Part shown: piece after piece, positions 1 through 58,533 of the stretch
Layout of the letters: every line of letters begins with the position of its first letter
Numbering within the stretch: the stretch's first letter is position 1
From: a virus
DNA length: 58,533 nt
Reading direction: 5' to 3' (one strand)
Virus record (IMG/VR): IMGVR_UViG_3300045988_162556
Notes under the pieces: model-generated
Told to the model about the DNA's origin: nothing
Seen by the model: only the letters and a program-made list of their open reading frames with translations
Databases searched by the model: none
Position numbers and translations under genes: made by a program

Positions 1-119
1 GAATCTCGACAAAAGTGCCATTGTCGAGCAGGTCGTTTTCTTCGACGACATCTACCCCAAGAACACGGAGACGATCACAAGCATTGAGACCGTTGATCGG
101 GAGATCATCGAGGGGCAAA
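1..119. repeat. Terminal duplication; identical to 58415..58533, marking a circular or circularly permuted contig
   Basis: Base-by-base reading shows 1-119 equals 58415-58533. An open reading frame runs straight through the junction. Confidence 0.95.
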
Positions 120-3100
120 CAGACAAGGCCTATGTCATGTACTGCAAGGACTCGCCGTTCCTGCCGTCCGACATGATCGAAGGCGAAACGCTGGGGGCCA
201 CGTTCACCAGCGGAAGTCTCATGGGGCGTAATTTTGAATTAAGTATAAATTACAAACCTGAAACATGGAAACCCGAAGACGGCTTTGACAAGAAATTTGA
301 GATCATCGCCCAAGTTGAGACGTCGGGAGAAAGCCAACTCATAATCCCCAATGAAAGTCTTCATCCCGAACCGGGAGATACTTTCGTACTCACGGGTGTA
401 AAACTTCCCCAGCAACGAATCGAAGAGGCCGAAGAGGAGCTTTTGAAGGCCGGAAAAGCATACGCCGCAAAGAACAGCAGCGACACGGATGTATATACCT
501 GCGAGACCAACCCGGTATATTGCACGGTAAACAAAAAAAATTACGATGCCGGTCAGGCTGTGCTTCTTGTCGATCCTCGATTTGGGTTAAACGGACGTCT
601 GTCCCGAATTCAGGGATACGAAAAAAAACTCTACAACGAATATATCGCCACGTACACAATCGGCGATAATACTCCTTACTCCCGCATCGGCAGCATCGAA
701 TCGGATGTCAAGGCTACTTTGTATTCGCAACGTATAGGCGTTACAGACTCCGGAGCGGCAATATATCTCATCACCCGGTACGACTCTACTGCGGCCGAAG
801 ATTACAACGCTTATTCGGCCAAACGCGCCTTGTGGCAGTTTGCAAACAAGCAATTCCCAGACACCTTTAAGGGCAAGATGACTTTTGAGGACGGGGCGCA
901 GTTCGGCGATTTCGCAACAGGAATTACCGGCATCGGCGGACTTATCGACAAGAAAGGGAATGCCGAAATGCAAAGCCTCAAGCTACGGGGATTCCTTGAG
1001 GTTCCTGAACTGAGGTACAATCGGGTCGATATTACAATGGGCGACACATGGTTTGCTCCAAGCGCCGGGATCATCGAGAGCGTCGATACCGAAGCCAAGA
1101 CCATCACGCTCAAACTCGAAGAAGGCGAAATAGGCAGTCCGCGGGTCGGTGATATTTGCATGGGTATCTTCCACAGCTCCGAATCCTCGGATAATGCAAC
1201 GGAAGACTACGATGACAGCAAAGGCAACAGACGCTTTGCCGGCTTCGCAACGTGCTATTTCCGCATTACCGAAGAGTTGGACACCACGACCTACAAGACG
1301 TTCAAATACCAACTTCGGCCCGTCTCTGCGGCTTACCCGAAGCAATACCACCCTGCTCCCTCGATGACATTTGTCGGGTATGGCTCCTTCTCGAATGAAG
1401 CCCGGCAGACATCGCGCTACGAAACAAGGACATACCAGCGTTATCTGAAGGGGGTATCCGACTGGGAATTCATATCGTCCAACATCGCAGCTCAGTACGG
1501 CGACCTGTCCAATCTGTCCGTATTCGGGATAGATATGAAAGGCTATTCGGCCTACCTCAATAACATCTACATGTCGGGCGTCATCCATCAATTTACGCCC
1601 GGCGGGGAGGAAATACCGACAATCAACGACCGAGGAAAGTGGCTCGCGTCGGAGACATACAATAAAAACGACGAGGTATATCACAATAACGCCAAGTGGC
1701 GCTGTCTTGTCGATGGGACAAAATCAGAGCCATCTACATCATCGGAAGCGTGGGTCCTTCTTATGCAGGTCCCACTGTCTTCTGTAGTTCCTGTTTACAA
1801 GCAGCAAAATGAAAAACCGGCACTTCCGACCGGCAGCACTGTTCCTCCTGACGGGTGGAGTCTCGAATATCCCGAAGGCGGCGATTCAGGTGCATCTACC
1901 GACGTAACCAACATTATAATTGATGCGGATAATGAAGGGGATGTTACCCAAGATGGTGTGTTCTATAAACTTGCTGGAAAAGGTAATAATTCGACGGTGT
2001 CGTGCAAAATACAATTCGATGCTCTCAGCGCTGGTGCGACATTGGTATTGGACATAACCGCTTATTCAGAGGAAGGGTATGACAAATTAGCGGTCGGGAA
2101 AATAAATGTTCAGAATGTCAATACGGCAGACTCCGACACCTACGAAGCTGAAGTATCAGGGAACGGCGTATCTACTACCGTCGTCGTCACAGCACCAAGC
2201 GCAGGACGTCATTTCGTTAATGTAGTATATTCGAAAGACTCGTCCGGTGATGCCAATGGCGACTATGGCTTATTTCGTATTGCGTATAATACGTCCAAGA
2301 CTATTCCGTTGTGGGTGTCTTTCGGATCGGTGATTGATGGCGTTGTTCAATCATGGTCTGATCCGGCGCGAATAAGCGGTGCCGACGGCCGACCCGGAAC
2401 CGACGGAAGGCCGGGCGTGGACGGAACAGACTATGAATGGATATTTACCCGCACGACTTCGGAAACAGCACCCGCTACGCCGGCATCTCAAGATGAAGAC
2501 GACTATTTGCCAGATGGCTGGACTGACGATGCCGAAGGGCCGGACAATACTCATCCTTTCGAATGGACTTGCAAGCGCTCGAAAGTCAACGGGCACTGGG
2601 GTGATTTCTCAACGCCCTCACTATGGGCAAAATACTCCTTCAACGGAGAAGACGGCATAGATGGTGAAGGCGTAGAGTACATTTTCACCCGTACCAAAAC
2701 CGACGATCCCAGCGATATCCCGGATGTTCCCCGCGTCGCAGAATACGACAACCCGCCTGCGCCGTGGACGGATGATCCTATGGGCGTAGACGACATTTAC
2801 CAATATGAATGGGTGTCCAAGCGCATCAAGGTAAATGGAGAGTGGAGCGCTTTCTCTACACCTGCATTGTGGGCCAAATACTCTTTCGACGGAACCGACG
2901 GAAGGCCGGGTGATTGGACATCATATGTATTCAAGAAGAGCATTGATAAACCCGGCACCCCTATTTCTACAAAGCCAATTCCTGATGGCTGGGAAGACGC
3001 TCCTTCCGGAGACGGCATTTGGTGGATGTCGAAAGCTACAATAAACGGGAGCACGGGACAGGCAAGCGCCCTGACATGGTCCGATCCGATTAAAGTTACA

Positions 3101-4546
3101 GGCGAAGATGGCCAGCCCGGACCATATACCGACTTCAAATACGCATCGAGCAGTGACGATAGCATAGGCCCAGATATTGAATCAAACGTAAGAGAGCCGG
3201 ACGGCTGGTATGACAATCCTCCGGCGCTTTCGTCCGGGGAATATCTATGGATGACCAAAGCGCAAGTAGATGCAAATGACGAGCTTGTGGAACCGTGGTC
3301 CGACCCGGTACGCATAAGCGGAGAACAAGGCAAGCCGGGGGACAAAGGAGACCCCGGATATCAGGGTTGCATTATCCGCCTAACGGAATGGGTTTCGGGT
3401 GTAGAATATCGCAACGACGCTGATTTAGAATCAGACAGCCTGCGCTACATAGACATAGTGACTGTATATGAGAATAATCGACAACTGAAATTCCAATGCC
3501 GTCAGACTCATACTTCATCGAACTCCAATAAACCATCCGGGGGAACCACATCGACATATTGGCAACAGCTCAACGACATGGTGCCCATATATACGCCTCT
3601 ACTGTTTGCCGAGAACGCCGTTATCAACTTCCTGCAAGGTATGGAGTTCGTAGTCCACAACTCCAAAACGGATATTTCCGAAAATACCATCATCGCAGGA
3701 CTCGTAGGCGGCGATATCCCTCTGTTTGTCGGTAGCAACACACCGGACAACGCGCCTTTCCGAGTCGCTAAGGACGGTTCGTTTACAGCAACGAAGGCGA
3801 ATATAACGGGTACAATAGAAGCTAAAGAAGGAAAAATAGGCGGATTTACTTTAAGAAGTCCCTCCAATCCTCTTATAGATGCGACATTAGAATGTCATAC
3901 CTTTGATGAGTCTCAACGCAATATTATCAATGGACAGTCGGGAGATTTCACCCAAAGACATACGTATGTATTACAATCCGGATTTATAACATCAAGAGGC
4001 TCTATTAATGGATCTATTGATGATAGAGTAGTTATGTCTCCAACAACGGAATACGGGGGCTGGCCACTTAGTAAAAACGGATCATACAATATTTCTGCAT
4101 CAATATATGCCCAATCAACATCTTTATCAAGACCTTCATGGAGTAGCAATATAGCTTTAATGCTTGGAGCTGGTCCTATGCCATCAAGCGTTCCCCAATT
4201 GAATGATGGGAATTATGCCCTTTGTATGCCGATGGGAATAACTGCAGGCCTTAGACTGTATAATCGCAAAATATCTTCAGATGTAACCCTTGACTATATG
4301 GATTGTTTTGTGACAGTGGATAGCGATGGCGGGAAGCGCACTATCACACTCCCTTACAATCCACAAGACGGTCAACTTTATTATATCCGAAACATAGGAA
4401 CCAAAGGCGTACAACTGAACGGAAACGGGAAGCGGATTGCGATACATACTCAAGGAGCATGGGTTAACTCAGACTCATGGACTGACCGAGAATCCCGTAA
4501 TCTGATCTACTGCGCGAGTGTAGGATGCTGGGTGATGTTCAAATAG
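2..4546 (+). CDS. Main part of the giant tail fibre protein (1,772 codons once joined to 57642..58414)
   Basis: Track ORF 137..4546 is open upstream to base 2 in the same frame as 57642..58533. It contains collagen-like G-x-y runs (GADGRPGTDGRPGVDG, GEQGKPGDKGDPG) and five repeated WSDP/FSTP...G-x-y modules. It sits at the end of the tail module. Confidence 0.8.
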   Translation, partial: NLDKSAIVEQVVFFDDIYPKNTETITSIETVDREIIEGQTDKAYVMYCKDSPFLPSDMIEGETLGATFTSGSLMGRNFELSINYKPETWKPEDGFDKKFEIIAQVETSGESQLIIPNESLHPEPGDTFVLTGVKLPQQRIEEAEEELLKAGKAYAAKNSSDTDVYTCETNPVYCTVNKKNYDAGQAVLLVDPRFGLNGRLSRIQGYEKKLYNEYIATYTIGDNTPYSRIGSIESDVKATLYSQRIGVTDSGAAIYLITRYDSTAAEDYNAYSAKRALWQFANKQFPDTFKGKMTFEDGAQFGDFATGITGIGGLIDKKGNAEMQSLKLRGFLEVPELRYNRVDITMGDTWFAPSAGIIESVDTEAKTITLKLEEGEIGSPRVGDICMGIFHSSESSDNATEDYDDSKGNRRFAGFATCYFRITEELDTTTYKTFKYQLRPVSAAYPKQYHPAPSMTFVGYGSFSNEARQTSRYETRTYQRYLKGVSDWEFISSNIAAQYGDLSNLSVFGIDMKGYSAYLNNIYMSGVIHQFTPGGEEIPTINDRGKWLASETYNKNDEVYHNNAKWRCLVDGTKSEPSTSSEAWVLLMQVPLSSVVPVYKQQNEKPALPTGSTVPPDGWSLEYPEGGDSGASTDVTNIIIDADNEGDVTQDGVFYKLAGKGNNSTVSCKIQFDALSAGATLVLDITAYSEEGYDKLAVGKINVQNVNTADSDTYEAEVSGNGVSTTVVVTAPSAGRHFVNVVYSKDSSGDANGDYGLFRIAYNTSKTIPLWVSFGSVIDGVVQSWSDPARISGADGRPGTDGRPGVDGTDYEWIFTRTTSETAPATPASQDEDDYLPDGWTDDAEGPDNTHPFEWTCKRSKVNGHWGDFSTPSLWAKYSFNGEDGIDGEGVEYIFTRTKTDDPSDIPDVPRVAEYDNPPAPWTDDPMGVDDIYQYEWVSKRIKVNGEWSAFSTPALWAKYSFDGTDGRPGDWTSYVFKKSIDKPGTPISTKPIPDGWEDAPSGDGIWWMSKATINGSTGQASALTWSDPIKVTGEDGQPGPYTDFKYASSSDDSIGPDIESNVREPDGWYDNPPALSSGEYLWMTKAQVDANDELVEPWSDPVRISGEQGKPGDKGDPGYQGCIIRLTEWVSGVEYRNDADLESDSLRYIDIVTVYENNRQLKFQCRQTHTSSNSNKPSGGTTSTYWQQLNDMVPIYTPLLFAENAVINFLQGMEFVVHNSKTDISENTIIAGLVGGDIPLFVGSNTPDNAPFRVAKDGSFTATKANITGTIEAKEGKIGGFTLRSPSNPLIDATLECHTFDESQRNIINGQSGDFTQRHTYVLQSGFITSRGSINGSIDDRVVMSPTTEYGGWPLSKNGSYNISASIYAQSTSLSRPSWSSNIALMLGAGPMPSSVPQLNDGNYALCMPMGITAGLRLYNRKISSDVTLDYMDCFVTVDSDGGKRTITLPYNPQDGQLYYIRNIGTKGVQLNGNGKRIAIHTQGAWVNSDSWTDRESRNLIYCASVGCWVMFK

Positions 4547-4591
4547 AGGGATAGAAGTAGACGGCATAATGCAATTTTAACGACCAAAATT

Positions 4592-4894
4592 ATGAGGAAG
4601 ATTAACTTAAAACGGCTTGAGATTTTTGCAGATATGCAAAAGAAAATATGCACTGTTCACGATGTGCGCGAGCAGCTTGCAAATCTCATATATGCAAATG
4701 CCTATGGTTTTGTCGGCCATGTACTCGCTCATAAAGTATATGAATCGGAAGGTGAAATAGAACTTACCGAGGCAGAAGCTCACGAATTGGGGCGTCTTGT
4801 CGCAACATTAGGATCTGCACCTCTTATTGATGCTGTATTGAGCAAACTTAACCTGAAGATCGAGGACGTAATATCTCCCGCGGACTACAAATAA
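4592..4894 (+). CDS. Hypothetical small protein directly after the fibre gene (possible fibre assembly factor)
   Basis: 100-aa ORF in the position of a fibre chaperone. No motif recognised. Confidence 0.45.
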   Translation: MRKINLKRLEIFADMQKKICTVHDVREQLANLIYANAYGFVGHVLAHKVYESEGEIELTEAEAHELGRLVATLGSAPLIDAVLSKLNLKIEDVISPADYK

Positions 4895-4906
4895 AAAAAA
4901 CAGCAA

Positions 4907-6550
4907 GTGAAGCGTATTCGTATAGGTAAAGACATCAAAATCCATTGGCCGATATTGACCAATGGCGAGCAAGTCACACTTGAAGGCCGCGATCTGCATT
5001 TGGTCCTTCATCTTCCCTCCTGCATGGAAACCCCTTTGCATTTCGAGCCTCAGGGGAACATTGCCGTATTCACTATTTCAGGCAATATGCAAAAGCAGCT
5101 GGGCGCATACCGGCTTACCATGTGGGAAAATAAAGATAAGAGCGGACAAACAGCCGTCGATTATTGCGATGCGTTTGAGTTGGTGCCTACTACATGTATG
5201 GAGGGCGGCAACGACAACAATCTGACCACGGAAACTGTCAATCTGGATTCTTCGGACTTGATCGTAGGCCTCCCCGGACCAAGTGCCTATGATCTTTACA
5301 AGAAGCACAATCCCGATGCAGAAATATCCGAGGAAGAGTATGCAAATGCTCCCATAGATGCCGCCGATGCCGCCAATGAAGCCGCAAAAGCTGCCAATGA
5401 AGCCGTAGATAAGATCGGGGATATTAATGAAGCCCTTGCCGGCAAGGTAGACAAAGAAGAAGGGAAAGGTCTGTCCTCAAACGACTATACGGACGACGAT
5501 AAGGAGAAGCTGGACGGACTTTCGAATTACGACGACACGGAAATACGAGTGCAATTATCTGAAAAGGCGTCGAAAGAGGAAGTAGCCGACGCAGCTGAAA
5601 AAACACTTTCCGATGCCAACTACCACACCGATGAACGCATAGAAGAGACAAAATCAGAGATTGCAACAGGACTTCTTGAGTTCGGGCAAGAAGTGGGAAA
5701 GGCAATATCCGACGGCGACGCGACTACTCTTCAATCAGCACAAAAATACACGGATGATGCCATTGACGCCATCCCCACACCAGATGTCAGCGGGCAGATA
5801 GAGCAGCATAACACCTCGCCTACCGCCCATCCCGATATCAGGGAGATTCTGAACACCTGCGTCGGTCTTCCGGAGTTCAACAGCGAAACCTACGAGCTTA
5901 CCTTCACAACGATTGCGGGCGCTAAATTGATCGTTGACCTTCCCATTGAGCAGATGGGACTTGAGTATAACGAAGAAACAAGAGCCATTGAGTTCATAAA
6001 TGCCGATGGATCTATTTCGTCGATCCCCGTTTCGGACTTCGTGAAAGTATACGTCGGGTCCATTGGTCCGGAAATACAGATTGCTGTAGAGGGTTCCGAG
6101 ATTCGGGCTACGCTCCTCAATAATACCGTATCGTGGGATAAACTTACGCTGACCTTGCAGGAAGTAATTGAAGGGAAAGCCGACCGCACGGAGATTCCTA
6201 CGAAAGTATCCGAACTGGAGAATGACTCCGAGTTCGTTACTGCCAAAGAAATTGATCCAGAGTTGAGAAAAACCTCATTTGAGGTAGTAGCCCATTCGGA
6301 CTGCACGCTGGAGGAGCGCGTCGCGCAGCTCGAATCGCTGCTTGTAAGGATGCTTTCGGGCGATGTCCTAATCCCGGAACTGCAGGTCAAGAAATTGGGC
6401 ATCTGGGGCGACAACAACCTCGTCGTCACGGGCGAGGGTGCGCCGACGAAAGCCCCCGACCGCGCAGGGCAGTTCTATGTCGATACGAAGAACAACGCGG
6501 TCTACCACTCCGTGGGTAACGGCGCGGTGTCGGACTGGAAGAACGCTTAA
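4907..6550 (+). CDS. Tail fibre / spike-like structural protein
   Basis: 547-aa ORF with a GTG start. It has an Ala/Glu/Lys coiled region (AADAANEAAKAANEAVDKI) and KGLSSNDYTDDDKEKL, a motif typical of phage fibre repeats. Confidence 0.6.
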   Translation: MKRIRIGKDIKIHWPILTNGEQVTLEGRDLHLVLHLPSCMETPLHFEPQGNIAVFTISGNMQKQLGAYRLTMWENKDKSGQTAVDYCDAFELVPTTCMEGGNDNNLTTETVNLDSSDLIVGLPGPSAYDLYKKHNPDAEISEEEYANAPIDAADAANEAAKAANEAVDKIGDINEALAGKVDKEEGKGLSSNDYTDDDKEKLDGLSNYDDTEIRVQLSEKASKEEVADAAEKTLSDANYHTDERIEETKSEIATGLLEFGQEVGKAISDGDATTLQSAQKYTDDAIDAIPTPDVSGQIEQHNTSPTAHPDIREILNTCVGLPEFNSETYELTFTTIAGAKLIVDLPIEQMGLEYNEETRAIEFINADGSISSIPVSDFVKVYVGSIGPEIQIAVEGSEIRATLLNNTVSWDKLTLTLQEVIEGKADRTEIPTKVSELENDSEFVTAKEIDPELRKTSFEVVAHSDCTLEERVAQLESLLVRMLSGDVLIPELQVKKLGIWGDNNLVVTGEGAPTKAPDRAGQFYVDTKNNAVYHSVGNGAVSDWKNA

Positions 6551-6562
6551 ACTACATACAAC

Positions 6563-7912
6563 ATGTCACAAGTCAACAAATACGCCAACAAGGCGGGTTA
6601 CACGGCCGACAAGAATCGCAAGGACACACAGTCGGCGGTATCCTACATCGAGGACGACGGGGCGCTCATCTACGACGGCGTGAACGTCGTAGTGGACAAG
6701 CCGGCCGCCGGGGTTGGTGACCTTGCGGTCTTCGACAAGACCACGGGAACTATCCGCTTCGTCAAGGGTGCGACGCTTGTTGCAGAGCAGCTGCCGCCGC
6801 AGCTTGTCCCGGTGGCCGTGGTCTATGCCCGGCAGGGCGAGCGGGTGCTGATCGTATCGCTCGAAAATGCAACGGTCGGCAGCCAGCGATGGGCATACTC
6901 TTATGAGGTTGCATTGTCGGGTTTCGATCTCGCTGCGGGCGGCACAATCGTGTTGAAGCTCGGTTCCGACCCTGCCGCCGCAGAGGTGTCGATAGCGTAT
7001 ACCGCAGGCGCAACGCTCGCGGATGTTGCATCGGCTATCAACGCGAAACTCAAAGGTGGGACACCCAATTACTCCTCGGCGGATTATGGGGGATGGGCGG
7101 CGACTGCGGCGGACAATTTCGTCGTGATGGGTTCGAACACGTATAACGCCTCCCGTGCGGCGATTGCCGTTGTTGGCGGTTGTCAGATCGCAAGGACACC
7201 GGAAGACATTAACTACCAAACAACGTTGACGGGGGTGTTGATCGAGGGGTCAACCGAATATGTCCGCCGCAACAACGGCGTTGATTCGTCGTTTGCGGGC
7301 TGTAATCCCGAAAAATTCCTGCAATACTATTCGGCCAACGGAACCAATACCACAGGAATCAAACCCGGAAGTAGCACCATAATTCGGGAAAGCGCTTTTA
7401 CGGAAGAGGCCAACCCGGAACTGGTCGCCGCCTATCCGACCTACCGGGATTATCTGTTCGGAGAACATTTGCTGCAATATCCCGCAGCCTACGGCGCGCT
7501 GCTTCGTGATGGCAAGGCCAACACGCACCTGATCGGCGGTCTGCGGTTCGTCGACATCCACGGCGAAAGCGTTCCCCGTTATCCGGCCGCTGCGGCCGCT
7601 CTCGACTACGGCGTCACGGTCGAGGGCGCAACTACCGGACTGGAAGCGGGCGCATGGTGGCTGCCGTCCGTCGATGAAGTCTACCTGCTCATGCACGACC
7701 GCGTGCTAACGTCCGCCGACCGGGAAAGCGACCCTGTAAACCGCACGCTGTCGCGCCTCGGTAAGACGACCTACTACGGATCGGGTTATTATCCGTGGAC
7801 ATCGTGCGAGTACAATTCCGGCAACGCGTTCATCTACAACGGCTACGCGGGCTACGTGGGCAACAGCAACAAGTATAACGCGCTCGCCGTGCGTACGGTC
7901 AGTGCTTTATAA
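6563..7912 (+). CDS. Structural / receptor-binding candidate with a DUF1566-like C-terminal motif
   Basis: 449-aa ORF. GAWWLPSVDEVYLLM resembles the WxLPxxxEL core of Lcl/DUF1566 domains. It lies within the fibre cluster. Confidence 0.45.
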   Translation: MSQVNKYANKAGYTADKNRKDTQSAVSYIEDDGALIYDGVNVVVDKPAAGVGDLAVFDKTTGTIRFVKGATLVAEQLPPQLVPVAVVYARQGERVLIVSLENATVGSQRWAYSYEVALSGFDLAAGGTIVLKLGSDPAAAEVSIAYTAGATLADVASAINAKLKGGTPNYSSADYGGWAATAADNFVVMGSNTYNASRAAIAVVGGCQIARTPEDINYQTTLTGVLIEGSTEYVRRNNGVDSSFAGCNPEKFLQYYSANGTNTTGIKPGSSTIIRESAFTEEANPELVAAYPTYRDYLFGEHLLQYPAAYGALLRDGKANTHLIGGLRFVDIHGESVPRYPAAAAALDYGVTVEGATTGLEAGAWWLPSVDEVYLLMHDRVLTSADRESDPVNRTLSRLGKTTYYGSGYYPWTSCEYNSGNAFIYNGYAGYVGNSNKYNALAVRTVSAL

Positions 7913-7923
7913 CCACCTGAACC

Positions 7924-8184
7924 ATGGAAACACAACAGCAAATCAACATCCTCGAATCGCGGCAGCTCGAATTACGGGCGATTATGGCCCAGTCCGACGA
8001 CCGGGCAGTCAAATGCTTTAAGAACGGCATATCGTTCAAGGAGACCTACCCGGAAGACTGCGCCCGGTATGAGACGGCCAGCGCAGAGTACAACAAGAAC
8101 GAACAGACGCTTGCCCGGCTCAAAGCCAAGCGGGCCGAAGAGCGGGCCGCGGAAGAAGAACAGAGACTTAAAAACAGAGAATAA
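7924..8184 (+). CDS. Hypothetical charged coiled-coil protein
   Basis: 86-aa ORF immediately upstream of the lysis cassette. Confidence 0.45.
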   Translation: METQQQINILESRQLELRAIMAQSDDRAVKCFKNGISFKETYPEDCARYETASAEYNKNEQTLARLKAKRAEERAAEEEQRLKNRE

Positions 8185-8196
8185 GGCAATTTTATC

Positions 8197-8646
8197 ATGG
8201 ACAAATTTCGGGAACTCTTTGGCTGTATCTTCGCCTCGATATTCGGCACAATCGCCCCGATACACGACATACTCATCGCCTGCATGCTGGTATTTGCCAT
8301 TAATTTCGTGGCCGGAGTATCGGCGGGCGTATTTAAGCAACATGAAGGATTCGCCTTCAAAAAGGCTTTCAACTGCATTTTAGAAGGTATGGTTATATCC
8401 GGTCTCATCGCCTTTGTACTGATTATCGGAGATATGATCGATAACCACGAAGGAGCGATGTCAGCAATATCTATCATCGTATATGCTCTTATTTACTTTT
8501 ACGGAGTCAATACACTGAAGAACCTGACGCGGATTTTCCCAAAGAGCAAGTTGTTCGACTTCCTGTATTATGTCCTGTCCTTCGAGGTTATTAAAAACCT
8601 CCCATATCTGGAGAATTATCGAAACCATAAAAATACAAAGCAATGA
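8197..8646 (+). CDS. Putative holin
   Basis: 149 aa with several hydrophobic helices (IFGTIAPIHDILIACMLVFAINFVAGV, MVISGLIAFVLIIG, ISIIVYALIYFYGV). Its stop overlaps the next gene start (ATGA). Confidence 0.6.
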   Translation: MDKFRELFGCIFASIFGTIAPIHDILIACMLVFAINFVAGVSAGVFKQHEGFAFKKAFNCILEGMVISGLIAFVLIIGDMIDNHEGAMSAISIIVYALIYFYGVNTLKNLTRIFPKSKLFDFLYYVLSFEVIKNLPYLENYRNHKNTKQ

Positions 8647-9050
8647 GCAGAGGATTACGCAATAACAATCCCGGTAATATCAGACTGTCCAAAATCAAAT
8701 ATTTGGGGGAAATTCCATCCACGGATAGCGCCTTCAAACAATTCAAGACAATGGCATGGGGGTACCGCGCCATGTTCGTATTACTCCACACCTACCAGCT
8801 GAAGCACGGATGCAATACGCTGCGTGATATGATAAGTCGCTACGCACCGCCCATTGAGAATCATACGGATAACTACATTAAAGCCGTAGCAGACTCTTCA
8901 GGAGTCTGGCCCGACGTAAAGATTACAACAACCAATAAGGATATCATGGTCCCGGTGGTAGCCGCAATGTCGCGCGTGGAAAACGGAGTCGCTGCTGTTA
9001 TAGACGATGTCAATAAAGGTTGGGAACTATTTCAACAACACAAGCCATGA
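8643..9050 (+). CDS. Putative endolysin / murein hydrolase
   Basis: 135 aa with an N-terminal RNNNPGNIR motif, located between the holin and the spanin. Assignment is mainly positional. Confidence 0.5.
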   Translation: MSRGLRNNNPGNIRLSKIKYLGEIPSTDSAFKQFKTMAWGYRAMFVLLHTYQLKHGCNTLRDMISRYAPPIENHTDNYIKAVADSSGVWPDVKITTTNKDIMVPVVAAMSRVENGVAAVIDDVNKGWELFQQHKP

Positions 9051-9520
9051 AGTGTGTTATCGTAACATTCGCTTGTATACTGGCAGGATGCTGTCCATGC
9101 AAGCATTTAGCAACAAGCACAAAGGATAGCATCAGCATCGAAACACGCATCCATAAAATATACATCAAGGATACGCTTCGATTTCAGATACCTCCATACA
9201 GCAAGCGCCAAGTAGTCAGAGATACTTCAAGTCATCTGGAGACGCCCTTAGCTGTTTCGGATGCATGGATAAACAACGACGGTTCGCTGGGCCACTCGCT
9301 GGAGAACAAGCCGCAGGATATTCCGGTGCCGTTTGAAAAAGAAGTGATTTATCGGGACAGCATTGTCTATAAAGACAGGACCGATACAAAAATTGTCGAA
9401 GTGGAACGCCGACTGACATGGTGGCAGCAGACAAAGATGCGCGGCTTTTGGGTCCTCCTTGGCGTCGTTGTATTCGTATTCCGTAAAAATATATTGACGA
9501 TGGCGCGCCGGTTCATATGA
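9047..9520 (+). CDS. Putative unimolecular spanin
   Basis: The internal ATG at 9047 overlaps the endolysin stop (ATGA). N-terminal lipobox ILAGC and C-terminal TM helix FWVLLGVVVFVF are present in a single protein. Confidence 0.55.
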   Translation: MKCVIVTFACILAGCCPCKHLATSTKDSISIETRIHKIYIKDTLRFQIPPYSKRQVVRDTSSHLETPLAVSDAWINNDGSLGHSLENKPQDIPVPFEKEVIYRDSIVYKDRTDTKIVEVERRLTWWQQTKMRGFWVLLGVVVFVFRKNILTMARRFI

Positions 9521-9591
9521 TGTAGAGCCTTGAGGGACGGGCATAAAAAAGTCCCCGACATTATAGCATACACCCCTGTATACATAAGTGT

Positions 9592-9641
9592 TTCCACCCC
9601 AATGCCGAGGACTATTCCTTCGTTTGGGGTGGAACTTTTTA
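9592..9641 (+). terminator. Rho-independent terminator after the lysis cassette
   Basis: Stem TTCCACCCCAA / TTGGGGTGGAA followed by CTTTTT. It is nested in an outer inverted repeat CCCCTGTATA / TATACAGGGG. Confidence 0.7.
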
Positions 9642-9683
9642 TACAGGGGTATAACAAATATACAATAATTATCGGGGAAACGT

Positions 9684-9995
9684 ATGCGTAAATCAGAGCT
9701 TTTTGCAGAAATACTCGAATGCGTTGCATTTGAGACCGAAATAACCAAAGAACAAATCCTTTCGAAGGATAAATATCAAGATGTGGTTGATGCCCGCTAT
9801 ATGTTGGTGCACTTCTGCCATGAGAAAGGGATGTATATTACAGACATAGCGCGCATGATGCGCTTCTCTCGTCGAGCCGTCGAAAAAATGATCTCGAAAT
9901 TCGACGAGCGGAAGCGGTACAGTCATCCCATATTCGAAATTCAGTGCGAACTAATTGCGAAAAGACTGCCTACGATCTCCGTCCCATCTAATTGA
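9684..9995 (+). CDS. Small HTH protein (DnaA domain IV-like)
   Basis: 103 aa. DVVDARYMLVHFCHEKGMYITDIARMMRFSRRAVEKMI resembles the DnaA C-terminal DNA-binding fold. Confidence 0.4.
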   Translation: MRKSELFAEILECVAFETEITKEQILSKDKYQDVVDARYMLVHFCHEKGMYITDIARMMRFSRRAVEKMISKFDERKRYSHPIFEIQCELIAKRLPTISVPSN

Positions 9996-10086
9996 TATGC
10001 CTGCCGCCTTCGGCCACCTTTGCATTGTTGCAACAGGTGAACGCCCGGCCTTAACGGGGGCGGCAATCATTCAATAATCTTTTAAA

Positions 10087-11028
10087 ATGGGTTCGGATAA
10101 AACTTATATTTTCGATGGAGGCGGCACGGGTGGCGGCCTTGACATCGCAGCTCTCGTCTCGTCCATGATGAGCAACAAGGGCATGGACCCCAACCTCGTA
10201 GCGGCACTCATGAACGGTAACAACAACCGCGGTTCGTGGGGCGGCGACGGGTGCTGGTGGATCTGGATCATCCTGCTCTTCTTCTGCTGGGGCGGTAACG
10301 GCTTCGGATTCGGAGGCAACGGCGCGAACGGTCTGCCTGCGCAGCTCAACGGTGACGCCGGACGTGAACTTCTCATGAACGCAATTCAAGGAAACGGCAC
10401 GGCGATCACTCAGCTGGCATCGTCGCTCAACTGCTCGACGCAGCAGATTCAGTCTACGCTGTGCAACATCCAAAGCACGCTGGGGATGTCGAGCCAGCAA
10501 ATCATCAATGCCGTGCAGTCTATGGGTTGTCAGATCGGCAATCAAATCGCCGCGTGTTGCTGTGATATGAAGCAGGCCATTAATGGCGTCAATGTGGGCA
10601 TGGAGCGCGGATTCAGTAGCGTTGCCTATGAAACACAACGTCAGACCTGTGATTTACAAAACACAATTCGCGAAACTTCTCAAAGCGGGACTACAGCGAT
10701 AATTTCCAAACTGGATCAAATGCAGGCAGCTGCATTGCAGGATAAAATTGATGCCCTGCGCGAGAAGAACAGCACTCTGACTACGCAGCTCAACCTCGAA
10801 CACCAAAACGCCTACATGGCCGGTGTTGTAGGACAGGCTGTAGCCCCCGTGAACGCCGCTGTAGCGGCTTTGCAGAATGACGTGAATAACATCAAGTGCA
10901 AGCTGCCCGAAACGGCTACTGTGCCCTATTCGCCTATTGTCGGTGTGCCTACGTGTATTGCCGCACAATATGGTCTCGGATATGGTGCAGGGTTTGGCTT
11001 TGGGGGGAACGGCGGATTTTGGGGATAA
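10087..11028 (+). CDS. Hypothetical Gly/aromatic-capped, Cys/Gln-rich protein
   Basis: 313 aa. GGNGFGFGGNG-type segments occur at both ends, with a WWIWIILLFFCW hydrophobic stretch and a Q/N/C-rich helical centre. Confidence 0.5.
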   Translation: MGSDKTYIFDGGGTGGGLDIAALVSSMMSNKGMDPNLVAALMNGNNNRGSWGGDGCWWIWIILLFFCWGGNGFGFGGNGANGLPAQLNGDAGRELLMNAIQGNGTAITQLASSLNCSTQQIQSTLCNIQSTLGMSSQQIINAVQSMGCQIGNQIAACCCDMKQAINGVNVGMERGFSSVAYETQRQTCDLQNTIRETSQSGTTAIISKLDQMQAAALQDKIDALREKNSTLTTQLNLEHQNAYMAGVVGQAVAPVNAAVAALQNDVNNIKCKLPETATVPYSPIVGVPTCIAAQYGLGYGAGFGFGGNGGFWG

Positions 11029-11064
11029 TGCTATTATTCGCCGATAGGTGAAATGTTCTTTGAC

Positions 11065-11682
11065 TTACTGATAAGGGGCTTCCCAATCCGAAAGCCAGCG
11101 CCAATGAAATCCTTTCAATGTGCGAGTTGGCTTTCGAATACATTCATATATTCCTCCGATGTGAAATCCGTGTAACTGATGGGCTTCGGATGCTGTTTTA
11201 TATTTTGCAACCAATATTCCATTTTTAATTTGAACAATTGGCTTTCTGTTTCTCTTGTTGGGTATTCTTCGTGCTTTTGCTGCACACTCTCTTGTGACAG
11301 GGTTAAGCATGTTCATTGAACGAGTGCACCAACGAAGATTATGTGCCACATTGTTCGTGCGGTTCCCATCTATATGGTCTACATATGCATAGTTATTAGG
11401 ATTGGGGATGAACGCTTTAGCAACAAGCCTATGGACTAATTCAGTCTTATCGACTCCGTGTAGGGATGTAAGTCTAACTCTCAAATATCCTCCCCTATTT
11501 GGGCGAGGAGTTAATATGCGAGGTTTAGTCATCCAACTATTGTTATTACCTCCGCTCACGCGATGGGATAGCGATGAAACTCTACCGTAATCAGATACCG
11601 CGAAATAGCCGAGCGTACCATCAATAATACGCCATTCTTCTCCTTCGAGAGCAATTCTCTCTATAAATTCCCGATTTGTCAT
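11065..11682 (-). CDS. HNH homing endonuclease (NUMOD4 + HNH_3 type)
   Basis: EEWRIIDGTLGYFAVSDYGRVSS (NUMOD4-like) and VDHIDGNRTNNVAHNLRW (HNH). A lone antisense gene in a plus-strand block. Start set at MTNREF (11682). Confidence 0.8.
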   Translation of the reverse strand: MTNREFIERIALEGEEWRIIDGTLGYFAVSDYGRVSSLSHRVSGGNNNSWMTKPRILTPRPNRGGYLRVRLTSLHGVDKTELVHRLVAKAFIPNPNNYAYVDHIDGNRTNNVAHNLRWCTRSMNMLNPVTRECAAKARRIPNKRNRKPIVQIKNGILVAKYKTASEAHQLHGFHIGGIYECIRKPTRTLKGFHWRWLSDWEAPYQ

Positions 11683-11809
11683 TGCCAAACAATTTAGTGG
11701 TGCCAAACGAGAAAAAGAGGGAAGGACGTTTGGCAAGCCCTTATCAGTTGGTCATGACTCCAACCTATCCCGATGTAAAATTAGTTATAATAACTTAAAT
11801 TACAAAAAT

Positions 11810-12151
11810 ATGGCAGTATTCCCATTTCAGTATGTTAACCGCAGGGGCATACCGGTACTAAAAACTACGGGCGTGACAGTGGAGACCACGGGTGTTGTGT
11901 TTTCCTTTCCCAACCACGCATTTGCAAATTCGTGGTACCGAGGACTCGTGCTGGTTGAGTTGGTACAGGAAGTCCCTGCCGGCACAACGGGAACGCTTCC
12001 CGTGCTGTTTGAAACCAACGGGCAAAATAAGAATCTGACGACGTACAACGGAGCAAATGTCACAGTATCGGATATTCCGGGTTCAGGGGTATACCAGATA
12101 TGGTATGACAAGCAGACCGATACTTTGCAATTGATGACCGGTGCCGTCTGA
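11810..12151 (+). CDS. Hypothetical protein
   Basis: 113-aa ORF with its own upstream AT-rich region. Confidence 0.5.
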   Translation: MAVFPFQYVNRRGIPVLKTTGVTVETTGVVFSFPNHAFANSWYRGLVLVELVQEVPAGTTGTLPVLFETNGQNKNLTTYNGANVTVSDIPGSGVYQIWYDKQTDTLQLMTGAV

Positions 12152-12226
12152 ATTAAAAAAACAATTAACAGAAAGAACGGGAGAAGGTAACTCCTTCTCC
12201 CTGACTTTCACAAATCATTAACCAAG

Positions 12227-12733
12227 ATGTTTCAGAACTTGAAAAAAGGCTCCTTAGTCTACGTCTTCGACAATCGCGAGCAGCCAAAGTTTTATACAGC
12301 GAATGTAAAAGATGTGTCGGCCCCGTACATTCCGCCCCAGAAACCGGGGCAGTTCTCGCCGATGCAGCAGTTCATCAATATCTCGATAGAGGGCAACGAG
12401 CCGTGGGGCGTCCCCATGCTGGCGGACATCGTTTCGAAAGACGGACTCACCGTAGCGACAACACGCGACGGGCTGAAGCCTACAATTATGGAGGCGCAGC
12501 AGATGAGCCGAGACATCGTAGAATCCTACGAAAAGCACAAAGCCAATCTGGAGATTTACGACTCGATCCTGATGCAGCTCGACCCCGAAGCTGCGCGCAC
12601 GAAAGAACTTGAGTCCGAAAATCGGGAATTACGCAGGATGATAGCTGATATGAACGAGCGCATAAGCAAAATACCGACGGCGGAAGAACTGAGGAGCCTT
12701 GTCAAGACTGAAGCACCTGCAAAAACTAAGTAA
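12227..12733 (+). CDS. Hypothetical protein with a C-terminal coiled coil
   Basis: 168-aa ORF. Confidence 0.5.
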   Translation: MFQNLKKGSLVYVFDNREQPKFYTANVKDVSAPYIPPQKPGQFSPMQQFINISIEGNEPWGVPMLADIVSKDGLTVATTRDGLKPTIMEAQQMSRDIVESYEKHKANLEIYDSILMQLDPEAARTKELESENRELRRMIADMNERISKIPTAEELRSLVKTEAPAKTK

Positions 12734-12735
12734 CT

Positions 12736-12993
12736 ATGGGTTGGAGAATCATAGGTGAAGGCCGAGGCGGATATGACGGCCACGAAGAGGAGATGGAGCG
12801 GGAGCTTCAGCGCGCTTACGAGGAAGGCTTCGAGGAAGGCCGGCGTGAAGGCCGCGGGGGCTACGGTGAGCGCGGAGGTTACGGCGAACGCCGGGACTAT
12901 GGCGGGGACATGGATGGCTACGACGGTGACGGATACGGCGAGCGCCGTGGCGTCAAGGGTACGGGTCGATACTCGCGTTATCGCAGGCGTTAA
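12736..12993 (+). CDS. Low-complexity G/Y/R/E/D-rich protein
   Basis: 85 aa with GGYGERGGYGERRDYGGDMDGYDGDGYGERRG. The alternative-frame ORF 12755..13030 is judged a shadow. Confidence 0.4.
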   Translation: MGWRIIGEGRGGYDGHEEEMERELQRAYEEGFEEGRREGRGGYGERGGYGERRDYGGDMDGYDGDGYGERRGVKGTGRYSRYRRR

Positions 12994-12998
12994 ACCGG

Positions 12999-13028
12999 CG
13001 GGAGGGGGCCGCAGGCTCCCTCCTTTTT
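12999..13028 (+). terminator. Rho-independent terminator
   Basis: GGAGGG...CCCTCC stem followed by TTTTT. Confidence 0.6.
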
Positions 13029-13041
13029 AATTCAGATTGAT

Positions 13042-13443
13042 ATGAACAGATTAGATACATATGATAACTTTCCGGCAGGATTCCGGGAGTATCTCGCAAA
13101 TTACGGATGGCACTTTTCAAAGAAGATGTGCGAATTCGCCGTATCCCATATGCGGGATCGAAACGGCAAGAAGATCGAACCCTACACCAAAGAGAAGGTC
13201 GATGCGCTGTTGAAGCAGTACGGCATCGAACTCAAGAAAGACAAGGGATACGACTGCGTATACGTATGCAACATGGCAATTTCTGATTATTTCGGATCGT
13301 CGATCCCCAATCAGCAGTACCTCGCCATGTTCATCAAAGACTTCATCGACGATGAAGACGCATACGACGGTATGCCTTTCACTCGCTACTACGCCGACAC
13401 TATTGGTTCCGGAACTCCCATACCTTGGGAAGAAATGATGTAA
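13042..13443 (+). CDS. Hypothetical protein
   Basis: 133-aa ORF. Confidence 0.5.
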   Translation: MNRLDTYDNFPAGFREYLANYGWHFSKKMCEFAVSHMRDRNGKKIEPYTKEKVDALLKQYGIELKKDKGYDCVYVCNMAISDYFGSSIPNQQYLAMFIKDFIDDEDAYDGMPFTRYYADTIGSGTPIPWEEMM

Positions 13444-13498
13444 GTCATGGAAGATATGCCGCAGCTAAGCGAATTCACAAACGAAAAAGGTGAAATCG

Positions 13499-13663
13499 AT
13501 GAAAAATATCGCAGCGCTCGTCCGTAACCTTCCGGGCGACAAGTATCAGGAGTTGGCGACAGCCGTAAACGACGTGCTGGACAACAAACGCTTCAACCGC
13601 AAGCAACGGAGACAACTGGCGCGCAACTGGCGCAAATACGGAGAACGGAAAGGCGAACAATGA
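13499..13663 (+). CDS. Small basic hypothetical protein (54 aa, below the track cutoff)
   Basis: Hand translation gives MKNIAALVRNLPGDKYQELATAVNDVLDNKRFNRKQRRQLARNWRKYGERKGEQ. Its stop overlaps the next ATG (ATGA). Confidence 0.45.
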   Translation: MKNIAALVRNLPGDKYQELATAVNDVLDNKRFNRKQRRQLARNWRKYGERKGEQ

Positions 13664-14076
13664 AAATAAGGGATTTGAATATAGATGCCTACGACTGGAA
13701 TGTGAGGGTGTATTTCGCCGTCACATGCTATCATACAGACTCTATAATCAAGTCCCTTAACGACATACAATGTCCAGCTGAATTAATGGATCATATCCGC
13801 GACAATCTGCTGAAGTGCGATATGGACACCGGTTTCACCTATTCCAACAAAAAGCTCAGGCGCACGGTGATGATCGTGGGGCTGGCGTCATCGCCAGCCG
13901 AGTTCCTGAACTCTTTTGAACACGAACTGAGACATCTGGTCGATGATATTGCTTCGACGCATAGTATGGATATGGCCGGCGAAGAGGTTGCATATCTGAC
14001 CGGCGACATAAATACCGCTCTATGGTCGGATATACACCGATTCACCTGCTGCAAATGTGATAAACATGGAAGATGA
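13660..14076 (+). CDS. Hypothetical protein with an HExxH motif
   Basis: 138 aa. FEHELRHL contains HELRH, a possible zinc metallopeptidase signature. Confidence 0.45.
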   Translation: MKIRDLNIDAYDWNVRVYFAVTCYHTDSIIKSLNDIQCPAELMDHIRDNLLKCDMDTGFTYSNKKLRRTVMIVGLASSPAEFLNSFEHELRHLVDDIASTHSMDMAGEEVAYLTGDINTALWSDIHRFTCCKCDKHGR

Positions 14077-14170
14077 CAACATGAAATACTGGCTGGCGAT
14101 GCTTGAAGTAAGCGAATGTTCGGCGCCCTTATTCGCCGCAGTCATATGCAAGTTGATGGATACGATTTAA

Positions 14171-15502
14171 CTATTCAAGAAGTTTTACAAGATCGGTCTT
14201 CATCTCTTCGTCTATGTCCCTATAGCGGGCAAATGCCTTACTGCCTTCAGTATGCCCAGATAGGGACCCTACAAGGTTCGGGTCCTTGACTTTCTTATAC
14301 AGGTTGCCGATAAAAGTTCGGCGAGCCATATGAGAGGAGGCTACTTGATAAAGCGGCTTCTGTTCGGGTTCACGAGTAATCGGATTGAGCACATTTACCA
14401 TCCGTTTAAGGCCCGCAGCAAGAAAGCATTTTTTAATCGCTTCATTATATTTCTGCTCTGAAATAAACGGCAACAACATCTCATGCTCGGATGATTCATA
14501 TTTTTTTATGATATCCTGAGCAATATTGTTCAGAGGTACACGCACCGTTACCGGATGCCCTTCTTTGGTTTTACGCGGAATATACTCCACAGCGCCCTTT
14601 ACTACATTATTGCGCTTCAGTCCAAGCAAATCCCCTACCCTACATCCAATCAAGCACTGAAATATAAATATATCTCGCTGGACAGCCAGCTTATGATGAC
14701 GGGATAGATTTGTATTATACAGCTTGTTCCGTTCGGCAATTGTAATGTAAATAGGCGTTCCATAGACAGCCTGCTTTATCTCTTTCTTACGGAAGGGATT
14801 GGAGGGTATAAGATCATTATTTGCGGCCCAATTTAAAAAGGCGCGCAACAAGATCATTTTGCTGGCAACAGTATTATGCCCGCGCTGCTGCGGCATTCTT
14901 GAATCCGGAACCAACGTATATATATGGGGATAATCCTCGCATATCTCGTATTCTCTGCGATAAAAGTCCTCAAAGTCATCCAGCATTTCAGGAGTGAACG
15001 TTAATAGGGAGAGTGTGAAATTTCGATCAGAAATCCTCTTATATAATTCGTAACGCTTAAGTACTCGTATAAGCACGTTAAATGCCATTATGCGACGCTC
15101 GGAAAAGTTCTTTTTCGAGATATAGCTTTCGAAACAAGCCCATATATCCTTATCCTGCGACATACCCACCGAGTAGGGTGTAATAACATCACGGAGCCAA
15201 CTCACAGGCAACCCCATCTTCCCCGCCCCGCCATCGATAAAAGACTGCATGACAAAAGAGGTTAATGCCGATAATTTAGCATGGGCCTCATTTGCTTGTT
15301 CGACAATATCCTGCCGGGCTGGCGACATCATCCTATAGCGGGGAATCAAGATTGATTGCGTCTTCTCGTTCCAATATTCAGGCAGAACATATATGCCGGT
15401 CTTGGCACGTTGGTTGAAACGTCCATGAGTAAACCGAATCAGCACCTCGTGTAAACCGCATGAATTTTCCTTAGCCGAGAGGGAGTAGTAGATTGTCGCC
15501 AT
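14171..15502 (-). CDS. int: Tyrosine integrase (Bacteroidota phage/CTn type)
   Basis: 443 aa. The C-terminal catalytic region reads SSHMARRTF...GHTEGSKAFARYRDI (H-x-x-R, H, Y), with a long N-terminal arm/SAM-like region. Convergent with the plus-strand cargo genes. Confidence 0.88.
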   Translation of the reverse strand: MATIYYSLSAKENSCGLHEVLIRFTHGRFNQRAKTGIYVLPEYWNEKTQSILIPRYRMMSPARQDIVEQANEAHAKLSALTSFVMQSFIDGGAGKMGLPVSWLRDVITPYSVGMSQDKDIWACFESYISKKNFSERRIMAFNVLIRVLKRYELYKRISDRNFTLSLLTFTPEMLDDFEDFYRREYEICEDYPHIYTLVPDSRMPQQRGHNTVASKMILLRAFLNWAANNDLIPSNPFRKKEIKQAVYGTPIYITIAERNKLYNTNLSRHHKLAVQRDIFIFQCLIGCRVGDLLGLKRNNVVKGAVEYIPRKTKEGHPVTVRVPLNNIAQDIIKKYESSEHEMLLPFISEQKYNEAIKKCFLAAGLKRMVNVLNPITREPEQKPLYQVASSHMARRTFIGNLYKKVKDPNLVGSLSGHTEGSKAFARYRDIDEEMKTDLVKLLE

Positions 15503-15817
15503 AATTAGTTACATTTGCACAAATGCAAATATAACTAACCATATATAACTTCAAGAATTTTTGGCGACTTTTTGGCGACTTAGGTTTTATCTGATGATAT
15601 TTCGGTCGTTTCATGCCATCAACAAAAACGCCATTCTATAGTATTGAGAGCAGATTTTGTTACTCTATGTTATCTCGATGATTTCATAAGATAACATTTC
15701 CTTTAGTCCCGTCGGGACTACAACTTAAAATAAGCAATCATCTGATTTATAGATGGTTGCTATTTTTATTGTTGATATTTTCGGCGTGTTTTTGGCGATA
15801 TAATACCCGTTTAACAT
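15503..15817. promoter_or_regulatory. int-xis intergenic region: int promoter, operator-like palindrome and candidate attP with arm-type repeats
   Basis: Minus-strand -7 box TATATTTG at 15526..15533. Perfect inverted repeat TTTGCA-N4-TGCAAA at 15514..15529. Tandem 11-bp TTTTTGGCGAC x2 at 15558..15579 plus TTTGGCGAT at 15791. Palindrome AGTCCCG-T-CGGGACT near 15706. Confidence 0.5.
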
Positions 15818-16162
15818 TTACTTACCCAAACTTCGTGATCGGCCTTGTGCTTTGATTGCGTCCACTTCATTACGCAAATATAGCACTTTTCGTCCTATTC
15901 TTATCGGATTTAGACACTTTTCTTTCTCCCACCTATGTAATGTCGGATAGGATACCCTCAAAATTCCAGAAGTCTCCTCGCGGGTGTAATATTCCATCTT
16001 ATCCCCCATAGCAGCCTTGACAGCACTAAAGGTTTTTTCGGCTATACTATTACCTGTTTCCTGAATGAGTGCATTCGCAAAGGTACGCAAATCAGATGCA
16101 CGAACCAAGAACATCGCATCCGCTTGCCGATCTTGCATGACTTGCATAAGTATACTATCCAT
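15818..16162 (-). CDS. Excisionase-like HTH DNA-binding protein
   Basis: The C-terminal YYTREETSGILRVSYPTLHRWEKEKCLNPIRIGRKVLY is MerR/excisionase-type HTH. The gene is adjacent to int. Confidence 0.6.
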   Translation of the reverse strand: MDSILMQVMQDRQADAMFLVRASDLRTFANALIQETGNSIAEKTFSAVKAAMGDKMEYYTREETSGILRVSYPTLHRWEKEKCLNPIRIGRKVLYLRNEVDAIKAQGRSRSLGK

Positions 16163-16168
16163 ATCCTA

Positions 16169-16411
16169 TTAAATAAAAGGCAGCTTCTGCTGCCATCCGT
16201 CGATATATTTTCTGATTACCTTTTTTATCCCACGCCATAATATCGGCTGAGATTTATGACACTTGAAGCGATAAGAAAATGAGTGATTAAAATGGACCCC
16301 AAATTCTTTATCTTTGACGATAATTGATTCTAACAACTCGATCCTGCTGAAATCTATATTAACCTCCGATTCATCGCGTGCCCCACCTTTTCTTTTTTTC
16401 TTGATCCCCAT
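16169..16411 (-). CDS. Hypothetical protein
   Basis: 80-aa ORF, last gene of the leftward operon. Confidence 0.4.
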   Translation of the reverse strand: MGIKKKRKGGARDESEVNIDFSRIELLESIIVKDKEFGVHFNHSFSYRFKCHKSQPILWRGIKKVIRKYIDGWQQKLPFI

Positions 16412-16480
16412 TGCACATCCCGAATTTAATCACTACCTTTATCCTGCGTGTAGGGGTGATCTTTCGGGATTGCCTCTTTT

Positions 16481-16978
16481 TTATTTCTTCTCCAGCTCTG
16501 CCAGGAGAGCGTCGGCAAGGGTAATCGTAGAACGAGCAATTGCTACATCAGCCGGCATGTCCTTGTATTCGTCTTTAACCTTCGCACCAGTAGTAATAGC
16601 AGCATGGAATACGACCGGCATTATTTGCCCGGCATACACCCGCCGCCAGTACTCCCGGTCAACTGGTAAGGATTCCTTACAAGTTGGGTTATCAACTGTC
16701 AACTTTTCTTTGACAGTTGGCCCGTACTCTCCCCGCGCCAGCTTCTCGGCGTAGTCGTCGTCACGCATCATAAGGTCATTTAGGGTCGTCGTATCAGGTA
16801 TTAGTAGCCCCTCTAAGCTATAAAGCTCAACATGTTCATACTCACCCGCATCCAATAAGGCTATTATCCTGCTATGGGGCTCACCCCGGCGGTCATCACA
16901 TATAATTCTTGCGTTTCTCCCACTCCTCGTGCACACCGGCGCGCCTGCTTTGGCGGCCGCTAAGTCAAATGGTTTCAT
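16481..16978 (-). CDS. Hypothetical protein
   Basis: Start set at MKPFDL (16978), which forms an ATGA overlap with the upstream stop. Confidence 0.5.
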   Translation of the reverse strand: MKPFDLAAAKAGAPVCTRSGRNARIICDDRRGEPHSRIIALLDAGEYEHVELYSLEGLLIPDTTTLNDLMMRDDDYAEKLARGEYGPTVKEKLTVDNPTCKESLPVDREYWRRVYAGQIMPVVFHAAITTGAKVKDEYKDMPADVAIARSTITLADALLAELEKK

Positions 16979-17286
16979 TGTCTCAGTTCTAAATAATCCT
17001 TCAAAAGTAGTAATCCAGCAAAGGCAGCCACGAACCATCCAGTGGCGGCCGGCCAATTTCCATCAACGACGCCCATAATGCAATTAAGCACCGAGCAAAT
17101 GATGGAGACAATAAAAAGTATTTTCATTCCCTTCATGTTTGTTGTTTTATCTTGATTTTGCGAGAATCTCGCTATTTTTTCAGAACGGAGAGTCGCAGTC
17201 TTTGCAAACCCCTCGGAATCTAAAGAACTCGTAATAACGCCCCAATATGCACACGGACAAATATCTTCGATACATATTGCGTCCAC
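16975..17286 (-). CDS. Small membrane protein (start uncertain)
   Basis: The C-terminal half MKGMKILFIVSIICSVLNCIMGVV...WFVAAFAGLLLL gives two TM helices. Confidence 0.4.
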   Translation of the reverse strand: MDAICIEDICPCAYWGVITSSLDSEGFAKTATLRSEKIARFSQNQDKTTNMKGMKILFIVSIICSVLNCIMGVVDGNWPAATGWFVAAFAGLLLLKDYLELRQ

Positions 17287-17338
17287 AGCTATTACACCCG
17301 CATCCCTGTATTCGTATTCTAAATATCGTCATAGCTCG

Positions 17339-17917
17339 CTATTTCACCAATTCAAATTCGTAAACCACGACCCACGGATTCGATTTCCACGTACCCCGGC
17401 CGTAAACCTTGTCAATCAGCGAGGCGAAGGCTTCGCGGGGAGTGTCTTTTAAAATGTCTCCTATTACAAAGTGGGTTGGATGTATGGGGAAATTTTTTGG
17501 AAAGTTCGGCGTAAATTGCCTGATCCCTTCCCGTAAACACTCCTCGTCCGAAATATCCTGCAACCGCTCGCAGCGGATTCCCGTGATGCGGATTTGGTGG
17601 GGCATCAGGTCGGCGCTAACGTACATTTTATTGCGCCAACCTTTGTGCGTTGAAATAATCTGATATCCATCGATTTCGGGACGCGAGAGGTAAGCCCAAG
17701 ACTGGATGCCTGCCTGTTCGTAACTTTGCGCCACGGCCACGACCTCGCCGACCCCGTATTTCGGCAATATCACATCCCCATTATTCCTTTTTGCCCATCC
17801 GAAGTTGTCAGATAAAAAGTCCGGTTGCGGAATTATTATCCGTCGCGTCATGGTCTTTCGACCCTCGATAACCGCCTGCGTCAGTCCGTATCGGTCGTTA
17901 AACATAATCTTCTGCAT
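17339..17917 (-). CDS. ASCH domain protein
   Basis: The N-terminus MFNDRYGLTQAVIEGRKTMTRRI is typical of ASCH/PUA-like domains. Confidence 0.6.
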   Translation of the reverse strand: MQKIMFNDRYGLTQAVIEGRKTMTRRIIIPQPDFLSDNFGWAKRNNGDVILPKYGVGEVVAVAQSYEQAGIQSWAYLSRPEIDGYQIISTHKGWRNKMYVSADLMPHQIRITGIRCERLQDISDEECLREGIRQFTPNFPKNFPIHPTHFVIGDILKDTPREAFASLIDKVYGRGTWKSNPWVVVYEFELVK

Positions 17918-17919
17918 GG

Positions 17920-18390
17920 CTATTCTTGTTTTATGTTGTTCAGTCTTTCTATAGCCACTCTCAGATGCAATTCCGCATCACGAATGTCACGCTGCAATTC
18001 CTCCAGCCGGGCTATTTGCTCTTCGTCCAGCCGCGGACATCCCCGCAGCCAGCTGTCGTAGTTCGGGATTTCTAATTCGCCGTTGGCGATTGCCCCAACA
18101 CGCATACAGTAGTCATAGTACTTGATGTATTCCTCCTCCGGAGCGTCCCGGTCGATGTCCGTCAACATATCGGCCATACTCACGAATAGATCGCCGACTT
18201 CTGCAATTCCTCCGGGGTCGTTGCCTACCCACGCAGCCGGATCATAGTCGTAGCCGTGCTTTTCGCAGAAAGCAGCCTGATAGGCGTTGCAGGCCGCATT
18301 GTAATTCAGTCTCAGTTCCTCGCGTGACATTCCATTTGCCGTGAATGCCTTGCTTTCCCTTTCTGCGATTATCTCAATTCCTGTTTTCAT
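17920..18390 (-). CDS. Hypothetical protein
   Basis: 156-aa ORF, tightly packed in the operon. Confidence 0.5.
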   Translation of the reverse strand: MKTGIEIIAERESKAFTANGMSREELRLNYNAACNAYQAAFCEKHGYDYDPAAWVGNDPGGIAEVGDLFVSMADMLTDIDRDAPEEEYIKYYDYCMRVGAIANGELEIPNYDSWLRGCPRLDEEQIARLEELQRDIRDAELHLRVAIERLNNIKQE

Positions 18391-18526
18391 GGGATTCTAT
18401 TTCTTTTTTGAGTTCTTTGATTGATTTTCTGACCCGTTCGTGCATCTCCACGGCGCGATACCCAAGCAAAACAGTGGCAATTCCGAGGATTAAAAGCAGC
18501 ACCCACGCTATAATTTCAGTCTTCAT
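18374..18526 (-). CDS. Small single-TM protein (50 aa, below the track cutoff)
   Basis: Hand translation gives MKTEIIAWVLLLILGIATVLLGYRAVEMHERVRKSIKELKKEIESHENRN. ATGA overlap with the upstream gene. Confidence 0.4.
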   Translation of the reverse strand: MKTEIIAWVLLLILGIATVLLGYRAVEMHERVRKSIKELKKEIESHENRN

Positions 18527-18699
18527 TTTCTCTTCCGTTTTAGCTCCGAAACGCGGCGGAGTACGTAATTGCGTTTTTCATCCTCGTAGTGTATAATCAC
18601 TATCAGCGCCTCATAAAGGGAGGAGTAGGTATGATATGCCGGGGAAGGTGTATTTTTCCTTGCCTCCTTCCTCAGTCGGCGCAGTAGTTTGGTTTTCAT
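18523..18699 (-). CDS. Small basic protein (58 aa, below the track cutoff)
   Basis: Hand translation gives MKTKLLRRLRKEARKNTPSPAYHTYSSLYEALIVIIHYEDEKRNYVLRRVSELKRKRK. ATGA overlaps at both ends. Confidence 0.4.
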   Translation of the reverse strand: MKTKLLRRLRKEARKNTPSPAYHTYSSLYEALIVIIHYEDEKRNYVLRRVSELKRKRK

Positions 18700-19253
18700 G
18701 CCTCATAGGGGTTTGTGGGTAAATCGTGAACGCTGACGGCCAGCCCGGCCAGAATCAGGCCGCGGTAGTCGAGGTGCAGGCGGTGGAGTAAATCATACAA
18801 TTTGTAAGGATGTGATATAGCGCATACCTCCGAGCTGCTGAGGGAAGAAGTTCGTATAAATGTTTTCCAGTCGTGGTCCCATAAAAACCAGTCTTTCCAT
18901 TCGCAGGAATACATTCGTTTGTCTTCCTGTTCGAATACCCATCGAGCACTTTCCTGCCCCTCGACTATATTCGCCAGCTCAGAGATCGGGATAAACGGTT
19001 TTCCGTCGTTGTAATCCCGCTCGGTGATCTTCACAAACAGATCGGACATCGGACGAAGGATCGGGGATGCCATAACCAACTCTTCCGAATACTTCTCACC
19101 GGAAATCATTTCAACTTTTTCTTCCCCATTCCAGTCGCAACACGCTGCACTCTGCCACTCCCATACGGTGGTCATTCCGCGCTTTCTGTTTAATAATTTA
19201 AGCCCATACGGCAGATACCCCGCGATGTCGGTTAGTGTAAGTTCTCGTTTCAT
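18696..19253 (-). CDS. Hypothetical protein
   Basis: 185-aa ORF. Confidence 0.5.
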   Translation of the reverse strand: MKRELTLTDIAGYLPYGLKLLNRKRGMTTVWEWQSAACCDWNGEEKVEMISGEKYSEELVMASPILRPMSDLFVKITERDYNDGKPFIPISELANIVEGQESARWVFEQEDKRMYSCEWKDWFLWDHDWKTFIRTSSLSSSEVCAISHPYKLYDLLHRLHLDYRGLILAGLAVSVHDLPTNPYEA

Positions 19254-19411
19254 GCGTCTATGGTTATTTGCTCTGATTTTTTGTTAATGGTTGACTCTGT
19301 TATATCAAAATCAAGTATATATTCTACGCCATCTTCAAGGATGCACACACTAATGTCGCACGCCTCCCAGTCATTATCTACCGCCCAGTCGTAAAGTTCT
19401 TTCGGTGTCAT
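19250..19411 (-). CDS. Small acidic protein (53 aa, below the track cutoff)
   Basis: Hand translation gives MTPKELYDWAVDNDWEACDISVCILEDGVEYILDFDITESTINKKSEQITIDA. ATGA overlap with the 19253 start. Confidence 0.4.
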   Translation of the reverse strand: MTPKELYDWAVDNDWEACDISVCILEDGVEYILDFDITESTINKKSEQITIDA

Positions 19412-19420
19412 ATCTCTGTC

Positions 19421-19774
19421 TTATTCGTGAATCTCCCGCCAGCCGATGACATCAAACAATTCTGGGTATACTATGGCGTGTGCACCCCATTCCTCCCCGT
19501 TGAATCCCCCGACGGATATTATCTCGCCGCTTCCATCTTTCCACCTCCATTTGGTCAACACATCGTGATTCGGTTCGGGCATATTCTCTTTCGGGTCGTT
19601 CCAGCGCGTCAGTTTATCGCGCTCGGATTTCCCGAACTGGATAAGCCACCAAAGAATCTTGCCAGTATGGATACAGCCACCCAAATATTTCCCATTGCAA
19701 TCCTCTCTGCCGTTACACTCCACGCAGATGTTGTTTTCGCAAAATTCTTCTGCCCTTTCCTCAATCGTTTTCAT
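19421..19774 (-). CDS. Paralog 1 of a 3-member family (DUF551-like; MKTIEERA...WND/NP...GWREIHE)
   Basis: Shares its N-terminal and C-terminal motifs and LTRWNDPK with 57209..57517 and 30278..30679. Confidence 0.55.
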   Translation of the reverse strand: MKTIEERAEEFCENNICVECNGREDCNGKYLGGCIHTGKILWWLIQFGKSERDKLTRWNDPKENMPEPNHDVLTKWRWKDGSGEIISVGGFNGEEWGAHAIVYPELFDVIGWREIHE

Positions 19775-20033
19775 TCTCATTCAGTTTTTGGATGAAATTT
19801 CTTCGGTGGTACTCGTAATCCGGTTCGAACTCTCCGTCCTCGCCGTTCTCGAACCACATATCGTCGAATGCACTGATCGCTTTCTTCTGCATCCGCTCCT
19901 CGGCCTCCTGCTCGGCGAGGTCGGCCGTGTGGGTCATTGCAGTCCGAATCTGCCATTTCGCGTGGTCCGCCAACTCTGCCGTGAGATTATTGATGCACCC
20001 GTCGATAAATTCTTTTGCTTTTTCGCTTTTCAT
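19761..20033 (-). CDS. Hypothetical acidic protein
   Basis: 90-aa ORF. Confidence 0.45.
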   Translation of the reverse strand: MKSEKAKEFIDGCINNLTAELADHAKWQIRTAMTHTADLAEQEAEERMQKKAISAFDDMWFENGEDGEFEPDYEYHRRNFIQKLNENEND

Positions 20034-20048
20034 GGCTAAATATTGTAT

Positions 20049-20495
20049 TTAGTGTAACGCCCACGTCTTGTGCATGGTGGCGATCAGGTCTATATATCCT
20101 TTGTATTCCTCCATCTGCTCGGTGCTATAGCCTTTGGCCTCGCCAATTTTTCGGAAATGCTTCTGCCACTCGGAAATGGTGTAGCGTTTGCATCCTATTT
20201 GAATAACATCCTCACCCCAATAGGATACTTCATGGCGAGATGCGCTGATAAATAGCGATTTCGGAACATCGCACCCGTAGCCCAGCTCACACCAGTCGCC
20301 CAGTTTGCACCCGGCGCCCAGCTTGCACCCGGCGCCCAGCTTGCACCCGGCGCCCAGCTTGCACCCGGCGCCCAGTGTGCACCCGTAGCCCAGTTTGATA
20401 TTGCGCGCCTCAAATTCGGCGGCTAATTCAGAAAGTTCATTGTACTGAAAGGGTGTCCAGCCTTTGCCTGAAACCCAGAGATAAATTTTTTTCAT
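20049..20495 (-). CDS. Hexapeptide-repeat (beta-helix-like) protein with a Cys in every repeat
   Basis: KLGYGC TLGAGC (KLGAGC)x4 KLGDWC ELGYGC, flanked by non-repeat domains. Confidence 0.55.
   Translation of the reverse strand: MKKIYLWVSGKGWTPFQYNELSELAAEFEARNIKLGYGCTLGAGCKLGAGCKLGAGCKLGAGCKLGDWCELGYGCDVPKSLFISASRHEVSYWGEDVIQIGCKRYTISEWQKHFRKIGEAKGYSTEQMEEYKGYIDLIATMHKTWALH
20271..20396. repeat. Seven 18-bp tandem units (core GCACCCGGCGCCCAGCTT; three consecutive exact copies at 20307..20360)
   Basis: Read directly from the sequence. Encodes the hexapeptide repeats of 20049..20495. Confidence 0.9.
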
Positions 20496-20537
20496 TGTTG
20501 GTTATCTTTGTGCTTAAATTTTAAAACAGTTTATGGA

Positions 20538-20960
20538 TTAAAATACAACCACCATTGACGGGAACGGAGCACTATTTTTTTGGCCCCCGAATTTTAGCCT
20601 CCCCTTTATAAATCTAATTTCCCGTGCTTTGTGGTAAATAAATTCGTGAAAATATCGAGTATCTGTACGCGCCGGAATCAACATTACAACTATTGTGTTA
20701 ATTTTTTGTGCCTCCATGCAGCATTTACGAACCCATGCGTATATATCCCGACCGTATGGCGGATTGCAAAAAACAGTATTCCCGCCCCAATCTTGTCGGA
20801 GCCCGTCCTGCTCTTTGGTGTAGAATTTAACACACTTAGCATTATGCGGGGTGGCGCAAGGATCAAGTGTAAAATTAAATTCACTATTGAGTTTATCATA
20901 GAAATCCTGTGGTGTAGCCCATAAATCGGTCTTAGATGAAAACATCGTTTCTGTATTCAT
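20538..20960 (-). CDS. dam: Phage Dam-family N6-adenine DNA methyltransferase
   Basis: DLWATPQDFYDKLNSEFNFTLDPCAT...NTVFCNPPYGRDIYAWV matches the small phage Dam architecture, including the NPPY motif. Confidence 0.85.
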   Translation of the reverse strand: MNTETMFSSKTDLWATPQDFYDKLNSEFNFTLDPCATPHNAKCVKFYTKEQDGLRQDWGGNTVFCNPPYGRDIYAWVRKCCMEAQKINTIVVMLIPARTDTRYFHEFIYHKAREIRFIKGRLKFGGQKNSAPFPSMVVVF

Positions 20961-20963
20961 AAA

Positions 20964-21419
20964 TTAGTTTTTTTTGTGTTTAACTTTCCGATTAGGTATA
21001 CAGGAGATCCAGCCCCAGAACGGTATGCGCCGCTTCAAGTAGTCCGGATCATCCTCATGGTTGTATGCCTCGGTCTCAAAGCATGTGTAGTAGTACGCGC
21101 CCGGATAAGGCGGGATAATCACTTCGATCAGCCACGAAATGCTATAGCAAATCCAGCCGGCGAAGAGAATACCGACCACTGTCAGCGCCCAGCCCCACCA
21201 TGCGAACGAGTAGATTATGGCGACGGGCAGGAGGATTGCCGCGAACAGCACGGCCAGTTCGATCTGCTGGGCGCAGTGGATTCCTTCGTGGCGGCGCGTA
21301 GTCTCGTCCATGCTCCACGCCATCGGCTTCCGGGTAAAAGACCACAAAAGCCATGTTACCCAGCTGAATCCCTTGAACGGGATCAATTTATTGTGAACTT
21401 CGATAGGTAATTTCATCAC
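20964..21419 (-). CDS. Small polytopic membrane protein with an HExxH motif
   Basis: 151 aa with several TM helices. RHEGIHCAQQ contains HEGIH. Confidence 0.45.
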   Translation of the reverse strand: MMKLPIEVHNKLIPFKGFSWVTWLLWSFTRKPMAWSMDETTRRHEGIHCAQQIELAVLFAAILLPVAIIYSFAWWGWALTVVGILFAGWICYSISWLIEVIIPPYPGAYYYTCFETEAYNHEDDPDYLKRRIPFWGWISCIPNRKVKHKKN

Positions 21420-21826
21420 AGATTCAGTTTATAGCCGTTCAGACAAAGCCATTCAATAGCATCTTCCAGCAGATGCAAGAAAGAGATTCGCTCCTGCCAT
21501 CCAACTTGCGTCGCTTCATCTCCCCAATACAAACACCAACAAGGACTGGTGGACGAACAGGCCTCAATGTGCAAAATATGCACTTTGCCTCCATTGGTCA
21601 TTATCTTTTTCGGCAACACCGCCAGCAGGTCGGCGACCGTGAAGGCGGGGACATAGTAATTCGGGTACTTATTGTGCAGTATTCGCCTCGTTTCTTCATC
21701 CGTATTCCATATCTTCAATCGGGCGCAATCTTCGTCCATTTCCCATACCATGCTCGCCTTCTCCGCGGGCACTCCCAGTTCGATCAGCCGCTTCGACTGC
21801 TCGATGCTCGTTACTTGATTTTTCAT
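21416..21826 (-). CDS. Hypothetical protein
   Basis: 136-aa ORF. Confidence 0.5.
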   Translation of the reverse strand: MKNQVTSIEQSKRLIELGVPAEKASMVWEMDEDCARLKIWNTDEETRRILHNKYPNYYVPAFTVADLLAVLPKKIMTNGGKVHILHIEACSSTSPCWCLYWGDEATQVGWQERISFLHLLEDAIEWLCLNGYKLNL

Positions 21827-21839
21827 AGTTGATTGTTTT

Positions 21840-22718
21840 TTATTCGCATAATCCGTAATAACTCATGCAGCTGGTCGCCGTGTCGTCGTCGAACAAACTG
21901 CCCGTGGCGTGCTGCCATTCGACATAGCGCACAACATCGCGGATGTCAGGATACTTATTGCCGCTGGTGATTGCGTGGGCAGGTATTTTTTTCGGGCCGA
22001 AAAACGATGAATGAAACTCCGTTTCAAGTGCGGCGATCTGTTCGATTCGCTCCGGGGCCTGTCGGGCAATATTGAGGATATCCCGCTGGAGCGCCATCAC
22101 GCACGGCCAGCAGCCGACACGCTTGTAGCCCATCCGGTAGAGCGGGTTCGGCTCCAATCCTGCGTCGAGGATGTAATCGATCACCTGCTGCGCCGACCAG
22201 TCGAACACGGGCCGAAGCAGATCATCGGCGAACTTCTCCCGAAATGCCTGTACCTCCTTGCCCCGATAAGTGTGCTTCTTCGGTTTGCCCGCTTTGTCGT
22301 AACCGTAAGGCTCGAAATAGTACTTGAAGTACGTACATTGCGCCTGCATCTTGGCCCGGCTGGCCGATTCTGCTGCCCGGATACCCTGAATCATCAGCAT
22401 ATTGTCGTGAACCTCGTCCAGCACGTAGTCGATGCAGGGCTTCGTCTTCAATTCCTGCGTGCAGAACCGCGCCCGCGTCGAGGGCCAACGCTTTTTCTGC
22501 CGGGCAAGATCGACCATCCCGTCGTACTTCTTCGACTTGAGCGTCACCAAATCCAAGTGGAGTTTATCTGCGATCCGGTTGATGTACTCGTAGGTCAGCG
22601 GATGCTCCCAGCCCGTATCACAGAATACGGTCGTGAAGTTCTTGGTGATATGCTCGCGTGTCCAAAGAAGCGCCGCAAGGCTGTCTTTCCCGCCCGAAAA
22701 GGTTACTATGACTTTCAT
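21840..22718 (-). CDS. PP-loop ATP-pyrophosphatase, PAPS-reductase / DndC-like
   Basis: N-terminal VIVTFSGGKDSLAALLW carries the SGGxDS PP-loop. Cys pairs (GCWPC; CMSYYGLCE) lie in the C-terminal part. The gene overlaps the upstream methyltransferase gene. Confidence 0.7.
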   Translation of the reverse strand: MKVIVTFSGGKDSLAALLWTREHITKNFTTVFCDTGWEHPLTYEYINRIADKLHLDLVTLKSKKYDGMVDLARQKKRWPSTRARFCTQELKTKPCIDYVLDEVHDNMLMIQGIRAAESASRAKMQAQCTYFKYYFEPYGYDKAGKPKKHTYRGKEVQAFREKFADDLLRPVFDWSAQQVIDYILDAGLEPNPLYRMGYKRVGCWPCVMALQRDILNIARQAPERIEQIAALETEFHSSFFGPKKIPAHAITSGNKYPDIRDVVRYVEWQHATGSLFDDDTATSCMSYYGLCE

Positions 22719-23512
22719 ACGAATAATGATTTTTGAACTCTTGTTAAAACTTTGCTCCGGGCGGCGGCATAGAAATTCTTTTTGATCTCGAAACCGTATG
22801 CCTTACGGCCCATATTGGCCGCCGCAAGCAGGGTTGTACCGCTCCCGGCGCAGGGGTCGATAACGACATCCCCCTTGTCGGTGAATATCTCAATCAGACG
22901 TTCCAGCAGCGGTACGGGTTTCTGCGTCGGGTGGATCTTCGGCGTTTCGGTATCACGTACCCAATCGAAGCAGTTGAAGATCATCCGCCCGTCGTTGTTG
23001 AATTTCGGCAGGCGGTCGCGGTAGAGTATCAATCCGTATTCGCAGTTGCCGACGACTTTCATGTTGGCTTTGAGTACCTGCGCGGAGAAATCTTTTCGGA
23101 ATACGAGCGGGATATAGCGTTTCAGCCCATACCGCTGTCCGAGTTCGATGTAGTAGTGCATCTGCTCGAACGGGCAGAAAAGGATCATGCAGGCCGCACC
23201 TCCCTTGCATCGTTTCCCATCACCTGCTTCGTCCGTGGCTTGTTCCTTTACCGGCTTGTCTTTGCGGAGCATCTGCGAGCAGAAGTGCATGAACTCCGCC
23301 GGCCTGAAATCCTTGTCCGTGTCGAAAAACTGCTTGCCTGCAAGATCGCTATCGCCGTTCTTGTTGTCGCCGTCGACACACCATGCCGGGTTGCTGGCAT
23401 AGGCGTTTGTGCCGAGGTTGTATGGGACATCGGCGATGATGAGCTGCGCTCTCGGAATGCCGTATGACTTGAAATTCTGGAAATGGTCGTTGAATAGTTC
23501 GATGTTATTCAT
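22715..23512 (-). CDS. DNA methyltransferase (N6/N4, beta-class order)
   Basis: IIADVPYNLG (DPPY-type motif IV) lies N-terminal to VVIDPCAGSGTT (motif I). Confidence 0.85.
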   Translation of the reverse strand: MNNIELFNDHFQNFKSYGIPRAQLIIADVPYNLGTNAYASNPAWCVDGDNKNGDSDLAGKQFFDTDKDFRPAEFMHFCSQMLRKDKPVKEQATDEAGDGKRCKGGAACMILFCPFEQMHYYIELGQRYGLKRYIPLVFRKDFSAQVLKANMKVVGNCEYGLILYRDRLPKFNNDGRMIFNCFDWVRDTETPKIHPTQKPVPLLERLIEIFTDKGDVVIDPCAGSGTTLLAAANMGRKAYGFEIKKNFYAAARSKVLTRVQKSLFV

Positions 23513-23573
23513 TCTTACTGCTCGTTAAAGTTTAACCGAGAGGAACGGCGTGACTGATTATCTTACCGCACTT

Positions 23574-24521
23574 CTAATACTCCACAGCCGCCCGACGGTC
23601 GATGAAGAAATGAATACCCGGTGCGCATTCATTCCAACGGCAATCGTCAAAATTAGGGACCTCGACGGTAGCGCCGACCGTATACACGAAGTTGTTGTCA
23701 TGGTTCGAATGAATTGCCTCGATGTCGGCTTTGGTTCCATCGGCATTCTGAATCTCCGCCACATAGGCTTTGTCGCAACGACATTTTTCACCTCCGGCAG
23801 AACTTCGGCGGGCGTCTTCCGGAATTTGTAGCTTCACGACATAGCCCGAAGCCTTCTTCCAGCCGATAAAACTGCCATCGGTAGGACAAGCCATATATGC
23901 GCCTTTGGCTTCGCACAGGTCGGCTCCGCACAGGTTGGCTCTGCGCAGGTTGGCTTCGTACAGGTCGGCTCCGCGCAGGTTGGCTCTGCACAGGTCGGCT
24001 CCGCACAGGTCGGCTCCGCACAGGTTGGCTCCGCACAGGTCGGCTCTGCGCAGGTTGGCTCCGCACAGGTCGGCTCCGCACAGGTCGGCTCCGCACAGGT
24101 TGGCTCCGCACAGGTCGGCTCTGCGCAGGTTGGCTCTGCACAGGTCGGCTCCGCACAGGTCGGCTCCGCACAGGTTGGCTCCGCACAGGTCGGCTCTGCG
24201 CAGGTTGGCTCCGCGCAGGTTGGCTCCGCGCAGGTTGGCTCCGCACAGGTCGGCTCCGCACAGGTCGGCTCCGCACAGGTTGGCTCCGCACAGGTCGGCT
24301 CTGCGCAGGTTGGCTTCGCACAGGTCGGCTCCGCACAGGTTGGCTCTGCGCAGGTTGGCTTCGTACAGGTCGGCTCCGCACAGGTTGGCTCCGCGTAGGT
24401 TGGCTTCGCTTTTAATAGCTTCGGATACGGTCTTTTTAATTGTGTTATTTTCGGACAAATACTCGAAAAGTATATTACCTGTCCACCGATTTTTTATCTC
24501 AATTTTGATTTGCTTGCTCAT
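23574..24521 (-). CDS. Pentapeptide-repeat protein with a Cys-rich C-terminal globular domain
   Basis: By my count there are 33 uninterrupted A(D/N)L(C/R/Y)(G/R/E) pentapeptides. They are followed by a roughly 110-aa domain ([11 protein letters not shown]...[17 protein letters not shown]). Confidence 0.8.
23910..24404. repeat. Near-perfect 15-nt periodic tandem array encoding the pentapeptide repeats
   Basis: Units such as GCACAGGTCGGCTCC and GCGCAGGTTGGCTCT are iterated without interruption. No stop codons occur in four frames, which generates the shadow ORFs. Confidence 0.9.
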
Positions 24522-24557
24522 GATTGTTGATGGTTAAAAGGTTAAATGACAATACGA

Positions 24558-25430
24558 CTATTTCAAGTACCACAGATACTGACCGTTGACCGACTCCAAC
24601 GTAAAGTTATCTTCAAGCGATCCGGCCATGCGTTTGAATCGGATATATGCCATAGCCTCATCTCGTGTATAACATTTCCGTCCTGATTGCGTATTTGGTG
24701 GATTATTTCTCTCCAGAGCTTTGTCCATTTTCGCATAAGTGACAAAGGCTGTATAGGCGTTTGTATGCTTCAAGTACGCCTGTTTGCTTTGCATGGTAGC
24801 TATCAAACGACGAATATCTTTCACGCTGTAATCTTGAAATAGCCAAACTATCTGCACCTCCGTTAGGGGTTCCGGCATTGAGGCAATACATGGAGCGTTC
24901 GTGGTGATCCATCGTATGAGTTCCGCAGCCTCCGCCTCTTTCCCCCCTACAACCCCCTTTTTAGTATCTACCAGTGTGTGTGTATATTCTTCTATTCTTT
25001 CTTTCTTATATTCTTTAGTTGTGGTTATTTGTTGGTTATCTGTTGGTTGTTCGCTGGTTATTTGTTGGTTATCTGTTGGTTGACAACCATTATCAAAACC
25101 ATCCTGTGCTTGTTGGTATAAATCATAATTACAGACAGTTATGATAGTATATTTGCGTGTTCCCGACTTGGTTATAAACCCGCAATTATCCAGCTTGTCT
25201 ATTGCGGTGCGTATTTGCATCTCCGAAAGTCCTGTCTCTTCGGATAGCTGTCCTCTGCTGGTTACCAATTGTCCGCGGTCGATGATTAAACCCTTCCACT
25301 TCTTGGCCCGGTAATTTGCCTTCAAAATGAAATGCAATGCCAGCCGCACACAGTTCGTATCCGGATACCATTCCCAATCAAGGAAGCTGCGATACATCTT
25401 AATCCAGCTGTTATTTGAAGTGTTACACAT
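24558..25430 (-). CDS. Putative replication initiator / replisome organizer (N-terminal winged-helix)
   Basis: WIKMYRSFLDWEWYPDTNCVRLALHFILKANY...GQLVTSRGQLSEETGLSEMQIRTAIDKL is the usual phage DnaD/replisome-organizer-like N-terminus. It sits in the replication module and contains an internal 33-bp duplication. Confidence 0.5.
   Translation of the reverse strand: MCNTSNNSWIKMYRSFLDWEWYPDTNCVRLALHFILKANYRAKKWKGLIIDRGQLVTSRGQLSEETGLSEMQIRTAIDKLDNCGFITKSGTRKYTIITVCNYDLYQQAQDGFDNGCQPTDNQQITSEQPTDNQQITTTKEYKKERIEEYTHTLVDTKKGVVGGKEAEAAELIRWITTNAPCIASMPEPLTEVQIVWLFQDYSVKDIRRLIATMQSKQAYLKHTNAYTAFVTYAKMDKALERNNPPNTQSGRKCYTRDEAMAYIRFKRMAGSLEDNFTLESVNGQYLWYLK
25023..25088. repeat. Six 11-bp phased repeats (GGTTATTTGTT GGTTATCTGTT GGTTGTTCGCT, twice); iteron/ori candidate inside the initiator gene
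   Basis: Units start at 25023, 25034, 25045, 25056, 25067 and 25078. An AT-rich stretch follows at 25089-25160. Confidence 0.6.
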
Positions 25431-25794
25431 TGCGAATTAATCGTTTGTAATAATTGATCTTATCGGACATTTCGGACCTCGACAATTTGAAAATCGTGCG
25501 TTTCTTGCGTTCCAGTTCTTCAACCGTCGGCAATCCATATAGCCGGATCAGCACCTTACGATAGACCGGTATGAGACCTTCGAGGCGCTCGTTGCAATTC
25601 TTTCACTGAGCATGACAGTTTCTCTCGTCCCACCGGGTAGCTTTGTGAGCGCGGCCTATATAATGCCCGCAATCGCATGTTTTAGGCGTTATAGGCGCAC
25701 CACACGTTATGCAGTATCCACGACCATCAGGACAGTCCCGATGACGGATATAAAGGCTGAAATAGCGGTCGTAGTCAAGTTCAGGTTTTGTCAT
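25423..25794 (-). pseudogene. ninG: NinG-family gene with a single in-frame TGA (25603..25605) at a conserved Cys position
   Basis: CITCG...DCGHY...RWDERNCHAQ*KNCNERLEGLIPVYRKVLIRLYG aligns, from memory of lambda NinG (..[24 protein letters not shown]..), with the stop at the first Cys of CxxC. The frame stays open to 25423 and ends in an overlap with the next gene. Confidence 0.6.
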
Positions 25795-26162
25795 GTGTTA
25801 TATCCCATTTGCCGTATTTGCTCTTTCTCGAAGCTCAACTGGGTACGCAGGTTATCGGATTGATGTACGCAGGTCCTGTTAATCCTATCCAACCAGTTTA
25901 CGATCTTGTTCTCCTCGGCGCAGGCAGATTTGAGTATCTCCTTCTGCACGCTGGGAGCAAGCGGTATGAGGTCCTTGAGGCGTGATGCCTTTATCAGGGC
26001 CAAATCCTGCTCGTATTTTGCCATAGCCAACAAGTAGGAGCTGCGGGCCATACGTACGCTCAGTTCCGACAAACGGATAGACATAGCCTGCGGCTCGGTG
26101 GGCGGATCTGATTCCAAGAAGAGCTGCATCTCCTCTATTTCCTTGAGTGTAGATGTATCCAT
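25791..26162 (-). CDS. Hypothetical protein
   Basis: 123-aa ORF. Confidence 0.5.
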   Translation of the reverse strand: MDTSTLKEIEEMQLFLESDPPTEPQAMSIRLSELSVRMARSSYLLAMAKYEQDLALIKASRLKDLIPLAPSVQKEILKSACAEENKIVNWLDRINRTCVHQSDNLRTQLSFEKEQIRQMGYNT

Positions 26163-26164
26163 AC

Positions 26165-26566
26165 TCAGAACGGAAGATCATCGGGTTCAAAGCCAGACGC
26201 CGGCGCCGGCCCGGAAGGTTGGTTTTCTTTGCGGTCCAATACCTTGCCCAGCATCCTGACCGTATCGGCCATAATCTCTGTAATGTACCGCTTGACACCG
26301 TCCCGATCTGTATAGTCGCGGGTGCGCAGCCGGCCTTCAACATAGAGTTGGGAGCCTTTCTTTACGTATTTGTCAACGATATCCGCGGTGTTGCGCCACG
26401 CCACCACATGATGCCATTCGGTTATCTCCTTGGGAGTATTTGTTTGGCGGTCCGTGTAGCGTTCGGTCGTCGCCACACTCAGGCTGGCGACCTTGTTTCC
26501 CCCGTCCAACACCCGGACTTCTGGATCGGCGCCTACATTACCGATAATGATTACCTTGTTTACCAT
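26165..26566 (-). CDS. ssb: Single-stranded DNA-binding protein
   Basis: MVNKVIIIGNVGADPEVR...WHHVVAWRNTADIVDKYVKKGSQLYVEGRLRTRDY with an acidic tail ending DDLPF. Start taken at the internal Met. Confidence 0.9.
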   Translation of the reverse strand: MVNKVIIIGNVGADPEVRVLDGGNKVASLSVATTERYTDRQTNTPKEITEWHHVVAWRNTADIVDKYVKKGSQLYVEGRLRTRDYTDRDGVKRYITEIMADTVRMLGKVLDRKENQPSGPAPASGFEPDDLPF

Positions 26567-26707
26567 ATTTCCGATGCTGTTTCTTTGCGAATATTTTAAG
26601 TTTGCGGATTGCATTCCATTCGTGGATGGATTGCTCCGGATGCGGATGAAGCACGCTGATTGCCTTCAGTAAGTTCCGCATATCGGTATTCGAAATATCC
26701 ATGACGA

Positions 26708-27163
26708 CTACTTTTTGAAGGTGGTTTTGATGATTGTCTTACTGGAGCGGGCCGGAGGATAGATCATTTCACCGGTTTCGGGGGCTACGACTCCCGACCT
26801 CGGCAGGTTCCGAAGCATCGTTTCCCGTTCTTTAATGTCGGCCTTGAGGGCTTCCAGCGTCTTGTACATGTCGTTCAGTTCGCTGTCTCCGCACATTGAA
26901 TAGTCGTACTTGACACCCGATTCGGCCTCTTCCAGCCGGCAGTCGCCGAACTGGTGTGATTTGCCGTATTTGGACAGTTCGCGGAGTGTGATGTCCCGAA
27001 CCTGCGCATCATCCTTGAATTGCTTGATCGCATTCTCCATGCGGCTGATCTGTATGTGTGCATCTATAGGGCTGATGTCGCCATTTACGACGGCGCTGAT
27101 TGCCCGGCCTGCCAGATCGGAAATGGATGCCGGATCTCCGAATAGTGTTATCTGCTGATTCAT
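26708..27163 (-). CDS. Hypothetical recombination-module protein
   Basis: 151-aa ORF between erf and ssb. Confidence 0.45.
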   Translation of the reverse strand: MNQQITLFGDPASISDLAGRAISAVVNGDISPIDAHIQISRMENAIKQFKDDAQVRDITLRELSKYGKSHQFGDCRLEEAESGVKYDYSMCGDSELNDMYKTLEALKADIKERETMLRNLPRSGVVAPETGEMIYPPARSSKTIIKTTFKK

Positions 27164-27807
27164 GCTTTATTTTCCCTCGTTAAATTGTAGTATTCGGTAA
27201 CTTTGACATTGACTTTTGTAAGCATTTCTTTATCGACGATATACTTGGACTCCAAGAATCCGATTAATGAGAATCGCTTATTGGCTCCCTTGGCGTCTTC
27301 CTTGGCCTTGATTATCTCTTCGAACAAGTCCAAAGTTAGCATTTCGTCAGTAAGCGTAGGCTTGGAAGCCGGGCCGGCGTCATCATGCCGAGGCAGTCGG
27401 TCTACGTCATCTTCGTCAGTGGCTATATGAAAGTATTTGAGAATGAAATAACGCTCCCCGTAGGTCATTGCCGAACCTACGCCTTTGTCCCAATCATTCT
27501 GACCGTTGGCGCTCCACTCGCATACGTCCTTCTCTCCGGATTCCACGTCGATCCAAGTGAAACGCATCTTCACACTCGAAAGGATTTCGGATTTAGGGCG
27601 CTGATCCCGTCCTACGGTATAATCCTGACGGGTATTTGTGATGTCGAGAACCTCCGTTTTGAGGATCACGCCGAGTTCGTCCATCTTGGGCCGGACGATG
27701 CCAAGTACTTTCGAACCGCTGATGTACTTGTAATTATTTCCATCTGCATTCGGCAGCAACGCCCTGACGCTCCTCTGGATTTCCAGCAGTTTGCTATAGA
27801 TTCCCAT
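27160..27807 (-). CDS. erf: ERF-family single-strand annealing recombinase
   Basis: MGIYSKLLEIQRSVRAL...NYKYISGSKVLGIVRPKMDELGV...GVGSAMTYGERYFILKYF. Start set at the internal Met that abuts the upstream stop. Confidence 0.75.
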   Translation of the reverse strand: MGIYSKLLEIQRSVRALLPNADGNNYKYISGSKVLGIVRPKMDELGVILKTEVLDITNTRQDYTVGRDQRPKSEILSSVKMRFTWIDVESGEKDVCEWSANGQNDWDKGVGSAMTYGERYFILKYFHIATDEDDVDRLPRHDDAGPASKPTLTDEMLTLDLFEEIIKAKEDAKGANKRFSLIGFLESKYIVDKEMLTKVNVKVTEYYNLTRENKA

Positions 27808-27809
27808 GG

Positions 27810-28232
27810 TTATAAGTTGTTTCGTTCTCCGTATTCTTTCAGCCGGCGCAACTGCCCGGCGTGCATGCCGCCGTCGATATCCTTGACCTCGATAATTTCG
27901 ATGGTATCGCGGTCTACTTCGAAATAGGTCTCGCAAATACCCATATAGCTGTCACCGCCTTGTTCTTCGTGGGTCTCGTAGTGATAAATCGCTTTGATGT
28001 CGTATATTTTGTAGGCCACCGTATAGACCCGCTTGTCTTCATCACCGCGCATATCCTTCTGGACAGCTTCGCGGATAGCCCGATAAATCAACTTCAGATC
28101 TACGTCCATCAGCGTTCTGGCCCTCTGGGAGAATGGCGACCGCTGGCCGGTTATATGTTCGCTCGGAATATCGTGATACTCTTCGGACGTCAGCACCGGG
28201 GACGCGGTTGTCGTGTAATATTGCGTGTCCAT
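27810..28232 (-). CDS. Hypothetical protein
   Basis: 140-aa ORF. Confidence 0.5.
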   Translation of the reverse strand: MDTQYYTTTASPVLTSEEYHDIPSEHITGQRSPFSQRARTLMDVDLKLIYRAIREAVQKDMRGDEDKRVYTVAYKIYDIKAIYHYETHEEQGGDSYMGICETYFEVDRDTIEIIEVKDIDGGMHAGQLRRLKEYGERNNL

Positions 28233-28235
28233 AGA

Positions 28236-28862
28236 TTAAAATTTTGCATGTTGACGGTTATATATCCGGCGCATCGAGTTCATCAGATCAGGGAATGAGC
28301 GGATGTATCCCATATCTACGGAGAATGCCAATTTGCGTTGCAATTCATCCATATCTTGTAGCTGCTGCGGGGTCGCCGTGTTGCGGATATCCCGCTCGTG
28401 CTTGTTGAATACGATCCAGTTCAGAGCGCGGGCCACCTTCGGATAATCGACATCCGGAAGCGACGCGATGGACTTGGCCAGCACATTGTAGTTGTCACCA
28501 GCGGCCGTGCGGCACTTGATCAACTCGTCATAAACGAATTTGAGTACCTGAACCTTGAACTTCGGGTTAAGCCACATGGCAAAGTCGATAAACAAAAGAG
28601 GAGTCATCCACGTCCCACCGCTGTATTTCCCGCGGTAAGTTAAATACGGGGAATTCCCGTCTTTAAAATCAAACTCTGATTGTAAGGCACTTAAGAAATC
28701 ATGCGTCGATTGGAGGCGCAGGTAATCGTTCATCTCCTTTTTCATGCCGGCAGCACGGTTCCACTGGTTCAGCAACGCCGTGGCATTGAACATGCCGTCT
28801 TTTGTGCGCTGGAGCACCTCGAACTGCCCCATTCGGCGCGTCATTATTACACTTGTTTTCAT
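28236..28862 (-). CDS. KilA-N domain protein
   Basis: FEVLQRTKDGMFNATALLNQWN...GGTWMTPLLFIDFAMWLNPKFKVQV. Confidence 0.7.
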   Translation of the reverse strand: MKTSVIMTRRMGQFEVLQRTKDGMFNATALLNQWNRAAGMKKEMNDYLRLQSTHDFLSALQSEFDFKDGNSPYLTYRGKYSGGTWMTPLLFIDFAMWLNPKFKVQVLKFVYDELIKCRTAAGDNYNVLAKSIASLPDVDYPKVARALNWIVFNKHERDIRNTATPQQLQDMDELQRKLAFSVDMGYIRSFPDLMNSMRRIYNRQHAKF

Positions 28863-28987
28863 GATTCCTCGAAGATTTCATCCAACAATTCGCCTATTTC
28901 TTTCTTGCGGTGCTGGTTCGACAGCACCCAGCGGAACACGACGGCAAGCGGAACCGCCCACATCAGGAAGATGAATAACTCGGTCAT
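28859..28987 (-). CDS. Small single-TM protein (42 aa)
   Basis: MTELFIFLMWAVPLAVVFRWVLSNQHRKKEIGELLDEIFEES, with ATGA overlaps at both ends. Confidence 0.4.
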   Translation of the reverse strand: MTELFIFLMWAVPLAVVFRWVLSNQHRKKEIGELLDEIFEES

Positions 28988-29148
28988 ATCACGTTCCTCC
29001 CTCTCATACGATTGTATGATATGTAATTCCAGAGGCTGATCCTGCGTATGACACGTCGCCGGATTCTGTACTGCATGCGCCATACTATGGCGGTGAGCAA
29101 CTGCTTATCGGTGCGTCTTACGCCGACAAGCTGAATATCATTGTCCAT
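28984..29148 (-). CDS. Small basic protein (54 aa, below the track cutoff)
   Basis: Hand translation gives MDNDIQLVGVRRTDKQLLTAIVWRMQYRIRRRVIRRISLWNYISYNRMRGRNVI. Confidence 0.35.
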   Translation of the reverse strand: MDNDIQLVGVRRTDKQLLTAIVWRMQYRIRRRVIRRISLWNYISYNRMRGRNVI

Positions 29149-29159
29149 GATTCAGCGGT

Positions 29160-29426
29160 TTAATGTTTAGACTTGGAGGGGAATACCCGGCTTACGAGTA
29201 TGGTGCCGACAACGACAGCATACGCGGGATAGAGCACGCGAAACTGAGCAAGGAAACAGCCTAAAGCATGCTCCTCGCACGTGGCGCGGATAACGTTGGT
29301 GTAATCGACTTTATCCGAAGAGAACATCGGACGATTGGCTTTTAGATGACACCTGTAAAAGCAGGTGCGATGCGTTGCACGGGTACTTTTATTCCCCGTT
29401 TTGCAACTCGTGTTGTGGTTTGGCAT
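29160..29426 (-). CDS. Small basic protein, paralog A (MPN...FYRCHLKANRPMF, hydrophobic C-terminus)
   Basis: The 13-codon block F Y R C H L K A N (K/R) P (L/M) F is shared with 29431..29769. Differences are almost all synonymous (cgt/agg Arg, tgc/tgt, ctc/cta, aag/aaa, aac/aat, ccc/ccg). Confidence 0.6.
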   Translation of the reverse strand: MPNHNTSCKTGNKSTRATHRTCFYRCHLKANRPMFSSDKVDYTNVIRATCEEHALGCFLAQFRVLYPAYAVVVGTILVSRVFPSKSKH

Positions 29427-29430
29427 TTGG

Positions 29431-29769
29431 TTAACACAAGTTCGTTGAACAATATGTAAAAAGAAGGACGCGTCCTCCAGTTAGTCGCCAAACCACCACG
29501 ACTGCGGGTGCAGAAGTGAACCGAGAACACGCCCTAAAAAGCGTTTTGTATTTTTCTGATATACCCGAAATCGGGTGGCTTGGCAATACAAATTTACACA
29601 AAGTTTTTAACTCTGCAAATAATATTGCCGATTTTTGAATTTTGCCCCAGATGAATAGGGGTTTGTTGGCCTTGAGATGGCAACGGTAGAATGCAGTGCG
29701 GCTTTTCTTTGCGCGCGGTGTGGTCTGGGTGTTATTTACCCGGATACCACTTTCAGAGGCGTTTGGCAT
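29431..29769 (-). CDS. Small basic protein, paralog B (conserved N-terminal ~41 aa; the 3' extent overlaps promoter and leader 1 and is uncertain)
   Basis: MPN...TAFYRCHLKANKPLF. The ORF stays open through 29619..29456, which also carries the promoter, leader and terminator signals. Confidence 0.5.
   Translation of the reverse strand: MPNASESGIRVNNTQTTPRAKKSRTAFYRCHLKANKPLFIWGKIQKSAILFAELKTLCKFVLPSHPISGISEKYKTLFRACSRFTSAPAVVVVWRLTGGRVLLFTYCSTNLC
29456..29584 (-). ncRNA. Structured leader / sRNA candidate 1 (closing stem, three inner hairpins, intrinsic terminator)
   Basis: Minus strand: GCCAAGCCACC (29574..29584) pairs with GGTGGTTTGGC (29487..29497). Inner hairpins are CCCG-ATTT-CGGG, ACGC-N8-GCGT and CTGC-ACCC-GCAG. 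The terminator is GGAGGAC-GC-GTCCTTC followed by TTTTT. Confidence 0.5.
29589..29619 (-). promoter_or_regulatory. Bacteroides-type promoter driving leader 1
   Basis: Minus strand TTTG (29616..29619), 19-nt spacer, TAAATTTG (29589..29596). Confidence 0.65.
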
Positions 29770-29791
29770 GGCCTGAAAGTTTTATTAGTTA

Positions 29792-29924
29792 GTAAAAAAG
29801 AAGGCGAGCCTTCCCTGTTATCGTCGCCAAACGCCTGCCATTCGTGAGAATGACACCACAAGAAAGACCCGCTTTATCGCGAAGTTTCAGTATGTATCTT
29901 GCTGTCGAATGACAAGCGTTTGGC
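29792..29924 (-). ncRNA. Structured leader / sRNA candidate 2 (same architecture as candidate 1)
   Basis: Minus strand: GCCAAACGC (29916..29924) pairs with GCGTTTGGC (29826..29834). Inner hairpins are TTGTC-ATTC-GACAG, TTCGC-GATAAA-GCGGG and TGTCATTC-TCAC-GAATGGCA. The terminator is GAAGGC-TC-GCCTTC followed by TTTTTT. Confidence 0.5.
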
Positions 29925-29928
29925 TCTA

Positions 29929-29959
29929 CAAATATAGGAAATCATTTCGAATCTGCAAA
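29929..29959 (-). promoter_or_regulatory. Bacteroides-type promoter driving leader 2
   Basis: Minus strand TTTG (29956..29959), 19-nt spacer, TATATTTG (29929..29936). Confidence 0.65.
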
Positions 29960-29960
29960 A

Positions 29961-30200
29961 TTATTCGACTTTTTGGAAAAAAATATCTACACCATCAGAA
30001 CGTACATCTTTAGAACAGGCAAAAGGAGATATATTCCCACACATTTTACTTCCGCATATTGAACGATCTCCACACGGTCTGCATGTTCCGCTTTTGGTCA
30101 AACTTTTAATTAGACATCCGCCACACGCCCTGCCTCGTACTACAATTGCGTCAATCCCAAGTATTTTCAGTTGGGTGCCGACAGGTAATTCTATATCCAT
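29961..30200 (-). CDS. Small Cys-rich hypothetical protein
   Basis: 79 aa with 9 Cys (RACGGCLIKS...CRPCGDRSICGSKMCGN...FAC). Confidence 0.45.
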   Translation of the reverse strand: MDIELPVGTQLKILGIDAIVVRGRACGGCLIKSLTKSGTCRPCGDRSICGSKMCGNISPFACSKDVRSDGVDIFFQKVE

Positions 30201-30222
30201 TTTAAATCTGCAAAAAAAAGTT

Positions 30223-30275
30223 AGAATTCTTTACATTTCGAGCGTACATGTAAAGAAAATCGAGAATTCTTTACA
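30223..30275. promoter_or_regulatory. Operator-like repeats: AGAATTCTTTACA x2 (40 bp apart) with an inverted TGTAAAGAA between them
   Basis: Exact 13-mers at 30223..30235 and 30263..30275, with an inverted 9-mer at 30249..30257, all in a 78-nt intergenic gap. Confidence 0.5.
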
Positions 30276-30277
30276 CG

Positions 30278-30679
30278 TTATTCGTGGATAGGGTGCCAAC
30301 CGACAATCTCGAAACGTGGGTGGGAGGTTGCTAATTCATTCTCGCAGCTCCACACCCCAGAAGGTTCGCGTCTACCTACCGTATAATACGGCTCATTGGG
30401 GCGCCCTACCGCTATATACTTCACAAGCACATTGCCCTTAGGCATATCTTTTACGAATGGATTGTTCCATTGGGTCAGTTCTTCCCGTTGTAATATTAAC
30501 TGACAAATAGCCGACTCATATATGTCCTTAATCACGTCTTTATATTCCGAGACACGACATTGCGGTTCTTCCGGTTCACTATTAAGACGCCATGCGCATG
30601 TTTTGCATACAGGCGTGTGGGATTGATTACAAAAAGTATTTGTGCAAATACGCTTTGCTCGCTCTTCGATGGTTGTCAT
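30278..30679 (-). CDS. Paralog 2 of the DUF551-like family
   Basis: MTTIEERAKRIC...LTQWNNPF...FEIVGWHPIHE. Confidence 0.55.
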   Translation of the reverse strand: MTTIEERAKRICTNTFCNQSHTPVCKTCAWRLNSEPEEPQCRVSEYKDVIKDIYESAICQLILQREELTQWNNPFVKDMPKGNVLVKYIAVGRPNEPYYTVGRREPSGVWSCENELATSHPRFEIVGWHPIHE

Positions 30680-30693
30680 AGTGTAACTGATTT

Positions 30694-30793
30694 ATTGCAA
30701 CGTATGGAGGATTTGAACCTCCCCCTCCACAAGCAGACAACTCCGCGCGCCGAGATGCCAGCCAGTAGCGTACTACCGCTGTACTACTGCGTC
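30694..30793 (-). ncRNA. tRNA-like fragment / structured RNA (T-arm plus D-arm-like segments, no closable acceptor stem)
   Basis: Minus strand has GGAGG-TTCAAAT-CCTCC (30706..30722) and 5'-GACGCAG-TA-GTAC-AGCGGTA-GTAC (30770..30793). The 3' flank ATACGTT does not pair with GACGCAG. Two long hairpins lie between. Confidence 0.3.
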
Positions 30794-30799
30794 AATCTG

Positions 30800-30872
30800 G
30801 GGTATTGGGTAGATTCGAACTACCTCTGCATTGCGCGTGCAGCTGACCCATCTTTGCCGATGTCACAATACC
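30800..30872 (-). ncRNA. Non-canonical tRNA-like element (73 nt)
   Basis: Perfect 7-bp acceptor GGTATTG/CAATACC and T-arm GGTAG-TTCGAAT-CTACC. The anticodon-like arm CTGCA-CGCGCAA-TGCAG is shifted 4 nt toward the 3' end, has G at the U33 position and leaves a 1-nt variable loop. Confidence 0.4.
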
Positions 30873-31012
30873 CTGCGGACTTTCCCGCCGTCATATCCCG
30901 CATGGCAGGGACTCTTTCACCGTTTCCGCCTCTGGTGCGATTTTAGCGTACTTGCGTTGAATTTGTGTGCCTAATTTAGCTCCTGCTTGACCCTCGCACG
31001 GTTGTGGGATAA

Positions 31013-31177
31013 TTATCTTAGATTCAATGCCATCCTCCGCGCCCTCTCGGCATTTTTGAGGTAGCGCGCCTTGTATTTCTCATTGGCTTTCTCCGGAGGA
31101 ACCAGGATTACCGTGTTTCTATCGAGCCGTAAGGGCACGAGGTTCTTTTCTTTGATTTCCCGAATGTAATTTTGCAT
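31013..31177 (-). CDS. Small basic protein (54 aa, below the track cutoff)
   Basis: Hand translation gives MQNYIREIKEKNLVPLRLDRNTVILVPPEKANEKYKARYLKNAERARRMALNLR. Confidence 0.4.
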   Translation of the reverse strand: MQNYIREIKEKNLVPLRLDRNTVILVPPEKANEKYKARYLKNAERARRMALNLR

Positions 31178-31216
31178 AATATTATGCGAAATTATACGCT
31201 ATTTATATGCTAAAAT

Positions 31217-32263
31217 TTAGAATAATGTCTCGGAATAATGTTTGATAATTGAAATCATCGTAGTTTTTATACCGGTTCCGCTTTCTTTGAAAGCCCCCTC
31301 TTTCACGTCCAAGACCTCGGCACCTACATTTTGTAGCCATTCCCGGAACTCAGCGCATTTTTTTTCAGAGCCAATTTTCCAATGAGAACTACATATAACG
31401 GCCATCCGCCCTCCCGTACGAAGTAGTTCATACATTTTCATAGTATGATCTACGTCTTGATTATTGCTAAACGGAGGATTTGCAATTATAAGCGAATACG
31501 TATCATGGCACTCTGTGATGAAATTCTCGCCTTTTATCCTAACGCCCGATATTCCATGAAGAATTTCTCTGTTCTCGGGCATAAGTTCGTAACAGTCAAC
31601 AATGACCGATGGGCAGCTGCGATGGATAGCTTTTACCAAAGCTCCGCGGCCTGCACTCGGTTCCAGCACGTCGTCCGTATCTCGAATACCTCCAACCAAC
31701 GATACCAATAAATCGGCTACTTCCGCCGGAGTTTCAAAAAATTGAAACTCCTGTGCTAAATTACAGCGGCCTGTCGTATGCAATTGATTAAATACGCGGT
31801 TGGCGTCAAATGGGAATCTGAAAGCCTGTATTTTCCCTCCTACCCACTCGCCGCCAGCCTCTTCTATGCGCTTTTTAGCCTCCGCATATGATTGTTTATT
31901 GAACTGTGTCGGTGGCAATTTAAGCATATTGTCCTTCAAGGTGCAGTGCTTAAGTATTTCATCCGCGCTCCACTTTGCGCCTGTATCCTCTTTTGAGGCC
32001 TTTCCCGCGGGTTGCTCGTCGATACCCAACATATTCTGCAAAGCCTTCATGGCGTTGTTTTCTATAGTCATAAGATCGGACATGAACTCTAAAAGAGCCA
32101 TCATGAAATCACAATCTACATGCCCTGTATCGTCATATATGTCGCGGTCTTTAAGAAGCGCGGGAATCTCGGACAGCGGTTTAATGCTACCATGTAACGC
32201 TTTTATTAAAGTCTCGTTTCTGCTCTGCATAGCTCCTTTGTAGATAAATTCTTGTCGTCTCAA
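31217..32263 (-). CDS. N6-adenine DNA methyltransferase (gamma-class order) with an uncharacterised N-terminal domain
   Basis: DVLEPSAGRGALV (motif I) precedes LIIANPPFS (NPPF, motif IV). The start is uncertain: the ORF overlaps the recombinase stop, and alternative Mets lie at 32230 and 32104. Confidence 0.75.
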   Translation of the reverse strand: MRRQEFIYKGAMQSRNETLIKALHGSIKPLSEIPALLKDRDIYDDTGHVDCDFMMALLEFMSDLMTIENNAMKALQNMLGIDEQPAGKASKEDTGAKWSADEILKHCTLKDNMLKLPPTQFNKQSYAEAKKRIEEAGGEWVGGKIQAFRFPFDANRVFNQLHTTGRCNLAQEFQFFETPAEVADLLVSLVGGIRDTDDVLEPSAGRGALVKAIHRSCPSVIVDCYELMPENREILHGISGVRIKGENFITECHDTYSLIIANPPFSNNQDVDHTMKMYELLRTGGRMAVICSSHWKIGSEKKCAEFREWLQNVGAEVLDVKEGAFKESGTGIKTTMISIIKHYSETLF

Positions 32264-33302
32264 TACTTCCGTGTCCCAGGATGTCCGCCAATTGGACTAT
32301 ATCGTTTTTCTTTTTTAGAAACATCTTTGCAAAAAGGTGCCGAAATGCGTGTGGGTGCATCTTATCTGATGAAATACCACATTCGGCACCCCATTTTTGC
32401 AAACATTCCCGCAACCATCTATTGCTGTACTGACGGCCTTGCGAATTACTGTATACAGGATATGATCTATTCTCTATTCCCACGTATTCCGCAACACGAG
32501 ATGATACATCTTTCGGGAAAAAGATACGGCGATATTTGTTGCCCTTGCTATTTATCAAGACCTCGCCGTTAATCACGTCTTGCCACGTCAATTTGGCAAA
32601 CTCCGACTGTCGCACCCCTGATGTCGCCAAGATGCGAACCCACCAATAATATTTCTTATCTTGAAAATTGAGCAAATAATCCAACATCTTTTGATACTCC
32701 GATTCAGTAGGGATGTTATCAAGGGCCAATGATTTCTGAATTTTGGGCCTGCGAATCTCTATCGGTTTCTTAATATAATTCCCGAATTGCTCAAGAGCCG
32801 TAATGCGTAATCTTATAGTCGACGGCTTCTGGCCCTCGTCGCTTAAAGTTTGGATGAACCTCCGGACGTTCTCCGCATTATATTCGGAGGCATATTTGAA
32901 GAAAGAAGATATACCAAATCGGTATGTCGCTATTGTATTGGGAGAATAGTCCTTCACTGTAGTTATATGCTCCAAGAAATTAGCTAATAATTCCTTGTTC
33001 TTCTCCGATACCTTATCCAATTTCTCCAGTGGCTTGGACGGTCGGGCTGTCGTCTTATATCCGATGCCGAACGTTGCGAGGAAATCACATATTGACTCGG
33101 ACATTATGCTTATATGCTGCCACCCAACGTCGGCAATATGGGATTTGCGATACTTAAGATACCCCCGCCGATTAATAGTATCGGCTTGTTCAAGGAATGA
33201 CGCAACGTGCATTATGTACATTCCACATTTTCGGTACGACATCCCGCGATTATACAGCCCCGATATATATTCGGACAGCATAGCTTGACGTGTTGCTTCC
33301 AT
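32187..33302 (-). CDS. Second tyrosine recombinase (XerC/D-like)
   Basis: SGVRQSEFAKLTWQDV...HPHAFRHLFAKMFL...LGHGSIETTRIYLQRS gives the R, H-x-x-R, H and Y catalytic residues. Confidence 0.85.
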   Translation of the reverse strand: MEATRQAMLSEYISGLYNRGMSYRKCGMYIMHVASFLEQADTINRRGYLKYRKSHIADVGWQHISIMSESICDFLATFGIGYKTTARPSKPLEKLDKVSEKNKELLANFLEHITTVKDYSPNTIATYRFGISSFFKYASEYNAENVRRFIQTLSDEGQKPSTIRLRITALEQFGNYIKKPIEIRRPKIQKSLALDNIPTESEYQKMLDYLLNFQDKKYYWWVRILATSGVRQSEFAKLTWQDVINGEVLINSKGNKYRRIFFPKDVSSRVAEYVGIENRSYPVYSNSQGRQYSNRWLRECLQKWGAECGISSDKMHPHAFRHLFAKMFLKKKNDIVQLADILGHGSIETTRIYLQRSYAEQKRDFNKSVTW

Positions 33303-33328
33303 AATGAAAATTTTTCATTTTTTTTGAG

Positions 33329-33400
33329 TTGAGCCACCCGGATTCGAACCGGAAGCGCCACCTCCAAAGGGTGATGTGTTAACCATTACACCATAGCTCA
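33329..33400 (-). tRNA. tRNA-Gln (anticodon UUG)
   Basis: Hand-folded cloverleaf: acceptor UGAGCUA/UGGCUCA with the U1-A72 pair, D-arm GUGU-AAUGGUUA-ACAC, anticodon arm UCACC-CUUUGGA-GGUGG, and T-arm UCCGG-UUCGAAU-CCGGG. No CCA is encoded. Confidence 0.9.
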
Positions 33401-33525
33401 ATAAATGCCGCCGACATCTCCACTCGCCCACGCCACCGCGCAGGGCTTTAATGCCGACGGCACACCATCCACGTGCTTCACAGCAGGCCAATGGCAAATA
33501 CCAAACTTAAAATGCGATTTGCGGA

Positions 33526-33759
33526 CTATTGGCAGGAATCCGCGACCTGTGGCATATAGTACTCGTTAAACTGCGTCGGCCGCCCGTCTTCCGTAACGGC
33601 CTTCTGTCTGTTCGAGCAAATGGAATATCCCATTTTACGGAGCCGGCTGATGATCCGACGAAGCTCCGTTGTGTGGTAGAGTCTCTCGGCCTTGCGGACC
33701 GTAAGCCTGCCGCCGGCCTTGAGATAGGCGAGAATCTTACTTTGCGGATCGTGTGTCAT
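33526..33759 (-). CDS. Small winged-helix/HTH DNA-binding protein
   Basis: ILAYLKAGGRLTVRKAERLYHTTELRRIISRLRKMGYSI resembles HTH_39-type domains. Confidence 0.5.
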   Translation of the reverse strand: MTHDPQSKILAYLKAGGRLTVRKAERLYHTTELRRIISRLRKMGYSICSNRQKAVTEDGRPTQFNEYYMPQVADSCQ

Positions 33760-34033
33760 AGGACTTCACGTATTTGCCGCTTTTGCCGCGGGTCCGATTG
33801 AACTTCTGGAGTTTACCCTCCAATTCAAGGACTCGTTTTTGCATAGAATCAAGATTGTGAGTGAGCGCCAGAAATTTCTGGTTCATGCTTGCCAGATCCT
33901 GATACGCAGTTTCGCGTTCCGCAAGAGCTTTGCCTACCTCGTTTTCCAGCTCCTCGATCCTTTTCCACATCTTCCAGCGGGGCGTCAGGTCGAACCAAAG
34001 GAAGGTTCTCTTTTTCAAAATCTCTCTCTTCAT
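33737..34033 (-). CDS. Hypothetical coiled-coil protein
   Basis: 98-aa ORF. Confidence 0.45.
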   Translation of the reverse strand: MKREILKKRTFLWFDLTPRWKMWKRIEELENEVGKALAERETAYQDLASMNQKFLALTHNLDSMQKRVLELEGKLQKFNRTRGKSGKYVKSYDTRSAK

Positions 34034-34516
34034 AGCTATAATGTTTTAAGGTGTTTCAAAAAAAAGCCCGCGCGCCGTCACACACAAACATCCACGTCAA
34101 CCAAAACCTACCAACCTCCAAATCAGCACGCGGGCATGAAGCAGGCTTTGCGCTATGCAAATAATGAAAAACTACTAAATTACCCTGATTGGAAAGAACG
34201 TGTGCACAAAGCCTGCATTAGAGCCTGTGAAGGCGATCAAACCCGCACAGGCATAATAATGCTTTATTTATCCCGGTGGTCCTCGCCGCTCATGTCATCG
34301 CAGCTTCGGAACCTATGCCAGTCTTTTGCGCGTTCAAGCTATTCGCTCTTGCGGGGCTATCACTTCGAGCCTTGCCCACGGCCCGCCGATAACGCTATTA
34401 TCGGCCTAACGGATCGCTTTATACCTTGCGGCGGGGTTACTGCCAGCGATCAAACCCCTCACCTATTCGGGTGGCTTAGGTCCCGCGCTGCCGATCAAAG
34501 CAGCGCGGAAATATTT
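34034..34516 (-). other. GC-rich, hairpin-dense 483-nt intergenic element (candidate large ncRNA, leader, or ori/pac-type DNA element)
   Basis: No credible minus-strand ORF. Many stems are present, including three hairpins with TTTGATCG-containing loops. The element ends in GCCCGCGTGC...GCGCGCGGGC followed by T8, just upstream of the 34033 ATG. Confidence 0.45.
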
Positions 34517-34930
34517 TTATAGCATACTCTGAATGCGCTCTTTGTCCCATCCTGAGATGCGGCCATACTCATCAATATTCATTATGATGCAATCTCCATA
34601 ACCAGATTCTTCAGGACAAAGGACGTTGGGGACATACTCATTGGCAAAATGCCTAATTACATTACCTTTTGAATCAATTAGACTATAAACTCCATCATCA
34701 CATACTTTATAATCTACGCTTGCTTTTACGCCTTGCGGCCAATCGACAATAATTCCCTTGTCAATATCAATATTGATGATCCAGCGGCCGCTTTTGGAAA
34801 ATGGCATTGCAGGGTAGTTTGGATCATCAGTTACCCCATTGACAGATCCATCATCCCAATATCGCACTCCAGCGTTTACTTTGAGAATCTTTACATCAAC
34901 CTCTTGTGGCTGCATAACAATAACCTTCAT
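34517..34930 (-). CDS. Hypothetical protein
   Basis: 137-aa ORF. Confidence 0.5.
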   Translation of the reverse strand: MKVIVMQPQEVDVKILKVNAGVRYWDDGSVNGVTDDPNYPAMPFSKSGRWIINIDIDKGIIVDWPQGVKASVDYKVCDDGVYSLIDSKGNVIRHFANEYVPNVLCPEESGYGDCIIMNIDEYGRISGWDKERIQSML

Positions 34931-34945
34931 GACTTTTATTTTGGT

Positions 34946-35308
34946 TTAGTTCTCTATTAACTCTTCTACCCTGAACGCCCGGCCACGGCGTGGGCTTCTT
35001 AACCTGCGGCACTCGAAATCGGTACTGAACACTTCGACCGAGAACAGACAGAGAAGTATCGCCGCCCCTATTCTCCGGGTCATTTCGGACACGTTCAGGG
35101 AGATGCCGAAGTTCACCGTGAAATACCATGTAACAAGCGCCTGCAAGGTCCGTTTGGTCCCCGTCTTATCATAGATGCTCTGGAGATGATTCGCTACACA
35201 TTGGTATATGACGTTCATCCGATCTGCGATCTCGCGGGCCGAGTATCCCAGCACGACGAGGTTCATTACTTCACGCTCGCGCTTGCTCAGTATGGCGTCG
35301 GTTTTCAT
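34946..35308 (-). CDS. LuxR-type HTH regulator with a C-terminal hydrophobic segment
   Basis: SKREREVMNLVVLGYSAREIADRMNVIYQCVANHLQSIYDKTG. Start set at MKTDAIL (35308). Confidence 0.6.
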   Translation of the reverse strand: MKTDAILSKREREVMNLVVLGYSAREIADRMNVIYQCVANHLQSIYDKTGTKRTLQALVTWYFTVNFGISLNVSEMTRRIGAAILLCLFSVEVFSTDFECRRLRSPRRGRAFRVEELIEN

Positions 35309-35310
35309 TG

Positions 35311-35553
35311 CTATGCCAGCCCCCAAGGCTCTTTGATCCCGTAGTTGGTAAAGGTTTCTTCGATGCCTTTGCGCTCAAAATCCGTATGCTCCAGATTACC
35401 ATTCGCCCGATAGCACAAGGCTTGAGGGGTAATATTACCAAGCCCCCGGCGTAAATCCTCCCGAATCATAGTCCCTATTTTGCCCGGCATTTTATCTGCA
35501 ACGGCGAGACCTTTTGTAAAGGCGTTTTCTTGTATCTTTTCGTCCGTCATCAT
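35311..35553 (-). CDS. First gene of the leftward early operon (hypothetical, in the Cro position)
   Basis: 80-aa ORF divergent from the HTH gene at 35761. Confidence 0.45.
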   Translation of the reverse strand: MMTDEKIQENAFTKGLAVADKMPGKIGTMIREDLRRGLGNITPQALCYRANGNLEHTDFERKGIEETFTNYGIKEPWGLA

Positions 35554-35760
35554 TGTTTTATTTCTATTTTATTTGGTTATTTCTGCGTTTTTTGTATAAC
35601 TTTACATTGTTTATACTTCAAACCTATTTTAACTTTGCACTTGCATTAGGTTTGACATTGCAAATATACTAAACTATTCGAGTGCATCACTACAATAGTG
35701 AAGTATTTTTTAATAAAATAATTTTATAGCATTCCAAAATATTATAGACAGATTACCTTC
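35554..35760. promoter_or_regulatory. Divergent early/lysogeny switch region
   Basis: A 207-bp AT-rich gap between divergent genes. It has a plus-strand TAACTTTG -7-like box, a minus-strand TATATTTG box (35660-35667), the inverted repeat AAACCTA...TAGGTTT, and TTGCA half-sites. Confidence 0.5.
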
Positions 35761-36147
35761 ATGCCTGATAAACTGATAGATAAGGCCGTAGAATTACTAC
35801 GAAGCACACAAGACACTCCGTATAAAATCGCCAAAGCGACTGGATTGTCACAAACAATTATCGGCAAATGGAAGAAAGGAGAAGGCAAGCCGAGTAGAGC
35901 AAATGCCAGATACATACTCCAATATTTTGGCATACCCAACATAGAAGACCAACCTATCAGCCAAGGAGGCGAAGACGTCACGCTGCCGAAAGCTGAAACA
36001 AACAACTTAGATACTATGGAGAGAATGAAATTCTTTGAAGCTCTCGAACGACGAGATCAGGAAGTATCCAGACTGATCACCATCATCGAGAAGATGCAAG
36101 GCATCACGCAAGGGGCAGAATCGGCTGCCCAAAAAAAAGAGGCGTAG
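35761..36147 (+). CDS. CI/Cro-like HTH regulator
   Basis: TPYKIAKATGLSQTIIGKWKKGEGKPSRANARYILQYFGI is an XRE-type HTH. The C-terminal part is helical. Confidence 0.6.
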   Translation: MPDKLIDKAVELLRSTQDTPYKIAKATGLSQTIIGKWKKGEGKPSRANARYILQYFGIPNIEDQPISQGGEDVTLPKAETNNLDTMERMKFFEALERRDQEVSRLITIIEKMQGITQGAESAAQKKEA

Positions 36148-36413
36148 CGGTATTCTAATTAGCCTTATTCCATCTCCATTAGAGCGAAAGAAATATGACA
36201 AAATTAAACCGTCTAAAATAAGCTCCATATAGCGAGCAACACACTTAAAGGAGATTACGGTCTCCTTAAAAAACGGCCGAGGCGTCAGTAGGCCAAAACA
36301 TAAAAACTTCGGATTATTTCAATAGCACAAATATTTTTTACTCTTTTCTCACCATTTCATTTCGAGATAGGACAAATTCACCACAAAATTAACAGTGCTC
36401 AATATTGTTACAG

Positions 36414-36666
36414 ATGATACAAAGTATTTATGATTTTTTCGAATTAGATATTAAGGACATTTTCAAATATTCTCCTCAATTATATACCTGAAATAAGATT
36501 TAAACCAATTGAGCAGGCAATAAGGGAAGACAAGATAGATTATGCTAAGTTGGGTCAATCGTTGCTTGCCCAAAGGTCCTGCATGTCATCTACAACAAAA
36601 GGAGAAGATGCAACGAATCGAATCATTATTGAATCAGGTGATCTTAAACCCGAAAATGCCGCATAA
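36414..36666 (+). pseudogene. Possible frameshifted small gene immediately upstream of the SecB-like gene
   Basis: The ATG at 36414 opens a 25-codon frame that stops at 36489..36491. The +1 frame is open from 36448 to TAA at 36664, with no ATG before 36583, and reads ...FKPIEQAIREDKIDYAKLGQSLLAQ...IIIESGDLKPENAA. It ends 3 nt before the SecB-like ATG. Confidence 0.25.
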
Positions 36667-36669
36667 AGT

Positions 36670-37137
36670 ATGTTAGCAAAACCCTCAGAATTAGAAATAC
36701 GAGAATTTTCGATACTAAGAAGTAAATGCACTTTCCAACCCGTTACTGAGGTATCCGGCGATATGTCATGTAATGAATTAATGGCTCGCTACCCTATTGA
36801 CATAGATTTTGACATACATCAGAATAAAGAGGAAGGGGTTTACTTTGTCTTTGTATCTGTTAAGATAAACCCGGACAATCAGGCCGGGTACAGCATAATG
36901 GCGGAAGGGTGCGGAGTTTTCAATATGAATACCAAAGTGGATGAAGACACCCAACTGGATGCTTTAGTACTTCACTCCGGCGTCAACATATGTATTACGA
37001 ACCTGAGAGCCTATATTGCAAATATGACTGCATCATATCCGATGGGTAAGTATAATTTTCATCTTATTGACATGATGGATCTACTCAACAACAAAAGGCT
37101 TCAGGTTGCAGGAGAAAGTGAAGAAGAGAAGAAATAA
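36670..37137 (+). CDS. SecB-like chaperone
   Basis: 155 aa. The layout parallels E. coli SecB from memory: LEIREFSILRSKCTFQP / GVYFVFVSVKI...GYSIMAEGCGVF / ICITNLRAYIANMTASYPMGKYNFHLIDMMDLL, plus an acidic tail. It lies in an AT-rich islet. Confidence 0.5.
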   Translation: MLAKPSELEIREFSILRSKCTFQPVTEVSGDMSCNELMARYPIDIDFDIHQNKEEGVYFVFVSVKINPDNQAGYSIMAEGCGVFNMNTKVDEDTQLDALVLHSGVNICITNLRAYIANMTASYPMGKYNFHLIDMMDLLNNKRLQVAGESEEEKK

Positions 37138-37162
37138 CCCCCTCCAACATTATATTTCTTTG

Positions 37163-37188
37163 GCCTCGGATAATCCGGGGCTTTTTTT
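37163..37188 (+). terminator. Rho-independent terminator
   Basis: GCCTCGG-ATAAT-CCGGGGC followed by TTTTTTT. Confidence 0.7.
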
Positions 37189-37418
37189 GTACCTTTTGAA
37201 CAATATTACCCACCAAAATAAGATTTTCCCTATAGCAAAACACAAACCTTTTGAACAATTTACCGTCTTTAGAATAAAAGTGCAAAAAAAATCTGAAAAT
37301 TTTTCGCCAAACTCTTGCATAATGTGCCGAACGTGCACACCTTTGTCCCAGATGCTTGTGATGGCGCAAGCAACGGACACAATCGGAAATACCTTTTTGT
37401 TGGAGTTACGTGATTAGG

Positions 37419-37455
37419 AAGTCTGTTGGCCGTCATGCGCCAGCAGACTTTTTTC
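37419..37455 (+). terminator. Strong Rho-independent terminator
   Basis: AAGTCTGTTGGC / GCCAGCAGACTT forms a 12-bp stem with one G-U pair, followed by TTTTTT. Confidence 0.75.
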
Positions 37456-37457
37456 TT

Positions 37458-37727
37458 ATGACTCGAAAGGCAAAAGGATTGGTACCACAGGATGACAGGG
37501 GCAACATCACGCTGTTTATGAACCGTGACGAATTGATGATCGCCATAAACGCAACGGCATTACGCTGCAAGAAATTTATTCGTCACGAAATACTCGCCAA
37601 ACGACAGGGAATACAGACAGACAATAAGTATACCCAGAAGATGGCACAACACCATACGGACGGGAAAAACTTTTTCACTCCGCCTTTTGGTAATTCACGG
37701 GACCGCAACAACCTTTGCTCTGAATAA
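37458..37727 (+). CDS. Hypothetical protein (start set after the terminator; the 3' end overlaps late promoter copy 1)
   Basis: Track ORF 37410..37727 trimmed to MTRKAKG. Confidence 0.3.
   Translation: MTRKAKGLVPQDDRGNITLFMNRDELMIAINATALRCKKFIRHEILAKRQGIQTDNKYTQKMAQHHTDGKNFFTPPFGNSRDRNNLCSE
37686..37724 (+). promoter_or_regulatory. Conserved late-promoter element, copy 1 (upstream of terS)
   Basis: TTTGGTAATTCACGGGACCGCAACAACCTTTGCTCTGAA. This gives -33 TTTG, a 20-nt spacer and the -7 variant AACCTTTG, 10 nt before the ATG. Confidence 0.6.
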
Positions 37728-37733
37728 TATATC

Positions 37734-38348
37734 ATGGCAAAAGGTCTTACCATAAAACAGGAGAAGTTTTGCAACAAGTACCTCGAATGCGGAAATGCGT
37801 CCGAGGCTTACCGCTTTGCGTATGACTGCTCGAAGATGAGTGATGATTCTGTTTGGTGCAACGCCTCGCAATTGTTATCCGACACAAAGGTAACACAAAG
37901 GGTCAAAGAGCTGCAGACCGAATTGCAGAAGGCAAGCGACATATCCAAAGAGCGGGTATTGGAAGAACTCGGCGCAATACTGGAAGCCCGCATAACAGAC
38001 TATGTAAATCTGGTTACAGAGCGGGTCCCCCTGCCCCAAAGCAAACGCGAGAAGAAGGCAGGGGTTCCCGTCGAATATACAGAAGTTCAAAAACTTGTTT
38101 TCAAGGACTTCGACCAGCTCACTGACAGGCAGGTCCGAGCCATTGAGAGCATCAAGGAGGGGAAGAACGGGATCGAGCTAAAGTTGCATGGCAAATCATG
38201 GACCATCGAGCGCATATCCAAAATGCTGGGCTATGATGCGCCCGTAAAAACAGCCAACACTGACAGCAAGGGAAATGACATTCCCCAGCCTACCTTCAGT
38301 ACAGAGCGTCTATTCCAGTTAATCAAGGAGAGTGGAGGCAATGAATGA
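37734..38348 (+). CDS. terS: Terminase small subunit
   Basis: LTIKQEKFCNKYLECGNASEAYRFAY is the Terminase_2-type N-terminus. The gene precedes terL. Confidence 0.8.
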   Translation: MAKGLTIKQEKFCNKYLECGNASEAYRFAYDCSKMSDDSVWCNASQLLSDTKVTQRVKELQTELQKASDISKERVLEELGAILEARITDYVNLVTERVPLPQSKREKKAGVPVEYTEVQKLVFKDFDQLTDRQVRAIESIKEGKNGIELKLHGKSWTIERISKMLGYDAPVKTANTDSKGNDIPQPTFSTERLFQLIKESGGNE

Positions 38349-39765
38349 TTACTCAGGAGTCGGTGATCTCTTGATAAAAGAGGGTTGTTTGGCATTCACA
38401 GCTGTAATGTTTGAAGCAGTGAATAAACAGCCTTTCCGCATAGCCCCTCATCACCGCGTAATATGCCACAAGCTCGACCAAGTACTCCGGGGAGAACATC
38501 CCACCAATAGGTTGATGTTTAATATTCCTCCACGGCATTCAAAAACAGAATTGGCCGTAGTATCCTTCTCTTCGCTCGGATTTGCAATAAATCCCCGCTC
38601 CGAATTTATACACCTTTCAAGCAGTGACCAGCTCACCACTCGAAATGTCACAAACATCCGGAGAATTATGGAGGACCCCAACTATCGCGCTTTCTTTCCA
38701 CAGGTAGAGCTTTCCAACAATGCCAAAGGAAGCATCTCAACCTCTGACGGAGGTGTCATGTATGCAGCGCCCTTTATGGGTCAGATCACCGGCTTTGGAT
38801 GCGGTAAATTGGGTGCCCAAGACTTTAGCGGCGCAATGTGCATAGATGATCCGATGAAAGCTCAGGACAGCTGCTCAAGCACGACCAAGGCACGCATCGG
38901 AGAGTTGTGGACATCCACATTCAAGAACCGCCTTAACGATGTGCGCACACCCGTTATTGTAACCGCTCAAAGACTCGCCGTGGATGATTTCTGCGGATAC
39001 TTATTGGAATTGGAGGGCACAATTGAAGAGGGAGGAGAATGGGATGTCATCAAATTCCCTGCAATTGTAGATGACGGATTGCCCACTGAGCATGCACTAT
39101 GGGAAGGCCGATTTGCGCTGGATAAATTAAAGAGGTATCGGGAATCGGACCCATTTACCTTTGAAACACAATACATGCAGAATCCCAAGCCTATTGAGGG
39201 ACTCATGTATCGGGAGTTTCGGACATACGACGTTATACCATACTCCCAAAGCACTATCCATAAGAACTATACGGATACCGCAGACACGGGAAGCGATTAT
39301 CTATGCTCCATCTGCTACGATGAACTTCCGGAGGGAAATTACGTAACGGATGTGCTGTATACTAAAAAACCAATGGAGTATACAGAACCCAAAACGGCGG
39401 AGATGCTCGCAAAAAACAAAACCGAAATAGCGAATATCGAAAGCAATAACGGGGGCCGAGGATTTGCCCGCAACGTTGAGCGAATTTTACGGGAAATGAA
39501 CATTACCCGAACTACTATAAGCTGCTTCACTCAGACGGCTAACAAGCAAGTGCGCATTTTCACCAAGTCGGCAGACGTCAATAACATCACTTACTTCCCC
39601 ACAGGTTGGGATAAACGATGGCCGGAATTTTACCGCGCTATTACAGGATACATGAAGGAGGGTGGGAATGCCAATGACGATGCCCCGGATGCGCTCACCG
39701 GGTGTTATGAAAAACGCAGTACTCCTTTACGTGATGATGATTTGAACGATATTAATATTTGGTAA
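38341..39765 (+). CDS. terL: Terminase large subunit
   Basis: PPRHSKTE (Walker A-like), MCIDDP (Walker B) and the C-terminal nuclease acidic motif DTADTGSDY. The ATG at 38341 overlaps the terS end. Confidence 0.9.
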   Translation: MNDYSGVGDLLIKEGCLAFTAVMFEAVNKQPFRIAPHHRVICHKLDQVLRGEHPTNRLMFNIPPRHSKTELAVVSFSSLGFAINPRSEFIHLSSSDQLTTRNVTNIRRIMEDPNYRAFFPQVELSNNAKGSISTSDGGVMYAAPFMGQITGFGCGKLGAQDFSGAMCIDDPMKAQDSCSSTTKARIGELWTSTFKNRLNDVRTPVIVTAQRLAVDDFCGYLLELEGTIEEGGEWDVIKFPAIVDDGLPTEHALWEGRFALDKLKRYRESDPFTFETQYMQNPKPIEGLMYREFRTYDVIPYSQSTIHKNYTDTADTGSDYLCSICYDELPEGNYVTDVLYTKKPMEYTEPKTAEMLAKNKTEIANIESNNGGRGFARNVERILREMNITRTTISCFTQTANKQVRIFTKSADVNNITYFPTGWDKRWPEFYRAITGYMKEGGNANDDAPDALTGCYEKRSTPLRDDDLNDINIW

Positions 39766-39767
39766 CG

Positions 39768-41237
39768 ATGAACTTTATTGACCGCCTATTTACCTATTTC
39801 CAGAATAAGACACTCAACGCTTTGGGAGTTGAGCGTGATTTGATGGACCTCATAAAGGCAAAAGATATCAGTCAAGCAATGTCCTTGATGGAAGATCACG
39901 ACCCGGAAGCAGTAAAAGCGATCTGCGAGTACAATCCGGAACTTCATGCCATAATGAAGCGGCAGGACAAAACGAGAAAAGGACAACGCGATTATCGAAC
40001 GGAGAAACTGCCTCGCACGCGCCAACGCTATATCAATGAGGTAGAACTATTCTTTTTGTTGGGCAACCCTATTAAGTGGAAGTCATCCGACGAATCGGGA
40101 GACGCTGATGCTTTCGCCGCGTATAAACAATTCCTCCGCGATTTAAGGTTTGACAGTAATATGAGACAGGCAAAGCGACTTGCTGGAGCCGAAACGCAGA
40201 GTGCAAAATTGTATCACATATACAGAAATGAGATCACAGGTCTGCCGGAGGTTAAAGTAGTCGTACTTTCCAAGTCCAAAGGGCATACTTTACGCCCTAT
40301 GTTCGATCAGTATGGGAATTTGCTTGCATTTGGATATGGGTATTATTTGAAAGAAGGAACGGGCACTATAGAGCATTTTGACATTCATACCCCCACCTTC
40401 ATATTTCGGGGGAGGAAGGCCAAGATAGGATGGGATGTAGTGCCGATTGTAAATCCAACAGGCAAAATAAATATCATTTATTATAGGCAGGAAACAGCTT
40501 GGAGTGGATTGCAGCCCCGTATTGACAGGGAGGAGGATATTGACTCGAAAACCGCTGATACAAATAATTATTTCGCAGACCCAATAGCCGCTGCCACAAC
40601 AGACGTCATCAAAAGCCTGCCCAAAACAGATCAGCCCGGAAAGGTAATACAGTTAAACAGCAAAGAAGACAAGTTTGAATATATAGAGCCGCCGACTTCC
40701 TCCGAGACGCGCCAGCAGGAAAAAACAGATTTAAAGGAGTCCATCCTCTTCGACACCTTCACGCCCGAATTTACACCCGAAAAGATGGTTGGACTGGGAA
40801 CCTTGTCAGGCGATGCCATAAAAAGGGCAATGGTGCTTGGATATATTAAGCGTGATAATCGCAAGGAGATATACGACGAACTCGTCGATCGGGAAAAGAA
40901 CCTCATTCTGGCGATTATGATGAATGTAACTCATATCAAGATGAGAGACAAACTCGCCACCCTCAAGATCGAGCATGAATTTTCGGAGCCATTCAGTGAG
41001 GATGTCGCCGCTCGGTGGAAATCCATTGGCCAAGCCTATAATGACGGAATTCTTTCACTCGAAGAGGCTGTCAACCTAATGGGCGTGGCCGACAATCCAC
41101 AAGAGGAAATAGACCGACTGAAAACAGCATTGGGTCGTTCGGAATCCATCTCAAGCGGAGAAGAGTCAGAAACAAACCAATCGAACAATAATCCATCAAC
41201 AACAAGTGATTTTACGGAAGAAAAATCGAACGTTTAG
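39768..41237 (+). CDS. Portal protein
   Basis: About 490 aa, directly after terL. The track start at 39759 is TTG, so the ATG at 39768 is preferred. Confidence 0.75.
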   Translation: MNFIDRLFTYFQNKTLNALGVERDLMDLIKAKDISQAMSLMEDHDPEAVKAICEYNPELHAIMKRQDKTRKGQRDYRTEKLPRTRQRYINEVELFFLLGNPIKWKSSDESGDADAFAAYKQFLRDLRFDSNMRQAKRLAGAETQSAKLYHIYRNEITGLPEVKVVVLSKSKGHTLRPMFDQYGNLLAFGYGYYLKEGTGTIEHFDIHTPTFIFRGRKAKIGWDVVPIVNPTGKINIIYYRQETAWSGLQPRIDREEDIDSKTADTNNYFADPIAAATTDVIKSLPKTDQPGKVIQLNSKEDKFEYIEPPTSSETRQQEKTDLKESILFDTFTPEFTPEKMVGLGTLSGDAIKRAMVLGYIKRDNRKEIYDELVDREKNLILAIMMNVTHIKMRDKLATLKIEHEFSEPFSEDVAARWKSIGQAYNDGILSLEEAVNLMGVADNPQEEIDRLKTALGRSESISSGEESETNQSNNNPSTTSDFTEEKSNV

Positions 41238-41264
41238 AACAATCAATAAAAAATCACGCTCATT

Positions 41265-41303
41265 TTTGGTAATTCACGTGACCGTCGAAACCTTTGCCTT
41301 GAA
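41265..41303 (+). promoter_or_regulatory. Conserved late-promoter element, copy 2
   Basis: TTTGGTAATTCACGTGACCGTCGAAACCTTTGCCTTGAA, 13 nt before the 41316 ATG. Confidence 0.6.
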
Positions 41304-41315
41304 GCAAATAATTTA

Positions 41316-41978
41316 ATGAATATGAAAGATAAACTTTTGGCATTGCTCCAAACCAAATTTCAGGGGGTGGACAATGCAATTCTCGACCGAATCGCAACGA
41401 AGAAGTCTGAGAATGTATCGGACGAAGCGCAATTGACTACCATCGCGGAGGGAATTAGCTTTCAGGACGTGCTGACCAGCTACGGCGATTACCGCGCAGG
41501 GGATGCCTCGCAGACCGCAGTCAAAAACTACGAAAAGCGACATAACCTGAAAGAAGGGAAGCCTATCGAGCAGCCTGCCGCCGGGGACAGGCAGGTAAAA
41601 CTTACCTCCCCAAGCGAAGAACCTGAGTGGTTCAAGGCTTACAAGCGTGAGCAGGAAGAGCGTGAGAATGCTATACGAGCAAAATACGACGCTCTGGAAG
41701 CCATGCGTGCAAAAGCCGAGCGCGACTCGATTTTTCGCGCAGCAGCCAAAGAAGCTAACATCAAGGACTCGGTGCTGGAAGACATCTTAGGACTCGCAGC
41801 CGCGATGAGTGAGGAGAATCCTGACAAATCAAAGCTGCAGGAGAAATTTGCAGCCATACAGACACGAGTCGTAGCAGCAGGGCTTGAGGGAAAGGAATCG
41901 GCATTCCCCCTCTCCACATCCGAAGGCCAAAGCAAAGAGGAGGCAAAGGCGTGGGCTGAAAACTTGCCGGATGCATAA
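41316..41978 (+). CDS. Putative scaffolding protein
   Basis: 220 aa, highly charged and helical, located between the portal and capsid genes. Confidence 0.5.
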   Translation: MNMKDKLLALLQTKFQGVDNAILDRIATKKSENVSDEAQLTTIAEGISFQDVLTSYGDYRAGDASQTAVKNYEKRHNLKEGKPIEQPAAGDRQVKLTSPSEEPEWFKAYKREQEERENAIRAKYDALEAMRAKAERDSIFRAAAKEANIKDSVLEDILGLAAAMSEENPDKSKLQEKFAAIQTRVVAAGLEGKESAFPLSTSEGQSKEEAKAWAENLPDA

Positions 41979-41994
41979 CAAAATCTAAAAAGAA

Positions 41995-42558
41995 ATGGCT
42001 ATCAAATTCGAAAAGACCCAAATTAAAGGCGGGTTCCCCGTGTTCTGGCGTGGGGAATGCGAGGTGCTTCCGGGAGACTTCAAACTCAAAGGAACCTATC
42101 CGGAAGGGATGAAACTCAAGGAAGGAACCCCGATCAAGATCGATTTCGAGAACATGGAATGTACGATCTGCAAATCTGCGCGCATCGTCGAGGGCGGAAC
42201 CACGACAAAGCCGCGTGTGGTGAAAGGGTCCATGTTCCAAGCAAACGACGCCGTCAAAATCGGTGAATCCACCGGGACAATCAAAAGCATCAGCACCACC
42301 AACGAATCCTACGACGAGATTACACTCAACGCTGCAATGGCCGAGGCGATTGCCGGCGCGGATCTGCTTGGAGGTGACGAGCTGCCCGATGCTGTTATTG
42401 AGACCACCAAAGAATACACCACGACAAACGGATTCCCCACTGTGTCGGCGGCATATGGGGCCAGAATCCTTAAGGACGTGGCATATCCGGTGCCCGATGC
42501 GTGGCTGCAAGGCTACAGCATGAAAAACAACCCTGAAATCAAGTACATCAGACAGTAA
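41995..42558 (+). CDS. Capsid-associated protein (decoration or head-fibre candidate)
   Basis: 187-aa ORF directly upstream of the major capsid gene. Confidence 0.35.
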   Translation: MAIKFEKTQIKGGFPVFWRGECEVLPGDFKLKGTYPEGMKLKEGTPIKIDFENMECTICKSARIVEGGTTTKPRVVKGSMFQANDAVKIGESTGTIKSISTTNESYDEITLNAAMAEAIAGADLLGGDELPDAVIETTKEYTTTNGFPTVSAAYGARILKDVAYPVPDAWLQGYSMKNNPEIKYIRQ

Positions 42559-42563
42559 AGAAA

Positions 42564-43670
42564 ATGAACGAAGTATATTATTCTTCCATCTTCCGCGAAC
42601 TCACCAAGGAGGTGCAGGTTCGTATTGACGCGGCGTCGGAGCTGCGCAAACGCTTATTCGACCAAAGCGTGTATGAGCGTTTTCTCGATTGGGATACGCC
42701 GACTGTAGGACTGAACTTCGAGGAAATCATCGGCTCGTACAATCTCAGCGTTGCCGCCGCTACATTGGATTCCAAAGGCAAAGAGCCTATCATGGGAACC
42801 GAGGGGCTGGCGACAATCTCGAAAAAGGTCCTTACGCATCAGATGACATATCCTATGCGCATCGAAGACTACCGCAAGGTTCTCCAACTGCTGGACTCGC
42901 GGATGATCCCGGATCAGGCGAAGAAACAGCAACTCGTAAACCTCATGTGGGGCGGCGTGGAGAAGGTTGTCAACTCTGTAAAATCGAAACTCGACATCAT
43001 CTTCCTCGGCGCGCTTTCCAACAAAGGCGTCTTCGAGTTCACGTCCGAGAACAACCCTGAAGGCGGCGTAAGGGGCAACATCGACTACGGTATGCCCCAA
43101 GAGAACATCGCTACGGCAGATACGCAGTGGACCGAAGCGAACATTGACACTGTCGATGTATTCGAGGACATTCAGGAGATCGTCGATTCCGCGCAGGAAA
43201 AAGTGACCTTCGACCGCATCCTTTTGGATCAGAAGCGGCTTTCGTATATCCTCCGAAGTAAAAAGATGAAGCAGGTGATCTTTGGGTCCGACAAATCTGC
43301 ATCGCCGCTTCTTCTGGCCAACCTGAACGAGTTCATGCGCTCCAACGGACTGCCCGTATTCGATGTTATCCGTCGAATGACGCGCATTCAGGACAACGGC
43401 AAGATCAAGGAGTACAAGCCGTGGAACGACAAGAATATCGTGTTTGTGCCGGCAGGACGTCTCGGTGTCATCAAGAATGCCTATGCCGACAACGAGCTTC
43501 GGCCGGAGCCGGGTGTTACCTACTCCGACTATGGCCGCATCCGGATTTCCCAATGGGGAAAGGGTGAAACCGACAATTCGAACGGCGTGGAATTCACGAA
43601 GGCACAATCCCTGTCGCTTCCGGTTATCACCGAGATCAACGGCATCTATTCGCTGACCGTAGAATTGTAG
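42564..43670 (+). CDS. Major capsid protein
   Basis: 368 aa. Size and position fit an HK97-fold/protein-E-like capsid gene. The 348-aa antisense ORF is a shadow. Confidence 0.7.
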   Translation: MNEVYYSSIFRELTKEVQVRIDAASELRKRLFDQSVYERFLDWDTPTVGLNFEEIIGSYNLSVAAATLDSKGKEPIMGTEGLATISKKVLTHQMTYPMRIEDYRKVLQLLDSRMIPDQAKKQQLVNLMWGGVEKVVNSVKSKLDIIFLGALSNKGVFEFTSENNPEGGVRGNIDYGMPQENIATADTQWTEANIDTVDVFEDIQEIVDSAQEKVTFDRILLDQKRLSYILRSKKMKQVIFGSDKSASPLLLANLNEFMRSNGLPVFDVIRRMTRIQDNGKIKEYKPWNDKNIVFVPAGRLGVIKNAYADNELRPEPGVTYSDYGRIRISQWGKGETDNSNGVEFTKAQSLSLPVITEINGIYSLTVEL

Positions 43671-43676
43671 GTATAT

Positions 43677-44018
43677 ATGACGGTGGCAGAGTGCATACAT
43701 CAGGAGTTCAACATGGTCGGGACAATCTCAGACTATGGTGTCCGCCGCTTTGCGAGAGAGTGGGGCTTAGACCCCGACTCTCTGGCGAGCAGCGAGCAAC
43801 AACAGCAAATCGTCGCTAAACGAGTGACTGAGTTTATTGACAGCCTGATAATGCATCCGTTATCGGTAAGCGAGAGTGGGCACTCGGCTTCTTGGTCTGA
43901 CAGCGCCTTAAAGCAGAAAGCGCAACTCATGCTCCGAAAATACGGCATCACACCGGGAGAAGAGCTGAGCAGCTCCATCGGCTTATCTTCGATAAAGGAT
44001 GCTTCAAACTTGTGGTAA
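43677..44018 (+). CDS. Head-tail connector / head completion candidate
   Basis: 113-aa ORF after the capsid gene. Confidence 0.4.
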   Translation: MTVAECIHQEFNMVGTISDYGVRRFAREWGLDPDSLASSEQQQQIVAKRVTEFIDSLIMHPLSVSESGHSASWSDSALKQKAQLMLRKYGITPGEELSSSIGLSSIKDASNLW

Positions 44019-44346
44019 TATGTACTTTGCGCCCCACATACTCTACTTAAGGATAGACCCGCCGAAACAGTACGACGAGCTGGGGCGTCCGATAATATTA
44101 TCCGAAGATGATACATGGCAGAAGATAGGTGATTGTCGTTGCGACGACAACACGACCGTGCGCCTTGTGTCTGAAAACGGCGAAGTGCGTCAATCGGAAT
44201 ACCATATCGTCTACGAAGGAAAGGGAATCCCCAAAGGGAGTTATGTGAAGTGCATTGATAAGACAACCGGCGAAGTCCGCGGTGAAGGCACGGTAGCAAT
44301 ACCAAAGGAGAACAATTATTTCAACGTTTCAGACCTCTGGATATGA
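43999..44346 (+). CDS. Head-tail joining candidate (alternative start 44020)
   Basis: 115-aa ORF in the connector block. Confidence 0.4.
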   Translation: MLQTCGNMYFAPHILYLRIDPPKQYDELGRPIILSEDDTWQKIGDCRCDDNTTVRLVSENGEVRQSEYHIVYEGKGIPKGSYVKCIDKTTGEVRGEGTVAIPKENNYFNVSDLWI

Positions 44347-44747
44347 TTACAACCGGCGATGCTCGCAACATCTTGTTTTCCGCTTGCCGGAAATTCGGGA
44401 TTAAGGAAATGCACACTTCATGGGCCATTCCGGGCGGGAAAGTCACACGCGAACGTGTTGTAGTCATAACCCCGCCCCAGCAGACTCCGACTACATATTG
44501 GGAGGACTGCTTCGTGGCTGTCAATCTATGCGTCCCCGACATCAAAGGCGAAGCGAATATCAAACGTCTGGACGAGCTTGAACGAGCGGCGAAAGCCAAA
44601 TTCAAGGAATGGACCTACGGCACTTACGACGAATCCGCATATAGGTACAGATATGAAAATATCGGCCGCGAGGAGGATCCGAACTTAGGATGCCACTATG
44701 TCTATATCCGGGTATTATTCAGAGTATTGAACATTAAAAACAACTAA
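44343..44747 (+). CDS. Tail completion / neck candidate
   Basis: 134-aa ORF with an ATGA overlap. Confidence 0.4.
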   Translation: MITTGDARNILFSACRKFGIKEMHTSWAIPGGKVTRERVVVITPPQQTPTTYWEDCFVAVNLCVPDIKGEANIKRLDELERAAKAKFKEWTYGTYDESAYRYRYENIGREEDPNLGCHYVYIRVLFRVLNIKNN

Positions 44748-44751
44748 AACA

Positions 44752-45285
44752 ATGGCAAAAGTAACAGCAGTAGGAATCAAGAAGCTGTATTACGGAGACC
44801 CTGCAAAGATCATGGCGGATGTCACCCTTGCTTCACTCAAAACGCTCTTGAGCGACGAGAGTACCAAGCAGGTCGAGAACATTCACCAAGATACGTGGAG
44901 TATTGAGGAGGAGGAAGCGTCTACCACCGAGTACCGGAATCAGCTCACAAACGGCGTATACCGCCAATCGACCGAGATGGGAAATATCCAGATGAGTTTC
45001 ACCATCGGTCAATACGACTATTCGACGAAGGCCGACCTCATGGGCGGCACCGCAACCGCAACGTCGTGGAAGCGCAACCGCGGCGTGGTAATAATCGAGA
45101 GGTTCATGGTTGCCCTCACTGAAGACAATCAGTACTGCGTATTCCCGAAGGCGTCGGTTATCGCACGCGACGCCCAGACCGACGGCGCAAGTGCTATTGG
45201 CGTTGTGGCCACGGCACTCGAACCCGACAATGCAGCGGTTTCTTCGGAATACTGGTTCGATGCTTCCGAAGAGGAGAGCGTTTAG
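44752..45285 (+). CDS. Major tail protein
   Basis: 177 aa, immediately before the two chaperone-position ORFs and the tape measure gene. No sheath gene is present. Confidence 0.55.
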   Translation: MAKVTAVGIKKLYYGDPAKIMADVTLASLKTLLSDESTKQVENIHQDTWSIEEEEASTTEYRNQLTNGVYRQSTEMGNIQMSFTIGQYDYSTKADLMGGTATATSWKRNRGVVIIERFMVALTEDNQYCVFPKASVIARDAQTDGASAIGVVATALEPDNAAVSSEYWFDASEEESV

Positions 45286-45357
45286 CAACCTGTCAACATT
45301 CAAGTACGGGGGTGGGAGGCATAAGCCCCTCACCCCTATTCTATTATAACAATTACC

Positions 45358-45717
45358 ATGAAATTAGACTTTATCAGCATACGTATCGCTTCAAAAGGAT
45401 ACACGATATACAAAATGTCGCCGATGACCGCCACCCGCATTATGACGGCAATCGACGTAAAAAAAGAGCCGGACGAAAGCAAGGTGTGCATAGCCGCGAT
45501 GGCCTACAGCGTTGCGCTGGCAATCGTGGGCAGCCGGAGCATATTGCACCGCCTCAGGGCATGGCTCCTGTGCCGTCGCTTTATGAAGCGAAGCACCTTC
45601 GCCGAGCTGTTCGACTGCTATCAGAAAACCTTGCTGATGATTCCGCTGGAGGACATTGCATCGGTGGCCGCCGTGATGGAAGGATTAGCGACAACCATAT
45701 CCAAAGATCATGATTAA
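45358..45717 (+). CDS. Tail assembly chaperone candidate
   Basis: 119 aa in the classic position upstream of the tape measure gene. Confidence 0.5.
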   Translation: MKLDFISIRIASKGYTIYKMSPMTATRIMTAIDVKKEPDESKVCIAAMAYSVALAIVGSRSILHRLRAWLLCRRFMKRSTFAELFDCYQKTLLMIPLEDIASVAAVMEGLATTISKDHD

Positions 45718-46297
45718 ATCGGCGGACATTGTCGCCCGGTCTCTGCTGAACAAGCATCATGTCGCGGTAAAGCTCGGAATGTTCACATTCCGGATGTACC
45801 AGCCTTTTGTCAAAGACTTGGCAAGGGCCTTTGCTGCCGGGCGGATAGATGTATCGATACAAGGCCGGCAAAGATTCTCTCTGGGCACAATATCGCGACT
45901 TATGTTCCGGCGCAAGTGGGCGCAGAAGGTATTTCTATGGTACGCCAAGAGATATGCCTCCTATGAGGAAATATCCCACGCCACCTGCGCTATAGCAGAA
46001 ATAGTGTCGGGGAAAGACTTGTTCGATTCAGTCAAGATTGACAAGACGCGGCGCAATACCATTGCGGAGACCGTCGGCAACAACACTATAACCGGGATCA
46101 TGGCGACGATGATGGACCAGCTGAACATATCCTACAAAGAGGCGTTTCAGGGCATAAACTACCCTACCATGCTTTTGATGATGACGGACAAGGTTCGCAC
46201 GCTCGTCGGCGACGAGAAAAAGATAGTCAAAGGATCGGGGGCCGAAATGGCCAAAAGAAGAGGCAATAAAAGACGAGGTAATAAAATACATCAATGA
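45710..46297 (+). CDS. Second tail-assembly protein candidate
   Basis: 195 aa with its own ATG and a basic tail (KRRGNKRRGNK). It overlaps both neighbours. Confidence 0.45.
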   Translation: MIKSADIVARSLLNKHHVAVKLGMFTFRMYQPFVKDLARAFAAGRIDVSIQGRQRFSLGTISRLMFRRKWAQKVFLWYAKRYASYEEISHATCAIAEIVSGKDLFDSVKIDKTRRNTIAETVGNNTITGIMATMMDQLNISYKEAFQGINYPTMLLMMTDKVRTLVGDEKKIVKGSGAEMAKRRGNKRRGNKIHQ

Positions 46298-49200
46298 GTG
46301 CTTTATCATTCAAAATAAATGCGGAAACCGACAAACTCAAGAGCTTCATCAGCATGCTTGAGCAGTTGCGGCGCGTGCTGGCGGACATCCCTGACAGCAC
46401 CAAGGATTTCGACGTCATAAACCGCAAGATCGGAGAAATGGAGGCCCGTGTGGAGCAATCCATGCGCAAGATCGCCCAAATGGAGCGTCAGGCGATGGAT
46501 GCGGCAGCCAAAACAGCGGCTTCGGCCACTATAGGGAACACGGGTGGCGACTCTACAGCCGGAGCACAAGCGGCCAAGGCCGAAACGGCGGCGTATCATG
46601 AGCTAATCGAAGAATTAAAAGCCGTCAATGCTTCAAAAAAGGAGAATGTCATCCTTATATCTCAATACGAAGCTCAAATAAAGCGTCTTAAATCGGAGAT
46701 AGATAGCCTGAATAAAGCGGAGAGTCAAGGCATGAAATTGACGCAGAATCAGAAGTCAAGCCGCCTTGAAGCTACGCTATCCATCGAGGAATACAAACAG
46801 GCCATATCTCGCGCCAGAAAAGAGTTAGTCAATCAAATCAAGTTCGAACAAGTCGCACGTGGATCCATTGACGAAATGTCGCAAGCATTATCACGAATGC
46901 GCACCGTATATCGCTCGTTGAATGAAAGCGAACGAACAAGCGGCTGGGGGCAAAACCTGCTCAAAAACATCGAATCCATTGATACGAAAGTTAAAGAACT
47001 AGATGCTACAATGGGGGTACACACCCGCAAGGTAGGCGACTATGCGTCGGGATTCAATAACCTCGGATTCCAGATTCAGCAGGTTGCCCGCGAATTGCCG
47101 TCGTTGGCGTATGGTCCTCAAATATTCTTTTCGGCCATATCCAACAACCTGCCGATGCTGGCAGATGAAATAGCCCGTGCGAAGAAATCTGTTGATGAAT
47201 TGAAGAAAGCCGGGCAAACATTCACGCCCGTATGGAAGCAGATCGCATCGTCCATCTTCTCGTGGCAGACCCTGCTTGTCGCCGGAGTTACCGTACTTAC
47301 CCTTTACGGAAAGGAAATAACAAGCTGGGTGGCATCGCTGTTTAAAGGCAAGACAGCAATAGATACCGCCGCTGCCGCTCTTGAGCAATTCAATTCCGCG
47401 ATGGCTCAAGGCTCTGTGTCGGCGCAATCCGAATTAACCAAGCTGAACCTGCTGTATAATGCCGCGACTGACCTGTCCAAGCCCTATGAAGAACGGGCCG
47501 AGGCCGTCAAGAAGCTGCAAGACATCTACCCTGCCTATTTCGGCAATATGGCCGCAGAACAGGTTATGGTAGGAAATGCCGTCGGCGCCTATGAAGACCT
47601 GCGGGATGCAATTATCGAGGTCGCACAGGCCAAGGCCGCCCAAGAGCTTATTACAGAGAGTTCGAAGAGTTTACAACTTATTGAAGCAACAGGCGATGCC
47701 TACACAAACTATTCTCTTGCTCTAAAAGAATATAGAATAGCATATGCAGCAGCGAAAGAAGCCAGCAAAGGGAAAGGGCCAATAACATTTTCTCTCACCC
47801 CTGAATCTGCAAGTTTTGAAAGAGCGAAAGCAAACTTAACGAAGTTTAGGAGTGATTTTATTAACGAACTATCAAATCTTAGTAAAGATGGTGATGACCT
47901 TTGGAAGCGCATAAACGAGGGCTATGAAGGAGATGTAGATGCCTTCATTGCGGCGATAAATGCCGGCATCGAAAAATTAACTCCGGCGGCAGAAAAGCTG
48001 TACACTACCCTAACCCCGGAAGAACTCAACGCAGAGGCCAAAAAAGCCCGTGATGAAGCCATAAACGCGGCAAAGAAGGCCGCATCCGACCAAGAGCGCA
48101 ACCTAAAGGAACTCAATCAAAAACTGCAAAAGCTCCGGGATGATGCGTTACAGGCCGAGGTTGATTCCATGAAAGACGGCACGGCCAAGAAACTTGCGCA
48201 AATAGACCGCGACTACCAAAGGCGCGCGCGAGCCATAGAGACGGCGGAAGCCGAAATCCGCCGACTTCAAGACGGAGAGCTGACTAAAAACCAGCAAGCG
48301 CAAATCGAAGCTCTGAACAAAGCGAACGAGACTCAACACGGCAAAGAACGAGGTAGAGTACTACTTTCTGGACAAACATCTCCAGAAGACATTTCTTCGC
48401 AATTTGACGAAGAAATAAAGTCTTGGGATGGATACTTGCAAAAATACGGCACCTTCCGCGAAAAGCTACAAGCCACAAAAGACATTTACGACCGAAGGAT
48501 TGAAGAGGCAGGGACCGTCGGGGAAAGAAAGAGTCTCGAAGCCGAACGAGATGTAGCTGTAGCGGAAATCGAAGTGCAAGCCGAGCAATGGATACGAGAA
48601 CTTACAGATAAGACAAAGAAAGAGTTGGCCGATCTAAAGGCCCAATTAGAAGCCTCATTGCAGTCTCTTGAGTCGGAATACAATGCCTTGGATTCATCCG
48701 ATACAGAGCAGGCCCAGAAACTACGCGCTGAAATCAACAAAACCAAGGCACAAATTAATGCGGTAAATAAAGCTGCATCAAATACGCAAACATCTCCCAA
48801 AGAAAATGCAATCAAGAAATGGCAACGGCTGGAAAAGACTCTCGGAGACATTGCAGATGGGTTTAAGGATATTGGCGACGCCGTAGGAGGCACTACGGGC
48901 GAAATAATCAGTGCTGCAGGTGAGATCGCGGCAACAGCCACGAGCATGATCAGCAGTATAGTAACCCTTACTGAATCATCGGCCAGTGCCATAACGACAA
49001 CCTCTACAACGGCTGCAAACGCAATAAAGGCAGTGGAGAGGGCTTCCGTTATTCTCGCTATCATTCAGGCTGTACTGAGTGTCGCTACTAAAATTGCAAG
49101 TCTATTCAACAATGACGAAGAGAAGCAGGCTGAAATAGACAGACTGCAAGGGCGTATTGAGCAGTTGCAATGGGAATTGGATAATGCCAACGCCATTCGA

Positions 49201-50292
49201 TTGCAACGAAATTCTTTCGATGCAGTTAAAAATGTAAAGGACGCCTACAATAACGCGGCGAAATCAATAATGAGCGCGTACAAAGACGTAGGCAACTTTG
49301 TAGAGAAATTCTTCATCAGGCGATCCAAAGAGGCTGAAATAGAAAAAAAGGCGATCCAAAGTATAGCCGATGCTTATTCGAACCTCAAATATACAGATAG
49401 CAATCTTCTGGGTAAAAATAAATTTGGCGACACCCGCGAGCGACTTAACAATCTTGCAGAACAACAATTGTTGCTCCAAAAGCAGATTAATGCGGAAAAC
49501 GACAAGAAGAAAACGGACAAATCAAAAATTAGAGAATGGGAGCGCCAGATTCAAGAGCTTGGAGCCGAAGCCGCTGAAGTGATTAACGAGGTCGTCGAAA
49601 CCATTATTGGGGGCACGGCGGAAGAAATCGCAAAGGAACTTGGAGATGCGTTTATAGACGCATTTATGGAAGGCGAGAATGCGGCCGAAGCGTGGGGCGA
49701 AAAGGTGGACGAGATTGTCGCAAACATCGTTAGACAAATGCTTATAAGCAGGTTTCTTGAGGAAGAAATCGGTAAAGTATTCGATAAATATAAGGCTAAA
49801 TGGTTTAAGGATGGCGTTTTTCTGGGGATGGAAAATGTTACCGACTCCATGAGCGGCTTTGCGGATGATCTTAACAAGGTTGGAGAGACATTCCAAGCTG
49901 TCTGGGACAGTCTTCCTGCCGAAACAAAAGAGTTGCTTGGAAATGCCGGAGCTGCTCAGCAGGAAGCCACGGAGAGAGGCTTTAAAGCCATGTCTCAAGA
50001 TACCGGCGACGAGTTAAACGGCCGATTCACGGACATTCAAGGCAAGGTTACCGACATCCGAGGATATGTGATGATGCAAACTCAATCTATTATCGGGCTG
50101 CTGAACTCCATCGGAAATATCGAAACGGCCATATACACAAGCGTGCAAGTGGATAATGAGCTGCTCCGGTACGCTGTTATGACCTACATGGAGATCGTCG
50201 AAATAAACGGGAATACAGCTGTTATGAAGGCTGCTCTGACGGAAATTCGGGAAGACATAGCGGCGATCAAGCGCAATACAAGTGAACTGTAA
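46294..50292 (+). CDS. Tape measure protein
   Basis: 1,332 aa. Long coiled-coil regions and a central hydrophobic segment (WQTLLVAGVTVLTLYG), in the canonical position. Confidence 0.85.
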   Translation: MSALSFKINAETDKLKSFISMLEQLRRVLADIPDSTKDFDVINRKIGEMEARVEQSMRKIAQMERQAMDAAAKTAASATIGNTGGDSTAGAQAAKAETAAYHELIEELKAVNASKKENVILISQYEAQIKRLKSEIDSLNKAESQGMKLTQNQKSSRLEATLSIEEYKQAISRARKELVNQIKFEQVARGSIDEMSQALSRMRTVYRSLNESERTSGWGQNLLKNIESIDTKVKELDATMGVHTRKVGDYASGFNNLGFQIQQVARELPSLAYGPQIFFSAISNNLPMLADEIARAKKSVDELKKAGQTFTPVWKQIASSIFSWQTLLVAGVTVLTLYGKEITSWVASLFKGKTAIDTAAAALEQFNSAMAQGSVSAQSELTKLNLLYNAATDLSKPYEERAEAVKKLQDIYPAYFGNMAAEQVMVGNAVGAYEDLRDAIIEVAQAKAAQELITESSKSLQLIEATGDAYTNYSLALKEYRIAYAAAKEASKGKGPITFSLTPESASFERAKANLTKFRSDFINELSNLSKDGDDLWKRINEGYEGDVDAFIAAINAGIEKLTPAAEKLYTTLTPEELNAEAKKARDEAINAAKKAASDQERNLKELNQKLQKLRDDALQAEVDSMKDGTAKKLAQIDRDYQRRARAIETAEAEIRRLQDGELTKNQQAQIEALNKANETQHGKERGRVLLSGQTSPEDISSQFDEEIKSWDGYLQKYGTFREKLQATKDIYDRRIEEAGTVGERKSLEAERDVAVAEIEVQAEQWIRELTDKTKKELADLKAQLEASLQSLESEYNALDSSDTEQAQKLRAEINKTKAQINAVNKAASNTQTSPKENAIKKWQRLEKTLGDIADGFKDIGDAVGGTTGEIISAAGEIAATATSMISSIVTLTESSASAITTTSTTAANAIKAVERASVILAIIQAVLSVATKIASLFNNDEEKQAEIDRLQGRIEQLQWELDNANAIRLQRNSFDAVKNVKDAYNNAAKSIMSAYKDVGNFVEKFFIRRSKEAEIEKKAIQSIADAYSNLKYTDSNLLGKNKFGDTRERLNNLAEQQLLLQKQINAENDKKKTDKSKIREWERQIQELGAEAAEVINEVVETIIGGTAEEIAKELGDAFIDAFMEGENAAEAWGEKVDEIVANIVRQMLISRFLEEEIGKVFDKYKAKWFKDGVFLGMENVTDSMSGFADDLNKVGETFQAVWDSLPAETKELLGNAGAAQQEATERGFKAMSQDTGDELNGRFTDIQGKVTDIRGYVMMQTQSIIGLLNSIGNIETAIYTSVQVDNELLRYAVMTYMEIVEINGNTAVMKAALTEIREDIAAIKRNTSEL

Positions 50293-50702
50293 TGAAAATT
50301 GAAAAGGACATATCGGACCTGACCAAATTTATCGACGGCATCGAAGAGGAGGTTGTAGATTTCATGGATGAGAAGGCTCGTGAAGCATTAATAAGACAAA
50401 AAGAAGCGCGACTATTATCTGGCAAACGCGACTACCTAAACCACACATGGAACTTACGCAGCGCTCTTGGTTACGTAATTACTTATGAAGGAAAAGAAAA
50501 ACGGCGATTTATAGGAGACCAAAATCATCCAGATCCAACGGCTGCTGCTGAAACCAATAAAGTACTCAACGAAGAAAATAAAGCCGGGACAAGCATTATT
50601 TTCGCAGACGGCATGTATTACGCCGGCTTTGTCAGTTCTAAAGGTTATGATGTCATTGATACAGCAGAATTATTTTTAGACCAAGAATTAAATAAGCAAT
50701 GA
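50292..50702 (+). CDS. Tail-tip module protein
   Basis: 136-aa ORF with a TAATG overlap to the tape measure gene. Confidence 0.4.
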   Translation: MKIEKDISDLTKFIDGIEEEVVDFMDEKAREALIRQKEARLLSGKRDYLNHTWNLRSALGYVITYEGKEKRRFIGDQNHPDPTAAAETNKVLNEENKAGTSIIFADGMYYAGFVSSKGYDVIDTAELFLDQELNKQ

Positions 50703-51136
50703 TCGGAGATTTACTCATCAACAGGACAGACGCCTACACAATGGGCGTTGCAATGGGTTCCGGGTTTATTGCCGGGTTAAAATCCCCTGCCGGCCTGAAA
50801 GACTTCGTAGAAAACGAAGACCCCAAGAAAGACGGCAAGGAGGTCATATATCCCGACAAACCCAAATTGGCGGCACGGGATTTAACATTGACTTTTATAA
50901 TTACGGGAGAAACCCCGGAGGAGCACCTTTTAAACTACGATACTTTTATCCGGATGCTACACTTAGGTAAGGTAGATATATCGGTACCGGGAATAAGTGA
51001 TGAAATATACCACCTGACATACGCAGGTAATTCAGGCAGCTACAACATCTCCGGCGACCGCCTGACGTCACAATTAACAGTAAAGTTCAACGAGCCAAAC
51101 CCCGCAGACAGGGGCGAGGATAAAGAAGAAGCATAA
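50699..51136 (+). CDS. Distal tail protein candidate
   Basis: 145 aa in the position after the tape measure gene. Confidence 0.4.
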   Translation: MIGDLLINRTDAYTMGVAMGSGFIAGLKSPAGLKDFVENEDPKKDGKEVIYPDKPKLAARDLTLTFIITGETPEEHLLNYDTFIRMLHLGKVDISVPGISDEIYHLTYAGNSGSYNISGDRLTSQLTVKFNEPNPADRGEDKEEA

Positions 51137-51567
51137 TGACACACTCGAATAAAAATCTGGAAGAGATCAGGATTTCCGCTCTCCGTGGCGGAGCATGCAG
51201 GAAGGTAATGCGCATTCACGACTTCCCCGAACTCATAAAACTCATGTTCACGCCGCAGGGAATCGAATTCTGTCAAGACCACAACTTCCCCTCGGTCGAA
51301 GTGTTCAGAAAGAACCGAGACAGTTTAGAAGGGCTGGAAGTATATGTAGATGCGGGCAATATCGCGCTCAAAGGTAGAGAGTACGTATGTATCGTCGGAG
51401 ATACAGATGCTACTATAGAAGCGGCAGGGACTAAATTCATCCATACGATAATCCTGATGCACGGCGCAAGGGCCACGATCAACGCCAAAGATTACGCCGT
51501 GCTGAATGTTGCAAATATCAGCGGAGAGTATTCGATAAAGAAAGACAGAACTGTGATTGTACTGTAA
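51136..51567 (+). CDS. Tail-tip module protein
   Basis: 143-aa ORF. Confidence 0.4.
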   Translation: MTHSNKNLEEIRISALRGGACRKVMRIHDFPELIKLMFTPQGIEFCQDHNFPSVEVFRKNRDSLEGLEVYVDAGNIALKGREYVCIVGDTDATIEAAGTKFIHTIILMHGARATINAKDYAVLNVANISGEYSIKKDRTVIVL

Positions 51568-51572
51568 AACAA

Positions 51573-51592
51573 AGCCGGGAATAATCCCGGCT
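51573..51592. terminator. Hairpin between convergent genes (bidirectional terminator candidate)
   Basis: AGCCGGGA-ATAA-TCCCGGCT. Confidence 0.55.
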
Positions 51593-51617
51593 TGTCAATT
51601 ATTTCGTGCCCCTATTT

Positions 51618-52184
51618 TTACTGCTGCTGATAACTGGTATGATATCCGGCAGGTCGTCTTGGCCCGATGGCTTTATTCCCCACTTGAAGTTCCGCCAAAG
51701 TTTCACTAACCAATTCAAGTTGCATCCGAGTATCTTCGTTAATGTCATTCTGATCTTTGAATACTTCTTCTACGTACTCTTTGAGTTTCAATACTTCTCC
51801 TTGAAGTTCTGCCACCCGATCCACGGGAGTATTTGTAAGCATCTGCCGCATTGCTACGAAAGCCCGCATAATGGCGATATTTGCATTTATGGCGATATCA
51901 CTATTCAACAAGCCGGATAGCATGGCTACGCCCTGTTCGGTAAACGCATAAGGCATTTTGCGAATACCGCCCCAACTTGATGTCACAATTTGTGATTTCA
52001 AGTTTGCAAACTCTTGATTCGTAAGCTGAAACATGAAATCAGGCGGAAATCGTTTGCTATTGCGTTTTACTGCCTGATTTAATGCGCTTGTCGTTACTTG
52101 GTAGAGTTCTGCCAAATCACGGTCCAGCATCACCCGCTGACCCCGTATCTCGTAAATCTTGCTCTGAATAGGTTGTAGTTCCAT
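51618..52184 (-). CDS. ORF6N-domain protein
   Basis: [46 protein letters not shown]...[23 protein letters not shown]. Confidence 0.75.
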
Positions 52185-52283
52185 GTCTTATATCTCTGGT
52201 CCAAATATTCAACCACCGTCCGTGAGGCATCGTTGCAGTGCAAAGATAGTAATTTTTGCTTTGTGTGTAGGAAGGAATGGAAC

Positions 52284-52310
52284 AAATAAAAACCGAGGCA
52301 TATGCCTCGG
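52284..52310 (-). terminator. Rho-independent terminator (minus strand)
   Basis: CCGAGGCA-TA-TGCCTCGG followed on the minus strand by TTTTTATTT. Confidence 0.7.
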
Positions 52311-52317
52311 TTTGCGA

Positions 52318-52908
52318 CTAAAATTTAAATCCGATTTTTATAGAAATAGCTCCTGCTAAATCTTTGTAATAATCTTGGGATTGATCGGTCTCTGTAATTA
52401 TAAAATCCACATATTCGCTATGTTGCATAGCATATCCAACAGTAAAATATATGGCTTGTTTGTTTTTCAGGTTGAAATCTATACCTATGGCTGGCTCCAA
52501 GTACAATCCTTTTACAGCTTTCGTATTTCCACCTACATTAAAAGAATAACCTACGTTGCCTTGTATGAATGGTGCAACGAATTTGTCAGAAAAATTATAC
52601 TTGATACGAGCGTAAACGGGGATCAAATATTCCTGACTCCGACTTTCGTACGTATCAGACACATATTGGACGCTTGTATGCGTATAGGATTGATAATAAA
52701 GGGCGTCTGTATACCTAAATCCCACGCCTGCGCCAATAAAAAAACGGGGGCTAAAAGCATATCCGCCAATAAACGATACATCTGCCGACTTGTTGTTATA
52801 TGTCCCCAAACCAAGCATTCCGCCTATCTCAATGGATTTTGAAAAGCCTTGAGCGTGTGCAACGCCTGAAGCAACAACAGCAACGATGAAGAGTAAGAAT
52901 TTTTTCAT
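52318..52908 (-). CDS. Outer-membrane beta-barrel protein (moron)
   Basis: Signal peptide MKKFLLFIVAVVASGVAHAQ, alternating aromatic/Gly beta-strand pattern, and a C-terminal ...IKIGFKF. Start set at the internal Met (52908). Confidence 0.75.
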   Translation of the reverse strand: MKKFLLFIVAVVASGVAHAQGFSKSIEIGGMLGLGTYNNKSADVSFIGGYAFSPRFFIGAGVGFRYTDALYYQSYTHTSVQYVSDTYESRSQEYLIPVYARIKYNFSDKFVAPFIQGNVGYSFNVGGNTKAVKGLYLEPAIGIDFNLKNKQAIYFTVGYAMQHSEYVDFIITETDQSQDYYKDLAGAISIKIGFKF

Positions 52909-53053
52909 ATTCCTAATTGTATTGGTTAGTGCCGCAAAATTATAAAATTCCCCCCCCCACCAAATTTTATTCAATAAAAAATGAATTATAGCAAGAAAAA
53001 AGACGAGGAACGGTAAAAATCCATCCCTCGTCTTTGTATTTACGACTTTGCAT

Positions 53054-53962
53054 CTATTCGCCATTCTCAACCCTTACATCATCCGGGAAAAGCAAATCTA
53101 ACTGTTGGTATTGTTTCGGAAATGCGGCGTTAAGCATTTGCATAAATCTGACCCAATTATACCCAGAGGCCCGTCCCAACGCCTCTACAGCTGCTAAATG
53201 CTCTTTCAGTTTTGGCCGGCCTATCTCTTCGGTTAAATGCTGGTGATGACGGTCTTTTCGCGTTCCTTTGTCTGTTTTCGGATTGACTTTTTGAAGTTCG
53301 GTTAATATCACTGGAGCCAGACGTTCGTAAACAATATCATTAATCCACGTTCCAACAACACCCGGCCGCTTGTGGGTCATAGTCCAATTCCATCCGTGCA
53401 TTCTATATATCATTTCAAAGAATGAATCGTTAAAAGTCTTTACCCAACGGCTTGCCTCGTCCGAAATGAATTGCGACAAGAACTTTTGAAGCTCATCTTT
53501 TGCTCTATTCTTATCCTGCTGGTATCCTGTTGCCTCATCTACGAGCGCTACAATGCCTACTTTGGCAAATGCTCGTACAAGTATTTCGCATTGAGCGGCA
53601 ATGATTTCCTGACGAGGAGATAGATTGATAGCTTGTCTGGCCTCAAGGAAGGCATCACAAATATCGACCAATACAGTCGCTTCATATCCATTTATCTTTG
53701 TCTCCCTATCGTTACAAATAATAGGCTTAAAGTGGTCCTCTTCTTTATCCTTGTAAATAAATGGGTTGAGCGATTTTTGGCTTAAATATCGGCTCAATCT
53801 GGTCCCCGCGGTTTGCCTACCTTCTTCAGCTTCGTCTACCATTTTGAGAGCCTCCTGCATCCCTCGACCTGAAAGAACCCGTGTACCATCCTCTAAAACA
53901 TAGCATGGAATCGGCATTTCTCCAAGGTTTAGCACCCCTCTATATTTTACGTTTTTCTCCAT
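53054..53962 (-). CDS. P63C-domain protein
   Basis: VDEATGYQQDKNRAKDELQKFL...WVKTFNDSFFEMIYRMHGWNW...RPGVVGTWINDIVYERLAPVILTEL. Confidence 0.7.
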   Translation of the reverse strand: MEKNVKYRGVLNLGEMPIPCYVLEDGTRVLSGRGMQEALKMVDEAEEGRQTAGTRLSRYLSQKSLNPFIYKDKEEDHFKPIICNDRETKINGYEATVLVDICDAFLEARQAINLSPRQEIIAAQCEILVRAFAKVGIVALVDEATGYQQDKNRAKDELQKFLSQFISDEASRWVKTFNDSFFEMIYRMHGWNWTMTHKRPGVVGTWINDIVYERLAPVILTELQKVNPKTDKGTRKDRHHQHLTEEIGRPKLKEHLAAVEALGRASGYNWVRFMQMLNAAFPKQYQQLDLLFPDDVRVENGE

Positions 53963-53987
53963 TATCTATTAGTCTTATTATACTTAT

Positions 53988-54233
53988 TTATTCCCCCTTC
54001 TCCACTTTAATAAGTTTGCCACAATGCGGGCAGGTGATCGCGTTCGTCGGTTGAGGGGCGAAAAGCTCCGGAACCGATACACCGAGAGCGGCAGCGATAC
54101 TTTCCAATGTTCCAATAGTAGGATTTCCGCTAATATTCCTTGTTAGCGTTATTCGTGTTATACCAAGTTTGTCGGCTAATTCTTGCATTTGCATTCCCTT
54201 TTCCTTGCAAATCTCCTTCACTCTTAATTCCAT
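53988..54233 (-). CDS. XRE-type HTH regulator with a C-terminal CxxC
   Basis: MQMQELADKLGITRITLTRNISGNPTIGTLESIAAALGV...CPHCGKLI. Confidence 0.7.
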   Translation of the reverse strand: MELRVKEICKEKGMQMQELADKLGITRITLTRNISGNPTIGTLESIAAALGVSVPELFAPQPTNAITCPHCGKLIKVEKGE

Positions 54234-54343
54234 AAAATGCGTGTTTCATTATGATGTTACGCTGCAAATATAGGCATTAAATCAATGTAATGTATGCTTT
54301 TATGTAAAAAAAACACTATGATGATAATTTTTCATGTAAAATA

Positions 54344-54375
54344 TTTGCATTACGAAACGTTTTAATGTATCTTTG
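54344..54375 (+). promoter_or_regulatory. Bacteroides-type promoter
   Basis: TTTG (54344..54347), 20-nt spacer, TATCTTTG (54368..54375). Confidence 0.6.
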
Positions 54376-54406
54376 CGCAACAAAGAAACATTAAATAGTT
54401 ACAACC

Positions 54407-54649
54407 ATGAAAGCAACCTACAATAAATCGAAGATCATGCGTAACGCTTGGTATCTGAAACGTGCCAACGCCTCTATGTCGTTCTCGGCTTGCCTCAAGA
54501 AGGCTTGGCGCAACGAGAAGCTGGCGATGATGACGGCAAAGATTGAGAACCGACCGACGGAACGGCCGAAAGCCACGGAATACCGCCCGCAGTTGCTGAC
54601 GGTCCCGGCTAACTACTATGGCGTGCGCGGAATGTACTACGGAGACTAA
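54407..54649 (+). CDS. Hypothetical small basic protein
   Basis: 80-aa ORF downstream of the promoter. Confidence 0.45.
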   Translation: MKATYNKSKIMRNAWYLKRANASMSFSACLKKAWRNEKLAMMTAKIENRPTERPKATEYRPQLLTVPANYYGVRGMYYGD

Positions 54650-54761
54650 CTCAAACACAATATGACCATGAACGACATCATCGAATCGGCAGACCGCTTA
54701 ACAACATTGCTGGAAGAACAAAACGCCTGCATAGAGCGAATTATGGCAATACTGGACAAAT

Positions 54762-54785
54762 AAAAAAACCGAGACAAAGCCTCGG
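54762..54785 (-). terminator. Rho-independent terminator (minus strand)
   Basis: CCGAGG-CTTTGT-CTCGG followed by TTTTTTT on the minus strand. Confidence 0.6.
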
Positions 54786-54797
54786 AATTGGACTAAA

Positions 54798-55169
54798 TTA
54801 CTGCTTTACAAAAATCCCCACATCTTCTCCTGAAGAAGTGTCTTTTACAAACATTACTGGACCAGATATAATCCCTTCCAATATTGTTAAATTATCATTA
54901 AATGGGATTAATGTAATCTTTGATGCTTTGTATGTATAACTATATAAGGCACGTTTATAATCGCTTGATGCACCTCCGTATCTTGAACCATAACGGCATT
55001 CATTGTCATCAAATACAAGCGTCGATATGGCACCACTACTAACATCAATCATACCCCACGTAGTACCGGGTAATGGATTAGAGATATTATTATCATTGTC
55101 ATCGTTATCTGAGCATCCAACAAAAGCCATTGAGACAATAAGTGACCATATGAATAAAAATCTTCTCAT
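54798..55169 (-). CDS. Lipoprotein (moron)
   Basis: MRRFLFIWSLIVSMAFVGCSDNDDNDNN contains a lipobox. Start set at MRRF. Confidence 0.6.
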   Translation of the reverse strand: MRRFLFIWSLIVSMAFVGCSDNDDNDNNISNPLPGTTWGMIDVSSGAISTLVFDDNECRYGSRYGGASSDYKRALYSYTYKASKITLIPFNDNLTILEGIISGPVMFVKDTSSGEDVGIFVKQ

Positions 55170-55273
55170 ATTGTAATTGGTATTAGTTGACATTACAAAT
55201 TTACAAAATTTCCAATAGTAGCAAATTTTAGAAACAAAATTTACTCCTGATGTAAAAAAATAGTGTTAAAGCC

Positions 55274-55304
55274 CTTGTGGATTAAAAATAATTTTCTATA
55301 TTTG
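55274..55304 (+). promoter_or_regulatory. Bacteroides-type promoter ahead of the antirepressor operon leader
   Basis: CTTG (55274..55277), 19-nt spacer, TATATTTG (55297..55304). Confidence 0.5.
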
Positions 55305-55326
55305 TAACGCTTACATAAACTCAAGA

Positions 55327-55470
55327 GTGCACAAGATGCACCATTATTGGTGCTTTTTTTATGCCGAAAATTGAACATACGAACGGGTAACCCTGTGGCG
55401 TTGCTGTAATGGCGCGCCAACCTCTTGAGTAAAGATGTAAGCAGCAGGTAGTACCCGTTCGTTTTTTTTT
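55327..55470 (+). ncRNA. Leader with mutually exclusive hairpins and two terminator-like stem/U-tract elements
   Basis: GTGCA-CAAGA-TGCAC (55327..55341) overlaps GCACCA-TTAT-TGGTGC plus T7 (55338..55360). Then ACGAACGGGTA (55379..55389) pairs with TACCCGTTCGT (55452..55462), followed by a T9 run. The ATG is at 55481. Confidence 0.45.
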
Positions 55471-55480
55471 GTTTTATTAA

Positions 55481-55750
55481 ATGCTTACATCTATGAAAAC
55501 ACCATCGCTTCCGGAAACGGATTATCAAACTCGCTGCATCGAAGCCGAGCGAAAAGCACGGGATTTCGAAAACGCCTACTTCAAGGCCGAAGAGCGCTAT
55601 TCCAACCTAATGGATGCCTATGTCAAGCTACAAGGCTACTACCTTGAATTGCTGGGCGCTGAAAAATCATCCCACAACAAAATCAAAGAGATCGACCCGT
55701 TTATTCTTGTCAAGATGGGCCGCGGAATGAATGTCGCACAATGTAAATAG
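55481..55750 (+). CDS. Hypothetical coiled-coil protein (alternative start 55493)
   Basis: 89-aa ORF. Confidence 0.45.
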   Translation: MLTSMKTPSLPETDYQTRCIEAERKARDFENAYFKAEERYSNLMDAYVKLQGYYLELLGAEKSSHNKIKEIDPFILVKMGRGMNVAQCK

Positions 55751-55757
55751 ACCAGCC

Positions 55758-56531
55758 ATGAACAACATACAAATTTTCAATAACGAGAAGTTCGGGCGTG
55801 TACGTATCATCATGTCCGACGAAAACAAGCCAATGTTTCTTGCGAATGATGTAGCAAAATCGTTAGGATATATACGGACAGCAGATGCCATTTCAGCACA
55901 TTGTAAAGGGGTCGCCGTTTTACCGACCCCTACCGATGGTGGGGTTCAAAAGGTGAAATACATCCCCGAATCCGATGTTTACCGCCTTGTCATGCGGTCG
56001 AAGCTCCCGCAGGCCGAGCAGTTTCAGGACTGGGTATGCGATGAGGTTCTCCCCTCTATCCGCAAGACTGGCGGATACATGTCAGCCAAAGAGACGGACA
56101 CGCCCGAAATGATAATGGCACGCGCCGTGCTGGTCGCCAATGACACCATAGCCCGGCAGAAGCAACAGCTGGAGCAGGCCCAAAAGCAGGTCGCGGCACT
56201 CGCGCCGAAAGCCGAGCTGATGGACAAGGTATTGGACACGGACCAGAAGATAGACGTCGGGCAGGCGGCAAAGATTTTGAATCTACCATTTGGCCGCAAC
56301 ACGCTCTTCCAGCGGCTCCGCGAGCGAGGGATATTCTTCTGCAATCGCAATGAGCCTAAACAAGAGTATATTAACCGGGGTTACTTCGAGTTGAAAGAGA
56401 AATTGATCGACCGAAACAACCACGAATCGTTCACGGTCATCAAGGTTCTCGTGACGCAAAAAGGATTGGATTTCCTCGCAAGGCAGTTTGAGGTGGTCCA
56501 AACCCCGAAGAAGATGGCAGCGATAAGATAA
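55758..56531 (+). CDS. BRO-N / KilAC-type antirepressor
   Basis: IQIFNNEKFGRVRIIMSDENKPMFLANDVAKSLGY...ESDVYRLVMRSKLPQAEQFQDWVCDEVLPSIRKTGGY, plus a C-terminal antirepressor-like half. Confidence 0.75.
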   Translation: MNNIQIFNNEKFGRVRIIMSDENKPMFLANDVAKSLGYIRTADAISAHCKGVAVLPTPTDGGVQKVKYIPESDVYRLVMRSKLPQAEQFQDWVCDEVLPSIRKTGGYMSAKETDTPEMIMARAVLVANDTIARQKQQLEQAQKQVAALAPKAELMDKVLDTDQKIDVGQAAKILNLPFGRNTLFQRLRERGIFFCNRNEPKQEYINRGYFELKEKLIDRNNHESFTVIKVLVTQKGLDFLARQFEVVQTPKKMAAIR

Positions 56532-56557
56532 GCCCCTGTATACTTCCCCGATGCCGG

Positions 56558-56585
56558 CGCCTCGCAGAAATGCGGGGCGTTTTTT
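56558..56585 (+). terminator. Rho-independent terminator
   Basis: CGCCTCGCA-GAAA-TGCGGGGCG followed by TTTTTT. Confidence 0.75.
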
Positions 56586-56661
56586 ATGATTTTATCATCA
56601 AAACATTTGCATAATACGCAAAAGTGTATTATATTTGTAGTACAGCAAATGAATAAACGAT

Positions 56662-56799
56662 ATGAATGTCGAACTAACAGAAAAAGAATGGGATTTGATC
56701 GAATCTATACGCAATTATCACAAAGCCTACCCTAACGGGAAAGAAGAACAAGAGTGGTATATCGAGATGATCCTCCAAGAATTATTAGAACGTGATTAA
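56662..56799 (+). CDS. Small acidic protein (45 aa, below the track cutoff)
   Basis: Hand translation gives MNVELTEKEWDLIESIRNYHKAYPNGKEEQEWYIEMILQELLERD. Confidence 0.35.
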   Translation: MNVELTEKEWDLIESIRNYHKAYPNGKEEQEWYIEMILQELLERD

Positions 56800-56844
56800 T
56801 AACCAGCCCTCGACCATTTTGGCCGAGGGCACAAAAAGACAAAT

Positions 56845-57090
56845 ATGGAAATCATTGTAAAACAAAATCGGGAGACAGTAAAACAGAAGATGTCGGACAT
56901 TCTGCTGGATGTGTCTTGGGCTAAGATATCTGAAAAATATTTCGGTAAATCGCGGTCATGGCTCTACCATAAGATGGACGGCATTAACAACGGGAAACCG
57001 GACGACTTCGATGATGCAGAGAAAGAAATCCTGCGCAATGCCTTGCTTGACTTATCTTCAAGGATCAACAAATGCGCTAACAGTATTTGA
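56845..57090 (+). CDS. DUF5053-like small protein
   Basis: VSWAKISEKYFGKSRSWLYHKMDG...FDDAEKEILRNALLDLSSRI resembles the Bacteroidales DUF5053 pattern, recalled from memory. Confidence 0.45.
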   Translation: MEIIVKQNRETVKQKMSDILLDVSWAKISEKYFGKSRSWLYHKMDGINNGKPDDFDDAEKEILRNALLDLSSRINKCANSI

Positions 57091-57110
57091 TATCTTCATT
57101 CATTGACGCA

Positions 57111-57140
57111 ATCCCCGGCCAAAAGGTCGGGGATTCTTTG
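57111..57140 (+). terminator. Rho-independent terminator
   Basis: ATCCCCGGCC-AAAA-GGTCGGGGAT followed by a T-rich tract. Confidence 0.65.
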
Positions 57141-57208
57141 TGCTATTTTTTTGTTTTTCACTTCAAATTTCTTGGCAAATCACGATTCCATTCTTCACAA
57201 ACTATATC

Positions 57209-57517
57209 TTATTCGTAAATCTCCCGCCAGCCAAGAATATTTTGGCTATTGATAGTTACGCCGGTTCCGCTGATGGCGTAAATATATCCTCCTGCATCGC
57301 CAGCCGAACGCCACGCAATCGTAATATGTTCACATCCATTAGAAGCCTTGTATTTTACCATGACATTCTCGTAAATCGGAGGTAACTCTTTTTTCGGGTC
57401 GTTCCAGCGCGTCAGCAGTTCGTGTTCGGCTTGTGCGCCAGCTATAAATCCCCACTCAGTGTTCTGGCAGTGGCATTTTTCGGCGTATTCTTTTGCTCTT
57501 TCCTCAATCGTTTTCAT
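57209..57517 (-). CDS. Paralog 3 of the DUF551-like family
   Basis: MKTIEERAKEY...LTRWNDPK...ILGWREIYE. Start set at the internal Met (57517). Confidence 0.55.
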   Translation of the reverse strand: MKTIEERAKEYAEKCHCQNTEWGFIAGAQAEHELLTRWNDPKKELPPIYENVMVKYKASNGCEHITIAWRSAGDAGGYIYAISGTGVTINSQNILGWREIYE

Positions 57518-57573
57518 TTCTCGTTCAGTTTTTCCCAAAGTAAGAAATTTTTTACCACATTTCTTCTAAAGAG

Positions 57574-57612
57574 TTTGGTAATTCACGTGACTGTCGAAAC
57601 CTTTGCCTTGAG
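57574..57612 (+). promoter_or_regulatory. Conserved late-promoter element, copy 3 (upstream of the giant fibre gene)
   Basis: TTTGGTAATTCACGTGACTGTCGAAACCTTTGCCTTGAG, 30 nt before the ATG at 57642. Confidence 0.6.
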
Positions 57613-57641
57613 CTTGTGACGATGCAAGTGGCAAACGACAG

Positions 57642-58533
57642 ATGGTAATTTATTCTCCGTTAGGAATACAGATATTGGATGCTCCGGTCACGAAAGAGGC
57701 TATTATCAAATATGCCCTCATGAGTGACTATTACATTCAGCTTCCCTTCAATCAACTTCAGTACATTCAAATTCCGCAAGGTTCATACATACTGTACAAA
57801 GGCCGTAAGTTCGAGATAATGGCCCCGGTATATCCGGAGTTCGACAACAAGACCGGAGGATATAAATACACGCTCAAGTTCGAGGCGCAGCAGAACCATA
57901 TGAAGCGTTTTGTATGCTTCTGGCTGGGCGGAGATAATCCCGAAGCGGTATTCCACAACACCACCGATCTCGAATCATTCGGCGCCCTGATCGTGGCCAA
58001 CATGAACAAACATCTTGGCGTCGAAAATTGGAGCGTAGGAACCATCGACATCGAGAATCCCAAGGCGACAAAACTCGTGTCATTCAACGGAGACAAATGC
58101 TGGGGTATACTCAACACGATCGCCGAAACTTTCGAAGTCGAATGGTGGACCGAGGAAAACGGAGATTTAGTGTCGCTTAACTTCGGAAAGCTGGAAAGAG
58201 GCACACCCGAAGAATTCAAGCGTGGCGATGTCGTCAAGAGCATCCCCGCCAAGAAGGGCGACGACTCCAGCTATGGCACCCGGTTCTATGTATTCGGATC
58301 TACACGCAACCTTACCAGCGATTATGGTCAGGCTCCGCAGGGCGGGGAGACCAACCATGTTTCAGAAATACGACTCAGGCTTCCCAACGGCCAGAGATAT
58401 ATAGACGCCATCCCGAATCTCGACAAAAGTGCCATTGTCGAGCAGGTCGTTTTCTTCGACGACATCTACCCCAAGAACACGGAGACGATCACAAGCATTG
58501 AGACCGTTGATCGGGAGATCATCGAGGGGCAAA
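57642..58533 (+). CDS. N-terminal part of the giant tail fibre / tail-tip (Tal-like) protein; continues at base 2 across the circular junction
   Basis: ATG at 57642 is preceded by an in-frame TGA at 57609. I translated the frame codon by codon to 58533 and found no stop. It is missing from the ORF track only because it lacks a stop inside the window. The frame is continuous with 2..4546. Confidence 0.8.
   Translation, partial: MVIYSPLGIQILDAPVTKEAIIKYALMSDYYIQLPFNQLQYIQIPQGSYILYKGRKFEIMAPVYPEFDNKTGGYKYTLKFEAQQNHMKRFVCFWLGGDNPEAVFHNTTDLESFGALIVANMNKHLGVENWSVGTIDIENPKATKLVSFNGDKCWGILNTIAETFEVEWWTEENGDLVSLNFGKLERGTPEEFKRGDVVKSIPAKKGDDSSYGTRFYVFGSTRNLTSDYGQAPQGGETNHVSEIRLRLPNGQRYIDAIPNLDKSAIVEQVVFFDDIYPKNTETITSIETVDREIIEGQ
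58415..58533. repeat. Second copy of the 119-bp terminal duplication
   Basis: Identical to 1..119. Confidence 0.95.

Follow-up and report, generated by a model that had tools for sequence, protein, structure and literature searches.

In phages P1 and P7, the c4 RNA of the immI operon (icd-ant) is a same-strand antisense RNA encoded upstream of its target and directed against the site where translation of the following gene starts, and its specificity variants are matched by compensatory changes in that target. As summarised in PMC4825925, immunity in P4 depends on an RNA element in the leader that can pair with both an upstream and a downstream site of its own transcript, with premature termination controlling entry into the replication genes; for Gifsy-1, that source describes IsrK, where pairing within the leader determines whether the first ORF, which precedes lytic-type genes, is translated (PMC4825925). 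Lambdoid PR'-tR' units (6S RNA, StxS) and attenuator-derived sRNAs such as Rli51 release a short RNA as the by-product of an antitermination-controlled unit (PMC7547250, PMC11394854).

The window analysed here, a 58,533-nt stretch of viral DNA, carries on its minus strand the same module twice in tandem, each copy consisting of a promoter and a leader of ~100 nt that an 11-bp stem closes, with an intrinsic terminator and then a small ORF behind it. The cassettes precede a small-protein gene heading a block of KilA-N, Erf (ERF), SSB and DnaD-like genes, and the owner of the module is a temperate Alistipes phage, a very common gut prophage. The Bacteroidetes sigma-A consensus consists of a -33 TTTG and a -7 TAnnTTTG with ~19 nt between them, and both predicted cassette promoters fit it. 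The pattern TTTG-N19-TAnnTTTG has two matches in the whole window (0.25 expected by chance), both at cassettes, where a previous sequence-only reading had placed exact Bacteroides promoters. The cassette 2 promoter has a conserved spacer, TTCGAAATGA, and its type also occurs in ~96 viral contigs, while that of cassette 1 belongs to a variant class. The cassette 2 RNA probably begins at arm A; transcription start, termination and read-through are events that we infer. The leader elements are as follows.

29929-29959, minus strand: cassette 2 promoter, -33 TTTG at 29956-29959 and -7 TATATTTG at 29929-29936
29874-29945, minus strand: candidate upstream ORF of 23 codons, with its ATG at 29943-29945 in the promoter spacer, crossing arm A and stopping in the H2 loop
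29911-29924, minus strand: cassette 2 5' arm A, GCCAAACGCTTGTC, core address at 29914-29924
29861-29883, minus strand: cassette 2 apical hairpin H2 (29868-29883) and segment 2 GCGGGTCTTTCT (29861-29872), the putative antiterminator 5' strand
29826-29855, minus strand: cassette 2 local hairpin H3 (29836-29855) and 3' arm A' GGCAGGCGTTTGGC (29826-29839, core 29826-29836)
29794-29816, minus strand: cassette 2 predicted intrinsic terminator, stem AGGGAAGG / CCTTCTTT, loop CTCG, U-tract
29804-29815, minus strand: cassette 2 segment 3, the putative antiterminator 3' strand
29589-29619, minus strand: cassette 1 promoter of the variant class, -33 TTTG at 29616-29619 and -7 TAAATTTG at 29589-29596
29571-29584, minus strand: cassette 1 5' arm A, GCCAAGCCACCCGA, core 29574-29584, one G.U with A'
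29521-29544, minus strand: cassette 1 apical hairpin H2 (29529-29544) and segment 2 GCGTGTTCTCGG (29521-29532)
29487-29518, minus strand: cassette 1 H3 (29497-29518) and 3' arm A' CGTGGTGGTTTGGC (29487-29500, core 29487-29497)
29458-29479, minus strand: cassette 1 predicted intrinsic terminator, stem 29463-29478, T-run 29458-29462
29468-29479, minus strand: cassette 1 segment 3

Using nhmmer, we recovered 108 complete copies at 99 loci, carried by ~100 related viral contigs and one Alistipes MAG, the latter being the single match in a search of genome contigs; the copies comprise 21-26 distinct sequences and 16 address types. None of the 108 matches was a partial or orphan cassette of the kind that would favour free-standing sRNA genes. 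A BLASTN search with this region gave no match among 50,697 phage records. A comparison with Rfam, advised by the sequence-only reading, gave only a tRNA-Gln for the whole window at the gathering threshold, one spurious 14-bit match for 29100-30300 at E ≤ 10, and nothing on the module in five further loci at E ≤ 1; no Rfam 15 family matched the module, neither the C4 antisense RNA nor IsrK nor any of the Bacteroidales motifs. FopS, an sRNA family from Bacteroides that we also considered, is tied to polysaccharide utilization loci and is unrelated.

The two ends of each leader pair, as had been noticed before: GCCAAACGC with GCGTTTGGC in copy 2, growing into a 31-nt imperfect inverted repeat (29826-29856 / 29894-29924), and GCCAAGCCACC with GGTGGTTTGGC in copy 1, over 11 bp including one G.U. 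The closing stem is in register over 11 bp in all 26 of 26 distinct leaders and longer in some types, and shuffled sequences fold far worse than both RNAs (z = -6.5 and -5.05). Three hairpins had been described inside this stem; the minimum-energy fold is instead a long imperfect rod with an apical hairpin and no cloverleaf, and the hairpins survive as local alternatives, the 3' one (H3) being robust in all homologues. Folded alone, the 3' half gives a consensus of antiterminator plus H3, with A' unpaired. Universal processing of the rod by RNase III was rejected, as the stem is just 11-14 bp in many types.

Compensatory change, first claimed from the two window copies, is weak on those two and very strong across 21 distinct homologues. 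With columns defined by anchors (those of A' through 4 nt of complementarity), replacing a whole-leader MAFFT alignment on which RNAalifold mis-aligned the rod, 91% of cells were paired, compared with 69% in shuffled and 37-50% in slid controls. The covariation score was 0.644 against 0.218 shuffled and ~0.11 slid, and 0 of 500 shuffles reached the observed values, in a comparison where shuffling overstates independence because the sequences come from related phages, and where 2 of the 21 rows (L090b, L099b) came from the three-way scan described below. Four predicted helices are backed by formal covariation counts, and H3 and H5 by RNAalifold and folding; two of the helices are mutually exclusive with others.

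A transcription attenuator is expected to have a promoter-proximal stem and U-tract between start site and ORF, together with an evolutionarily preserved helix that sequesters the terminator, and both appear to be present here. The predicted terminators, already reported upstream of the ATGs, end 31 nt (copy 1) and 24 nt (copy 2) away from them, with a T-run at the same place in 39/42 promoter-anchored sequences (28 distinct after deduplication). The conserved internal segment 2 would pair with the terminator's 5' half and loop (segment 3), an antiterminator that RNAalifold predicted independently. This helix is 100% paired over 10 bp, including terminator-loop nucleotides (slid controls, 37-70%), with double changes at 6 pairs; in one compensatory case, GUG -> GUUG is mirrored by CAC -> CAAC. 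Such changes, which keep the terminator-excluding helix intact, strengthen the earlier suggestion of an attenuator. As long as the 5' strand is there, rod and terminator together are favoured over the antiterminator state by 7-20 kcal/mol, so that read-through would need an active input. The terminated leader is the thermodynamically favoured product, to which extent an earlier proposal of a free-standing sRNA was half right.

A P1-like closing stem followed by an expression platform with terminator and antiterminator would also suit a riboswitch-like aptamer, in which a conserved pocket binds a metabolite or phage protein and sets the choice between the two; the motifs ACAUA (5' strand) and CACUUC (3' strand) do recur in many types. 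However, a 19-sequence alignment holds few invariant leader positions, in scattered columns and almost never outside helices; interior length and sequence vary between types, which share 66% identity, and no Rfam family matches. A metabolite pocket would not tolerate such variation, although a protein site might. On these grounds the riboswitch put forward in the sequence-only reading found no support, and we regard an aptamer as quite improbable.

Arm A' has a second potential partner, as it is also an exact Watson-Crick complement to the G of the AUG together with the 9-11 nt that follow, such that the 5' arm, the 3' arm and the start region covary three ways; A' of cassette 2 could pair with either arm A or the start region. 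The elements concerned are:

29720-29779, minus strand: cassette 2 start region, hairpin of CTTTCAG (29773-29779) with CTGAAAG (29750-29756), ATG at 29767-29769
29757-29767, minus strand: cassette 2 address GCCAAACGCCT, within the start-codon hairpin loop
29720-29750, minus strand: cassette 2 coding-region hairpin H5
29374-29440, minus strand: cassette 1 start region, hairpin of CTTGTGTT (29433-29440) with AACACGAG (29407-29414), ATG at 29424-29426
29415-29424, minus strand: cassette 1 address GCCAAACCAC, within the start-codon hairpin loop
29374-29407, minus strand: cassette 1 coding-region hairpin H5

A start-codon hairpin that covaries (98.8% paired, double changes at 6 pairs) holds the AUG in its loop, a further hairpin, H5, lies within codons 7-19, and the regulatory module reaches ~55 nt into the ORF. 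We scanned 1.98 Mb blindly for an ATG plus 10-mer whose reverse complement lies 35-100 nt upstream and has a pairing partner still further upstream, and obtained 74 matches, 73 of them inside cassettes, where by our own estimate ~0.3 would be expected by chance. The A':start pairing is 99% complete over 10 bp, with double changes at 8 pairs and one G.U in 210 cells, and cognate duplexes average -23.7 kcal/mol against -13.9 kcal/mol for non-cognate ones. Judged by these alignments, the ~11-nt address varies freely provided that all three copies change together, and at least 16 types exist.

Repeats of this kind might instead act in the DNA, as an attC-like site, a target duplication left by a mobile hairpin, an invertible segment or an RNA-primed origin. 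Integron attC sites carry R''/R' boxes, RYYYAAC / GTTRRRY, at the ends of an imperfect palindrome, and we take GCCAAAC...GTTTGGC to resemble such boxes; direct repeats (A and the start region) also flank an inverted copy. Structured-RNA origins occur in other prophages, which provides a precedent (PMC7157519). Against this, the AAC/GTT box is not conserved, the ends varying freely after GC across types (GCGACAG, GCAGACC, GCTACAG), target duplication cannot yield a matching inverted copy in 16 types, and G.U pairs occur in the sense orientation only, which points to RNA. Moreover, the stem has the promoter exactly at its 5' end and a terminator at its 3' end, and the target is the start codon itself. 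All four forms were rejected on this evidence, and a DNA-level role appears extremely improbable.

The addressed ORFs belong to one small-protein family:

29160-29426, minus strand: ORF A, 88 aa, full-length member of the family
29431-29769, minus strand: ORF B, 112 aa, sharing homology with the ORF A family over only its first ~42 codons (to ~29645)

We found 38 homologues of ORF A. ORF B is a ~42-codon 5' remnant of the same family fused to cassette 1: the remainder crosses promoter 1 and leader 1 and ends 4 nt short of the ORF A ATG, and the junction recurs in loci L001, L010 and L011. The suspicion that this tail was fortuitous is thus borne out at the protein level, only ~42 codons being homologous and the rest leader and promoter read-through. 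The likeness of the two ORFs is also as described, both beginning MPN and sharing FYRCHLKAN(K/R)P(L/M)F, and their differences are indeed mostly synonymous, with 4 identical, 7 synonymous and 2 non-synonymous codons in that 13-codon block. An AlphaFold2 model of ORF A (pLDDT 72) shows a disordered basic N-terminus and then a beta-beta-alpha-beta fold. This predicted fold has no membrane helix and is not of the hydrophobic membrane toxin type, and the RNA is same-strand and upstream, which argues against a type I toxin-antitoxin system and against the RNA partner of a small-protein toxin suggested previously. Pfam and PHROGs gave no match for the two ORFs and two other protein subfamilies, Foldseek of the model against PDB and BFVD no significant match, and a profile search of the small protein against PDB sequences no significant match.

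Combining these results, we propose that the module is probably a multi-state phage attenuator and translational switch heading recombination and replication genes, and, as part of that explanation and with the same moderate confidence, that each cassette is a cis-regulatory leader of ~230 nt. In the default state suggested by the energies, the RNA would begin at arm A, which pairs with A' in the 11-bp in-register stem; the intrinsic terminator would form, releasing a hairpin RNA of ~125-135 nt that carries a masked anti-start-codon seed. In the alternative state supported by covariation, the 5' strand would no longer hold the 3' strand, and segment 2 would pair with the terminator's 5' half and loop over 10-14 bp, blocking the terminator and therefore allowing transcription to read through. 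Covariation also supports a second output, in which unmasked A' can occlude the first ORF's start codon, displayed in its hairpin loop, making arm A an anti-anti-start element. Masking (A:A') and occlusion (A':start) are predicted to be nearly iso-energetic, and a modest input on arm A could therefore flip the switch.

Candidate inputs are ribosomes crossing A on transcripts that enter from upstream, in the upstream ORF or in a read-through ORF such as ORF B, as well as 5' processing or a phage protein. We hypothesise that the upstream ORF exists only on such entering transcripts. An upstream ORF crosses arm A in 35/35 main-class sequences, with varying stop positions, and a long ORF crosses the cassette in 4/4 of the variant class; in 10 of the 35 main-class upstream regions no long ORF ends close by, a terminator being present in some, and the idea is not universal. 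Ahead of cassette 2 in the window, an upstream ORF has its stop at 29961-29963. A leader peptide inside the RNA was rejected, the UUG/AUG before arm A amounting to 1-2 extra pairs with the A' flank and being absent in several types. The logic of the switch has an awkward sign, since release of A from A' permits read-through, yet frees A' to block the first ORF.

The A':start pairing could also operate in trans instead of in cis. In an RNA of the P4 CI or P1 c4 style, acting in immunity or incompatibility, the terminated leader, maybe minus its 5' strand, would accumulate in the lysogen, and its A' seed would pair with cognate transcripts at their start region and arm A, whether these come from the same phage or from a superinfecting relative, shutting off the replication/recombination block; the address types would be heteroimmune groups. 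The layout matches P4, as summarised in PMC4825925, in that one element is complementary to an upstream and a downstream site on the same transcript. The 16 address types sit on otherwise similar, recombining flanks, the two addresses differ in 6/6 two-cassette loci, and the upstream cassette is retained though its ORF is a remnant. A':start is seed-like and strictly Watson-Crick, while A:A' tolerates G.U; the target lies in an open loop costing 1.2 kcal/mol to open, and a 3' fragment would show the classic sRNA anatomy of hairpin, single-stranded seed and terminator. However, opening A' costs 11-22 kcal/mol in the intact terminated RNA (mean 16, compared with 3 without the 5' strand), and the net interaction with the target is close to zero (mean ~+1.2, range -4.8 to +7.6 kcal/mol) when masked, compared with -6.6 to -13.8 kcal/mol when unmasked, so that trans action would need processing. 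Furthermore, the address occurs nowhere else in the window, save for one chance 9-mer at position 818, the two window cassettes are predicted to cross-react (-22.2 vs -24.9 kcal/mol), and the leader is not clearly more diverged between address types than the neighbouring CDS (0.66 vs 0.72 identity), values from which diversifying selection on the leader was not demonstrable. We consider this trans-acting reading doubtful, if far from negligible.

Equally tentative is its wider form, that gut Bacteroidales phages carry an addressable RNA immunity or insulation device, a locally transcribed, self-masked antisense RNA whose 11-nt address sets orthogonal specificity groups. Unmasking by processing, or by translation of upstream-entering transcripts, may then decide block read-through and first-gene translation for each phage type; if true, Bacteroidota would have their own equivalent of P4/P1 RNA immunity, one that incorporates a terminator/antiterminator and masks itself in cis.

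The opposite sign, activation of the IsrK type, would have an inactive read-through RNA, with A' on the start region, opened in trans by the short terminated isoform. Gifsy-1 IsrK has the corresponding architecture, one promoter and a leaky terminator giving a short sRNA and a long mRNA (PMC4825925), and arm A, having the sequence of the start region, could compete for A'. The long isoform's own arm A should nevertheless outcompete a trans copy, and arm A is already paired in the short isoform; we find this very improbable.

The attenuator and translational switch is our preferred reading. Its comparative evidence is unusually rich for a phage riboregulator, and one protein variant of the cassette gene occurs on at least 1000 contigs, yet RNA and protein are both unnamed; the RNA is a candidate new Rfam family. 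To our knowledge, Hfq and Shine-Dalgarno-based initiation are both absent from Bacteroidota, a phylum in which few cis-RNA switches have been described. The three-way address would be a natural, programmable and probably orthogonal RNA switch, which could account for the gating of replication genes in these temperate phages and might find use in Bacteroidales as a part for tuning expression.

Among known systems, P4 CI RNA (seqA/seqB/seqC), as summarised in PMC4825925, shares with the cassettes the complementarity of one element to an upstream and a downstream site on the same transcript, A' being predicted to pair with both A and the start region in all modules, and a control of access to replication genes through premature termination, which for the cassettes is predicted. 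Unlike P4, the cassette RNA shows no sequence or structure homology to it and no Rfam match; its downstream site is the first ORF's start codon, its upstream site, by forming the terminated RNA's closing stem, hides the element in cis, and it ends at an intrinsic terminator that has a covarying antiterminator to itself. The hosts are Bacteroidota rather than Enterobacteria, and trans action and processing, which belong to immunity of the P4 type, are hypothetical for the cassette. As in P1/P7 c4, the cassette antisense is same-strand, upstream and directed at the next gene's start region, whereas the cassette matches no Rfam family, a collection that should include C4, its seed is masked by the 5' arm, and a terminator/antiterminator pair is present. 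With Gifsy-1 IsrK it shares one promoter and a leaky intrinsic terminator yielding a short sRNA and a long mRNA (PMC4825925), but IsrK activates in trans, while the cassette arm is predicted to occlude the start codon and to have its competitor in cis. PR'-tR' and Rli51 likewise combine a constitutive-looking promoter, an immediate terminator and a short RNA; PR'-tR' is opened by Q-modified RNA polymerase and precedes late genes, in contrast to a cassette leader that appears to encode its own RNA antiterminator helix and precedes early replication-type genes. Finally, the trp/pyr and erm/cat attenuators share the mutually exclusive anti-antiterminator (here the rod), antiterminator and terminator, and a possible leader ORF overlapping the first segment, but the cassettes have no universally conserved leader peptide, and their 3' arm adds a start-codon output and a hypervariable address.

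On the minus strand, between positions 29959 and 29160, two cassettes lie in tandem: an upstream copy (cassette 2, preceding ORF B) and a downstream copy (cassette 1, preceding ORF A). The sequence-only reading had described these as tandem promoter, leader and terminator units ahead of paralogous small proteins, and this was borne out by two promoter motifs, paired ends, terminators, ATGs, folding z-scores and a mostly synonymous FYRCHLKAN block common to both ORFs (4 codons identical, 7 synonymous, 2 non-synonymous).

Promoter and terminator features of the two cassettes
29929-29959, minus strand: promoter motif TTTG-N19-TAnnTTTG of cassette 2, exact motif match
29816-29794, minus strand: cassette 2 terminator (stem and U-tract), from folding
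29589-29619, minus strand: promoter motif TTTG-N19-TAnnTTTG of cassette 1, exact motif match
29478-29463, minus strand: stem of the cassette 1 terminator (stem and U-tract), from a terminator scan

The promoter motif had no further match in the 58.5 kb (0.25 expected). A closing stem starts 4 or 5 bases past it (GCCAAACGC... and GCCAAGCCACC...), with the partner strand ~90 nt downstream, and the terminator precedes the ATG by 24-31 nt. Both RNAs fold far more stably than shuffled sequences (z = -6.5 and -5.05) and at minimum energy form a long, imperfect rod capped by an apical hairpin. A repeat search independently recovered the rod arms of copy 2, as well as inverted repeats (I2, I3) that link each 3' arm to the beginning of the next ORF. 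The apical hairpin of cassette 2 (29868-29883), followed by UCUUUCUUGU, scored as terminator-like in the terminator scan and might act as a pause site before the termination decision. A short ACAUA(U) motif, a possible standby or protein-binding site, recurs in the leader 5' strand and in the spacer just past the terminator U-tract in many types, not all (29890-29900 and 29450-29457; related loci).

We conclude that the element is a genuine phage riboregulator, widespread and not described before. Three pattern scans of IMG/VR yielded ~100 loci, and nhmmer identified 108 complete copies of the module and no partial ones, spread over 99 loci, of which nine carry two copies. A search of 185,579 species genomes gave one match, an Alistipes MAG, and 50,697 GenBank phage records held no similar sequence. 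Removal of duplicates left 21-28 distinct modules, the number varying with the stretch compared.

In each module the 5' arm of the closing stem (A) has the sequence of the first ORF bases, starting at the G of the ATG, which makes the 3' arm (A') complementary to A and to the start region alike. This complementarity to the start codon is the feature that the sequence-only reading missed. The three elements vary in concert (GCCAAACCAC, GCCAAACGCC, GCGACAGAAC, GCTACAGAAC, GCAGACCGAT and others) across 16 types; since this ~11-nt address spans the ORF start, protein residues 2-6 are hypervariable across the family. A blind three-way scan of 1.98 Mb returned 74 matches, 73 of them within cassettes (chance ~0.3 by our own estimate), and cognate A':start duplexes averaged -23.7 kcal/mol, compared with -13.9 for non-cognate pairs. 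The likeness of the promoter region of cassette 1 (AACTTTGTGTAAATTTGTATTGCC, 29589-29619) to the spacer and start region of the same cassette (AACTTGTGTTAACCAAATGCC, 29427-29445) suggests a duplicated start region as the source of both promoter and 5' arm.

For covariation analysis, modules were cut at sequence anchors (the ATG, the spacer CTT, the GC that closes A', and three invariant dinucleotides, namely the GC of A and the CG in both the apical hairpin and the terminator loop) and rejoined by fixed linkers, such that columns were set without pair optimisation. Over 21 distinct modules, two of which were recovered by the three-way scan itself, 91% of cells in the whole structure were paired, compared with 69% in shuffled and 37-50% in slid controls. 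Both sides changed in 39 of 49 pairs, and covariation reached 0.644 against 0.218 shuffled and ~0.11 slid, where shuffling overstates independence because the phages are related and sliding is free of that problem. Pairing held in 95% of cells for A:A' (14 columns, the A' columns being anchored using 4 nt of complementarity; 12/14 pairs changed on both sides, G.U pairs present) and in 99% for A':start (10 bp; 8/10 changed on both sides, a single G.U among 210 cells). The AUG hairpin, whose loop holds the AUG and the address, was 98.8% paired over 8 bp (6/8 changed on both sides). The closing stem keeps 11 bp in register in 26/26 distinct leaders and extends to 12-22 bp in some.

The leader also encodes an antiterminator, in which segment 2 (the apical hairpin's 3' half and the bases after it) pairs with segment 3 (the terminator 5' half and loop), mutually exclusive with the terminator. 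RNAalifold produced this helix unprompted. All cells of its 10 bp were paired (100%), with 6/10 pairs changed on both sides, including compensatory changes of GCGUG to GCGUUG with CAC to CAAC, and of U to A with A to U. This covariation includes terminator-loop nucleotides, and the terminator hairpin itself is therefore not its source. A local hairpin (H3) is always present in the 3' strand (-6.6 to -12.9 kcal/mol).

All 16 distinct sequences have a further, two-tier hairpin (H5) at ATG+19 to +55, spanning codons 7-19 with an A-rich loop, roughly AAnAAnAGUA (29374-29407, 29720-29750 and all related loci), so that the first ~55 nt of the ORF belong to the RNA module. The peptides that H5 encodes are unrelated between types and fall in a protein N-terminus predicted to be disordered; because the hairpin is conserved and the peptide is not, the 5' coding region appears to be under RNA-level rather than protein-level selection. 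Together, these comparisons demonstrate a conserved module that unites promoter motif, terminator, antiterminator and closing stem with a 3' arm antisense to the start codon and with two hairpins, one around the start codon and one in the coding region.

As long as the 5' strand is in place, rod plus terminator is favoured over the antiterminator state by 7-20 kcal/mol, implying that termination is the default; the default product would be a terminated RNA of ~125-135 nt. The isolated 3' half instead forms the antiterminator and H3 and leaves A' unpaired. In the intact terminated RNA, 11-22 kcal/mol are needed to open A', but only ~3 without the 5' strand, and the target, in the loop of the start-codon hairpin, opens for ~1.2 kcal/mol. 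The net A':target interaction averages ~+1.2 kcal/mol when masked (-4.8 to +7.6), so that mask and target are nearly balanced, and ranges from -6.6 to -13.8 when unmasked. If the 3' strand were freed of the 5' strand, read-through would follow, and the same release would let A' occlude the start codon; A would double as anti-antiterminator and anti-anti-start element. We consider the leader probably a cis-regulatory attenuator with a start-codon-directed arm, and we hold with greater assurance the plainer description of a structured regulatory leader. An added role in trans, as an immunity RNA with an address, seems fairly unlikely.

One candidate trigger is translation from upstream across A. 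A conserved ATG (CGAAATGA) lies in the promoter spacer of 35/35 main-class sequences (29943-29945 in the window) and opens a 12-23-codon ORF across A that would be present solely on transcripts entering from upstream. In 22/35 an upstream gene stops 15-18 nt before this ATG, usually with its TAA there (in the window a real 79-aa gene, stop at 29961-29963), and the start region of that 79-aa gene at 30200 (30200-30214) has the same TTTGCAGATTYRAAATG string. However, 10/35 have no upstream ORF ending nearby, with a terminator there in some, and we judge this trigger quite unlikely. The conserved spacer string TTCGAAATGA has a palindromic core, TTCGAA, which is found too in a second promoter class (L090, L099) and could be an operator instead. 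All four variant-class cassettes (the window's cassette 1 and the second cassettes of L041, L090 and L099) are spanned end to end by an ORF starting upstream of the promoter, which may reflect chance (roughly 0.3 each, our own estimate) or else unmasking and reinitiation coupled to translation. The window's example is ORF B (29431-29769), whose TAA stop lies 4 nt before the ORF A ATG; it is a 5' gene remnant joined to cassette 1, and the identical junction is seen with four distinct address types upstream.

Proteins of the ORF A family are 88-92 aa long, and the same module precedes two further subfamilies of 101-107 aa that are mutually homologous (E = 1e-10) and have an HPL-A-G motif in common with ORF A; every module is thus followed by a member of one diverged small-protein family. 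The predicted ORF A structure has a basic disordered N-terminus followed by beta-beta-alpha-beta (pLDDT 72), and structure and profile searches with this protein gave no significant match. Database entries call it nothing more specific than "hypothetical protein [Alistipes putredinis]" or Caudoviricetes MAG, and one variant is recorded on at least 1000 contigs.

The window comprises the genome of a temperate phage, with structural genes on the plus strand. Its minus-strand block runs from regulator, tRNA-Gln, integrase, methyltransferase and small ORFs through the cassettes to KilA-N, ERF, SSB and a DnaD-like loader. The tRNA-Gln (33328-33400), in the middle of this block, adjoins the tyrosine-integrase gene (32187-33302), a second integrase gene (14171-15502) lies 17 kb from the first, and related contigs carry 1-3 tRNAs upstream of the cassette. 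A 315-aa ORF in the replication block (23574-24521) contains six repeated stretches matching phrog_7713 (E = 2.8e-78), marking a repeat protein of unassigned function.

No Rfam family showed homology to the module, and a literature search found no paper on the cassette element. A parallel in design is the P4 CI RNA with seqA and seqC, where a single element has complementary sites both upstream and downstream and gates replication genes by premature termination (PMC4825925); likewise, A' is complementary to two sites, ahead of replication genes, with predicted premature termination. The layout of short and long isoforms recalls Gifsy-1 IsrK (PMC4825925), and PR'-tR' / StxS (PMC7547250) and Rli51 (PMC11394854) are other sRNAs derived from attenuators. 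Unlike all of these, the cassette combines a cis mask, an encoded antiterminator and a start-codon target, and occurs in a different phylum.

Follow-up and report, generated by a model that had tools for sequence, protein, structure and literature searches.

Comparative evidence for a conserved multi-domain structured RNA in human-gut Bacteroidales phages

The gap at positions 34034–34516 of the window (the whole 58,533-nt stretch of viral DNA analysed here) lies between the minus-strand ORFs 33737..34033 and 34517..34930. A first-pass annotation of this DNA had described the gap as GC-rich, hairpin-dense, and devoid of a credible minus-strand ORF, and its sole minus-strand ORF is 34 amino acids long. 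The description as GC-rich holds in that the gap has the top GC content among the long non-coding gaps (range 25%–52%), but the enrichment is mild (50.9% vs. 47.5% for the window). All four GATC sites of that annotation were found where it had placed them, as were its hairpins, its repeated 12-mer, and its stem with the adjoining T8. The 12-mer GCGATCAAACCC is duplicated at 34233 and 34446, and the GATC sites are located at 34235, 34412, 34448, and 34493. The sequence TTTGATCG occurs four times in the 58.5-kb window, and three of the four copies fall within the 483-nt gap on the same strand, a clustering that exceeds chance.

Homology to relatives starts at about position 34476 and extends to the start codon of the next gene. 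The conserved element, which is about 420 nt long in the window and 235–480 nt across relatives, recurs in hundreds of human-gut Bacteroidales phage contigs. The distinct contexts in which it was found, from phages and metagenomes, number more than 140 and are almost exclusively from the human gut; 101 viral contigs carry it according to a pattern scan, and at least 81 metagenome matches were assigned to the family. The variant set comprises 51 distinct variants of 367–480 nt. A relaxed pattern applied to viral contigs returned the same family only, with no more divergent members, whereas synteny via the neighbouring HTH_39 gene recovered divergent members where pattern searches had not. Divergent versions sit in Alistipes and Ca. 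Scatousia genome bins, in contigs of up to 122 kb, and, according to the synteny search, ahead of each of the distant HTH_39 homologues that were retrieved from IMG/VR. The pattern of the 5′ domain had zero matches in 185,579 reference genomes (species representatives), although divergent, pattern-less versions do occur in genome-bin contigs, and GenBank phages gave zero blastn matches to the element.

A tRNA-like gene lies 6–8 nt upstream of the element in 131 of 137 contexts, and this upstream tRNA-like 3′ end is part of a complete phage-borne tRNA-like gene that is preceded by phage ORFs. The other six contexts all carry a hairpin in that place, with the loop UUUGAUCG, UUUGACCG, or GGCUUGACCGCC. 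In the window, the hairpin (H0, minus strand, 34483–34508) is a perfect 9-bp inverted repeat in which the strands CCGCGCUGC and GCAGCGCGG enclose the loop UUUGAUCG. In most relatives, this position is taken up by a tRNA-like gene with its T-arm and acceptor end. H0 co-occurs with a 137-aa gene in L001, L002, and L051, and also scores as a plus-strand terminator. On the other side of the element, a small winged-helix HTH_39 gene is found just downstream, on the same strand and within 1.4 kb, in 109 of the 111 contexts that were retrieved by pattern, independently of the protein. The gene immediately following the element varies among relatives, being either a 98-aa coiled-coil gene or HTH_39. 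In every fetched locus with upstream sequence, the element lies directly upstream of the 98-aa homologue, its nucleotide identity being 68–99% while the 98-aa protein is only 55–57% identical. The exact neighbouring protein is present in 228 blocks of a public-assembly index, and, in over 100 loci, conservation among the neighbours extends to tRNAs and to small HTH and coiled-coil genes; in the window, a tRNA-Gln is located about 650 nt downstream of the element. HTH_39 homologues of up to 63% identity exist without such an RNA upstream, so the RNA is not a general leader of the HTH_39 gene family. PDB sequence searches with two neighbouring proteins were uninformative. A junction motif, ACCUUAAAA (minus strand, 34044–34052), is positioned 11–14 nt ahead of the ATG of the next gene and is conserved with either next gene; CCTTAAAA occurs only twice in the window.

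Comparison of these relatives indicates that the minus strand of the gap encodes a conserved, multi-domain structured non-coding RNA consisting of a core, a 3′ terminator hairpin, and a U-tract (34058–34478, both ends being predicted). At its 5′ side stands a highly conserved domain made up of the P1 hairpin, the P2 hairpin, which takes part in a pseudoknot, and a GCAA hairpin. Next come a central hairpin module that is swapped between relatives and a 3′ hairpin in which the loop motif recurs; a long-range stem of 13 bp and then a GC-rich terminal stem followed by U8 complete the 3′ side. All elements described below are on the minus strand.

The 5′ domain opens with P1 (CACC/GGUG, 34460–34473), in which a C-G pair is replaced by A-U in 24 of the 51 variants and an A-U pair also changes to G-U or G-C. 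P2 (GGGGUU/AACCCC), which is present at 34433–34458 as previously claimed, has a stem that is invariant in the 51 variants and a near-invariant loop UGAUCGCUGGCAGU, the 3′ half of which, CGCUGGCA, shows no variation in types E and F either, divergent though these are. The P2 loop forms a 7-bp pseudoknot between GAUCGCU (34445–34451) and AGCGAUC (34412–34418) that is 99.5–100% paired, with a compensatory C-G to U-A change that passes through U-G intermediates and a G-C to A-U change in L374. Between the two lies P3 (GCC-GCAA-GGU, 34423–34432), a hairpin with a GNRA tetraloop that displays one-sided changes to G-U and one double change and is deleted in the minimal type F. This GCAA hairpin is supported by relatives; a GNRA-like CGC-AAGA-GCG loop suggested earlier finds no such support.

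The central domain (34253–34411) is variable and is swapped for at least three other hairpin modules in relatives. In the window, it contains the hairpin P4, which spans 34386–34404 (34385–34405 in the first-pass annotation), a conserved unpaired motif GCGCAAAAGACUGGCA (34316–34331), and an interrupted hairpin, P7, in which 34308–34313 pairs with 34278–34282 and 34300–34304 with 34285–34289. The central hairpins display type-specific compensatory differences (GCCGC/GCGGC vs. GCGGA/UCCGC, CCGGA/UCCGG vs. GCGGA/UCCGC, and GCG/CGC vs. CCG/CGG); these pairings were read by eye from the sequences, and a column scan backs only a few of them.

The hairpin that follows, H3′, spans 34223–34252, slightly beyond the 34224–34251 claimed for it, and presents the second copy of the loop motif, CGGGUUUGAUCGCCUU, between GCCUGUG and CACAGGC. 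A U-A pair of its stem is replaced by C-G in 24 of the 51 variants, and wholly different stems are found both in types D and E (GCCAUAGCGGGG/CUCCGCUAUGGC) and among the Alistipes versions, where GGCUAUAUCAC and GUGGUAUAGCC enclose the loop UUUGAUCG. The sharing of a loop motif between hairpins, noted in the first-pass annotation, is real and is kept as YUUGAYCG even in the distant Alistipes prophage versions; a search for a pairing partner of the H3′ loop gave no consistent one. The 13-bp long-range stem GCAGGCUUUGUGC/GCGCAAAGCCUGC (34141–34216) occurs in six sequence combinations, is retained by 50 of the 51 variants, displays compensatory changes at three positions, and encloses the conserved single-stranded sequence ACACGUUCUUUC (34192–34203). 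GUUCUUUC may pair with GAAAGAC (34321–34327), where the changes are one-sided only. The element is closed by the terminal stem-loop GCCCGCGUGC...GCGCGCGGGC followed by U8 (34058–34135), a 3′ end that resembles an intrinsic terminator. Its 10-bp stem (34066–34075 paired with 34126–34135) and T8 (34058–34065) agree with the long-range stem described earlier and end 24 nt ahead of the start codon.

Taken over the 51 variants, the 35 pairs of six helices have 99.5% of their cells paired, compared to 27–49% with slid partners, and compensatory changes are found at nine pairs, compared to 0–4 in the slid controls. The observed score was reached by none of 500 shuffles, and for the 5′ domain taken by itself, with its pseudoknot, pairing is 97%. 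Tolerated G-U cells number more than 130, whereas about eight cells are unpaired, and because these G-U pairs would be A-C mismatches on the plus strand, the RNA strand is the minus strand. The comparative model lies only 7 kcal/mol above the unconstrained minimum free energy, before about −9 kcal/mol is counted for the pseudoknot. Single-sequence folding is unexceptional (z = −1.4 for the minus strand and −2.0 for the plus strand), and these scores are uninformative; it is the comparison with relatives that carries the case for structure. Whole-alignment RNAalifold recovered the structure only in part because the types do not share a homologous central module and the long stem had its 3′ strand misaligned; a column-pair scan and anchored extraction were used instead. 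The large structured RNA or leader proposed in the first-pass annotation is borne out insofar as the element is conserved in related phages and its minus-strand pairing is kept via compensatory and G-U changes, and we consider it very probable, judging from the sequences, that the minus strand encodes a functional structured RNA.

The 3′ end of the element differs between types. In the window, a GC-rich terminal stem is followed by U8 as in an intrinsic terminator, and the stem encloses 50 nt instead of a short loop, a scan for terminators detecting a smaller inner hairpin only. The GC-rich terminal stem is found in types A to E and is positioned 22–30 nt ahead of the ATG where present, with or without a U-run; that run is present in types A, D, and E as well as the Alistipes versions and missing from the L070 and L066 types, and type F has no terminal stem. 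Since the U-run comes and goes in this way, the conserved 5′ domain is joined to 3′ ends that differ. Among the types, no conserved alternative pairing of the antiterminator kind came to light. A sigma-70-type scan detected no minus-strand promoter in 33300–35900, which covers the element and the spacer ahead of the next gene, Bacteroidales promoters being judged by eye. No more than about 10 nt separate the element from the end of its upstream neighbour, and the early genes downstream all lie on the strand of the element.

Combining these observations, we propose the following model, to which, as a whole (a structured minus-strand RNA together with a cis-control mechanism), we assign a rough probability of 0.45. 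The RNA would have no promoter of its own and would be made within the early leftward transcript of the phage, both the transcript and its ends being predicted from sequence. Its 5′ end would be set by processing beside the upstream tRNA-like gene, for which H0 would substitute in the window. Acting in cis, the RNA would be a control module that sets how much transcription passes the terminator-like stem, beyond which lie the HTH_39 and coiled-coil genes and then about 20 kb of putative delayed-early genes. Sensing, or contact with RNA polymerase, would fall to the conserved 5′ domain, and the variable 3′ end would serve as the expression platform. The cis-control mechanism by itself we put forward tentatively, at somewhat less than even odds. 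For a leader or riboswitch, a length of 235–480 nt is unusual, as is a central module that is exchanged wholesale. The missing U-run of the L070 and L066 types and the missing terminal stem of type F also sit awkwardly with such a mechanism.

The hairpins could be incidental to a small plus-strand gene, namely the 128-aa ORF 34136–34522, which is open in the window and in near-identical relatives, was called by one gene caller (L174), and has a terminator-like plus-strand hairpin at its end. It has no Pfam or PHROG match, however; its start codon and frame are lost in L007, which is 99% identical, and in all L013-type relatives; and its database matches are 14 fragmentary ORF clusters of differing lengths that all stem from the same element. 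The 16–19 substitutions per codon position display no third-position excess, and many indels are not multiples of three (lengths 1, 2, and 5 included), which makes this reading barely credible, and we judge the ORF not to be a gene. The first-pass annotation had named homologues of this ORF as the test of its RNA proposal, which survives, the ORF having no real homologues and being broken in relatives. The call of a 128-aa ORF on this strand, opposite to that of the RNA, is corrected as spurious. A DNA-level element (a Dam methylation-sensitive origin, a pac site, an attP, or a protein-binding hairpin array), of which the first-pass annotation had tied the origin and the pac site to Dam methylation, would explain why the 483 bp hold three copies of TTTGATCG and four GATC sites in a phage that encodes methyltransferases and integrases, as well as the DNA-binding winged-helix gene that always adjoins. 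Yet the GATC count ranges from 0 to 4 per variant and is zero in nine variants, no position is conserved, and the loop GATC is replaced by GATT, GACC, or GAAT in relatives; two of the four sites are the two strands of one covarying pseudoknot helix, GAUCGCU/AGCGAUC. Compensatory and G-U changes preserve the helices, and they do so for one strand only, which is a signature of RNA. The replication initiator (24558–25430) is about 9 kb away and the terminase (38332–39765) about 4 kb away, the integrase at 32187–33302 is absent from L013- and L070-type relatives that retain the element, which breaks the linkage expected of an attP, and the 5′-domain pattern is in none of the species-representative genomes, divergent pattern-less versions being found in genome-bin contigs. 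Direct repeats are limited to a 12-nt and a 10-nt family, each short and with two copies, and an AT-rich stretch is absent. We disfavour a DNA-level element as very improbable.

Among RNA-level alternatives, an RNA serving a reverse transcriptase or recombinase as template or guide (a UG27 ncRNA array, a retron msr-msd, or a bridge RNA) would suit the modular hairpins and pseudoknot, the Bacteroidales phage context, and the gain and loss of hairpin units. The UG27 arrays of Bacteroidota prophages consist of tandem hairpin and pseudoknot units of about 150 nt (10.64898/2026.09.22.753630), and by description the element shares with them the host phylum, the phage context, and unit gain and loss. 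Unlike those arrays, it is a single composite copy and is accompanied by no reverse transcriptase, sORF, or bORF: the window ORFs of at least 250 aa are all otherwise assigned or have no Pfam match, more than 100 loci show small HTH and coiled-coil genes and tRNAs with no reverse transcriptase among the conserved neighbours, and the nearby tyrosine integrase is not conserved. Identity with a UG27 array was rejected for want of a reverse transcriptase, the tandem array also being missing, and we disfavour this whole group of explanations as exceedingly improbable. The second leading reading, possible if somewhat less probable than cis control, is that of a stable, free-standing, trans-acting ornate RNA like GOLLD or ROOL, its 5′ side cut by tRNA-processing enzymes and its 3′ side ended by the terminator, that acts as a tRNA or T-arm mimic or sponge, as a scaffold, or as a multimeric particle. 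It would account for a large, multi-domain, phage-borne RNA with a pseudoknot and a GNRA loop that follows a tRNA-like gene by 6–8 nt and has more tRNA genes downstream, for H0 in place of the T-arm where the tRNA-like gene is absent, for the proper terminator end of types A, D, and E, and for the conserved unpaired CGCUGGCA, GCGC.AAAGACUGGCA, and ACACGUUCUUUC, which suggest tertiary contacts or partner binding. The 8-nt loop YUUGAYCG, displayed on two or three hairpins, resembles the T-loop UUCGAAU in sequence. Against this reading, the element has no homology to GOLLD, ROOL, or any Rfam family, was only ever found together with the HTH_39 and coiled-coil genes, and in some types has no terminator, so that those RNAs would have no defined 3′ end. 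A stable free-standing RNA would fit the ornate architecture and the adjoining tRNA-like gene just as well. It is unlikely, although conceivable, that the element represents a novel class of large RNA in phages, an RNA machine instead of a simple leader, with two or three T-arm-like YUUGAYCG hairpins and invariant unpaired motifs beside a tRNA-like gene with a variable insert. Such a machine may bind or process tRNA-like substrates, may sequester a host defence or modification factor that recognises tRNA, or may multimerise like GOLLD and ROOL, and its swappable central module would set specificity in an arms race.

The Rfam check recommended for the element gave zero matches to Rfam 15 at gathering and permissive thresholds for the window, the element alone, and five relatives; the only Rfam matches at these loci are tRNA genes outside the element, and no tRNA model matches within it. 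The GOLLD and ROOL models had no match at E ≤ 10 in searches with 481 nt and 1.8 kb, and none at E ≤ 0.1 in the five relatives. The literature, including two virome/microbiome surveys, one of them covered to 200 of its 408 supplement files, yielded no description of the RNA of this element. To our knowledge, large structured RNAs of unknown function are rare, and RNase P, group I and II introns, OLE, GOLLD, and ROOL each opened new biology. The element is common in human-gut viromes yet missing from RNA catalogues; we regard its RNA as an apparently undescribed large structured phage RNA absent from Rfam 15, the function of which we infer only. It could make testable the timing of early transcription in Bacteroidales phages, about which little is known so far, and the purpose of phage tRNA-like genes with large inserts. 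Earlier virome surveys limited candidate RNAs to about 150 nt and could therefore record at most fragments of the element (PMC10690425).

GOLLD and ROOL are large ornate RNAs of phages and prophages (PMC5737381, PMC12286853). Like them, the element is phage-encoded and hundreds of nucleotides long, with many helices, a pseudoknot, and a GNRA loop, and, as they are typically found beside tRNA genes, it has a tRNA-like gene no more than 60 nt upstream in 131 of 137 contexts. It differs from them in being smaller (235–480 nt), in matching neither covariance model, in belonging to Bacteroidales (Alistipes-type) gut phages where it always abuts the same small protein genes, and in having a central domain that is swapped between relatives. 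With T-box leaders, it shares the form of a long structured leader-like RNA with a terminator ahead of a gene, conserved UGGC-containing loops, and adjoining tRNA-like genes; unlike them, it has no T-box model match, and neither a specifier nor an antiterminator bulge was identified. We know of no T-boxes from Bacteroidota phages. The hairpin loops UUUGAUCG and CUUGACCG resemble the tRNA T-loop UUCGAAU at the level of sequence; they differ from it in having 8 nt instead of 7 and U instead of C at position 3. GAAAGNCCGG and GAUUGCUGGC look like words of RNase P RNA, a resemblance set down to chance since no model supports it.

The cis-control reading that we prefer has its closest parallel in the lambda nut sites and the HK022 put RNA, the cis-acting antitermination RNAs of phage early operons. 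The element is 5–10 times larger than these RNAs, put being about 70 nt and nut about 30–50 nt long, and a terminator with a U-run is missing from some relatives. In GUUCUUU, which is conserved and single-stranded, there is a resemblance to the boxA core, limited to 7 nt, that we keep as a lead. By position, the likeness extends to a location in a putative early operon, downstream of a divergent repressor/promoter region and directly upstream of a predicted intrinsic terminator that would bar a long same-strand gene block. In lambda, the N gene follows nutL, and a small basic protein gene likewise comes after the element.

The gap at 34034-34516 lies between two minus-strand ORFs, a 137-aa ORF of no family upstream (34517..34930) and a 98-aa coiled-coil ORF downstream (33737..34033), and its longest minus-strand ORF is 34 aa. 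A repeat finder recovered the hairpins, terminal stem with T8 and duplicated 12-mer reported by the first-pass annotation, among them the 9-bp hairpin H0 (34483-34508), a 13-bp inverted repeat (34141-34153/34204-34216), a 10-bp inverted repeat followed by eight T (34066-34075/34126-34135) and the exact 12-mer GCGATCAAACCC at 34233 and 34446. The count of four GATC sites was also correct, while the description of the gap as GC-rich holds only relative to the window (50.9% vs 47.5%). TTTGATCG occurs four times in the 58.5-kb window, about the shuffle expectation, with three copies inside the gap on a single strand. The folding energy of the gap by itself is unremarkable (z = −1.4 and −2.0). The window has one other long non-coding gap (36148-36669, 522 nt, 35% GC), located between an HTH_3 repressor-like gene and packaging/structural genes. 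On the plus strand H0 is followed by AAATATTTTT, and this hairpin could therefore work as a terminator in both directions, separating the 137-aa gene from any antisense transcription.

Relative loci were retrieved through the 98-aa protein, and the element is directly upstream of its homologue in every fetched locus with upstream sequence. In these loci the element is 68-99% identical at the nucleotide level, whereas the 98-aa protein is mostly only 55-57% identical; the element is thus better conserved than its neighbours. Homology among relatives begins at ~34476, past H0, which goes with the 137-aa gene. A pattern scan for the P2 hairpin (34433..34458) returned 101 viral contigs, and with a less strict pattern at least 81 members of the family were identified in metagenome contigs, each of them of human-gut origin. 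Together these yield 51 distinct full-length variants (367-480 nt) and 141 distinct contexts. A public-assembly index lists 228 blocks for the exact 98-aa protein, and all seven contigs shown are human-gut metagenome contigs. Synteny via HTH_39, the small winged-helix gene downstream of the element, led to more divergent versions without the exact pattern, namely types E and F and L374 in IMG/VR and others in genome bins of Alistipes and Ca. Scatousia. These occurrences make Rikenellaceae/Bacteroidales the likely hosts.

Comparison of the 51 variants shows that the minus strand of the gap encodes a conserved, structured RNA, as one of the roles put forward in the first-pass annotation, a large structured ncRNA, had it: its helices are kept by compensatory and G-U changes. 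Pairing in the six helices (35 pairs) reaches 99.5%, compared to 27-49% with slid partners, and nine pairs display compensatory changes, compared to 0-4 in the slid controls; none of 500 shuffles reached the observed covariation. As G-U pairs occupy more than 130 cells of the alignment and non-pairs are rare, the folding strand is the minus strand of the window. In 24 of the 51 variants A-U replaces a C-G pair of the P1 hairpin (34460..34473). The P2 loop GAUCGCU forms a pseudoknot with AGCGAUC 30 nt downstream, in which C-G is replaced by U-A via U-G intermediates and, in L374, G-C by A-U. In the H3′ hairpin (34223..34252) U-A changes to C-G in 24/51 variants, and its stems are wholly different in types D and E and in the Alistipes versions. 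A long-range 13-bp stem persists in 50 of the 51 variants, in six sequence combinations. The fold constrained to the comparative helices has an energy of −162.6 kcal/mol, to which the pseudoknot adds about −9, against −169.4 for the unconstrained minimum.

In relatives the whole central domain (34253-34411) gives way to other hairpin sets, and its homologous hairpins differ between types by compensatory changes, with fewer independent comparisons behind them than behind the other helices. In a Ca. Scatousia genome bin (L380:~2560-2640) one central-domain hairpin is present in three tandem copies, which shows that the RNA grows by hairpin duplication; the copies have covarying stems (GAGAG/CUCUC vs GUCGGA/UCCGAC) and a conserved loop, GCCGUUACCA. 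The invariant, single-stranded ACACGUUCUUUC (34192-34203) could pair with GAAAGAC of a central motif (34321-34327) through 6-7 bp and a bulged U; neither segment is present in type F. We take GUUCUUU to resemble the boxA core of antitermination sites.

The GATC sites had suggested a DNA-level role, such as a Dam-linked ori or pac. Variants carry 0 to 4 such sites, the loop GATC is replaced by GATT, GACC, GAAT or AATC in relatives, and two of the four sites in the window correspond to the opposite strands of the pseudoknot helix, the sequence of which happens to be palindromic. What persists of the proposed shared GATC-containing loop is YUUGAYCG, a loop of 8 nt with a G-C or C-G closing pair, which is found in H0 and in H3′, even in the Alistipes versions (UUUGAUCG/UUUGACCG); the GATC itself is not conserved. 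Loops of this type presumably resemble the T-loop. Across the whole window GATC is rarer than expected (187 observed vs 285 ± 16 in dinucleotide-preserving shuffles), despite the DNA methyltransferases on the phage. The evidence speaks against a protein gene on the plus strand (34136-34522): the ORF has no match in Pfam or PHROG, its ATG and frame are lost in relatives, one of them 99% identical, and its only database matches are 14 fragmentary gene-caller products, all from the same element. Its substitutions are even across codon positions, and indel lengths include 1, 2 and 5. The structured-RNA reading, against which the first-pass annotation had set conserved protein homologues of this ORF, thus survives. 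No reverse transcriptase was found among window ORFs of at least 250 aa or the conserved neighbours. The variability of GATC, the coding test and the absent reverse transcriptase thus make a DNA-level role, a protein gene and an RT template all unlikely.

The window is a siphovirus-like phage genome with terminase, SPP1-type portal and major capsid genes on the plus strand (37-44 kb); its nearest terminase relatives are human-faecal, Bacteroides fragilis and Porphyromonas phages. The element belongs to a long minus-strand early gene block (35326 down to 14171), from which the HTH_3 repressor-like gene at 35761 diverges. The block begins with a LuxR/GerE-type HTH gene, the 137-aa ORF, the element, the 98-aa ORF and the HTH_39 ORF; tRNA-Gln, a tyrosine integrase and a methyltransferase come next, and Erf, a DnaD/O-like replication initiator, another methyltransferase, a PAPS reductase and a second integrase (14171-15502) lie farther along. 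The integrase beside tRNA-Gln is absent from relatives. The stretch 31217-33302 (minus strand) contains this integrase (371 aa) and an N6-methyltransferase-like gene (348 aa) flanked by tRNA-Gln and a conserved 54-aa gene, and looks like an inserted cassette because L013- and L070-type relatives lack both genes. Elsewhere in the block, a 315-aa protein (23574-24521, minus strand) matches PHROG 7713 in six separate stretches and is therefore internally repetitive.

Among 111 contexts that were retrieved independently of the protein, 109 have HTH_39 behind the element on the same strand, either directly or past the coiled-coil gene. Some homologues of HTH_39, at 63% identity, have no such RNA and come straight after a NinG gene. 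Outside the phage group of the window, in L375-L378 (homologue P0036), HTH_39 sits immediately behind a NinG-like gene and no RNA separates the two, which places HTH_39 in a nin-region-like position. Upstream, a tRNA-like gene ends 6-8 nt before the element in 131 of 137 contexts (e.g. L005:~3340-3555, L012:298-408 and L070:4325-4419 on the minus strand; also L095 and L165). The window has no counterpart of this gene, and exactly the six contexts without it carry H0-type hairpins, in the place of its T-arm (loop UUCGAAU). The gene keeps constant acceptor, D and T arms, and a variable insert of 41-119 nt replaces or interrupts the anticodon arm; two of these genes score above threshold with the Rfam tRNA model, and ARAGORN in intron mode gives inconsistent calls, Ser(ACU), Gly(UCC) or Leu(UAA). 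The gene could be a tRNA-shaped scaffold with variable cargo. Separately, in the relatives L026 (4635-4720), L022 and L002 (5496-5581) the tRNA just upstream of tRNA-Gln(UUG) is called as Ser and has an unusual anticodon, ACU.

At the 3′ end, all types except the minimal type F have a GC-rich stem, an A/U-rich spacer of 22-30 nt and then ATG. A U-run adjoins the stem in the window type (U8), types D and E, in which the long-range stem itself is the terminator, and the Alistipes versions; it is weak in the L012 type and missing from the L070/L066 types. The junction motif ACCUUAAAA is conserved regardless of the following gene and is not a general start-site motif of the window phage. Since neighbours abut the element on both sides and a sigma-70-type scan found no minus-strand promoter in 33300-35900, we infer that the RNA is part of the early leftward transcript. 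A cis-acting role is slightly favoured, with a probability of about 0.4: the conserved 5′ domain is joined to 3′ ends that vary but are terminator-like and lie immediately ahead of the same genes, and the stem with its U8 would have to be passed to reach ~20 kb of same-strand early genes. Almost as likely is an ornate RNA that stands free, which tRNA processing and the terminator would release; the size of the element, the swapping of its modules, the invariant motifs left unpaired and the T-arm-like loops point to it.

No Rfam 15 family matched the element at any threshold in searches with the window, the element alone and five relatives, blastn detected no similar DNA in GenBank phages, and we found no description of the RNA in the literature searched. 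A large virome survey describes candidate RNAs of at most 151 nt, and hence at most fragments of this RNA could be recorded there (PMC10690425). Release by tRNA processing and a terminator has been proposed for GOLLD and ROOL, which are tRNA-adjacent phage RNAs (PMC5737381, PMC12286853). The layout of the element, in which a 5′ domain and a terminator-like end precede early genes, recalls nut/put sites and riboswitch-type leaders. We file the element as a new family within a known kind, the large structured RNAs of phages.
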